From: Dimorphilus gyrociliatus
Lineage: Eukaryota; Animalia; Annelida
DNA: 64,000 bases
NCBI GenBank assembly: GCA_904063045.1
Contig: CAJFCJ010000008.1
Coordinates: 1,178,001-1,242,000, forward strand
Direction of reading: 5' to 3'
Each line of letters opens with the position of its first letter. Positions within the stretch are counted from its first letter, which is position 1. The notes beneath the pieces are model-generated. The model saw only the letters and a list, made by a program, of their open reading frames with translations. It searched no databases and was not told the origin of the DNA. This document shows positions 1 to 64,000 of this stretch, one piece after another. A program made the position numbers and the translations under genes.

Positions 1-389
1 TATATATATGTAATTTTTTTGAATGAAGCAAAAAACTCTATTCCACTCAGCAATAGTGTACAGATCTGGTTATTATCATTACTTTATATGGCAAACATAC
101 TCTAGCAAACCGTACTATCTCTAGGCAAACAACTTGCATCGCATAAATTGAAATTAATGTCCTCGGAGGCTTGTTATTACTTTAAAGCTACACCACTATA
201 CAATTTAACAGTTATATCAATAAATATATGATAAAAAATTATGTTCAAATTATTATCAATAGTAAAATAACATTAAATCTCATATTACAATCTTTTGTAA
301 AGGAAACGTCCGAAAGAAGTAAATTTGTCCTAAGATTTTCTTATTCAGCTGTTTAACATTACTACTTCTGATATAGGGTAGTTTATGTA

Positions 390-393
<4 letters not shown>

Positions 394-428
<35 letters not shown>

Positions 429-440
429 CTCTCTCTCTCT
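394..440. repeat. Compound (CA)n(CT)n microsatellite
   Basis: About 15 CA units followed by about 8 CT units. Confidence 0.95.
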
Positions 441-3400
441 TCTTCGTCTTCGTCTTCTTTTTCTATCTCTCTTTTCTTTAGCTGTCTTTTTTTCTTTCTT
501 TCCCTAACCTACATATCTGTCTAAGTGACTACCTATTTCTTTATCAATTGGCTGTACGTTTATATAATAAAATGATATTTTAAACATGGTCAATATTATT
601 ATAAGTATTGAAAAAACATTAGAATTGGTCTATTTTTTATTAGAAAATCGGAATTAATGTGTAAATTATGAATGAAATCTAATATCATTCAATACTCTCT
701 AGGCTTAATAAAAATCAAAGAACGATTTATATTTTGGACAGTTAGTTATTTAATTAAATACTAATTAATAATAGTTTTACAAAATTTTAGGGAAAAGGGA
801 AAGGGGAAAAAGGTTCATCAATCATTTTCACAAAAAACAAAAATCTTTCATAAATTTCTTATTTGTGATCGTTTAGTTTAGTCAATGTTTTTTTGGAGAA
901 AGCAAGCTTGTAGAGCTATTTTAAAGAAATCTAATCAGATCTTGCTATTCACTGTAAGACTACTTATTCATTCGAAAGTTCTCTTGCAGGAATGGTAAGG
1001 GAGAGTAGCTCAATCGATTAAGTCACAATTTTTTGCCACCATCTCGATTCATCATTTTTAATAAAGATCTGACTGGAAGATGCTGTGTTGTAACGTCACA
1101 ACAAACCAGTTATAGTGTTACGGTGGGAGAGAAAGGTTATAAAAAAGAAGAAGAGGAGGATGAGGGGGAGGAAGAGGAGGAAGTAGAGCAGGGTAGTTTA
1201 AAATAATTAAACAATTTCATTTTTTCCTTTGTAAAACTTAAAAAAATATTAGTAATTTTATTTAGCCAAAGTATGACTAGCATTTTAATATTACTTAACT
1301 ATTCAATGGCTTTCTATTTGTAATAGAGTAACAAAATATATAGTATTTTCTATATATAGCTTTAAAACCCCTTTCCACGCCCATTTTCTTTCAATATATA
1401 TGCAAAAATTTCACAGAAGATTACAAAATCTACCTTTTCAGTTCTGTATAATGTTTTTTTTGCAGTAACAATAATACCTTACACGCAAGAATACTACTCA
1501 TTAAATTTCACCGTTTGTTTCTATCAAGTGTATGTTAAAGTAGGCTGATATCTTTGAGACTTTTTTTTAAATGTTTAAATGGATATTATAAAAGCATTTG
1601 CTATTACTTGAATCAATGAGACATTGATTTATGCAACCAAACATATATCCCTCGAAAACTGAGGATTTTGATTATTATAAGAAAAGCATTACATTTAAGC
1701 ATTTTTTCAGTTTTAATACGGCATTGAAAAATGTTATAAAGTGGAAAAAGTGTGGGAAGTGAGTATGAGTAAAATCTCCCAACCGCAATAAAAGCCGCTT
1801 CAGGCGTTTTGACTAAAACGCTTCGTGTCGCTGACATTCTTGTATACACCAGATTAAAAAAAACCTATATAAATAAATAAGACAAAGCGGTTGAGAGGGA
1901 AGGGCGAGAAAGAGAAAGACGTTAAGATTAATGGAGTAGAGGTGAGTTGTATAACATAGATTATAGGAAAAAGCGTGGGAAAGGGTTAAGGCAAAGAGTA
2001 GTACACGTGAACGATCTATTACATATTTAAACTGATCATCCTGTATTGTTGATCAGACCCACTTTCCTATCAAAGAAAACCCTAACTTATTAGCAATCAG
2101 TTTATTTGTAGTTTGGTTTGTCAAGATAAAGAAGGGAACAAAAGGGTTTATTTGACAAGGTCTACTAATCCTCTTCCTCTCTCTTACTCAAATTTCTCAT
2201 TTCTCTCCTCTCCTCAGCTGTTAATAATTCTCGTCTTTAAAATATTTCGATTCTAACACTAAAAGTTAGACTCCAACTTCTATATTATGGCTGCTTACGT
2301 TATTACATTAAGGGGATGAAAGCGTTTAGTATTGTGAGTCATCTTACCCTAACGTTGTTAATAGACCCATTAAAATAGTATTAAATAGGTAACTAGGTTA
2401 CTAGACAATGAGCGCTTATAATTTTAGAATATTTTGAAATCGATTAAACACCCGAAAAAGTGCTAAAATCTTGCCAGGTTAGTTGGTTTTATAAGGTATT
2501 CTTCTCTTTGTTAATTCCTATAATAGATCAAATATCAGATTGAATTCTAAAGCTGCTCAATATACAATTGAAAACTGATGAATGGAATATATTGAATAAA
2601 AGTTTTAGCTTAATTTCTCATAAAAGTCATAGCAGACGGCTTATTCAAAAAAAAGAAGAAATTTCTACTTTAAACTTAAAAAAAATTGTGCAAAGAGAAT
2701 AGATATAAGAGATCAGTGACCTATCAATTAAACCTATTAAGAATAAAATGCCTAAAAGGAAAAGGTAATTTTATATATTAACATTTTTAATATATGATAG
2801 GAAAGTTAAAATTTAGCAGAGTTATAGTGTTCTTTAACATTACCTTTTCAATGATTGAAAAACGAGAGATTAAAAATAAATAGACACCTTTTATAGATTT
2901 TAAATTTAAATAAATAATCAATAAATAATGTTAACCTACATTGATTCATATTATAAGCTATAAGTTTGCTGTATGTACCTCTGATATATACTATATAGTC
3001 TTTTAAAAGAATAATAATATAGGAGAAATAGATTAGAATAGAGTTGTAATTTGCGCATAATGGATTAAACCATAGTAAAAGGCTTTTGTAATACTGTCGT
3101 AGTCAGTTGTAATAAATTATATAAGATTTTACAAATGATATCACGGACGTAATTTTTAAAGTAAAGTTCTAATAGAATTTCTTTTTTTCTACTAAATTTT
3201 TCCCATTCGTATAGGTTTTTCGTTATTCTTTCTATTATTTATTTAGAATTGCTAAACGCTTAATAATTCCTTTCTAAATAACACTTTTATTATTTCCCTT
3301 TTCTTTCTCTTTTGAAGGAAAAAAATTATTGAAATATACATATAATCCTTATATATTTATCCAATCGGTTCAGGATAATTACTCTCCTAGGCCTACTTAA

Positions 3401-3504
3401 AAAAACCCATTCAACTTGTTGATATAGACCCCAATAGTACATAGTTTAAAAAGAACTGCATTATTATGTATGAAATAGAAACACTTAATTAATTATTTAC
3501 TTAC

Positions 3505-6500
3505 GCAAATCCAAGTTTACTGTAATCGTCATCCTGATCAGGCCAGGTTAACATGCATTGAGTTTTTTCGCAAATTTCCTGCTTCTTAAGCTGAGCGAAG
3601 AATATATTTGGCACGGATATAATCGACGATATTAACCAGATAAGGGCTATACTGAATAATATCGACTTGGACGACATTCGGGGTTTTAATGGGTGTACGA
3701 TAGCTATATATCTGGCATAAATAAAGTATAATATTTAATAAAAAATAATTTAAATTAAATTTAATGTATTAGTGTATCTCGGATGACAAACCTCTCCACA
3801 GCAATCGCCATGAACGTTAATACGCTAACTGTGATTGTGCAGGGCGCTAAAAACATACTGGTTTTGCAGAAGGCGGAACCAAACCACCAATCCTCCTTGA
3901 GCATGTAAAGGAAGTTGAAGAAGGCGTTGAAAATGGAAATTAATGCGTCGGCAATAGCCAAATTGACTAGGAAATAATTCGTAACGGTTCTCATTCTCTG
4001 TTATAAAATTATCAATACGTTTAATATGTTTTATCATCCACCGGGAATATTCAAAATGAACTAGCAGAACATACTATCCAAAAATTATTCCATGTCCAAT
4101 ACCCACTCTACCCCTCTTCGTTTGCTTCCTCTCTCACTAAAACCTATTTTTCCCCCTCTTTCCCTTTCTCCCACACCATTTGGTTTAAGTAGATATTCGT
4201 TGCATTGCTTAAGGCTTTGCTTCAATTGCTATGTTCCCTATCTACTTTGAATTCTGAATTGATGGGAAAAAACTTACTTTGTGAGCTAAAACTATCCAGA
4301 TAACAATAATATTGCCTACAGCTGCAATGGTAATCATCGCCATGAATGCCACTATGAACGGTAACTGCAAATACAGACAAAAGATGATACTATGTAGAAA
4401 TTCTTTTACAATTAACACCTACAAGTAGAATAAATTAAAGAACAATATGCATAGAATAGCAAATAAGATTAGGAATTCTTTGATAATAGAAAAATATGTT
4501 GATGAACTAGTAAAATTTCATGTAATGAAATACTATTTCAAACAATGGTATAGTAACGAAGTAAATTAATTCAGGGATTATTACAATGACCATCTCTTAT
4601 CAAATAACAATCAACCTTCAGTCATATAAATTTTGTCGAACAAAATATTACAAGCTCTGTATATAATTTAATTAAATCGTTTATTAAAACAAATTATATG
4701 CTTATATATTAATATCCAATTTTTACACTTTAAAGACTGAAATATTAAAAAAGAAATATTTACAAATATAGCTGTATACCTACACAATAAACTATAACAG
4801 ATTGTCAAATTTGTAAATTTTCGTATTTTATTAAATTTTATTTTTAGATTTACAGTTTATATTTGTCCTAAATACACACATACATACGTACATATACATT
4901 ATATTAACTGTATATAAACTGTATATACATACTATATATTTCTAATAATTGTGAATATATGTGTAGGTGAAGAACAAAATGCCGTAAAATATACATATTG
5001 TTATATTTTAAGATACAATCTGCTGAATTATCAATTTTGAATTATTACTTTCTATATTTAACAACTGAGATTTTAGGTATTTTATAATTTCTTCTTTTAG
5101 TTTTTTTGCATACCTAAAGAGTAATTAACCTTCAATTATGCAAAAAAAAATTTTCTCTCAATAGCTACAACTTATTATTTTAGTATGAAAGATTATTAAT
5201 TAAGGAATTTGCATCTTAATGAAATAAAAACCAAAATGTTAAGAAAGCAAATACATATTTCTTTTTAGCGTTATCAAGGTGTTAGAAAGAAAAGTCTAAC
5301 AATAATAAAATAACTGCAAAGTTTATATTTTCTTTAAGAGATTATTTTTATCAATGGAGTAGATCTTGTGATTAATCCTTATTAAATATACAAATAATAG
5401 TATTTTTTCTACTTTTTTTACTATTTATTCAACTATAGTGAAAAAAAAGGAAAACTGTTTGTTGGAAGAATCTATTGCAAAATGTTTAATAATCAATATC
5501 ATTCCCATAGACATTCTCTCTTTTTTTAAGTACATATTTAATACTGTACACTTGAATACTTTTTTTGCAAGCTGGTGTATTAATTTTTCCCTAAAGTCTA
5601 ATTTTTTAGTGTTAAAATGAAGGAAAATCTCGTAAAAAATAATATTCCGTGAATAGATAGTATACTTTACACTGTAATTTATATTTATATGTAGAGAAAA
5701 CATCCCATAATTATTGTTTACGAAAGGACAATATGTTTAAATAAATTAACTTATTTGTATTGATAAATCAGAGAGAGAGAGAGATATTGCGTAGGAGTAG
5801 GCATAAAGTTGTAGGAGATATATTAAATTTAATAACAGTATTGCATATGATTTTTTTTAAATATTTCATTCAAAGACAGTATTGCTTTTGATGAAAGCTC
5901 TACTCTCTTTTGCTCCTTCTCTACATTCGACATAAAAAGTTTGAACATTAAGAGGGACGGACAAATTTTTTCTTTTTTTGATTTTGTCATCTTTTTTTAT
6001 TCATTCATCATTCTACTTTATATTTCCCTACAATAGGTATATACTGTATATATATAGCCTAGATGTTTTAAAAAATGTCTTATACTCATGTTTCCTTTGC
6101 TATATCTTAAATTGATAGTTGGACTTTTAATTTTTTATTTTTTTTGAGGGAGAGGGTATTTACATATTTTTACTATTGTATATTGTATGAAAAATCTGTA
6201 ACTATTTGAGTTACAAGACTTTTGGGCCTATATTGTATTACTCTATGCTTATACCGCCTGCTAGGCAAGATTTTTGCTTGATAAAAGGTATTTCAAAGGA
6301 TATATTGTCCTTATGAAAGTGAATACAAACCCTTTAAGCATACAGATTATCAAGGCGCGCTTATGTAGTGTATCACATGTAAGAACTGGCGTGACAATAA
6401 CCGCTTCTTATAAATTTTCCTATAATCGTTGTTTATTCTAATAGATCAGGAAAATACATAAATAGTATATGTAATTGTTGTAAAAAATCCATTTTTTGTG

Positions 6501-7077
6501 AGAGCATTGTAATTAGTATTGTTAATTCCTTGTTTATATTTGTATAATTAGAATGTTTTTTTATTGCAAAATAAACGAAAGAAAGAGAAATTAATAGAGC
6601 AAAATGTAGACCTTATTTTATTAACTGATCAAAAGCTTTATTTATCGTTAATCCTAATCCATTAATAAACGAAGAGAGAAGATATTGATTAAAATCTATA
6701 TTTGCAACTGTGAAAACTCACTATATTGTATTAAGTCAGTTAATCTTGATTATATACTCAAATCCATTATTGTCCATTTTGTAATCAATTATGGTCTGGT
6801 TTAATTTCTAATAAACACACTTTTAAACTTTCTCAGATGCAAATATCAGGCTAATTAAAATTATTTTACAATTATATAAACGAAATCTTATTGGTTAATT
6901 TTTTTCTCGCAGCCGCATAATTTTTATTGTTAAATTAATAATAAAGAAAATTAATAAAAAATTAATTAATAGATATTCCTCTTTGAAGGTGATTTTTTTT
7001 TCTTTTTTTATTTACAGTACCTGGATATACCATTCCATATCTGAAGAGCATTCCGACGAATTCGTCGAATTCGACAT
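3505..7077 (-). CDS. TACR: Tachykinin-receptor-like rhodopsin-family GPCR, partial (N-terminus to ECL2)
   Basis: Exons 7077-7021 (MSNSTNSSECSSDMEWYIQ, two N-glycan sequons), 4364-4278 (TM1...IWIVLAHK), 3997-3792 (RMRTVTNYFLVNLAIADA...FCK...AVE) and 3711-3505 (RYIAIVHPLKPRM...CMLTWP). All introns are GT-AG with compatible phases. AHKRMRTVTNYFLVNLA is typical of tachykinin receptors. TM5-7 exons were not found in the window. Confidence 0.9.
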
Positions 7078-7421
7078 GTTTTCTGGTGCCAACCAAGTCG
7101 AGACAAGAAGTATATTATGCGCAACTTGACAACGCCACCTAACGGCGGTCTATACTAACGAAATTACCGTTAATGCACAAAATGCGACCTTTAAAAATAC
7201 CCGACCATGCGCCACACATCATGAGCTTTCGTTTCTAATTACAGATTCGCTATTTTTTTCCTTCATCTTTATGAAATCTTCAATAGGTAAAATATATACA
7301 TTATTTTGAAACTTTTAGCCATTATCCAGGAAAAACGAAAGAGAAGCTCTTAAAATCCTTTACTCTGCTACTACTCTATCTTGTCCATTCCTATGCTCTT
7401 TCCATCTATTTTCAATATACC

Positions 7422-7425
<4 letters not shown>

Positions 7426-7471
<46 letters not shown>
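7426..7471. repeat. (TA)n microsatellite between the TACR and TPPP starts
   Basis: About 23 uninterrupted TA units. Confidence 0.95.
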
Positions 7472-7475
<4 letters not shown>

Positions 7476-7809
7476 GTGCGTGTGTGGATATGCACGATAC
7501 ATATGTCAAACTAAAATGATAAGAATCACTTCGTTAAAATCAAATTTTAAATTTTAAAATAAAAAGCTTTTCAGTTGAAAAACAATATTAGAACCAGCCT
7601 CTTTAAAAATACGTTGAAAAGGCTAAAAAATAACTATAAAAACTAATAATTATTAAATAATTTAAGTATGCTATTGTTTTCTTTTGTTATATATAAAGAA
7701 TATTTCATAGGAATATGAGTACAGAGAACAAAACAATTATATAAATATTAAAATGTATAAACATTTTTTTTTATTTAAGGAAAGATAAAGAACATTAATA
7801 ACTTTGAGT

Positions 7810-10597
7810 ATGTCTATAACAACAGAAAGCACTAAACCAGAGAGTTTAATTAGAGAACTTATCAATGATCCAGACTTTAAGCAGGCATATAAATCGTATG
7901 CACAATCGGATAAGGAAACGATGATGACTAAAATGCTAAAAATTTGGCTAAGGGATGCTGGTTTATTTGAGGGAGGTTGGAGCGATGGTAGTTATGATAT
8001 TGCTTATACTAAAGCCGGAGTTAGAACGAGCTTCAGAAAAGCAGACGTAAGTTTACAAAAAGAGTTCTCTTGCTATTCTGTTAAGTAGGTTTGTGAGAGT
8101 TGTAAAAACAAGAGGACAACGGTAAAATAGAGCGCTTGTCTGTAGTAAAAAGTGTATAGAGAGGTAGGGAGAGAGGGAGCAGCGTTGAGAGGAAAGAGTG
8201 AAAGGCGAAGGGGGCGGAAGATTTAGGAGTTGGCAAGGGAAAGGATTAGCGTTTTTCAATTTACATTCGGATAGAATTATTTTTATTTTACGATTTCAAT
8301 AGACTATTTATTTAATAGAGTTAAAACGGTAAAATATATAATGGCGATATAATTGTAGTCAAATTTCATTCGGACAAAAGTTTCAAATTCATAACAATTA
8401 AATATACGAAAGTTTTGGGTAATGTATGAAGAGAAACAGTATATGCATGAAGATTTATATTTAAAACGACATGTCTTTCTAGTAAGAATTTTTTTAAAAA
8501 CTGTAATTGACTCGAATTTAATTATGAATGAAACTTATAGGCAACTAGTTAAAAAATATTGATTAAACAATACATGAGTTCGAAAACTATTCTCACTATA
8601 TGCGGTATATACTGTATATATATAAAGTAGTATATATGCACTGGATAATATATTAAAAATTATAATTATTTTTATATACTAGAATTGGCAGATGGGCCTA
8701 AGTAACGTTATCAATAACAAATAGCTAATTGAATAACCTATGAACTATATTAAGTGTTTTTGTAAATTTTCAAAGTGATACAGTATTATGAGCTATGGAA
8801 TGCTTATTAGTCTGTAACGGAAAAATACGGGTTGAGAGAGGAATATGTCACCTGAGGAAGTTACGCTTACACATTCGTGTTCTGGGAATAGAGAAACCTC
8901 AAAGGAAGAGACCTCGTTAGGGTTTCTCGAATAAAAGGTGACTCGAACTGCAATTCTCGTTGAGGTTGTACATTACATGATGAGTGTTCGATATCCTTTG
9001 AGATCGAACCTTTATCTTCTCATAGGGTTCTCTGTAGACTAACCGAATAATTATAACTATTGAAACCGCTGATAAACTCTTTGAATCCATCCTTATCATA
9101 AATGTAAAGAGCATATCTATACATAGTAAATCGTATTCATCTTATCCTCATTATTGTATTCTTTATATTATCTTAGTAAGGGCGGTTTATATGGCAAACC
9201 TATCCGGCGTAATCATAAAACAATAGCAAAACGTAAAATGCATATTTGATAATTCATATTAATATTAGCTCATTAATTAAATTTATATAGCTTGTATATT
9301 GATCATATCAGTTTTGGTACTCAATAGCAGAACTGACTGACAGACCTCTGTTGGGAATATTGACATATTTCTAGTCTTTCCTTCGAGACTTTTCATCTGT
9401 ATATCGCTTTCTTTTCTCAGTTTATTCATTCATTTATTGTCCTTCTTTAATATCAGTGTGTCTCTGCTAGAAACAACTATACTTGGTTTCTGTATTTATA
9501 AACATCATATTAGAAGACTAGAATGTTTTGAATATAAATATGATATGAATTTTCACATCTCATATATACCCTTTTCTTTCATTTTATCTGTCTCAAGACT
9601 TTATTTTTCCTTCAGATAAATGAGATGCAATCGACATTCTCTAGTTTGTAATTGATCGGGTCGTCTTTTATCGTTTATTTGTCTTTATTTTGAGGTAAAA
9701 TGTGATTTTCCAGTTTGCCTTTGGCCCTTTGCTGTCTTAACTAGAGAAAACTATCCGAAATTTTGTAGATATGAGCGAAATTTAGATCTTTTATCCCAAG
9801 GTAAAGAATATTTTTTTTACAAAAATATCGTTAAACAGATAATATCTTTTCCCCTTTCTGTCCAAAGTCTAAAGTCAAAACAAGTCGTAATATTTCTGTT
9901 CTGCATAAATTATCTTATATTAGATACAACCATTTGAAACATAGATCTTATAGATAATTTTTATATAAACTGTAAGTTATTAAATTTACAAGAAGCTACA
10001 GCATACATTTGTACGAGTCAATAAAGTCTAATTACAGATCCGAATGAAAAATTTGCACACAGTCACTAGCAGTCCATGTACAACGCCATCTGTGGACAAT
10101 TCACAATATATGTTGACTAAGACTTTTTTCAATATATAATCCATTTATGGTGGAATCATCTTTTCCATGAGCTTATAATTGAACTTCATCAAATCATAAA
10201 ATGTATTTAGCACGTAGATAATAATTTCAATGTCAATTTAATTAAATTTCAGCTATTCAAAGTGTTGTTAGTCGTGTCTAAAGACTATTCTAAAGCAACC
10301 AAAGGATGTGAAAGCATTGATGCAATAAACGAATTTTGTCAGTTATTAAAGAATCAAAAAAGGCAACTAAAGAGCATAACAGCTAACAAGAGCGTCACTG
10401 ATCGATTGACGGACGTTTCCAAATATACGGGATCTCATAAGCACCGTTTTAATCCTGACGGAACAGGAAGAGGAATTGATGGTCGAGAATATCGTGCTGA
10501 GAATAAGGGCTATGTCTCAGGTTATAAGGGTCAAGGGACATATGTTAAACAATCCCCCGAAGATAGTGATAATCAAAGACTGAAAATTGAAAAATAA
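7810..10597 (+). CDS. TPPP: Tubulin polymerization-promoting protein (TPPP/p25-alpha family), about 193 aa
   Basis: Exons 7810-8046 (donor GTAAGT) and 10253-10597 (acceptor tttcag), phase 0. The C-terminal part has the p25alpha hallmark TDRLTDVSKYTGSHKHRF..G.GRG..GR......GYVSGYK..GTY. Confidence 0.92.
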
Positions 10598-11855
10598 TGT
10601 AAAATTAATGCTAATTAAGTATTGCAATAGATTTTCTTTATAACATTAATAGAACATATTTTCAATGGAGTAATAAGCCACTGTTTTTCCTTTAGTATTT
10701 CCATCGTCCACTATTTCGTTTAGAGCAGTGAATATACTGATCAGATACGGTTGAATAAATTAATAACTTTTAATCTCAAACCACAGTCCGGAACGTTTTA
10801 CCATAATGCTAATGCTCATTACACATTATGTTAAAAAGAGTTCATAGTTTCCCATTTCTCATGTCTTATTCATTTAATTTCTTCAATTATTCTTATAATA
10901 GCTTTATTTCCATTGTTTCCTTTGTTAAATTCATTTAATTAACATATCAGAAATAGAAACTTTTCTCATTTAAGGGTATTAATCTTTTGATAATTTATCT
11001 ATTTCTCCATCGTTTCTCTCTTATCAATAATTTCTTAAAAACATGACAAGACATTTTATCGGATAAAAATTATTTTTCATTTTATCTTGAAGAAGACCTT
11101 ATCAAACGTTCGGATGCACTAAGATAACAAGAAATGTTACCTTTATCTTTTTGTCAATATGTGATTTTCATTTTTAAAATAGTCTATATTCTGTGCAAAA
11201 TTAGAATTGGGAATCTCTTATTCTCTCTCTTTTTTTATCTTATATATATATCTATCTATATATATATTGTATACATATGAATCAATTAGCTCTATCGATT
11301 CTTTTTTGTTGTTTGCTGTTAAATACAAATTTCCCCTTTCTCAGTCTACCCTTCATTTCTATTTTCCTAACAAAAGAGAGGAAAAATCTGTCTCTTTTTC
11401 ATTTTCCAAGTTCTTGACTTTCCTTATGCGAATTATAGAAGTAAAGAGAACTTTAATGAGAATTTTGTTTTAATCATATAAACTTAAAAATCTCTGAAAT
11501 GTTCGTATCAAGCCACTAATAAGTTATCTATATAATGAGATTGTTGCAAGGATTTCTTATGAAAAATGGAATACCCACTTAAAGAAATAACATGTTAAGA
11601 GCAAGGCTATATGTTTTTTATTATCTGATATGGATTTTGATATATTATATCTTATACTTAACTTTCGAATTAATTTATTAAACAATTTTTAGAAACCTTG
11701 ACATTTAGGCCAAATTTACAACATTCAATTTTAGATAATACAAGAAAGCATCTGATATTTTGATGTAAATATCCCTATAAATAGGCATTGTCAGCTAAAT
11801 ATTTAGAATCATTCGATTCGCAGATCTTGATTAGTACAATAACTTTGAATGAAAG

Positions 11856-14539
11856 ATGCTGTCTCATTCATTTGTATTAATTTCATTGTGCATTGTCTTT
11901 GTAACCTGTCTTGAGCATCCTATTATTGAAACAAGTAATGGTAAAGTAAGAGGAAATACCAACAATATAACAGATGGTATATTTTAATTTTCTTATACTT
12001 TTTTATTTTTCAATATAAATTAATTTGAATTTAGATAAAGATAGAAACAATAAAAAATTATCCTTTCTAAGTATTTGGTCTGATAAAAATTTGCTATTTT
12101 TTAGGTAGGATCTATCATGAATTTCTTGGAATTCCCTATGCGGCTTCAACCGAGCGTGAATTTAGATTTAAGAAACCGAGACCGGTAGAAAGCTGGAGTG
12201 GAATAAGGAACGCTACTAAGTTTGGGCCACATTGTCACCAGCTTGTTGCCTTGTTTTATCCTGTATTGGGAATGGACGATGATGTCAGTGAAGATTGTTT
12301 GTCGTTAAATATTTGGGTACCTGGAGAATTAGACAGGTAATGAAATACAAAAATTACATCATATAAACAGAAATAAGCTAAGTGGTGTTACTTATTTCAT
12401 AGTTAAGAATTTATCTAGATCTGACGACAGATATCACTAATCTATACAAATTTTTATTAAAAATGTGCGCATCAAAGCGAAAAAAAATTAAAGGGAAAGG
12501 GATGGAAATTTAACTTTCATAACAATAGAACTATAGGAAATAAAGGAAAATAGGGAAAAAGCAAAGGACAGAAAAAGCTCCAATGAAAAGTAATTATGCT
12601 GTAGAATGTTTGGTCATTTATTTTTATTAACTAATTTTTAACATTTTACACTAAGAATCTATAAATTTTTAATATGCATATGACAAATGGATGTCCGCAT
12701 GACTTAATGCTTATTGATAAAAGAGTCAAGGGGGTTTTTATTATCATTTTCTTAATTTATAAATAGGTTAATTTATGGTCTTAGTGAGTAATAAAAGTTT
12801 TTTCCAACACAGCGGAAGGAAGCTACCAGTAATGTTTTATTACTTTGGAGGAGCGTTCATTTTAGGGACAGGCGCCATGTATCCAGGGCAAGATTTAGCC
12901 GTGCACGGAGACGTTATTGTTGTGACATTTAACTATAGAATTTCAGCATTGGGCTTTTTATCAACAGCACACTCTAGCGCTAAAGGTAATTGGGCTCTTT
13001 GGGATAGCAAAATGGCTTTGGAGTGGGTAAAACAAAATATTGGAAAATTTGGAGGAGATGAAGAGCAAATAACGATATTCGGCGAATCAGCTGGAGCAGT
13101 TATGACATCTCATTCAGCGACCAGCCCCCAAACTAGTTCACTAGTGAAAAGAGCCATAGCTCATAGCGGTTCAGCTAATGGATACTTTGGTGTTGTAAAA
13201 CGGGAACATATCAAGAAAGGAACTTTAGATTTAGCTTCATTTTTTTTTTGTGATGATGAAGATGATTTGCAACATACAGTCGACTGTTTGAGAGAGGAAG
13301 AACCTGAAGATATTGATCTCTTTGCTATACTAAGCCCTGTTATATTTGCTGGTACACTTCCCATTTGGTTACCCACTGTAGATGAGGAATTCTTACCTTT
13401 ACCCCCAAAAGAAATGTGGCAACAAGGCTATGGAAAGAACGTGTCATTTATGACTGGTAAATTGAAAGACGATGCTGGGGGTTTGATTATTTTGAATCCT
13501 CTAGGGTTATTTTATGAGGATGCTCTTAGCTTTGCAGGAGATAAAGAGTCTCTAGAATTTCTTCTCAGTTTAATAACAGCCGCTTATAAGCCAATTGACG
13601 ATGAAGTGGTCTTCTCGATTAAAGACAGATATCCAAATCTGAAAAGCGATGATTTTATTGAAAGAAGCAGAGCCGCTGTAGATATGGGAACTGATTGGTT
13701 CTTCGGAAGTGGTTCTTTCCTCGATGCAGTCTACCATAGTGATAAGTCAGATAAAGGAACATATAACTACGAATTGCAACACAAAATGACATTTTTAGAT
13801 TATCCGAAATATATAAACGGTTCACATGTTGATGACTGCTATCCTTTGTTCGGTGAGCCTTTCCTAGAAACTTTAAGGAAAGAATTGAAATGTGGTGAGG
13901 AATGGAAGGATGGTGATATAAAATTTAGAGATAATTTGAGAGCCTATTGGTACAACTTTGTTAAAACTGGGTAATTAAATATTTTCTATTCTTTATAAGT
14001 ATCTTATTCTCTTTTTAGTTAATATAAATTTTTTCTATTGATTAACAGCAATCCAAATAACGGTCCACATCCTATACCAATCGGATGGCCAACATTTAAC
14101 AATAGAACTTTTGCAAAAATCCGTATTACACAGGATATGGGAGCTTCAAGTATTGAAACTGAAAGTTCGGAGAAAAGGAATCTCTATAAATTTTTTAACA
14201 ACGATCTGTACATTGATCCACTACAAACTGCGAAAAGCTTTTCAACGAAATCTTATAGAAGAAGTTCTGAAGTAGAAAAAAGTAAGTAGTCTTGAACATC
14301 TACAATAATGTTTTGTATTAACGAAATCTTCTTTTTTTCCCCTTCTTTTACATATAGAACTTGATGCCGCTATTTCAAATTTGAAAAATATTGGCTCAAG
14401 AATGCTAAGGAATGCTCCTGAACAAAGAGAAAAATTATATAAAATTATAGAAAATGCTTTGAATAGACGTGAAGCTAAGAGAATAAAAATGAATAATAAA
14501 GCTAAGGATCAGGATATGAAGAGAAGAAAATTATCTTGA
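11856..14539 (+). CDS. Secreted type-B carboxylesterase/cholinesterase-family protein, about 641 aa with spliced tail
   Basis: Exons 11856-11976 (signal peptide, GKVRG), 12105-12336 (FLGIPYA, SEDCLSLNIW), 12813-13970 (FGGAF, NYR, GESAG at 13081-13095, GSHVDD), 14049-14281 (NPN...WP) and 14358-14539. Phases are consistent. The last exon is less certain because an unspliced stop lies at 14287-14289. Confidence 0.92.
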
Positions 14540-15330
14540 ATAAAAACAAATTCTTGATATATATAAAGGATATATTTATCTCTTTTTTATTAAAATTTTA
14601 TCTTACAGGATTATTTTAGTATTTATTTAGACATATTTTAAAATTTCCATAAAAAATATGACTATAACTTGATTTAAAACTACAGATGGCTCTGTCAGTC
14701 TATGCCCGAATTGAGTGCAAATTATTTGTCTAATATTTTAAAAAAATCTTCCTCTATTCTGAATATTAGTATAGACAAAAGTGAATCAATAAATTTCGGT
14801 GTATTGTATAATATATATTTGTAAATAAAACAAAAGTTTGTTGAAAGGGCGTATCAAAAACTTAATTAGTTTATTTCATTTTGTTTGTCAATTTTAATCA
14901 GTCGATAATAAGGTATACCTTTGCTCATGTAGCTATGATTCAGCATTCAATATTGCCAATAGTTCTTGGAATTTGGGTAAAGCATTTCCAAGATCAGATT
15001 TTAACGCATAGAGTACTGCTTAAAAGACCAGCAGCTTACAGGTGTTATTTTGACTACATATTCTGAATTATTCAAGAAATATCGACAAAAATTGGGCATA
15101 GAGATAATTCATATATACAGTATATAATATATTGCTTTATCCCCAAACCACTATGGAGAGCAAAAGACAAGGAGAGAAAACATCAGTCGATGTAAGAAAA
15201 GAGTGAGCTACAAATAAATTACTTGTAAGAAACAAATTATCAAAATAAAGTTCAAGTTCATCTGACCTCACTCATTCAACTTGTATTCCAAATCCTACTT
15301 TCAGTTACTTTCATCTCCTAAAGTAGAAGA

Positions 15331-15340
15331 AAAATGGCGG
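15331..15340 (+). promoter_or_regulatory. YY1-like motif AAAATGGCGG, probable promoter of the GT31 gene
   Basis: Matches the YY1 core about 0.85 kb upstream of the ATG. A donor near 15838 and an acceptor at 16172 indicate a 5'UTR intron. Confidence 0.4.
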
Positions 15341-15438
15341 GAATTCATTTTTAAATCATATTGATAGTTCACTTTGAAATAATTTTATCAAGACATCAAG
15401 AAAAAAGCTTCAATTCTTTGTAATTTGTCCAGTTTTCA

Positions 15439-15479
<41 letters not shown>

Positions 15480-16190
15480 TTATATACAGTATATATATCT
15501 TAGTGCAAAATTTATATGTACATATAGGACTGATAACAAAATAATACATATGTATTAGTGCTTATCGGCCTATTCAACTCTTTGCTATATAGTATAGTAT
15601 TAATGCATAATAGGTCTAAAGTTTTTATACTAATCGTGTCAACAATTATTTAAGATGTGGACATCTTTGTACATGATCATTAGTTGAGACATAAATTTTA
15701 TAAATCAGCTATCAAATATAGTTTTATTATTGATTGTGACGTAAATTAATTTAATGGAGGAAAAATATTCATCTTCAATTGATTAATTTGACAACTGTCG
15801 TGCATGTCACTTTTGAGAATAAGAATTTGTGAGCAAGGTAAGACCGAAACTTTTCTTAACTGTTCAAAAGTTTCTATCAGTTCGAATGTACTAATTAGTT
15901 TAATAAATAAACGTAAATTTATTCTTTTTTAACTCTTGACTTTCATAAAATCTTTAGATTTGAACTTGATTTTTGAATAATTTCAGTACTTTTTTCAATA
16001 ACTTATTCTTTACAAAATTATTATTATACCTTGTTTAATCGGTTTAGAAAGTACTAAAATTGAAATAGTAGTTGTCACGAATCACAAAACTAGTGGCTGA
16101 AATAAATACTCGTAAATTTAAGGCTGTAAATATCATAAAGTGAGAGATAAATTGATGAATGTATTTTTTTAGGCTGATAACTCTGAAATT

Positions 16191-17378
16191 ATGGCAAGAG
16201 TGGGTGAAATATGGAAAAAATTAATTCTGGCGTGCTTGATTATTATAGCCATTCATTCAACTGCAAATTTTCTTCTGACTAAGGTGTCCAATACTACTAC
16301 TACTACTACAACTACATTAAACGAACGTGAAAAATCAGTACTTTTAAAATCGTTTAACAGAAAAGTTGATGGAACAATTGACGTAACTTTCAATCTTGAC
16401 GTTGAAAATGTGAAAAAAGAGACAGGAAAACAAATTACAATAAAGCAGACTACGGAGAAGGTCCAATACACACCCCATCCTCCTCCAACAATACCACAAG
16501 TGTATAGAGGAAATGACATTTGTGAGAAAAATAAGCCTACATTAATTATATATGTACATTCAGCACCAAATAATATTATACGGAGGTCACGACTAAGACA
16601 GACGTGGGCCGACAATAATCTGTTCAAAGATAAATATTTCCAGGTTGTCTTTGTCCTTGGGAGGCCGTCATCAGCATCTGTGCAAGAAAATATCGATACT
16701 GAAAATAAAGAATATGGTGATATTATCCAAGGTGACTTCAAAGATCAATACAGAAATCTAACCTTGAAAGCCATCTTTGCACTTAAATGGCTAAGAGATT
16801 CATGCCCAAGCGCTAAATTTGCTTTAAAAAGTGATGATGATGTATTCATGAACGTTTTTGAAATAAGGAAGTTAACTGAAGAAAAAAAGTATCAGGAAGA
16901 TGAAAAATTTCTTTTTTGTGCTTTTTATCATGCCAAACAAATGCCAATTTTAAGAAATCCAAAAACTTGTATGAAATGGTGCGTTGAAGATTACGAATTT
17001 CCAGGTGAAGTAACTTTTCCACCATACTGTGCTGGTCTAGGATTTTTATTAAAAACAAGTGCAGTTCCCTTCTTATTAGATAATGTCGCAAAAACACCAT
17101 TTTTCTGGATAGACGATGTATATACTACTGGACTTCTCGTTAAAAATATTCCAAATCTGAACATTATAGACATGTCAAAGAAAATTACTATGAATAGTAT
17201 TGAAGCTATTAAACTATATAAAAACAATGATAAAAGTTTAAGGGCACCAATTTTTATTCTCGTTTCTAGTGGTAAACAAATTAAAACACTATTTAAACTT
17301 TCTTATTTGAGGTTAAGTGATGAAGAGAAGAAAATTGTGAATTTTGACGTTCAAAAATATAATATTACAACAAACTAA
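16191..17378 (+). CDS. Beta-1,3-galactosyltransferase-like glycosyltransferase family 31, type II membrane protein
   Basis: Single coding exon of 395 aa. N-terminal signal anchor, Thr-rich stem, and motifs RLRQTW, GDIIQGDFKDQYRNLTLK, KSDDDVF (DxD), FPPYCAG and WIDDVYTTG. Confidence 0.95.
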   Translation: MARVGEIWKKLILACLIIIAIHSTANFLLTKVSNTTTTTTTTLNEREKSVLLKSFNRKVDGTIDVTFNLDVENVKKETGKQITIKQTTEKVQYTPHPPPTIPQVYRGNDICEKNKPTLIIYVHSAPNNIIRRSRLRQTWADNNLFKDKYFQVVFVLGRPSSASVQENIDTENKEYGDIIQGDFKDQYRNLTLKAIFALKWLRDSCPSAKFALKSDDDVFMNVFEIRKLTEEKKYQEDEKFLFCAFYHAKQMPILRNPKTCMKWCVEDYEFPGEVTFPPYCAGLGFLLKTSAVPFLLDNVAKTPFFWIDDVYTTGLLVKNIPNLNIIDMSKKITMNSIEAIKLYKNNDKSLRAPIFILVSSGKQIKTLFKLSYLRLSDEEKKIVNFDVQKYNITTN

Positions 17379-17624
17379 ATAATTTATTTTTATATGTGTT
17401 ATTTATATAATAGGCATAAAATTGATATGTATGTGCAGTATTGGTCAAAAAGTACTTTGCATCATGTTATGGTGTTTGATATTTTTTTTCTGTCTCTTAA
17501 TATCTGTCTTTTATAGGGATAGAATTTCATTGAAAATATGTAAATCTCTTTTTTAAATGAAAGCTTGTCAATTACAATGTTCAACCAAGCTTGATCTGAA
17601 ATCACATCCTATTCATGTATAATA

Positions 17625-17638
17625 CTGCCATCTGCTGT
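17625..17638 (-). promoter_or_regulatory. CTCF-like motif ACAGCAGATGGCAG between the convergent GT31 and sulfotransferase genes
   Basis: 13/14 match to the CCASYAGRKGGCRS consensus. One of 11 AGRTGGCR cores seen in the window. Confidence 0.45.
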
Positions 17639-17817
17639 ATATATTATAAAAATAGACTAAACAGCCTGTATTGAATAAAATAACAAGCATATCGATGTAA
17701 GAAATGAACAAAAAGTAAATAAATGACAGAGACCAATATCTTGTCTAAGTCTTTAACTGCAAGACGTTATTGATTTTTTTCTTACAGGTAAAAAAAGCCA
17801 GTTTGATTCATTAATAC

Positions 17818-18654
17818 CTAAGAGTTTGAATCAATGTATAAACTAGACAAAACTTTGAATCGTGATGACATATTCAAATAAAATCTATAAAAAAGAGCTT
17901 TAAAGAATAGATAAAACAGCAATAAAACGATACACAACCACCTTAATAATGACGTCCAACATTCTTTATAAAATAAATTCAAATGATATTTTAGGACTCC
18001 TGCTCCATTTAAATGTGGATAAGAAACCTTTGGTATTGTTTTATTCAAAAATTTGCATAGTGGTTCCCAGCTATCACCAAATTTTAAGAAGAGAACGCGA
18101 TCGCTTGAAAGTTTCTTTTTTAAAGATGAATAGTGTTTAACGTACTTATTAATATAAATTGTTTTATTAACAATTTCTGAACCGTAAACATACTTTCTGT
18201 TAAGTCTATCGAGTTTTGTGAATTTGTATATCAATGGGTGTAAGTAACTTAAGAAGCTGCTCTCAAAGTAAGATTGGCTCAATTTGATGTGACTTGACCA
18301 GCTGTTAAACCACGATTCTTTATCTCTAACTGTTACCACAATTTTAGCTTGAGGAAATACACTTGCAAGGTCAACAGCAAAATAGGCAGCTGGGACGTCT
18401 GTCACTGAATCGATTCCTCTGTAAAGACTCTTCCAGTCAATGTCACGTTTTTCAAATTCTAAGACATCCACCCAAAATGCCAAACTTTCTCTTGCATGTT
18501 CAAGAAAATCATGATTCTTATAACCGAGTATCTTTAGAGCTCTAGATAAGGAAGTAGTACCAGTTTTAGAAAGTCCGGCTCCAATAACAGCCAAACCATT
18601 GATTAGATTGCATAGCTGTAGACAAAATAGGAAGTGACAGAGCAACTTGCTCAT
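17818..18654 (-). CDS. P-loop sulfotransferase-family protein (Sulfotransfer_4-like) with signal peptide and C-terminal TM helix
   Basis: Intronless 278-aa ORF with VIGAGLSKTGTTSLSRALKILG, TVRDKESWFNSW and DSWEPLCKFL...YPHLN, a hydrophobic N-terminus and a C-terminal LLRWLCIVLLLFYLFF. A probable 5'UTR intron has a GTAAGC donor at 18794 and an AG acceptor at 18659. Confidence 0.85.
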   Translation of the reverse strand: MSKLLCHFLFCLQLCNLINGLAVIGAGLSKTGTTSLSRALKILGYKNHDFLEHARESLAFWVDVLEFEKRDIDWKSLYRGIDSVTDVPAAYFAVDLASVFPQAKIVVTVRDKESWFNSWSSHIKLSQSYFESSFLSYLHPLIYKFTKLDRLNRKYVYGSEIVNKTIYINKYVKHYSSLKKKLSSDRVLFLKFGDSWEPLCKFLNKTIPKVSYPHLNGAGVLKYHLNLFYKECWTSLLRWLCIVLLLFYLFFKALFYRFYLNMSSRFKVLSSLYIDSNS

Positions 18655-19968
18655 TTTACTAGGTCTGCTGTTTCTCAGCTCTATAATAGACTATTATCAA
18701 ATAGATGTATATAAAGTTTCAGATTTATATATCCCCTATAATTTCTCCTTTAGATACTAAATATAGTTATGTATTGTGAATAATTTTGGCTTACATGGCG
18801 GCTCCAGCATTTTTTTACTTTGTACAGATGTCAAGAAAAAAATTTCCGGTAGCAAATATCAATGTTTAGTCTTTTAGTTTGAATCATCAATATCTTTTAT
18901 TCTTAGATCTCGGTAAAGGTACAGTTTATTGGCTGTATAAATTTAAAGGTATAGAGAAAATTGCTAATCCATAACGATACTAAATAATTAAGTACAATTA
19001 TAGCTGTCGATCGAGTGATAGCCTATTTGACGAACAACCACATTCCCCTGTTCAAATTAGCCTCCTTCCCTCAGTATTTCTACTTTTTAAAACATTATCC
19101 TGTTGCTAAGTTAACTTTCTACCTTAAAAATAGCAATGTGCGTTTAAATTTATCATACATGAATATTATCATTTGAATTTTATTCGTCACAAATTCTATA
19201 GATGTTATTCTTGTACTTTACAAAGCTGGAATATATTAGATGTTTCATAAATAAATCCCTTACTTCGAAATATTACCATTTAATTATGCAAAAATAGAGA
19301 TATATAAATATTCCTTTGGAAATATAAATATATACCTTTAAATTGATTTATTCGAAATGAAAGCGTGAATTTTGATTTGTTTGTGCCTCATTTAAACAAT
19401 ACAAACGACATTACAAGATATTTTTAATACTGATCAATCAATATTTTAGGCAGTTCGAAACCAGGTGCATAGCATAAAATATCACAATTAAATTCGTAAA
19501 ATATTAATGTAATGACTAATAATAAAATAAGTAAGTCATCATGCCGAAAATTAAAATGAAGAAAAATAATCCAAAAGTTTTTCTTTAGCCTTCTTCTTTA
19601 TTTTAACTTCTCATTGAAAAGCATATTGAAAAATAATAAAAAATGATACAAAAACAAGGAAAAGCTTAAATTTGATATTATACTTTAAGGTCACAATAGA
19701 AATTATAAAGTTATTGAATAGGAAAAATGTATTGTGTACTTGTTTTTTGCAGTATTTCCTTTTTTCAACTTTAAAATTAATTGCATATCATATATTGATA
19801 TTTTTAAGATTAGTTTACTTAATATTAGTGTAGATATTTCTTAATACAGATGATATAAGTGCTAAAACCAGTATGAAAAAATTAATGCTTTAAATCAAAT
19901 ATTATTATCACAGATCGTGCCATAAAATTTAAAAAGAGAATGCTTTAAAAAATATTTTCTCTTAACTT

Positions 19969-23214
<3,246 letters not shown>

Positions 23215-26052
23215 TCCTAAAAAGTAGCCATTAAAATTATTTATTTTATTAATTAAATGCATATAAAAACAAAGCAAAAGCAGGAAAAACCGTGAAAAAT
23301 TATTTCTCTTTGTTACTCTTTTTTTTAATGGTAATTATACCAATTTAATATTAATAAAAAAAGTAGAATTTTCACTCCGCCCTCAAAAAAAGCCATACAA
23401 ACTGATCAATTTTCGTTTGTTAAAAAAGTAGGCAGCTATCGAATTGAGGACTTTTTTTTATTACAATCTCAGTTTGTAAATAAAAAAAAAGAGAGTATAA
23501 AAATAAGAAAATTACAGACATTTGCAATACTCTCTTTTGGAATTCATTTTAATAAAAGAGAATATTTTACATTAAACCAATTTTATAATTAATGAATAAA
23601 TTATTTTAGTAAAAAAAAGGGAAGAATGAAGGAAACAATGAAAAAGAGCAAGAGAAATATTCACTAATTATTATTGATTTTAACCAAGTTGGTTTTTTAT
23701 CAACTGATTTAAAGTTTGCGTCTTAGTTACTATTAAATCTTATATAAATTTATTATAAATCTGATAATAACGGTTTCCTGCAAGATCTCCTTTAATTCTA
23801 TTTGATATTTGTAATAGGTAAACACAATAATTTACTGAACATGCTGGTTTTGGAGTTATCTCGAAATTTTACCATATTGTCCTTCTAAACTGGTAAACAT
23901 ATACAAACCTATTTGTATTTTCTATTAATTTATCTGTTACTTTGCTGGCAAACAGACGAGAGATTCGCAATTAGGAAAAGGGAGAGAGAAAATGGCACCA
24001 AACTGACTGACTCCAAGCAACGCAGGCTCCTTGACAACGGCGCCAAGAGACATATGAATATTGAATGATTTTCTCAAGGCCTATAATCCGACGGATTAAG
24101 ATTCAGCTTATCGCTTAATGCAAAGAATATTCCAACTTTAGATTTAAGTAGCTTTTTCATTCGAGTACGTTTAAAGAGAGAATAAGCACTTTTTAGAGTT
24201 GGTGTTTCAACAATACTTTTCAACAATTAATTGGTTTCGGGCCTAATTGGACCTTTTACTTTCTCCTACATTGCTATTTCTATAAGATGTTCATTTTAAA
24301 AATGTTACATTATATCAATTGCTTTTTAAGAGGTATATATGACGTCATTTAAATATTCAGATATTGATCAATAATCAGCCATTGTTTGTCTGCAATAAGA
24401 GTACAGCCTTTTAATTTTTATTGACCAACAGCAAACTATTTTTTTTATATACAACAATCTTTGTAGGAAAATTAATCCCTTTTTATAAAAACAGTGAGGG
24501 GTTATAATTGGAGAACGTTTTTCTTCATGTATAACATATTATGCAGTAAATACAGCTATATATACTAATATATATATAAAGTATATATATCTATATACAG
24601 TATTACCTTCTTTTATTAATTTTAATTAGCCAGTTTAGTATATAGGTAAAAACACTAATAATTATGGGAATAACTTTTGTATAGGAATATTCTTAAGGAC
24701 GAAGCTATACTTTAACAGCCGTATAAACAACTAATAAATAGATACTATTTATACAATATTTCATATTTAGAATGTTTAACTTTGAAAAGATTACCTCACT
24801 TTTATTATATAATGTTTAACATATAGAATGAATAGAGACGATGATAAAGCATGTTCTACCTGTTACAAGTACATTGCATAGTATATATTTTTTGATTAAG
24901 TATAAATCTAGACAACTTTAACAACTATATTAAAATTTTTACTTACGTGTGATAGAATGTATATTAGTATATTAAATCAGAGTGTCCTTGGGATAATGTT
25001 AAGGTCAATTGAAATTCTTATCCTATACAACCTTTTTCTTTGCAGGAATCAAACTACAATCAACTATCTATCTATTCTGTTTAAAGTCTAAAGAAATCTG
25101 TGCTTTTACAAGCTCTCTCTTGCTTGATCCCACGCTCTCTCAATCACTCTCATTTTTCTTTCTGCACTGTCTTAGTACATAATCAATAGAATAACATTAA
25201 CTATTAGGCCTATTAAGTCTGAAAAGAAAACTATACACTGTGATAAATCAATAATTTTAATAGTAAAAGTTTCTTTCATTAATCCTATTGCACAGTATTT
25301 ACTTATAAAAATGAAATTAGGTGGAAAAAAATTAACAATCTACTTTGATCTAGAAAAAAATTAATAGTTTTCGATAGACCTAAAAGTTTATGTTAAACTT
25401 GGTGACATTTTGGCAAAGTTTTGCCTATGTCAACTTGCAAAGAAAAGAAAAAAAGGTTTTCTATTTAAAAGTGTTCCTTTTATTTTAAATGTTAAACTTA
25501 ATTGACCTAGGCGAAACCAATTAATATTCTAATGTTACAGGATGCCATTGAATATTTTACGGATGGAAAGAGACAGAGAGAAAGCGAGAGGGAGGGAAAG
25601 GAGAAGAGACAAATTATTTATAAATATGTTGTCTATAAAGCAGAATCTATTAATTTGCAAGATAGTCAAATAATCATTTTACTTTTTCCCCCAACCTTTA
25701 TTTTTTTAACTATATTTTCAGCATCAATCAACGTCAGGAAATCAATTAATTTGCACCTAATAAAGTTCCGCGCTTCGAATAGTGTACGATTAATTTTGTT
25801 TAGTTACAATGTTATAAATTTTTTTATATAAAATTACACTCCGTTTTAATAAAAAAAAATGATTTTAATGAAATATTAATTTTCATTATAAATTCTTGGG
25901 AAGATTGATACTGAATTGTTGATCTAGACCTATAAATTATCAATTATGCAGTTGATCTATGTAATTAATATAACGGTTATTCGTTCGGCTAAAATAGTTC
26001 ATAAAGGTTACTTTCAACAGTATGAAAATAAATATAGTGGCAAATATCATAC

Positions 26053-26167
26053 CATTATCCCAAACAGATGGTAAACAATAATCAGTCTTCCATTTGCTGT
26101 TCAAAGGATTGACGTTCAATCCATTTCGATTTTTAACTGATGGCAAACAATAATCGACTGGAGACAT
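26053..26167 (-). other. Candidate upstream exon of tektin-3 with an internal DYCLPSV repeat
   Basis: ATG at 26167, 38 open codons, then a G|GTATGA donor. Phase 1 fits the tektin acceptor at 23216 (GA-ATG) in frame. Confidence 0.35.
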
Positions 26168-26627
26168 ACTTTTTCTCTATCAGTTGTAAAAAAGTAAGAA
26201 TGAAATAATAAAGAAATCACAGTTCTATTGCCTCTGGTCTTTGCGAATAACAGAGATTTTGAGAATTCTTTCAGATAATATACGCAATAGGCTGAAAGTT
26301 CTTGAAACTTTATCAGTCTCAGTATCAGATAATAGTCTCGTTATATAACAAGTTGCACATTTAAAATTATTATTCTAATATCAGAATTTAATAAAGAATA
26401 TATAGAAAAACTCGCTAAAAAGTAAACAATTATAAAAGATGAAAGATGCGGCAGTATTTTCAAAGATTGTAATCTCTTCAATGTTTATTCTTTTGTAATC
26501 TCATTTTTTATCCAAAAGAATGAAAGTTCAAAGTTTAATAAAAAATGAATTTTCTTTTCATTGATATTTTCAATAAAAAATTAACAAGAATAGAAAGAAG
26601 AAATAAGACAGAGATTAATAGCTAAAG

Positions 26628-26668
26628 AAAGAAAGAAAGGGAGAGAGAGAGAGAAAGAGAGAGAGAGA
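26628..26668. repeat. (GA)n/(GAAA)n purine-rich microsatellite
   Basis: aaagaaagaaagggagagagagagagaaagagagagagagaaa. Confidence 0.85.
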
Positions 26669-28070
26669 AAAGTGAACAGATAGAATACATTATACAAAAT
26701 ACTTTTTGATATGAATGAGCAAAAAGAAGATATGAATGAAAATTAATTATAATACAAAAAAACACACTTAAAAATGTTTAACAGCAAATTCTTTTGGTTT
26801 TACTACACCTACGCAAAAAAATGATAAGACAAATAGGTGCTATATATATATATATATATATTATAATATTATATAAGTGTATTATATTTCGCTCTCCTAG
26901 ATAAAAAAGTAAAAGTATGTTTATGAATGAGTATTATATACATATATATATATATATATATATAGATATATAATAAGAGAATTAATATCCCATACAGTAT
27001 ACCTATAATAACAAAGAGAATATTTATGTGTCTTTTCATTATCGTTAAATGCTTGTATTCATTCTAAATTATAATATATGATGTAAATATATAAAAATAG
27101 TTCGAAGGTCCCACTTAAACACTCTTTAGAATATTTTTAAATAACGTGATCAAAGAACTTTTCAAGTTAAATATTATGACATTCTACTAGTATGAATAAA
27201 TCACATATTGTCACCTAATTTTTAAGCACAAAATTTGTTTTAGATACACTCAATGAGTGTCTCTGTAGCTCTTTTATAATCTCAATATTCGATACACTGT
27301 AATATATATATAAATGCATATATATTGTTATTATTACTATTATTGCTAAGTTCAATTGGTCAGAAGTATAGCCTTTACACTGAGCTAGGTTTTTATAAAC
27401 ATAAGCTGAAAAATAGATAATTTGTTAATTTCTATAAAAATAATAAATAGTCATCAAGGGAGAATAATAGCTAAATTGCTTTATTCTGAATAGTTTTTTT
27501 AATTACAATTCCTGATAACAGAAAAATTTGGTTGTTCGTGACATTTTCATTTATTTTTAAGAGATAAATCTGTAGCTTCTCACAAAGTGATTCAAATAAT
27601 TCATTTTCAGACGTTACTGTGGATACGTCATTTTTCTTCTAAAGTCTATACTAATATCGTTTGAATGACATAAGTGTACTTTTATTAACAGATGGAGCTA
27701 CTTTACTGACAAATAGCTGGGAAGTCAGTGAACGATAAATTTTATGCATTAGAATCATCGTGTGATGTAAAAATATTGGAAATGTTTTTTTCAAATTGAC
27801 GCCATCTATCGTATTCAAGAGTATTGAATTGAGTTAATTACATTCCCACTTCAGTAGATTAGAGAAAATATTTCATAATTGTAATTTTTTTCAGGAAATA
27901 AATATTAAATAGTTTAACTTGTTGAAAAAAAATAATACCAAACTTTTTTATCTATACCGCATTAAAAATAAGAAACCTTACAAGACATATAATATGTACG
28001 TCCCTTTGCGTTGGCGTGCCACGCTTAATTAATACCTGACTGTTCCGTTTATATATGTTATAGTTCACAA

Positions 28071-28078
28071 TGACGTCA
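28071..28078. promoter_or_regulatory. Full CRE palindrome TGACGTCA
   Basis: Exact palindrome in a GC-enriched intergenic patch (27990-28140). A second copy lies at 24340-24347, upstream of tektin. Confidence 0.35.
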
Positions 28079-31078
28079 CAGTCATTTTTAATTGCAATAC
28101 AAAGATCTTATTTTTTCCCTTCCCTTCCGCAAAAACCACAAAGTAAGAGCTTGCACTATACATAAGTTTGGCCTAGGATTACTTTTGACAATTTGTCACA
28201 CGACAAGACTATAGGCAATAAGACAGATTGATATGCTTATTTAAAAGGATAGTAAATGCATCCCATTCATGTTACCATTTAGAAACCTCGACCTGACAAA
28301 TAGTTAGTAATAAAAGGGCCCTACTAGTGACAAATTGTTTTGAGCATGCACCCTAGTTTGGATTTACTCTAGAGACTATTAACTAAATAAGATATTTTTG
28401 GTTAATTTATGAATTTTCTCCCTGGAATTGTCAAGCAAAGCAACGAAGAGAGTCAACTAAGCTTTTCAAACTAGGAATAAATAAGAACTATATCATATTT
28501 TTTATATTATTAAATAAAAAAGAGAGTGTTCTAGTGCAAAATAAACCGTTTCTTTTGGAAATTTATTTGTTGAAAGCAAAATTTAAAAAGAAAAACATGT
28601 AAAAATAATTAACTTTAATGGATCTCCTCTATTCTAAAACAGAAAAAAGATAGCATGAAATGCAATATAATTTGATAATCCTTTAGGTAGATTTACAAGG
28701 TCTATAGCGTTTCTCAGTTTCAAAATGAAAAAAAAGATAAAAGCAATTGAAAATTGGTTGAACTGGAATCATATATCACTTTTGATATTAAATTTATTTA
28801 AATATGAGCAGCCAATTTTGTAACGATATATTCTTCCATTTCATTTTCTTAATGTAACTAGCATTTGTATATGCGCAGTGTATATAAAAAATTGTCTTTT
28901 GAATATTAATAATAGACTAAACTGCTAAAATATATCCTAAAATTAACGCTAAAGGACAATGTCCTCTTTTTTAAGAGAAAAAAAGCTTGTATAGTCGTAC
29001 CATCTTTAGTCTTTGTCGTGATAAAGTAAAGTGTTTTTCCCATCTTTCTACTCTCTTATACAGTATAACTGAAAATTATGACTTTTTTATTTTATTACTT
29101 AACCTCTATCCTAAAGGGAAAAAGAATATGTAGATTGCTGTATTCAAGTATTAAAATTTGATAGATAAAAGACACAAAAGGCTCCAGTTGAGTCTTACTG
29201 TTATGAAAAGAAATAAGGTTTGGTCTAACAAGATATTCTCCAATATTATTGGCATAATGTATAAAGTAAATCCTTATCCTCATAGACTATAGTTATTGAG
29301 ATGAAAATAAATTTGATAAACTAGTTCGATACTGAATTGCAAACACATTCATTTTATACACTTTGATTAGCAACACATGTTTTAATCACTCAGGACGCTG
29401 GTTGCTACTTGTAATTTAGTTAGACGAATTTAAAAAGCCATTTCTCTTCATCTCTTCGTCTTGTAGATCATTTTTCATTGAGAAGGAGTTTTCTTATGAT
29501 ATAGCACTAACAACTATTTTCTCATAATCCTTTTATAGAAAAGATCGAAGAACAAAGTAAAGAAGCAAATAATACTATGAGCTATTTAGTCTTTTAGCAA
29601 AGCCAAATAAACGGAATAAGAGATGAGAGAGTGAGCGAGAGAGAGAGAGAGAAGAGGAGAGAGGGTAAGATAGAGAGACAGAAAGAGAAGGAATATTGGG
29701 AATAAGATAGAGAGATAAAAAGAGAATCGAATAAAAACTAAATTTATAATGAAACATAAACGGCTCATTGTACTTCTGTTTGATTATTTTTATAAAGTCT
29801 AAATATTACAAATATGTAGGATTTCCTATATATAATATATTATTCTAACATGATAAATTTTATAATGAAGAATTTTACTTGGCACTTTGAATAATATAAT
29901 AAACCTAGTTAAAAATTTTGACTTTGATAAATATATAAATTATTCAATCTGAATTAAGAAGAAATTGGAATCCTTTTCCAATCTTCTATATATCTTTTAC
30001 AATTATTGTTTCAACATTTTAATACTTCATCTCACGTTTTGTACATAAATATGTGACAGAATTTGGTTAGGAATTGTTCACTATGTGATATCGTATCTTT
30101 CTGATATAAGAAATGATTAAATTTGTATTACTACTGTCTTTCTGTTTTATATTAAATCTTCTAAAAATCTACTAAATCTACTACCAACATCAGCCTTACT
30201 CTGCTAAATATTTATTCTAGGAAAATATTTCTATAAAAAGAATATTCTTTTAAGTTGAAATAATTACCTCCTATTTTGTTATTTTGTTCGGTATAACTCA
30301 TTAAAATATATATGACTAATCTTCCATAAAGTTGGCATTAATTTTTAAGAGACTAATTACCCCGTATGATGCTAACCAGAACTAGAAGAGACAATTCTAA
30401 AATTGGTTGAGTTTTTATTCAGAATAGTATGTTTTTGTTTCTTTATACGTTTAATGCAATAATAGAGAATATATATTAAATTCCTTGAATGTTATTTAAT
30501 AAATATCTTTTTCTAATCGAATTTCTTTTAACCCATAAAGTAATATGGTTACTTTTTTTTACCTTGAAATAATTGAAAAATATGCTTAGCGTTCTTTATT
30601 GAATATATCAATTATTCCTTTTCTGTTTGTATTATTCTTTATGGAAAAAGAGCGAGAATAGGAAAAAATCTACAGTCGCCTTGTGTTTGGTCGTTTTCGT
30701 GTTTTGAAATTGTAATATAGATATTAATTTTCTTACGGTAAAGTAACTGTGAATCAGGTTTTCTTTCTCTATAAAGAGTCATAAGAGATTATTTCATCTT
30801 ATTTACGGATCATAAAATGGCCTGGAAATCTTTCTCTAAAACTTGATATATCGGACCTTTAGGGTTTGACGTAATTGATCTCATTTTTTTGAAAAAAGGA
30901 TAACATTCCATCTTAGTCTTTTCTTCTCATTTTAAGATCGATCTTAAGACTTTTGTGTTTAATTTCTTTGAAAAAAAGGTTTTTATAATGCCAGCTGTTT
31001 TTTTTTTGTTATTTTCTAATGTGTAAGATTGGAACGTGTGCAAAAAAAATTACAGAGACAACAAGAAGCTTCAATAAA

Positions 31079-34000
31079 TCACATTACAGAACATTTATTA
31101 TGAGCAGCTGATTCAAAAGATCCACCATGAGCCTTCCTCGCCTGCATCAGCAGTAAATCCGTTCGAATAGATGGCCTCCTAGCATTGGGCGTTACTGCCC
31201 CACAAGCGTCACTCATGCGACGTCTCATAGTCATTCGCCGCCGGAATGAATCTTTACAGCTGTCGTCCTCACTATCGCTGCTTTGTGATCGACGAAACCC
31301 AATAAAAGAGGGAGCCACCTTTCTATGGAGATTGGGAGACATTTCTGTGGGTAGTTTTGCCAGCATAAAAAGTTTGACAAATATTTCTTCAACGTTTATA
31401 TTTATTTTAGCAGAAGCTTCAACATTGGCACAGCCTGGAAAAAGATTAGCCAGTTCTCGAGCTTCATCTTCTCCTATTTCTCTTTCGTCCTGTTCACATT
31501 TGTTTCCAACAAAGACCATCGGAATAACAGAGCTTTTACTTTTACCCTGCCCAAGACGACCAACCTGTTGGGAAAAGAGATTTACTATTCCCTAAATTTG
31601 AAATTCCATTTTCTGCATGCTAAATACTATTAGGTAGACACCTGTCACATATCCAAATATTTGATTGAAAAGATACACTACACTTCCCCTTGTAAATACA
31701 TTATATTGGTTTCTTGTTTACATTAGCTATTTTATTCCTCGCAGTAAATAAACTTTTGCAAACAATAAATTGGTAAATTTTCACGTTTACTGATGTTCTA
31801 AGCTGTAATTAATAACGTCTACGCCATTGTCAATATACAATATTATAGAGCTTATAAGATACAGTTCTAAGAAATAAAATCGGTGATAATATTAAAAATA
31901 AGTGCCTCAGTAGATCCAGAGCTTTTTTCTATACAGAAGATCATGAACAATAAGATTTTGTACCTAAAAAGTAACAGGTATTGCTTTGTGTTTCATCTTA
32001 GAATGTAAAAAAAAAGGATTATATTTAGAATTAAATAGAAGTTTTCTCTCCTTTTCGTTAAATCTTTTCCACTTATCAATCTTTTTATTTGCTACTCTCT
32101 CTCTCTCTCTCTTACCGCCTACTCCCATTATTTTGTCTTTTTTCACTTTTTTAAAACCTTATTTACTATAGACCACTTTTTTTTACAATTCTTATTTATA
32201 GCTATTTCTTTTTTATAGTTTACATAGAAGAAGATTTAAGTAAGAAATGATGTCGTTCCGTAAAACTTCATCAATTTAGCATATATATGAGTCTTTTTTC
32301 AGAATATACTAATTTCTGTTTACGATATAGAAATTACACTTGTTTTTAACAAGATTCCCTGTCAAGTTACACCTGACAAACTTTCTACACTTAAGTTTAA
32401 AGCAGACCCTTGCAAAGCGCTTATTTTACTATTTTGTTGAAGTCTGTTCCAATTTCAAGTTTTTTGTTAAACTATATGCTTCTCCCCTAGCAAAAATACA
32501 AAAATATTGCAGTTGTATGAAAAATAGTTTTGCTACAACATATAACGCGCTGCGTTTGGGATAGGATATAACTAAAGATACCAAATCTTTACGCTTCGAA
32601 CGTGACTATATGAGTTCGACGGACTCTAACTGACAGCTAGGAATGGATGATTCTAAATAAAATAATTGCTATTGAACTTTCTTTTTTCAATACAAACATG
32701 TAGTAATTTACGATTGAGTGATAATCGTGTTACCCGAATTGAAAGAAGACAACTTGTATAGATAAACATAGGGTAGGTAGAATACACAAGATTTCTATAT
32801 ACTGAATATATGTTTACATGTATAAGTACATATAAATTATATATATATAAATTTATATTCAGTATTCATAATTTTAAGAGTGTATCAAGGCTTTTAAAAG
32901 ATCAATCTTCTCTAATATCATCACTCATTTTTGAAGGAATTATAAAAAATTTCCTATCTAAGCAGTAATTTCATATTGTAAACTGTAAAGTATTAGAAAT
33001 TTTCTCTTTATTTAAAAACTCTAAAAAGACAAATTAATGATCATTTTACATGCCTTTATCCATATGACAGCTAATCTCTTTCGAATAGTGAAATAATAAA
33101 GGATAAATAAACTATTAAGATTTAGGCTACGTCAATTCTAAAATTTAATTATCGTTTAATTATCATTTCCAGTTCGAAAGAGGCTGTTTTATCCTTCAAA
33201 ATACAGTTATGGTTGTTTTTTCTGAATTTCTTTGAAATTACAACAGAGTAACAAAAGTTTCTAGTTATGTGAGATTATTACATTTTGTTTGAAGGCTTTC
33301 ATTTAAAAAAGAGAATACAACTTTTGATATATGACTTGTTTTGTTATTTATAAAAGAAATTATATCTCATAAACAATACTTACACAAAAAGAAACTCTAA
33401 AGCTTTAGCCGCTATTAATATAGTGTTTTTTTTTCGAAAACTCGACTATCTCCTCCCCCCAACTGTAAATCTAAGCAGGAGTCTTCCACTTTCCTATTAA
33501 GGGCTGTTGTATTTTCAAAAAGAAATCTAGCACAATTTGTCTATATTATTTTGTTATTATTTTGTTTCTTTTATTTAATCAGCTAAAAATTTATAAACAG
33601 GAAGAGAAGATAAGGTTTTTGATAATTTATATATGTTTTTTATCTCTAAATATTTTTTTTTATTTCACCTTCTATTTAGGTAAAAACATTTAAAAAAAAG
33701 AAATCATTTTATGATGAGCTTATTTATCACTCTTATTTTTAATGGCTGTAGAAAGAAGAGGCGCATTTTTCAGCTTTTAATCTCAAGAATCCATGCTGAT
33801 AGTAAACTCATTAATTATCTTTAACTAGCATATATCTATATATATATATATATGTGTGTGTATATAGTATATATTCTGTATAGATAAAATTACTGCTATA
33901 AATAGTCATAATAATTCATAGTGCAAAAGCTTTGTATACTAAATATGTACTTTAATTTTGAAAATGAGTAATTATCAATGAAAATGTCGCATAGTAGATA

Positions 34001-34164
34001 ATATACTGTATGATATTTGTAAGATCTTGTTTATCTGAAGAGAAGAAGCCCGATTTGTTAATAAAATATCTATAGAGGATTACTGTAGTTGATGAAATAT
34101 CGGCTATGTTTACAACAACCGAATATGTAACGAACTTGCCAACGTAAGACACACTAATATATTC

Positions 34165-34205
<41 letters not shown>

Positions 34206-37200
34206 TATATAAATTTATATAAACTGCATATATACTGTATATACTCTATATGTATATAAATAAGCTTCAATAAATAGTTTATTATATAAAGTAAAAGTTT
34301 TTGGCGAAAAAGCTCTAATGTGCTATTAGAGTAAATAGACAGAGAAAGAAATCTTCTTCTAAATATATCACTTTTTATATATTTACTTGTAGTGTAAATT
34401 CTTAATAAGTGGCGTATATATGACGCTTCAGGTGCACTTATAGTGACGTTTAGTAACGTCAGCTAAATATAATGTTGAAGTTTTTTTTGTTTAAAAAAAA
34501 GAGCTATTTTCTGCTTTTGTAATAAAAGAGACTCCCTATCTTTCATTCGTCATTTTTAATTGCCTATTATTAATTTATAACAGATCTACCTTATGGAAAT
34601 GATAAATGGGAAAAACTGTAAAAATGAGCATTCGTTATACTAATGTTAACAAACACAATACAAAGGTTTACTTATTTTTTGGCTTCTCTTTGACTATTTC
34701 AAAATTTAAATATCATTTCCTTTAGATAGAAAAGGATTAAGAAACTATAAAAGAGAGAAAGAGAGAGAGAGAAAGAGAAACACATACGGAATTATCTAAT
34801 TATTTATTGCACTTGATGGAATAAGGTCAACTGTAAACTGTTGACCACTGAAGAGATATCGAATGGTTAGAAGTAAAGTATTTCTTCATAGCTAGTAGAT
34901 TAATAAATCGAATGTAGGTTAGTTAAATCAAATAATTCCAGTAGAGTAATCTTTAGCAAATGAACTTTCGCTTCAATCCTTTTAGATTATTTTTGTTAAA
35001 TATTTTACTAATTCCATGATTTTTTTCTAATGAATGAATGAAAATTGCCTTTTAAATATGTATAGTTGGTGGAAAACTCTCGGTAGACGATGTTTCTCTA
35101 TACTTTCTTTTAAAAGTTTTCCATTGGAAAAAGCATGTAAATGGGATAATAATTAAAAAATGTTTAGGATTACATATTACACTTTATTCTAAAGTCTCTT
35201 TGCTCTTCAAAATGGATTAGGATGTTAATGACGGCTTATTTAAATAAATTATTATTTATGCAAAATATTTTATCTACTAAAGCTATTCAGTAAATATGTC
35301 AAAAATTGCAAAAAAAAGAGTCAATGGCGTAAGTGACACATGCTTACTCAGCTAATTTACTTTGATTTTATCAGATGAAAGCGCGGCTAGTTCGATTACT
35401 CTAATATATCACTCTATATGTCTACAAAAGACTATACATTTAATCAATCGACTACTAACCTTACTTTCCAATATCTGCTTTTGCAGTTGCTTCACTTCTT
35501 CGAACGTCTCCCTTTGATCAAGAGCGTAAACAAGCACGAACAGGTCTCCTGGAAAATGTCGTTAAATGTCAATTTTTTAGTGCTAGAACTGGAATGGAGC
35601 AAAAACTTTTACTTAATTTCTATTAGTTCTTTCTATATAACCTTATCAAATTAATTGCCGTTCATCATTTGTTCACCAATAAATGGTATGCGTGAGAAAT
35701 TTCTAACTAATTAGTTAAAATGCTACAAATGTACAAGGTCTATAATATCAAATTAAGAAAAACAAACTCTTGCCAAGTGACATTTTTCGCTTTTTTCTCT
35801 ACGACTGTATATAGGGTAGATCCTATAACCCTAACCGTGATAATGGGGTCGTTTCTATAGGGACCTTTAATAGTAACGTTGAAGGAATCATTATTTTGTT
35901 TATTTAATCTTTACTACTAATGCCTTGTATCAAATATTCATAAAACGTTTGGCTAGCCTACTGCAAATTGTAAAATTATACATTTTTTCATAATTTTACA
36001 CCTACTATATTTCGTAAGTGAAAATAGACTACTTTCCTCAATGGGCATTACCTTTATAGCCTTCATAGGTCAGATTTTAAAAATATATAATTTCAAAAAT
36101 CCTCTTTTCACATATATACTAAAATAAAAATTTGGTTTTTACATGATGTAACTTAGAACAATCTCTGTTGACATGCTAATTAAACTTGCAGTTAAAGAAT
36201 AATTTTTTAAGCAGAATTACTTATAAGTCCATTTTCTCATCGGCCAAATGGTAATATATAATTGATATAGAAAGTTGAAACAATTATTTTATTTGTGTTA
36301 TTAGTTCTTTAAACGGGAATTTGAGGAAAAGATAGGCAGAGATAGATTGATAAAAATAATGTGAGAGAAAGGAGTGAAGCAAAAAAGATCAGTGGCAAAA
36401 TGAGAGAAAAGGGTAGGAAAGACTTATAGACAGTGAAGGAGAGACACAGATATTGTCTGACATATTTCCTATCTCCATGTATATATTTTATATAACGAAT
36501 TATTCCACTCTTTTTATGGTCAATTTTTAATCTTTTGTAAATGTGTAAGTGTTAAAATATAACTTATTCTTCGTTTACTTTTGATATCTCTCACATTTTA
36601 TTGTTTAAAGAGATAATTTCCAAATGCATATTTTAATAGCATGTCTGTCTGGCAAAGATATTATTTGTATAGAAGCATATGTGTACATGTGTTAATGAAT
36701 GATTAATCGTTTTTATTAAACTTTCATAGTAACTATTTTGTTTTCTTCCTTAATACGTGTATCATTTCTTTTTATTATTTAGTTAATGCTATAACTTCCT
36801 TTTAAACTCCTTACCTGTTAGTAAACTTAATCTTCTCATAGCCGGAAAAGGATGGTTACCAGATGTATCTAAAATATCCAATCTATAAGCTTCACCCCTG
36901 ATCCTGTAAATTTTCGAATGGAAATCTTCTATCGTTGGAGTATAGCTATCTTCGAATTTTCCATGTAAAAATCTTTGAACTAATGATGTTTTCCCAACCC
37001 TAGCAGATCCGACCACGACCAATCTTCTGCAGTTTTTTGCGGGTATTGTATCTGGTTCGTCAACAGATGCTGAACTTCTACCGAGTAATCCTATTCGATC
37101 AGCTCGACACCTTTTAAATGGCGAATTAGGGGCAGAATGAATAGCCATTCTGTAAAAACAGAGAAAAACATCCATTATAATACTAGTAAATAAATTATTT

Positions 37201-40200
37201 GGTCTTATATGATATAAAAGCAATAAAATCTAGTGGATTTTATTATACAATTAGAGAAGTATTGATAACTAGTCGGAATCTGTCTTGCAAGGAATATAGA
37301 GCATTTTAAGAGAAAATGAAATATATGACAATAAGACTTAAAGTATGGAAAAGGGAAGTTGACATGGCATTATTACACGCTTGTTTTCCTTTTTATTCCA
37401 ACCGCTAAATTAGAATAGATTTATCTAACATATATAGAAGACAAATCAATAAATTTTTATTCAACTATAAACAACCTAAATATATATTTATATTATTTAA
37501 GGGAAAGAGAAGACAAATGAAGAAGATAATGAAAGGATAAAATCAAAGAAGCGTTTCAAAACATTTCAAATTCTTTATAAATATTCAAATATATTAATAT
37601 ACTGCGTTAGATTATCCGTTCTTTTATCTTTTTCTTCAGCAATCATGACATTAAAAAACTCGTTGAAAGAAATGACAAAAAAAACACAAACTGCGTGGGT
37701 TAAAATTGTTTGGATATGTTTGTGCAACGTCTGCGAATAATAATTTCTTTGAGAATCGTTGATTAAATATGAAGTTTATGACTGTGAATAATTATAAAGG
37801 GTTGAGTATGGTTAATTATTAGTTGTTCTTTCTGAAAAAACAGAAAAAACAGGAAAAAAATCTATGGAAAATAAAGGTCTGTCCCATCATTACGCATCTA
37901 CAGTATATTTTAAGTTCTATGATTCGTTAAGGACATACAAAATGCTTAGATACATTTTGAGAATGTAAAAACATCCATTACCACAAATTTAAAAGTGCAA
38001 AACCCTGAAAGTATCCTTTTGTGGTAAATGTTTCTACTATTAGCCAAACTAGCATTAGTTGTCACCAGCGAAAATTCTCAAGGGTAAAATATATTCATTT
38101 ACATACATCAACTGAACTTTTTCATTTTTCACTTCATAATATATTGTATCATTCATCGATTTCCCTGTTTACTTTTCCCACTCATCCAATCAAAATAAGA
38201 AACAATGTTTCAATGGATCCTCTTTCCATTTAAATATATAGCTCAATTTGCATAATTTATTCATGTCATTTATTTAATCTCTATCTTATTTAAGAAGATA
38301 AACACACTATTAAAAAATTAATATCCAATTCAGAATGATAAGAGGAAGTTTGCATCTGTCTCTTAAGCTGATTATCTCAAATAAATGCTTGTTTACAAGT
38401 ATTCGTACAACGATTGATTGTTATCGATTATAAATGTATTTCTAAATTTTACTAATTAGAAGTTAATATTTCATGCATTTTGTACAGTCTAAAGGAACCG
38501 GAAATAATTTTTGTTAATGTAATGGAAATATAAACAATTACGTTAAAAGTTCATTTCAAAATTTAAAGAAACTGATTTTATTAATGTCGGTAGTATTATT
38601 TTACACAGGAAAGAAAAAATATAAAGAAAGATTGTAAATGGCTTAAAACTAGGATAAAACGTTATTCAATTTACGTCATATTGTATGACGTATTCGATTT
38701 ATGACATATTTATATAAGTATGCTTTATATATATCTAGATATATTTTACACATTTACATGCATTTCTACATGAAAAGCAAAATAATGAATTAGAATAGAT
38801 AGTTTTCTATTTATATAAGTAGTGTAAGATAGTTTATTTTTTAAAGTATGACTATTATTAGACATTAAGGAGACTTGCGTCTTTTTATACATTACAAATT
38901 TGTGGTGAATACAAAATATATTGTATGTACTATATTTATAAATTTACAACATATACTGTATTTTTAATATGCTAATTGCTTTCGTTAAATATATTTTAAA
39001 ATGTTAAAGATATGAAAACAATATATTAAAAATTCATGTTTCTAAACGAACGCAGCAGATAGCAAATCTATTACTATGACTTTCAATAAACTTTGCAAAA
39101 GAATTCACTTAATAGCATTTTATAGTATTGATACTCTCTTTCCAATAATAAGAAAGTAGGAAAATAATTAGAGATAAATGATAGAAAAATGAATACTCCT
39201 TGTATTTGATATTATTAATAAATGCTTTCGTTTTTAAAGATGAAATTTGAAAGATATATAAAATATACAAATATATACAGTTGTATATAGGTACTTATAA
39301 TTATATAAAAAAAGACAATTAGAGACAGATAGCAGTTAAGAAAACCAATAAACGGGAGAGAAAATTCCTCTGAATTTTTCTCAAGGTTATATTAATTAGG
39401 TAATAAATGAATCAAATTTCCTGAAAAGAAGCAATTTTAAGTTACGGGGAGAGGAAAGAGCGATATTTTCTCTCTAGGGTTCTGTATTGACCAAAATATC
39501 AAATAGAACGCTGATGAAATGCCAACAAAATCACATTCTATCCGGAATTTTATAGTTTTTACTCGTTTCTTTTGAAAGTCTATTATAATGTCTTGAAATT
39601 CACTGAGTTAAATGAGAAATATTTGTGGTAATCATAGATGAATAAGAAAGAAACTTGTTTTTATTCACTTTATTTATCATTAAGAAAATGAAAGAAAACA
39701 AGGGAAAAAAGCCTTTTAGGTTAAAGCGAATTTATTTTTATCTTCTTTCTATCCTCACTCCAATTTCTCACTCTTCTTGTACTTTTACCTTTTTTCTATT
39801 AATCGATTTATACTTAATTAGAATAAATTCATCGTTTTCAACTACAACGTAAATGTTTACTAACAGCAGTCTTATTTAAAGACACCAAGTTTGTTTTTCA
39901 AGGCGAATCTTTGTGTGAAAAAGAAAAAAAAAACAAAGCAAAATATCTAACGGCATAAATTTTTAGGTCGTTAAAAGAGTGATGATAGAGAAAAACCTTT
40001 TTAGCAGGTAAACACAAACTTAAGTGACTTTGAACGATTTTTTTTAAAGATGATTCTACTGGAATGAAATTAACGGTGATGAAAATATTTCAAGACTAAC
40101 CGTACAATATTTAATTGGCGTATTATTGATTAGAAGATAATATTGAAATGCACAAATAGACCTAGAACTAAACGATCCTCTTTATACACCTTGATTAAAT

Positions 40201-40920
40201 AAACAAAAGGGTTTACTAATGATTAAAATTACAGGTGTAAAGGAAGTAATTATTCAATTTTATCACCAAGAAATTAGCATAGAAGTCACTAAATTGAGCC
40301 TTTGTGTTAAGAAAACACCAACAATTATTTGTAATTTTTCCTTTGATATCAGTCTCTTTACTCAGAATATTTTTAATAATAATAAAAGTATTATTTAAGA
40401 AATAAAGAATAAACAAAAGAAAAAGATCTAGTTCTGTTTAGAAAAGGAGATAATTCTATTGTCTATTAAAGACAAAACGTTCTGTCAAATCTTAGGTCGT
40501 GATTTGTATAAAACATGCGAAAAGAAAAAAATATATCTAACTAATCTATTTATTTCTTTGCTCATATAATCGACCTATAAAACTAGCAATGATTAAACAA
40601 TAACGAATCTTACAGCGTACAGGGAGAACAAATTTAAAAATTTTGCAGTTTAAAAATTCTTATCACAAATGAGGAAAGTATGGAAATGATGAAAGTAACA
40701 TTTTATACTCATTCTATTTTCGATATTCTGATGTAAACATAGAAACAGAAACTGACCTTGAATAAAGCTTTCCGTCGGTCTTATTACTGCTGCAATTTCT
40801 AAGCACTATTTTCAGTATTTCAATTAAAAAACCAGAGAAGAATGAGCGACAGCAATCTTCCGACCTGCTCTCTCCAGTAAAATCGTCCAAATGACTATTT
40901 GCAGTGACACCTGCTGTCAT
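31079..40920 (-). CDS. RASD: Rhes/Dexras (RASD)-type Ras-family GTPase with N-terminal extension, about 357 aa
   Basis: Exons 40920-40757, 37149-36815, 35548-35460 and 31564-31079 total 1074 nt in frame. Motifs GSARVGKT, YTPTIEDFH, LDILDTSGNHPFPAMRRLS, GDLFVLVY, GNKCE, EASAK, RRPSIRTDL and CaaX CSVM. The first exon is less certain than the GTPase core. Confidence 0.9.
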
Positions 40921-43900
40921 AATACGGAAAGGCCATTGGCAGTCACCTAAAGGTTCTAGTTGTTGCTGAATTAATAAAATATAATAAAATGAAGAGTATT
41001 CTTTACGAAATTGATTTTCAGAAGTTTTCTATCCCAGAAAAGATTGCTAACCAATATAACATTTATTGTAAAAGATATAGAGTAACACTAGTTTAATGCT
41101 AATAAAAGAACGAGAGAATCTATTTGAAATTAAATGGTTTATTTTTAAAAAAAAAAAAAATATAAATAAATCACTCTTTAGCCTATGATATTTTAATTGG
41201 AATTTCAGATTTCATGCGTTTAAATCGTGGCCTTGACGCTTATTGCTTATGTACACATTACTCCAGGCAATGATCATGCTGAGAATTCTTTTTAAGTGGC
41301 GCCATCTTGATTAGTCTGTCAGAATGGCAGTGTCATTAAAGGACTTTCTATAACAAAAACAAAAAAAGTAAGCTTTATAATCAATGGAAACAAATTAAGA
41401 TCTTTATAGAAAGAACAGGAAATACCAATGACTGTATTTTACGTAGTGTATTAAAAAAAGTACCTTGATATCCAGAAATTTTTATAGAAAGCAAAAAGAA
41501 AGTGAAGCTGTAGGAGAAAGAAAGAAAAGCTACAAAGTTAGAATTTTATCTCTAAGCCTCGTAGCCTTTTGTATTATGAATATTATCTATTTATCGACAT
41601 ATTCCGAACTAATATAGTTTTTAAACGTACAATGCACTAGTAAATATACTATAAAACATAATGAGTAATCATTTATTAATCAGTTTATAAGCAGGCATAT
41701 ATCTTATTTGACTTTCATATTTCCATCATCTGTTTATAATTTTAATACTTGTAGTGATTACTAAAAAAATTAGTAGTCCTGTTCTACTTGGTGCAGATGT
41801 TGCAGTTGATATATGTGCTGTATATAGCATATACAGTATATATATATATATGCTAACAAAATTGCATGTATAAGAATTGTAGTACGCGACTACGTCATAT
41901 CTTATCCAAAATTTAGGGCATAGACGTATAGTATGAGTAAATTTTAAGCATATATGATTTACTTTAAAATTTATTCCTGGAAAAGGATATAACCCGCTGT
42001 GAAGAGTAATATCTTATATTAAAAGATTTAAGAGAATGGTATATAAAAACGATTAGCTACTTTAAAAGAAAAAGTTTAGAAACTTAATCGCTTTTCTCAA
42101 AATCAATTTATCACATTATTAAGAAATATTGATCCGAAAACATTATATTTAATAGTACAAGATGTGCTTGTTCCCATACCCTTCCCCCCATCTTATTAGC
42201 AAAGAGAGGAAGAAAAAAACATATTTTCATACAAGGTCAACATATTACATACAAAAAAGTATACGTTTTTGATGTCATTGGTTAGATTTACTTTTAAAAA
42301 AATTTCACATTGCATTATGGATTGGAAAATTACTCAGTTAATTTTGTAGATATTGAAATTTACTTTGTTCAATCAGAAAGCTATTAACCTAGAAAAAAAG
42401 GAGATTGAAAAAAAGGAAAACAACACTAGATTAAGGTCTTTGACCGGCGAAGTGACTTTTTCTTTTTTGTTCTTTTGTACGTGAAATAAATACAATTGTA
42501 AGAAGAATTTTGTTCTTAATTAGCGCCGAGAAATGTCTTCTTTTAAATTTACATAAAAGCACTAATGAATAATCAGAGTTTTAAATCTCTTTCTCTATTT
42601 TTTGCTAATTTACGCGGTACACAAGATGAACTGAGAGAATTCACTTAAAAGTAAAGTAAACTACTCAAGAAGTCAGTTACATAATCAAATAATTGTACAT
42701 TGAGAATTACTTTCGTCAATCTATTCTATTCTGCATTATTTGAATTAATTCATCGAATATGTTGAATGGATATTAATTCTTCATATGATGTATGGGACAC
42801 GGAAAACTCATTAATTACTGAGATTTTATAAATAGGTGATTACCCTTCATTTTCATTAATAATACAGAACAAGAAATAGGAATTTTAATTCAAAAAAAAG
42901 GTGTTAGAGTTGTTTGTTAACGTGACAAACTGATAATAGTACTCATGAGATTAATTAGAGCTAGCATTGAAAACATTATATTGTTAAGCCTTATTTTCCC
43001 ATCTCTCTCAGTCAGTCAGTTACTTTCTCTCTCTCTCTCTCTCTTTCTCTGTTTCTCTCACTCTTCTCTTTCTCTCTCGATTCGTTCTGTATCTATTTTA
43101 CCTGGAAATATGCTTATTTAATAATAAATTATTTATTATATTTACATTTCAAGCAAAAGCGACTTATTCCTCCTACTTTACGTATTATTTACGAAAAAAA
43201 CTTTCAATTATCCTCTTTGAAGAAGGGGCTTACAACTATCGTCTAAAAGAAAACAAAGATAATCTATTTCTTTACCAAAGAACAAAAATATTCAGGAAAT
43301 TCTTGAAATATCTTCTTTAGTATATTCCAGATTTTTTCTACATATATCAAAGGCACGAGCAAAATTTGGTTAGAATGAGCAGGAAATTACCTGATGATCG
43401 ACTTTCAAGCATACTCTTACAAGTATTTCGACATTATTACATATGAAAAAGAGTCAACCAATTTCCTGAATGAAATTATTTGCCCATCAAATCTTTCGTG
43501 GTTTGGCCTATATACACTAGGAGAATTTCTGCTATCAGCATATTAGCTTGAAGAGCCTCTGCTCTTTTCTAGAGTTCCTTTTTATACCTGCTGCATTACG
43601 ATAAAGTAAAAAACACCTGGTTGAATTTTTTTATTTTTTATATATCCGAAACATGAAGAATAATTCATGAACTTCTATCAGAATATATGTTTTCTTACAG
43701 ATTTTTAAATTATACTTCTTTTTTTATTGTGCACAATTTAATACAACGTCCAGTATTCGATTATTCATGCTATTTGTATTATTCATGTAATGCCTGAGGG
43801 GTAAATCCATTTTTTCCCCTTTTGTAATTAACTAAATAACAAGTTGTTATAAAAAAATATACGCTTTATCTATGTGAATTTTTTTTCTTATGTCAATAAA

Positions 43901-45134
43901 TAGTAAATGGGAGAAGCAAAGAAACAAAAAGGGCTAGTAGCAAGCTAATATTCAAATCATCAATAAGGAAAAAGTATTTTTGTTAATGACTCTTAGTATA
44001 ATATAATAAGAGTGACTTTCCCCCCCAATCTTTGGGAACTTGAAAAGGAATAATCTATATCTAACAATGGAAAGTCACGTAATTCTACTTGTCTTCTAGC
44101 CCTCGACGATTTCTCTTATTTTATTATTTTCTCATGTTTTATACGCTCCAATTAAATAAGGGGACCTCTTGAAGAAGTAATTGCTTTAAAATAGTACATT
44201 TTTCTTAAAAGTAACTGGACTTAAGTTTTTATCTTTAATGTATGGAAATAGTTGTTAGATATTTACTCAATTTGCCGCTCTAAATGTTCACAGAATGGTA
44301 AAATATGTTTTCAAGCTTTTTTTTTCTAACTATACAGAAAAACAAATATCATAAACAAAATACTGGAAGCTTCTGCTTTGGAACGAACTAAATTCAGTAT
44401 TGCAACGTAATGAATAGCTGTTTATGAAGAAAGGAGAAGTTTTAGAAAAAAACATTCTCCTCTAAACAATAAGTCTTTATCTTCATAGAAAATCCAATAG
44501 ATGGAGCTATTTATAGGTGGACAGTTTTGTTCTAGATTATCTATATAGAAAATTGTGTGAATAAAGATAATTTCTTTTCAATTGATGAACTAAAAAAAAC
44601 ACATGTGAACTGGAAAGTGTCCAGCGGTTTGGAATTCTTTATGAAAGCAATCAAGGTTTTTCTGTAAATAGCAGAAAAGAGAAATAAAAGATTTCAAAGT
44701 CTTTTAATCTCCTAAAAGTCTTAATATTTCAGTAATTTATCACGATCTTTCGCGTTTATAGGTAAAATTATAAAGCAGATTTCATATTGAAAACAACTTA
44801 CGTGAAAGCAACTTAACAGTCTTAATGATAAACTGGACTAACAATTCAATTTACCAATTATTTAATTAACTATCAATAGCTATTATCTTTGGTAAATCTG
44901 CAGGCGTTTCATATGCAAATTATCAATACTTTGCCTTTTGTTGATGAAATAAGCAATAAAAAATTTTCTTCTGACAAGCAGCAGCCAAGATTGTAAAAGT
45001 CATATCTTTCTAAGTATCAATAAATAATATTACATCTTTTTAAACATTAAAATAATATTGTATTACTGAATAACAAGGAAATACATTTTGTCTTGTATGC
45101 TCTATACTGAGAGAGTATGTCATTCCTAGCTTAC

Positions 45135-45262
45135 TTTCTCTTTTAATGATACAACAACGTTCTCATGTATATCATGTTCTTTTTCAATGAAATATCTATA
45201 CCATTCTACGCAAGGTGGAGATATAATATATACATTTGGGTAATTAGACATATCCTCCATAT
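45135..45262 (-). other. Orphan candidate exon (DMEDMSNYPNVYIISPPCVEWYRYFIEKEHDIHENVVVSLKEK)
   Basis: T-rich tract followed by an AAAG acceptor, 42 open codons with protein-like composition, and a GTAAGC donor. No family recognised. Confidence 0.3.
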
Positions 45263-48235
45263 CTTTTATAATAAATATTAAAAAAAACACAAGCATGAGA
45301 CGAATATAATTAGTGTTAATATGTTTAATATGGCGTTTCCTGTATAGTAACACTCCCAGTTTTTTATTTGCGGCTAAATGAAATATACAATTTTAAATAT
45401 ACTGTATAACAATACTACTTAAAGATTTATTATTTTTTTTATATATTATTAAACTCATACTAATTTACTAAATATAGTAAAACACCCAATTCATAGTTTA
45501 TTGACAATTTTTCTAAATCTTTTGCATAGTAAAGATTGCTCCTCTTATTTGTTATTTCACATTCTTTCAATTAATCATTCATCTAAACATAAAATATTCC
45601 AATGAAAACGGAAGAGGAGGAAGAAGACAATTAAAATTATTTAAGCTAAGTTCCACTTTTAAACATGATGTGAAAATGGCAAAAAATAACGCTACTTAAT
45701 TAGTATTTTTGTTTTTAATTAAATTTCCAAATCATTATAGTTATTAGAAGGAAATGGAAAAGTTCCTATGCAGTTGTAATTCAATAGACGAATTTAAGGA
45801 CGTTGCTGGGTAGCATTGCGTTTGATATACCTTTTTGTACAATTTAATTATGGTCCTAAAAATCAGGATAACGTATGATAAAAGAAAAGTATACTTAGGT
45901 AAAGAGTCGGTCTACTCATTTAGCATCAGGTATAAAGTTGTTATTATTGTACTGAGTTGGCAAAAAATTCATTTTCCTTCAGCCCTAATTTAGTCAAGTG
46001 ACTTTGAAACGGGTTTAGACCATTTAGGTTTTTTACCAATGAAAAATTTTGCCTCCTTAACTTAGTAAATCTCGTTTGTGAATGTATTAAAATTGTAAAA
46101 GAAATTTATACACGAATAATTGTGAAAGCTATAGATCAATTTTATGCTAGATAAGTCTCTCTTAAAAGTGTAAGGTTTGCTCACGTTCGTTACTGAAAGA
46201 ATGCTTATGAAACACTTTTATTCCTTTATTAAATTATTGAATCAAAGATAAAAAGAAAAGGAAAGTTTACAATAAACAAGGACAAAAAAATAAACGAACG
46301 TTTATAAAAGATAAAATTATGGACATTTGGGAAAAAGAGATACAAAAAAAGGCTATAGGAATAATATTAAATTTATTTATATTTCCATTTGTTCTGTAAT
46401 GAAAGTAATAAAGAATCCTGTACAGTTAAATAGTAAAAATTGATCATATTTTTTATTTTCAGCTCTAGTATACGCAGGGTAAAAATGTTTCTATAATCCT
46501 AGTTTTTTTGTCGATTATTTCAGTAGCCTTTACTTGCTTACAAATACCCTTCAGCTATAACAATGTTATCAAAAAATGATACTAATCTCCCAACATCAGC
46601 TTGCAACCGCAGCACCTTAGCGTATTTCTAAAATCCTTTGGCGGATTTTATTTCTGAGTACAGGTTTAAATAAAAGCAAATGTAGTAAATCTGATAAAAA
46701 AATTAATATAAATTTCACATACTAAGTTTAAATAGTATATATACAGTATATATATAGTTTCAATGATTATATTTCTATATGTACAGATAGTTTTGGTTAA
46801 CATCAGTTATAAAAGAAATATTGCGTAGTTCGAAATTGACTTATTCCTTTAAAATATTGCACTCATTTCCTTAGCCTTTAACCAACATGCAAAAGAATAT
46901 GGAAGCTTTGGAATGATGCAAAAAAATCGATTGAAGTCTATGCAAACGGGATGAGAACTCTAATGCTCATTTAAAAAGATTCATAACATTACTCTTTAGA
47001 ATTCAACGCACTAAAAAGACTGTTCGAGCATTTTGCGTATGTAATGTACTAATCTCGCATTTCCCTTATAATCATCGCACATGTCGAAAGAATAGCATTT
47101 CTTTTTTCATTAATGATTACCTTTTCTATCCGTAATAGTTATTTACATTTTTGCTCTTCATAGCTTATGATTTACAGTAATTACAGTTGAATGTACATAA
47201 AATATTTTAAAAATGGTATTATAAAAATCTGAATTCTCTTAGTTTACCTTATAAAGTTTTTTAAGATTTCTCAAAGACAAATAAAAAGATAAATTTACTG
47301 AAAAAGAAGAGAAGACTTTTTATTGTCTGATAGTTGTTTTTCACTTTAAAAAAGAGTACTGAAAATTGTCATTAGAAAAAAATTTATTTTTAGAATTCTT
47401 TCCCCCTCTCGGTCTCTCTCTCTCTCTCTCTCTCCCACTCCCACTCCCACTCATTCACTCCTTTCTCTTTCCCCTCTCTCTCCCTCTCTAACCCTCTCAA
47501 TCCCCTCTCTTTCTCTCTACACCTCTATCTCATTTTTTAACTATTATTCTATTCTTTCGCCAGTTTAGGTATATTTGTATTTGATGTTTCTTTAGAAAAT
47601 GCTGCAAAAAAAGTAATGACCGTTGGTTTTTTTTTATTTCTACTAGAGTTGAACAGGAAACTGTTAAGGGTTTGTCTGTACTAAAATCTTTTAGAAGTTT
47701 ACTTTTTGAAGTTTTTATCATACGTAACTTGTCTATATTAAAAGTATAAATATCTATTCATCTAAAGTATGATTATATTGGTTCACCCGCTTTGCAACCC
47801 TCATTAATAGCGTTCCGAAAAACAAATAATACAGCCTCTGATTTTCCAATGCTGGTTTTCAGAAATGAAAACATATATTTATAACATTTGAGAAGAGTAA
47901 AAACAAGAAAGTTAGAAATTTAAGAGCGCCAAAATAAAATTTTATCTGATTATGAAATTTAGTAATTAGTCTAATTTTAGCGAATTATTTTGTTGACCAT
48001 AGGAAGTTGTAACCGACATTAGAAGAGAAGATGAGGTACGAGAGGAAAGAAATAAAGAAAAAAAGTAATTTTTTTGGTTTTGAAATGAAGAAATTGCATT
48101 TCATAAATACAAAAGTGTACATTTCTATAAACTAAGGAAGTACGCCCCTTCTATTGGCTTTTTACTTTTGCAGACTTAGTAGTTTTGATGTAGAAGCCTA
48201 ATACTTTTTTGGCTATTTACAGGCATTCCGTTTGA

Positions 48236-48241
48236 TTTATT
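48236..48241 (-). terminator. Polyadenylation signal AATAAA of the peptide-precursor gene
   Basis: tttatt on the + strand, about 70 nt downstream of the TAA at 48313-48311. AATAAA is common in AT-rich DNA, so this is only supporting evidence. Confidence 0.45.
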
Positions 48242-48310
48242 GAGTTAAACGACTTGTACAGAGAGAACTACATTTATATTTCATTTTTCATCAGCTTTTC
48301 ATCATCCTGT

Positions 48311-49346
48311 TTAACCAATTCTGTCCAATAAACGAATAAAGTTGATCATATCCTCGTCTAAATTTTCGTTCGGATTACGTAAGAATGGATTTTGTCGTTT
48401 GCTAGCTGTTGATAACAAACAGATGTTCTATTAATCTCACTAATAATACGATTTGTTGATCGTTTTTATAAGAATAATTTATTAGGAAGAGTGATAACAT
48501 TAAGATAAGCTATGAACCATATTTAGCTCTTCTTTAGATAAAGATAAATGAAATTATTGAGAATTTGTCTCTAAATATAACAAAATGGAACGACTTGTTG
48601 ATTGATTAATAGACAGCATAATTTCAGCAGTCAATTTTTAAATAAATGATAGAAACTAAGAAAATTATATCTGAGTATTGCTTGTATGTATCACAGTAAT
48701 TAAATCGTAGATAGAATATCATCATTACTCAAAACACCTTGTTAATTTAATTTGTCAAGTTACACTAAATTTTAAAAGATAGTTTGCTTCCATTATCAAA
48801 GATTTTGTTTTTCATTTGTATAATTAAACAATTTCTAAAGAGATCACTTAAAAATATCATTCATCAGTACAAACCTCTGAGGCCAAGATTTTTCCAAGCT
48901 TTAAATAAACCTTTATGGCCTTCAACAGGAGCGGATTCCGCAATATAAACTGTAAAAAAGTAAAAGTAAGTATATAAGAAGAAGGAAAGAACCTCTAATG
49001 ATTGAAGCATGCTTATTGTATATTATTCGTAAAAAAAACTCAACTCTTGCAGCTTATAATAAAACTAATAAAGGGATATAGGAAACTAAAAGAAGTGGAA
49101 AAGTAGATTTTAGCCTAAGCAAATAAAAATAATGTAATTTTGTAGCAAAGAAAAACTTGAAATAGAAATATAAATACAAATAAATATTTAAAAAACATCT
49201 AAAATATTTGTAAAAATAAAAAGTATAAGAAATTAGATAGTTTTCAATATTCGTTTGTCATAATTTCTTTAATTACTCTATTCTCTTAGCTTACCGATGC
49301 AAAAAACGATTAAGAAAATAAGAATGACGCAAGTTAATTTGGTCAT
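48311..49346 (-). CDS. Small secreted peptide precursor (neuropeptide/hormone or antimicrobial), 73 aa
   Basis: Exons 49346-49295 (G|GTAAGC), 48949-48875 (strong ttttacag acceptor, G|GTTTGT donor) and 48405-48311 give MTKLTCVILIFLIVFCIVYIAES-APVEGHKGLFKAWKNLGLRAS-KR-QNPFLRNPNENLDEDMINFIRLLDRIG*. AATAAA lies about 70 nt after the stop. Confidence 0.75.
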
Positions 49347-50405
49347 TTTATTATTTTGTCCTCAAAGTTCGATTTTTAGTATAAATGTGAAAAATTTCAC
49401 CGACTCCAAGTTTATCTAGGTGGCGCTTTAGTGAGCAAAAAGATGCTATTAATCGTTTGATATACATTTCGTTAACATTAATATAAATGTCATACGTAGA
49501 TATTTTTGACACATGATAGTAAGATAAAGAGAAAGAATGAAAACTTGCTGTAGTTTGGTATGCTTTGATTAAACAATACAAAATATAATACTTTAAAAAG
49601 AAAAACTTGGAAAATGACCAGAAAATTCTCTTGCCAAATATAATGATAAAAGAAAAATAAGACAGTCATTAAGGAACAGTTTGTGAGAGAAGCAAACAAG
49701 CTTGCAAAATTTTCTCTTGACAAATTAAAGCCGTTAATAAGGCAAATCGCTCGTGGTTCAAGGCTAATTTAGTCTTATTAAGTGAAATAGGTTAAAGGCA
49801 TTTTATTAAGATTCCAGGTATATCCAAATTAGTTTGAATGTTAAAAGATTTAAATTTCGATATTAAAAAGAAAAGAGATATTCTATTAGTTTTCACATTG
49901 CATTATTAACTTCCTACATAAAACAGAAGAAAGAGTCAAAACACCTATGTAATTAAAAAAAATCTAGTCTTGTAAAGATAGCTGAACTATCTTATGACAG
50001 AAGAGTTACTGGGAAGAACGAATAGAGAAAAGTATAGAGTATGAGTTGAAATTGTTTCATTTTCAAGAAATTCTCAATATTTTACCTATACGATTGCAAA
50101 TACTGTATGTTTATTCTTTATAATGCAAAATTATGTATATAAATATATATTAGTATATAGTTCATATATATGGTATATGTAATTTAGTAAACAAAAAGAC
50201 TATGTATAATAGTTTTCATAATATTGAATGAAAACATCAAGTAAAGGTTTACAAGTAAAACTCCTTGGCTTAAATAAACTTAAAAAATAATAAAATTTCA
50301 TTTTTCTATTTGTTGTAATCGAAATATTATCTATAATAATATACTCGTGACCTACTACAGTATTCTAACTTCACTGTATATTCACTGGCAGAAAAGGGGC
50401 TATTT

Positions 50406-51909
50406 TCATAAAAGAGAGTTTATAGAGTCTCTTAAAATTTCGAAATCTTTTAAAGTATTATAAATCTGTACGGAGAGCCGGAACCAAAATTCCCCATAAA
50501 GATAGACAGCAAAAACTTCAATGTTGAATTTTTCTCGGAATTTTTTCTCAAATTCGACTGAATTTTCTGCGCTAAATCGACTCAGTTTTGGGACTTTTAT
50601 TAATGTCATACTTGGTGCTCTCATATCATCTGGAACATTAAAAATATCAGTTTTCCAAGCCTTTACCAACAATTGCCAACCATTTCTCAACAATGTTTTA
50701 TTATATTCGTCTATCTTTTTCTGAAAGGGATAAAATACAATTATTAACAATAAAGCTTGTTCGACAGGTGGCGTTATTATATCATGTAAAACATGCGCCA
50801 TCTATTTTAGGAATATACAGTAATATGCATGAAATTTTGCATTGGATGGCTATAGTAATACAAACAAGAGAACTATTTATAATTTATTGATTGGATTTTC
50901 GGGTTGATTGTTAGAAGATTCTAATTCGCTCCGACAGAATATTAAATAGATTTTTTCATAATGGAAAACTCATTTACATATACAAAAAAATGAAAAGAAT
51001 ACACATACGTTTCCTCCGCATTTATCAATAAATTTTCGTGAAGAATCCCAGCAGTACATTGGTGAATAGTCCCTCGTACCATAAAAAATAAATTGTATTT
51101 GAAAAGGCCTACTACCAAACCTTTGGGATGTATGAATATTTGAGAAGCAGTTATGATACTTCTTATCTACGTATAAAAGTCCACAGCCTCTGGGAACAAA
51201 ATTCCATTTATACAAGCTCCCAGTGTAAAAATCAGCGTTTAAATCATCTAAATTCAATTGAACTTGTCCTGGACCATGGGCACCATCGACTACTACTATT
51301 CTATTTTTAGATTTGCATAAATTCACCAATTGTTTTATCGGCCACAAGATTGGAACAGAACTTGATATATGATCTTTACATATGAAAACAGTCTTTCAAT
51401 AGTTAAAGGATTATTTCAAAAATCTAAAATATATATTAACCTACGAGAACCAATTTTATTCCAGGATTTTCATTTAAACTTCTTTCGTACAGATTTAAAA
51501 TTTCATCTATAGATTTAATAGGCAATTTAATATCCAAACTGATAACGTTAAGCCCTCTCAAATCCGCAATTCTTTCGGTAGCTCTTCTTGTAGCCGAAAA
51601 TGTAAAAGTTTGTAGCTGAGTATATAAAGATAGATGTGTATCATGCTAATTCAAACAATCTTTTAAAACAAACCAGAATGGTATCTCCAGCCTTCAAAGG
51701 GACCGACATTAGTATACTATTTATCGAATGAGTAGTACTTTCAGTCAAACATAAATTTTCTGCATCAGTCGCCACAAATTGAGCTATGTAATCAACTTGA
51801 TTTTTGTGCATTTTGAATATTCGCTTTCGGAAAAAATTTTCCGGATCTCTTTCTTGATCTCTGATTAACCTTTGAAGGGAGATTTATAAGTACTATATAT
51901 TATAAACTC

Positions 51910-51940
<31 letters not shown>

Positions 51941-52261
51941 CTTTGTATATTATATACATAAATATATTAATATATATACTGTATATATATATATATACTA
52001 ATATATCTATATACAGTATATATACTGCATACTCTATGATGTACATACATACATAAGATTATACTGTGTATATACTGTAAATATCTTTAATATATCTAAT
52101 AGTTTAAGTAGTTTAGAAAAATAAACTTTCACCGAAAAGGATTCTCACTTTAAACGATGTTCTAAAACGTCCCTTGGTAGCGAGGGATAAGCTGCATGGT
52201 TAAGGAAGATTACTTCTTTGTTTAATAAAAATTCACTTTTAATTTTCTCTCCAAAATCCAT
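50406..52261 (-). CDS. PLP-dependent aminotransferase class V C-S lyase (Egt2 / L-cysteine desulfhydrase / isopenicillin-N-epimerase-like), about 387 aa
   Basis: Exons 52261-52149, 51869-51674, 51615-51441, 51373-51009 and 50720-50406 total 1164 nt in frame. Motifs IFLNH, DHISS, VDGAHGPGQ, YTGSLYKW (PLP Lys), GTRDYS and WFRLSVQIYN. Confidence 0.92.
51975..52020. mobile_element. Two TATAC(A/T)GTATA motifs in a (TA)n tract, putative Tc1/mariner excision footprints
   Basis: tatactgtata at 51975-51985 and tatacagtata at 52010-52020. These are 2 of 14 such copies in the window. Confidence 0.5.
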
Positions 52262-53675
52262 CTTGTTCCAATGAAAAAAAAAATCAAGCACTGTTAGTTT
52301 TGGCCTTCTACTGTTTGGATGTTCAGTTATATACACTCTAAAATAGCTAATATAGGACATATCTATGGCATACTCGGAAAGAAGAAAAGTAGCCTTCGAA
52401 CGATCTAGGGTAGAGTATTATTTTTGCGTATAGTATTACAGAAGAAATCAAGAATAAATAAAAAATATAGTATCATTAAATGAAAAATATTTATTAATAG
52501 ATATAAATAGATAATAAAGCAAGGTGGCATATTTCTTAAGACTTTTAATTCTAAGCCTCTAAAGCAATGGAAAAAAAACTTTCCAAGTAAAAAACCTTTG
52601 TTAAAGATTCCAATGTTTTCTTCTTGGGGATAGGAAGTTTTCTATTAAAGGTTTTAATTAGCAAAAGATGGCAGCACGGCATATTTAAGAAATTCGCTAA
52701 TTATAGAGAAATGCACGCGATTCCGTGCACTCTTTTCGTTCTTTATTATCATCAATAGCAAACTCGTACAAAACGTTCGTTAGTAGGTCATAAAAGCATC
52801 TATATAAATGTAAATGCCTCTGGCAACCCTTAACAAGCTACAATTCTTAAAAAGATTTTCCTTTTTGTTTGTATTTACACTGAACAATTACATTGAAATT
52901 ACCTACAAACTGAAATAATTATGAATGGAGAGAGAGGGGAGTATTCGATGGCCACATCTCATTTCGCAGTTGGGTAACGCTTGTCAGTTTTTCCCCCACA
53001 CAAAAATCCTTTTATTTCGTCTCGAACATAAAAAGAATTATATATAATATGTACATGCATTTTTTTAGTGTATGAACTGTATATATTTAATATGGAATGT
53101 ACTGAAAACTGCAGTGTGCAGTTATGTACGACTAGTGAAAAAAATGTTCGATTTAATACTGGAAAGGCTGTAATGATCAAAATACTCTTTCGTTGACGGA
53201 CACATATGTCCTTAAAAGTCTGTTAATCAAGTTTAAACAAAGTAAAATAAATACGAAAAAAATATGACATAAACGTGTGACTAAAATGTTATTTTTTTTT
53301 TTACAAATCATCCTCCAATCTCTCTTTTTTCCCCTTTTGATGGTTTCTGACTATTGTGCACGTACTTCGTGTCAGAACACTTATTTGTTGTCCTTTCTAG
53401 ATTGTTAATTAAAATATTTTTATGGAAAATAATCCTAGTAATTATTACATTGATTCAAGTACATCTTATTTCTAAGCTAACGTGCTAAAGTAGATAGTAA
53501 AAAGCTGGCTAAAGCTTGGGCTAATTTAGGTGAATAAGAGGGGAGATAATGGAAAAAATCTGACGATTTAACGAAGCACCTAGAATTGGTTATTATGCTT
53601 TAGTAATAGCTGATCGATACAAAATAAGAAATTCTCTCCCTACTCTTTCTGTCTCTCTCTTTCTATTTCTCTTTC

Positions 53676-53742
53676 TTTCTCTTTCTCTTTCTCTTTCTCT
53701 TTCTCTTTCTCTTTCTCTTTCTCTTTCTCTTTCTCTTTCTCT
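53676..53742. repeat. (CTCTTT)n hexamer microsatellite
   Basis: About 11 tandem ctcttt units. Confidence 0.9.
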
Positions 53743-56700
53743 GCCTTATATATCTCTGTCTTTTTCTTTTTCTTTTTATTCTTCCCTCTTTCTTTTCCTA
53801 TAATTAGATTGTGCCGTCTAACATAGTACTTAGTTTGTTATGGTAGTAAGGCAATATTTTCTAACTATTGGGTTCGGCATAATAACGTAAATTTCTCAGT
53901 TTAAATACGTATACAGAGGATGAACATTTCTATGTTTTCCATATAAGAAATGAAAAAGTAATTAGATTTTTTAAATCAAATGAAGATAAAAGCCGGAAAT
54001 CTTCAAAGAAAAAAAGGCTTCTGTATTTAGTTGTTCATATGTATGATAAAATAAATAAAAACCATTCTTACTATTTACTATTTGTTATATAGATGCGTCT
54101 AAATTGCGTCGAATTGAACTTTGTGTTATATAATGTAACAGCACTTGAAAGAATCCTTTAATAATGGGATGTAATTGATAAAATGAATAATAAATAGGTA
54201 GTATAGAGAAAAATATAAAAATTGCTCAAAATGTATTGTTTGATAAAATTAGCATATTTTTAATTTACTCCTCTAAAAGACCATATAATTAGCTATCCGT
54301 AAATGTATAGATATAATATATTTATTATGAATTTATAAATATTAATGTACTTAAACTAGATGTATGCTGCGCAGTCGATTTTAAGTGAAATATTCTTAAG
54401 TTTATTAAGAAATTTTAGACCTTAAACTAATTACATATAGACTTTGAAAGGTGAAAATAATCTTATCTTTTAATAGTGTTCGAGTAAAGTTTCTATTTTG
54501 GTCAGTGAGGTTAAAAGTTTTGAGGAAAAGTAAAATGATGACAAAGGAGGAAGTCAAAAAGTGCCGAAGGTGTTGGCTGAGAAAGGAAATAAGTCCATAA
54601 ACGAAAAAATAAAGAAATTTAGGGATCATTTGCAACAAAATACGCTTAAATCAGGGCGTTCTACCCCAAAGGGGAAATGAAGAAACCTAACATTTATACT
54701 TTATAATAGATTATAAATAATGATGAGTGCATATATGAAAAAGGAAAAAAAAGGGAAATGGGAAAATGAAATTAAAGAAAAAAAGGGTGAAAAATTATTC
54801 AACGTAGATGAAAAATTCATACGAATCAAATAGAAAATACGGATAATCGACCGGCCTGTTCGATAGTCAATCACCACGAAATTAGAAACTGCAATAGACT
54901 GCATCAAATTTAAGTGGCGAAGCGATGAAGAGAAGCCTGTATAGCGGCTTTGATGGAAAGATGAAGAGTCTTCCTTTCGATTAAAACCGATTTTGCTTTC
55001 GTCTAGGTAAAAAAAAGGCAATTAGGACTAATTAATTTCGAAGTAAAATGCAAAAGTGTCAAGTACAGTACTTTACACAACAAGCGCAGGACTCCGTGTA
55101 AGAACATACTGCAATAGTACAGTTTAGGACAAACACTTAGCGTAAGGTTATTTTTACAGGAATAGCCTAAGGGGATGCTTTACTGTATAAGGGAGGGCAT
55201 TGTTTCTTCTTCACAGCCTGCATTTTTTATCCTTTATTTGAATATGGAATGTACACCATATCATCAAATGTCAAATGACCGTTCACTATCAGCTTTTCTT
55301 CAACACGTTGTCGATTAATGCTAAAGTTAATGAGAGACACTGGCAAGTCTCAGGTGTGAGATGAGGATAAGCCTCGTTTAATCAGTGTGTTGCATATAAA
55401 AATATAGATAAATTTCATGACGGACAACCTAAATAACCGAAAGCGAAGGTAATTTAGAGCAATAAGCGTTTGTAGCTCCTCTTATTCCACCTCATGACTT
55501 TTTTCATTCTCTTGTAACCAGTTTTTGTCAACGACACATTGAAGCTACTTTCAAATGCAGTTGACGAGAAATTATAATGACCTAACCGTTCTATTGAAAA
55601 AGTTACTTTACCTTGAGAATTTGTACACCATGTCCGAAATCTGGTTAGGCTTTTTGTGAAAGAGTTTGTCACGTGACTAAAACTAATGTTACATAGACGA
55701 ACTTCGATCCCAGGCCAACGAGGCCGGAATGAGCTCGACGATCAAGCAAACATCACTTGACACAGACAATCAAGAGAAACGCTATCAATCAAAGTGTCTA
55801 GCATGTAATCAAAGATAAAATTGACAAGAATGTATAGACTAATAGGCCTATTTTTAGACCTTTCTATTAGTTTGCTAGTTAAACTATAATTGTTTACTGC
55901 CTCCTATACTAATTCGACCAACAAACAGGAAGGACTTTGCCACGTCTGTTTTTGCTGGTTTGCAATAAAAACAACTGCTTTCGGTTAAGATTTCTGTCTG
56001 CGAATCCTATCTATTCCTGCCCGTAATTATACTCAAACATCCCTAAAATGATATGCAAATTTATGCGGCCGCAATGCAGCGTTAATGGTCTAGCCAAAAT
56101 TTATGTTATCATATTTTCTTCTATTTCACTTGTTAACCCAGAGTTATTGATAAACATATTTCACCGAAGGACGTCCAAGCTACGCATTTAAAGGAAAAAA
56201 AAAACCTTCTTCGTTAAACTAATAGACTATAAGCGATGAATTAGAACGCCCCCTGCCGCTAGAATATCGAACCCTTCGCGTATATTTGTTTCAGATTTGC
56301 AGTCGAATGCGTTTCTAAGTTGTCCGACTATAGAAAGTTGCTCATCACTTTCAGCTATTGCCATTGGAAAGCTGTTTAATAATTTAGAAGATCTTAGGAC
56401 ATCGTCTTACTGATAAAAGATATAAGAGATAACAAAGTTGAAGTTCAACAAATGGTTCTGGTAAGTAAAAAAATAAAGAAAAACTTTTTATTGATACGTT
56501 CATTCAATGCACGTTTACAAATCGATTGTAAAATAGCTTGCTAGGATCTTTCGCTTTATACTAAAAGGCAAATATTACTTAAATATATTTAAATAAAGTA
56601 TTTGCTTTGGGTCAACGGGACGGTGTTCTGTAGAAAAGTTCCACTTTTATTGAGGCTTAGAAATACAAAAAGAAAGGAGAAATTAATGTTTTGGTACTGT

Positions 56701-59700
56701 TCTGTTTACTCAAGAAAAGAAAACAAGTAGGCTTTATAACTATACTTCTAAATATTCAATGGGAAATAAAAGTTACATTTTAAGAGAGTATTTGATTTTA
56801 GTTAACTGTATTCGCATTAAAAATATTTATAGTAAAGAAAGCGACCACGTAGGCCAATTAAAAGTGCACAGCAATTAAATGAAACTCCCAAAAGACTGAA
56901 TGAAAACGGCAGCATCTGCGCATTTCGCATTCTGATTGGTTTAAGTGAAACACGTGATCAGTTGGGCAGTGGTGTGAATCTAAAGGTTTTGAAGACGGAA
57001 TAAATTTGTATGCTTGTTACTGTAAAAGAAATAAAAAAAATTTTCCGTAGTTTGAAATTATACACAAGGACTCTCATTCTCGTTCATTTATAAATTGAAT
57101 TAGGTTTCTGCTCCGTTTTTCAATACTATTCATTCGAGAAAAGAAAAGTGCATAAATACAACTGCATTTTTACAGTAGTTTAGGAAGCATTCATCAATTT
57201 TTTATTGCTTTTATAGAAATTCAAAAAGGCTCCTTAAATGTTGATTTATAAAATAGAATTTTAGATCTTTCTTTGACGAAGGAAGTAGGTTAGGAGGGCC
57301 TGGTCATCGTTTTTTAATTGATATTTGACTTATTTTCTTCTTCCCTTCAATGAATATATTTCTGTTGAGTCAACTCTCATGAATAAGGAAATGGAAAAAA
57401 TTCTCAAGTAACCCTAATCACACGTTACGAAAGGCGCCTACCCATTTTCCCATCCCCTTTTCACTCCTATTTCCCTTAAATTTTTTAAATATCGACAAAT
57501 CAAGACAAAGAGAGGAGGCGAAGGAGTAGGAGAAATTTTGAAGTTAATCGTTAATTTTCTCGGAAATTATTTGAATTTACTTTTAATAAATAATTGATAA
57601 TGAAATATAAAATAAAAAAATTATCCTTAAATAGATTTAAATTTAATTCCAATAGCTGAAGCATTAAAGTAAGATATAGAGCTTACTGAAAAAGATAATA
57701 TTGACTCTAGATAAAGTTTGAAGTGATATTTTTTTAAATTGTTACATACAAATTCTTTGGCAAAGTCGACTTTGCTTTGCGGAAAATCTGCGAAATTAAC
57801 ATATTTCACGGAAGAAGTAACATTATACTTCTGGTCCGCTGCCGACTTTGTTAAGTACCACGTTTTTATTTTCTAACTATACCCAAAAAAGTTTGGAGAT
57901 TGACAAGTTTTTTTTTCGTTATACATCAAATGTTTAATCTTAATAGGAAATAGGAATGCAATCAGTGAGAAAAAACATGACCACTTAGACTCTCGAAAAA
58001 AAACTGTCCAAGGCAGACATGGAAACAGGTGGCAATTTACAAGAGACGGCGCGTTGACAGAGGTGTCATCAATAAGCGTATAAACGTCGTTTTGGGCCGT
58101 TACAAGAAACATGAGTGCCGTCACCCAGGGATAGTCGTGGCTACGCATTATGCATATTGAATATACCATCGTCGTTGGTGATTTTTTTTTTGGCAATCGA
58201 CGTTTCTATCATAAAGCGTCTTTTTTTCATGTCTATATTTAGGCTATTTACTATAAATTTTTGCGGTAACAAATTATTCTTTTACACTCCTAATATTATA
58301 ATTTGGAACTTCCTGCACCCAATGACATCGTTACAAAGGAAAGAAAAAGAGGCCATCTGCAGCTATATTTAATATATTTCCTTAATTTGAAGCGTCTATG
58401 TAAACGTTAGACGCTGTAATAACAGACTAATGTTTAACATAGCCACAGCGAATTCTTTGACAGACTGAATGATAAAGTCTAAAAAAGTCCTTTTGTAGGT
58501 TATAATAAGCAAATAAATTAGTAAATTTATTGAATTTACAACGTGTAGGAGATATCTACTATTTGACTTGACCAAATAAGATTGAAATAGGAGAGAGTTA
58601 GCATTGATAGACTAAGAGAATTTTTGCAATATTTTAGCTTGTACAATAGATAAAGTATATATATATATATATACATGTGTGTGTAGATATTAACTGAGAA
58701 AAACAGACTGTAATACGAAAATGTATAAGACTAAGCTAAATATATAGGATTTATAAATGAAATACAAATACTTAAGTACATAAGAAGTTAAATCGGCTTT
58801 TTTTTAACTTATTTATTGTAATAAATGCGAAGTTCATTTAGGAAAGGAAATCAATCAGACCAGCCCTATTCTTTTCGGTTTATTTTTTATTTTTCTCTGT
58901 TCTTCTTTTAACAACAAACAATTAAGTGTACTGAATACTGTATTCAAACTATTTACTAGTGCTTTTCTGCAATTAAGGAGCATTATCCATATACTAAGAG
59001 AACAAATAAATGTAAGTTTGGAACAATAAACTACTCTCCTAGTTTACCTTAAAATTATAGAGTTCTATCAATTCCTTAATTAGCATCAAGTACTAAAATG
59101 AGGTATATTTTCCGTGCACCCAATATTTTTATAATTAATATAATATCTTTTCTTTTAGTATTTTCGAAACTGCAGGATATGCATATGTTTTTTCGTTTAA
59201 TAATGAAATTAGCAGTATAAGCATGTTCACTAACAGGCATTGGAATAGTTATAACAACTCAACATAAATTGCATTACGTTAATGTCATGTCCATCCGTAG
59301 TTCAATTCGTCAAAATATGTAAACGAATATAAGCTAGTATTCATTATGAAAGGCTTTCTGAGAAGTCGTGATGGTACTTTTGTTGACATCGAATACGATT
59401 ATTATATACTATCTAAACGCCTATATCTCTAATCAGAAAAGGAGAATTTTAAGTATTTTATTAATTTCGAATGATATATGATCGGATTAGTATCTGTTTT
59501 TTGCTGTATATGTATCAAGTATTAGCACATGTTCCCAGTATTTATAGGCCAAGGTATAGATATGTAGAAAACATTTTATATCTGCCAGTATATTTATTTT
59601 TAGTATAAAGCTCGTATTTTCTCATACTATACTAATGTAGGAAATAATCATGTTGGAGGAATTTTAATAAACACATCTGTTAGATATAACTCAAATGAAT

Positions 59701-60276
59701 GAAAATTATAAAAGACCTTCGTAAATAATATCAAAATAGATATTAATTATCAATAAAAAATTGTACAATAAAAACGGAGAGCAAATTTTTTATTATACAG
59801 TAAAATATTTTTATTTTGTAAAAAAGAAGAAACAAAAGAAATATTAAATTATTAAAAATAATTATATAATAAAAATAATTTATTAACTTGTTAATAAATT
59901 TATAACGTTTGTACGAAATCCTTTGTTATTAATAATAAAATGTAAATAAAGTGATTAAGTTGATTTGGTAAAATAGAAGAGTAAAGAAAGAAACTGCGTT
60001 CAATTACTCGAAAAATTTCTTTTTTCTTTAGTTTTTTAGTAGATGGAAGGGTAAAGTATAAGTGAAAGAAGCCATAAAAACGCTTTCTGCAACCCTTACC
60101 GAAATAGTAAAAGTAGAGCAGATAATAGAATTTTACGCGATGGAACGCGGGCTATTGATGAGCTGTAGACAAATCAATATACATTAATAAACTTTGAAAT
60201 TAGATGATGGATGCTGTTTGTTGCACAGAACACGACAGCAGCAAAAAGGGGCAATGAAGGAGGATGAAGAGAGAAG

Positions 60277-60331
60277 ATGAAGTACATTTACCCTCTCGTC
60301 CTAATCGGGCAACTTCTAACTTACTTTCGTG
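60277..60331 (+). CDS. Probable first coding exon (signal peptide) of a secreted or membrane protein continuing beyond the window
   Basis: MKYIYPLVLIGQLLTYFR followed by a G|GTAAGT donor, with a gcacag acceptor at 60228. No in-frame downstream exon was found before 64000. Confidence 0.5.
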
Positions 60332-63300
60332 GTAAGTGTGAAACTTATGTATTTTTTCTGTATTGTGTAGCTAAAGGGTAAGCGTATGTGATTCAGGAGT
60401 TATAGGCTGTTTTTTTCTTTTCTTTCTACCTCTTCTATACGCTTGATTACAATTCAGCTTATTTGTCATAACCCAACTTACAAAAACACTTTCAAACTCC
60501 AATCATAAAATCGTGCGTGATTCTTAAAGTGGCTTGTATTTCAAAAGTCGTAGTAAATTCTTTCGTCACCTTTTCAGCCATCATAATTATAATACAAGAT
60601 GTTTCTGTCCTTAGATATCATCATCTAATTAGAGTTTCTCTTTAATGCTAATTAAATGGTTGAGATAATAATATCTTAAAAAAAAATTAAGTCTTTATAA
60701 ATATTTCAAAAGAACTTCATTTCTCTTTCGAATTCATCCGAAGCATCTAAAAATATGATAGAATTAATACTCCGGTACAATTTGTAGATAATTATGTAAG
60801 TAGAGATACACACAGACGAAGATATTTATACTTTTATGTAATATGTCGGTTCGCGTGACTTTATAATGTACTTATATTTCAATTAAACAGCGTCTATTTG
60901 GATATAGTAGAATATATATATATATATATATTATATACTGTATATATATATATATAAATTTATATGATAATATACGAAACTTTTTGTAAATTTGAGAATA
61001 AAGGTATTTAAAATGTGATAGAAAAAATACTCATTAAAAACTTTCATTAGAAAAATAGGACTAATAAAATTATCTGTTATAGGTTTTTACTTGTTTTTTG
61101 TATTAAAAATTATATATTTATATAGTTAATATTTTAATATAGACATTAACTGTATATATAGTATATATATACAGTATATTAGTAGTACATAGACAAACCT
61201 TTAATAAGATACAAAAACAAGTTTTTTTTTATTTAAAGGTTTATAATTTGTCAGAAAATATGACCCCTAAGTTTACTCCCTAATTTCACTTGAGTCAAAC
61301 AAGAAAAAAGTTTGCTTATTTTTCATTTTTTATAGTGTTTTTCTTTTTATTATATATAGGATTTATATAGTTTATATAAATTATATGCGCAAATATAAAA
61401 AAAATTACAAAAACAGAAAGAAAGGATGAGTTGAAAGCAAATAAAAAAAGATTTTTAAAGCATTACATTTAATATATAAACAGTTGAAGCTTAGTTTATA
61501 AGATATGAATGAATACCTATTTTTTGCATTTCTATGAGTAACTATCCGTAAATGTCTATATAAAGAAAATCCATTACGCAATAGGAAACAAAATTACTGT
61601 TTCAAAGCCGGTAGACTTTCTGGCTGGACGGATATTTTATTTGTTTATGAAAAAATATAACGGGAAAAAAAACATCAGGCTCGTCACGAATTATAAGTAA
61701 TGCATTTTTACGTCAAACTTAATCATCATAATTCTCATTTTTCGCATATGACAAACAATAATACATCAACTAAATGGACGATATGACTATTTTAATGAGT
61801 CACGTATTTAGAAGATCAACGAAGAAATTAATATAGGTGCAAAACAAGGGTACGTTTTGCACTTAGCGATTCATTGATGATCTTCTATGGTTCCATAGAG
61901 TCCAAAATTGGAAAGATTGATATGAACATTCCATTTTTTTATTGCTTTCCGGTTAGCGAATTATAGTGGGATTCTTTAGGCTATATGTGCTTTCTATTAG
62001 AGGGTAAACTAAAGAAGAATTATCCAATTGTGTGCGGATGAAGATAAATTGCTAATTGATGATGGAGAATACACAGGAAGAAAGCTATATTAACAGATTA
62101 GTTTAAGCTAATGTTTCACTTTATTCTTTCATTTTTGATATTGTATCTACCTTACTCTGACATGACGTTAATTGTTGTATATATTTGGAGGACATCAGAG
62201 CGATGCAGTCATAATGAATAGGCTTACGTTAATCTATTGAGTTTTATAGACTCTTAATAAAATTATGTCATATAAATCATGCAATTCATACTTTAGAGTA
62301 GAGGTTAAGAAACCGTCGGGTAATTGTTGTAGTCAGCTCATGGAAGAGAATTTTCCAACTACCAGAAAAAGTCCATGTTATGACCTTTTTTATTAAGTAA
62401 GTAGGTGACTATTCTAAAAATTCAATATGACAATTCCTTTGGAAAACGAAGAAAAAGGAGAATTTTTACTATGGAACGAATGTCGTTTCCCGGCGGCTCG
62501 TTAAGTCGGTTGATTCGGTTTTGTGGAGGCAAATTTTTTTTCGCTATGCATAAATCAAAGAGGAAATTTAGCAGTCAGGCGACGCATCAGTCAAATGACA
62601 GATGATCGCATCTTTCTCCAGACAAACGAGTGTTTGAATATAAGATCTATTCTTTTAATATCAAGCTTTTTATTCTTTAATATCATAGGATGCAATTTTA
62701 ATAGACAATCAATCACGTTGTATTTTGAAATTTGATAGAGTATACTATGATGGTTATACAATACTTATCGATGTATCAATCGATCCTTTTTAACCGATAC
62801 CGTACTCGTAAAAGCAACAGTATCTTTTCAAAGCATAGTCTTTAAGAGAAAGATTAGACGAATAGTACATTTACCAAATGGCAATAATTATCTATCATTA
62901 TTGAAAAATTCAAAGACAAAATTATTTTTGATTACATCTCATTAAATATTAATTTTAATTTTCAATAATGAAAAAAAACTTTTAAATTAAAATTTTCAAG
63001 TACAAGCCATCCTCTAAAAATATTCTCTGCTCGCATATTCCACACTAATGTATACTGCATATAAATAGAAAAAAACAGTGAGGGTGTCTATCTTATTTCA
63101 TTTTTTTGCGTTTATAATTCTGAGAGAAAGCTCTTATGTACTAAAAAATTTTTATCAATGTACGTAATTCAACTTCTAAACTAGAAATGGCCTAATTTTT
63201 TTCTTAGAAATCAAGTTCTTATATTTTTAGACAGAAGTATTTTAATTTAATAGACTGATTTTTAAACAAATGTGACTCAAATTACGTATTTTGGTTCTAT

Positions 63301-63825
63301 ACTCCTTGAAGACGAAAGCTAAGCATTGATAGACTCTATTTATTCATTTTTAGGCTTAATTATGTATCTAAATATACAGCCGCACGCTATACAAGTAATT
63401 ACCATCCAGATCGATCGGAAAGTTTATTGCGCAAGTGATGAATTGGTGGCCATTTGAATAATAGCCCCTTCCCAGTACGGCTTTTGTTTGTCATCAGCGA
63501 CAAACTAGACACAAACGTGCCAGCACAGTTGTCAAACGAAGCTAGCTTGATTGTGCAAATGCAATTGTAGAAGCAGAGCTGTGGGCTGAAGAATTTGTTG
63601 GTATATACATATATACTGTATATATATATATATATGTATATATATAGTATATATATATATATATATATATATACCGCATATGTGCATATATTTAGATATA
63701 TATAGTGTATAAATTCACAAGTCACTCTATTTAACATATACCTATATAATTTATGTTTATGATTCTCTGAGAAGCTATATCTACATTTGCGGTAGTTTTT
63801 CAAGGATAAAATGAAAATAGCAGAG

Positions 63826-63866
63826 AACTAAATAGAGACGAAACTAAATAGAGACGAAACTAAATA
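63826..63866. repeat. 16-bp tandem duplication
   Basis: aactaaatagagacga twice, plus a partial third copy. Confidence 0.85.
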
Positions 63867-64000
63867 AAGAAGATAAATGTTCATTCTTTTAAAAAATAAC
63901 ACGTATTAAGTCACATTTATTATATTAAATAATATTATATAACATTATTGCATCTACATATATCTATATATATATTTATATTAAAATAATATATATACTC

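Follow-up and report, generated by a model that had tools for sequence, protein, structure and literature searches.

The question raised by this locus is whether the minus strand of a stretch of the Dimorphilus gyrociliatus genome carries a genuine small gene for a secreted peptide precursor and, if so, what kind of peptide the precursor would release. The window that we analysed is the whole stretch of 64,000 nt from contig CAJFCJ010000008.1 (assembly GCA_904063045.1, positions 1,178,001 to 1,242,000 of the forward strand), and all coordinates are positions within it. A reading made earlier from the sequence alone had proposed a hidden gene of three small exons with canonical splice sites and matching phases. 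When the minus-strand exons 49346-49295, 48949-48875, and 48405-48311 are joined, they remain in frame and give 222 nt, or 73 amino acids followed by TAA. The translation is identical to the one proposed, and both introns have GT..AG ends and lie in phase 1, so the exon structure stands as drawn. The ATG at 49346 (minus strand) opens a 52-nt coding stretch that runs up to a GTAAGC donor, the intron acceptors are AG with T-rich tracts before them, and the TAA lies at 48313-48311 (minus strand). The features of the gene are as follows, where X1 and X2 are two public runs described below.

49295..49349, minus strand: exon 1, from the sequence, its translation, and the X1 contig piece 49295-49349.
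48950..49294, minus strand: intron 1, 345 nt, GT..AG, phase 1, 22% G+C, with the joint present in the X1 contig.
48875..48949, minus strand: exon 2, 75 nt, from the translation and the X1 contig piece 48875-48949.
48406..48874, minus strand: intron 2, 469 nt, GT..AG, phase 1, 24% G+C, with the joint present in the X1 contig.
48209..48405, minus strand: exon 3, coding from 48405 to 48311 and then about 102 nt of 3' UTR, from the X1 contig piece 48209-48405 and the X2 contig 48226-48374.
48236..48241, minus strand: AATAAA polyadenylation signal, from a motif search; the X1 contig ends at 48209, 27 nt downstream.

Exon 1 holds an A-rich 5' UTR of at least 3 nt and then codons 1-17 plus 1 nt, which cover most of the putative signal peptide. 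Exon 2 encodes the end of this segment (...VYIAES) and the bulk of a cationic 21-mer, APVEGHKGLFKAWKNLGLR(AS). The introns, at 469 and 345 nt, are five to seven times as long as the species median of 66 bp given in the genome paper of D. gyrociliatus. According to the same paper, unusually long introns of this species often contain open-chromatin (regulatory) peaks. Rfam and repeat scans over the locus and both introns returned nothing of note, the single Rfam match in intron 1 being far under the gathering score.

Expression was assessed with two small public runs from different studies, placed on positions 48100-49600. A 337-nt contig of run X1 maps in three pieces to 49349-49295, 48949-48875, and 48405-48209. 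The junctions predicted by the sequence-only reading, 49295/48949 and 48875/48405, are both exact in this one contig, which comes from a run (2023) whose RNA label, "RNA?", is a guess. The contig skips 345 and 469 nt with CT..AC ends on the plus strand, corresponding to GT..AG on the gene strand. Run X2, recorded as metatranscriptomic RNA (a 2021 metatranscriptome), yielded a 151-nt contig over 48226-48374, covering part of exon 3 and the 3' UTR. The peptide gene is expressed and is spliced as predicted into an mRNA of roughly 340 nt. Its assembly from two independent small runs indicates that the transcript is not rare, with the qualification that contigs carry no expression level.

The contigs also differ from the window in sequence. 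X1 and X2 carry the same two differences in the 3' UTR (48253 and 48307), and X1 has three coding differences: G28D (48919), a silent change at L32 (48908), and N53S (48375). The shared UTR differences together with the coding differences of X1 indicate a second haplotype, other than that of the reference sample. Because the UTR differences recur in two studies, this is a common non-reference haplotype, present in public samples that include an environmental one. It leaves the Lys-Arg (KR) site, Gln47, Gly73, and the last 19 residues unaltered. However, of the three coding changes that separate the haplotypes, two (G28D and N53S) alter the protein, so that strong constraint is not apparent beyond the C-terminal part.

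The spliced RNA has the properties expected of a short message. Its 73-codon open reading frame (ORF) takes up 66% of the RNA and uses the first ATG, which has A at -3; the next longest ORF encodes 15 aa, leaving this as the sole long one. An in-frame stop codon precedes the ATG by 15 nt, and no upstream ATG is present within 120 nt. An ORF of at least 73 aa appeared in only 105 of 20,000 shuffles of the RNA (0.5%); at 28-35% G+C, frequent stop codons make long ORFs rare. The exons have 31-40% G+C, compared with 22-24% for the introns. We are therefore confident that the peptide gene is real and coding.

The gene is unannotated so far and is absent from the public annotation of D. gyrociliatus. 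An exact look-up of the 73-aa protein in a collection of 15 billion proteins found no entry, while the annotated neighbouring galactosyltransferase was present there. A word-based protein search gave no candidate at all, as no words were common to any protein of similar size. An exhaustive phmmer (HMMER) search of 1.84 billion representative proteins, which would also detect the 73-aa protein inside a longer gene model, found no relative and returned one artefact match only (P0002, E 3.8e-06). Pfam gave no match at E <= 10 for the whole protein or the 28-mer, nor did the PDB sequences, CRF-family peptides included, at the same threshold. In the JGI metagenomes, 230 pattern matches were obtained and none was confirmed. 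A tblastn search for paralogues within the 64-kb window found none, and no match from other dinophilids was found in the collections searched, which may or may not contain dinophilid data. A literature search with peptide fragments gave nothing relevant. The 73-aa protein is likewise absent from the published neuropeptide list of the species (PMC7854359, Supplementary file 5), which was derived by BLAST and cleavage-pattern scripts from transcriptomes and gene models (PMC7854359). Given this absence from the collections, from relatives, and from the published list, the description of the gene as hidden is correct. In a feature search of the ESM Atlas with the exon 3 product, the best match (0.88) was a bacterial DUF and peptide-hormone clusters reached 0.75-0.83, all below the trust level, which makes them no more than a lead.

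The phmmer match was rejected as a relative: it was matched five times via the signal peptide, and a single repeat gave no BLASTP alignment. P0002 has 443 aa and consists of five complete arthropod-type defensin precursors (Pfam Defensin_2) arranged head to tail, all five carrying a signal peptide of their own. The entry probably reflects a tandem gene array, or a repeated transcript, that was called as one ORF. Entries of this kind can yield spuriously significant summed scores for any query that bears a signal peptide.

The surroundings of the gene contain recognizable coding sequence of other kinds. Directly upstream, on the same strand, is an aminotransferase class-V-like gene at 50406-52360 (minus strand), with exon-sized ORFs at 50406-50801 (no Pfam match) and 50970-51347 (Aminotran_5, E 6.7e-10). 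Its stop at 50406 lies 1060 nt before the ATG of the peptide gene, and the two look like separate genes. An intronless ORF with a Sulfotransfer_4 domain (Pfam E 2e-50) is located at 17818-18654 (minus strand). The translation of this ORF from its first ATG is absent from the public protein collection, so the annotated model, if any, must differ in extent. Other features of the window are as follows.

12775-13974, plus strand: carboxylesterase ORF.
16191-17378, plus strand: intronless galactosyltransferase, annotated by NCBI on CAJFCJ010000008.1.
20246-20770, minus strand: tektin exon.
31079-31519, minus strand: Ras-family exon.

We then considered what the 73 residues would encode. The hallmarks claimed for a precursor, namely a signal-like N-terminus, a KR site, a Gln after it, and a Gly before the stop, are all present in the translation. 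The features on which processing would depend are as follows.

48395..48400, minus strand: Lys45-Arg46 (AAA CGA), the sole dibasic site, from the sequence; putative cleavage site.
48317..48394, minus strand: predicted 26-residue product, Gln47-Ile72, from the translation.
48311..48316, minus strand: Gly73 (GGT) followed directly by TAA, from the sequence; candidate amidation donor.

By a heuristic assessment, residues 1-23 are signal-like, comprising MTK, an 18-residue hydrophobic core, and AES/AP, with Ala at -3 and Ser at -1. Such signal-like ATG starts are found only four times on both strands of the 64-kb window (128 kb of sequence). Residues 24-44 form the basic 21-mer APVEGHKGLFKAWKNLGLRAS, which contains three Gly and one Glu and has a net charge of +2.9, in agreement with the value of about +3 given earlier. 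Residues 47-73 form an acidic 27-mer (net -2.2) with Gln first and Gly before the stop. The predicted 26-mer has a Pro-rich N-terminal third and a modelled amphipathic C-terminal helix (residues 57-72), and with pyroglutamate (pGlu) and amide ends its predicted monoisotopic mass is 3180.614 ([M+3H]3+ 1061.212), or 3153.603 in the N53S allele. For the 21-mer the calculated masses are 2278.270 and, with G28D, 2336.275.

An AlphaFold2 (AF2) model, built from the single sequence and indicative only at a mean pLDDT of 67, predicts helices at residues 2-23, 26-45, and 58-72. The predicted coil at 46-57 carries two prolines, and the KR site is held in this coil between two helices. The hydrophobic moment of the C-terminal helix is 0.65, significantly above shuffles (P = 0.016), and that of the 21-mer is 0.40, not significant (P = 0.08). 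The helical amphipathic pattern described earlier for the 21-mer is thus weak, and the AF2 helix at 26-45 is of low confidence.

On these features, we read the 73-residue protein as a prepropeptide, most likely the precursor of a lineage-restricted neuropeptide or peptide hormone, to which we give about an even chance. This assignment follows from the combination of signal peptide, KR-Gln, and Gly-stop, and from the Gly-stop endings of precursors already known from the worm, although such sequence hallmarks are weak when taken by themselves. By established secretory-pathway biochemistry, signal peptidase would cut after Ala-Glu-Ser23. A convertase of the PC1/3 or PC2 type would cleave after Lys45-Arg46, and an enzyme of the carboxypeptidase E type would remove the Lys and Arg. 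Gln47 would cyclise to pyroglutamate, and peptidylglycine alpha-amidating monooxygenase (PAM) would act on Gly73 to leave Ile72-amide. The active product would be pGlu-NPFLRNPNENLDEDMINFIRLLDRI-NH2, a 26-residue peptide in which a flexible, Pro-rich head precedes an amphipathic C-terminal helix; it may act on a receptor, most likely a G-protein-coupled receptor (GPCR). The basic 21-mer would more likely be a spacer or an associated peptide than an antimicrobial one.

The machinery for such processing appears to be in use in this animal. 7B2 is the chaperone of PC2. D. gyrociliatus has 7B2 among its accepted precursors (PMC7854359, Supplementary file 5), and these precursors include dozens of Gly-basic amidation sites (PMC7854359). 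Four of them, myomodulin 1, myomodulin 2, CCWamide, and tachykinin, have Gly-stop endings (PMC7854359, Supplementary file 5). Together, 7B2, the Gly-basic sites, and the Gly-stop precursors indicate that D. gyrociliatus clearly runs regulated secretory processing.

The layout is also that of precursors already assigned in the worm. Cerebrin/PDF 1 and 2 and DH31-like 1 (Martin-Duran et al. 2020, Supplementary file 5) are similarly small, at 80-90 aa compared with 73. They consist of a signal, a spacer, KR, and one C-terminal peptide of 17-30 residues with an amidation Gly. They differ in that no sequence similarity exists, and in that the Gly of the candidate is followed directly by the stop codon and not by basic residues. 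Identity with PDF/cerebrin itself was rejected: with the N[SY]G.LDAL... core of the worm PDFs, the best local alignment scored 16, below the mean of 17.5 for shuffles (P = 0.65).

A second family, the pedal peptides, was brought up by a short match. In spiralian data sets, one pedal-peptide-2 precursor contains a single LLDRIG hexamer, and pedal peptide 2 of D. gyrociliatus contains QLDRIS (PMC7854359). However, in pedal peptide 2/orcokinin-type precursors the motif starts a unit of 10-15 residues that has dibasic sites on both sides and is followed by xxL(L/I), whereas in the peptide gene LLDRIG ends the 26-mer and the stop codon follows. Because the context differs, we treated the match as chance and rejected a pedal peptide identity. 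None of the families tested fits, and the earlier statement that the peptide matches no named invertebrate neuropeptide family still holds.

A further step, which we put forward tentatively, is that the gene founds a family restricted to dinophilids and possibly newly arisen. The pGlu/amide product would have the build of a class-B-receptor ligand and would serve a worm receptor without a known ligand. In the boldest version of this proposal, the product replaces the DH44/ELH ligand that is absent from the published complement.

The alternative that survives best is that the protein is not processed at all. A single KR and a terminal Gly can arise by chance in a small secreted protein, and the product might be an unprocessed secreted or membrane-anchored orphan, perhaps encoded by a gene that is young and has scarcely any function, or none, in which case KR, Gln, and Gly are coincidental. 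The failure to find homologues among the 1.84 billion representative proteins agrees with this, as does the non-synonymous character of two of the three haplotype differences, and the long hydrophobic stretch of residues 4-21 could serve as an anchor. However, the occurrence of a signal, KR-Gln, and Gly-stop within 73 residues is typical of prepropeptides, and the AES motif is a good signal-peptidase site. The presence of the transcript in two independent small runs, one of them a metatranscriptome, also argues against it, since such a transcript is not rare. We regard the orphan protein as rather unlikely.

Host defence offers another way to divide the same precursor. The basic 21-mer could be the active, membrane-acting peptide, and the acidic 27-residue tail no more than a propiece that neutralises its charge and is cut off at KR. 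Such a layout of signal, cationic peptide, and acidic C-terminal propiece is found in fish piscidins and Ascaris cecropin P1. The worm precursor follows the same order of signal, basic helical peptide, basic site, and acidic tail. The 21-mer (+2.9) and the tail (-2.2) roughly offset each other in charge, and AF2 places a helix over residues 26-45. The sole library match, spurious as it is, fell on a defensin prepro region that has a similar signal and ends in LRA..KR. In contrast to piscidin- or cecropin P1-type peptides, the worm 21-mer is weakly charged, at just +3 and only +2 in the G28D allele. It includes three Gly and one Glu, and its amphipathicity (moment 0.40) does not reach significance. 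A tail that is a mere propiece needs neither the Gln start nor the Gly-stop end found here. AMP genes often cluster, but no tandem paralogues of this gene are present within the window. The resemblance of the 21-mer to antimicrobial peptides suggested earlier is therefore weak, and we consider a host-defence function improbable.

The sequence-only reading had also seen a loose resemblance between the C-terminus of the 26-mer and those of the CRF/DH44 family, from which it could be argued that the peptide is the CRF/DH44/ELH-type ligand of the worm, encoded in a single copy and highly diverged. A DH44/ELH precursor is missing from the published list for D. gyrociliatus (PMC7854359, Supplementary file 5). 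The DH44 peptides of Platynereis have 26-31 aa and a Leu-amide end after ..RLLxL (Conzelmann et al. 2013); the candidate is equally short and ends in ..RLLDRI-amide by prediction. Its likeness to Platynereis DH44-1 and DH44-2 would therefore comprise a length in range, a predicted amidated aliphatic end after RLL, and a modelled helical, amphipathic C-terminal half. By eye, the pattern P-F-x-x-N ... L-x-[DE]-x-M ... R-L-L is common to both. A single copy would be within the variation of the family, whose copy number ranges from 1 to 16 across phyla (PMC6425005).

However, this resemblance is at chance level. A profile HMM built from five short Platynereis DH44 copies scored the 26-mer at -0.1 bit, which was equalled by 4523 of 20,000 shuffles (23%). 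Global BLOSUM62 alignment of the 26-mer gave z = 0.47 (P = 0.30), compared with z = 9-11 for true DH44 copies. In the CRF/DH44/ELH family, conservation of the bioactive domain lies in its N- and C-terminal regions (PMC6425005). The candidate does not retain P-[LF]-S-[IV]-N, the motif at the start of the Platynereis peptides, and is also present in one copy versus 13-16. No PDB chain, CRF-family peptides among them, matches at E <= 10. Pfam is less informative here, as three genuine Platynereis DH44 peptides gave no hit either, so the negative Pfam result for the 26-mer says little. The gap in the published list could also reflect outright loss of the family, which cephalopods lack (PMC6425005). 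A diverged DH44-type ligand is thus a very unlikely identity for the 26-mer.

Least probable of all is that the transcript is non-coding or spurious and its ORF accidental, since, short as the RNA is and with a single contig supporting the joints, a frame that runs from the first ATG (A at -3), encodes a signal-like hydrophobic segment at its start, and occupies two-thirds of the RNA is of a length that shuffles of such AT-rich sequence seldom reach.

Taken as a whole, the locus holds a small gene that is genuine and had not been annotated before; as an orphan neuropeptide candidate it is credible, and its predicted precursor would belong to a known type of system and not to a new one. The genome of D. 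gyrociliatus is compact and well annotated, yet a tiny peptide gene was missed. That a transcribed and spliced candidate escaped both the annotation and the published list indicates that very small multi-exon peptide genes still evade detection. The gene supplies a concrete predicted peptide, defined by its mass, to look for. If the product is merely an orphan secreted protein, the significance is modest. If it is a true signalling peptide without relatives, it would exemplify the invention of a peptide within one lineage, in a genome that loss has otherwise shaped.
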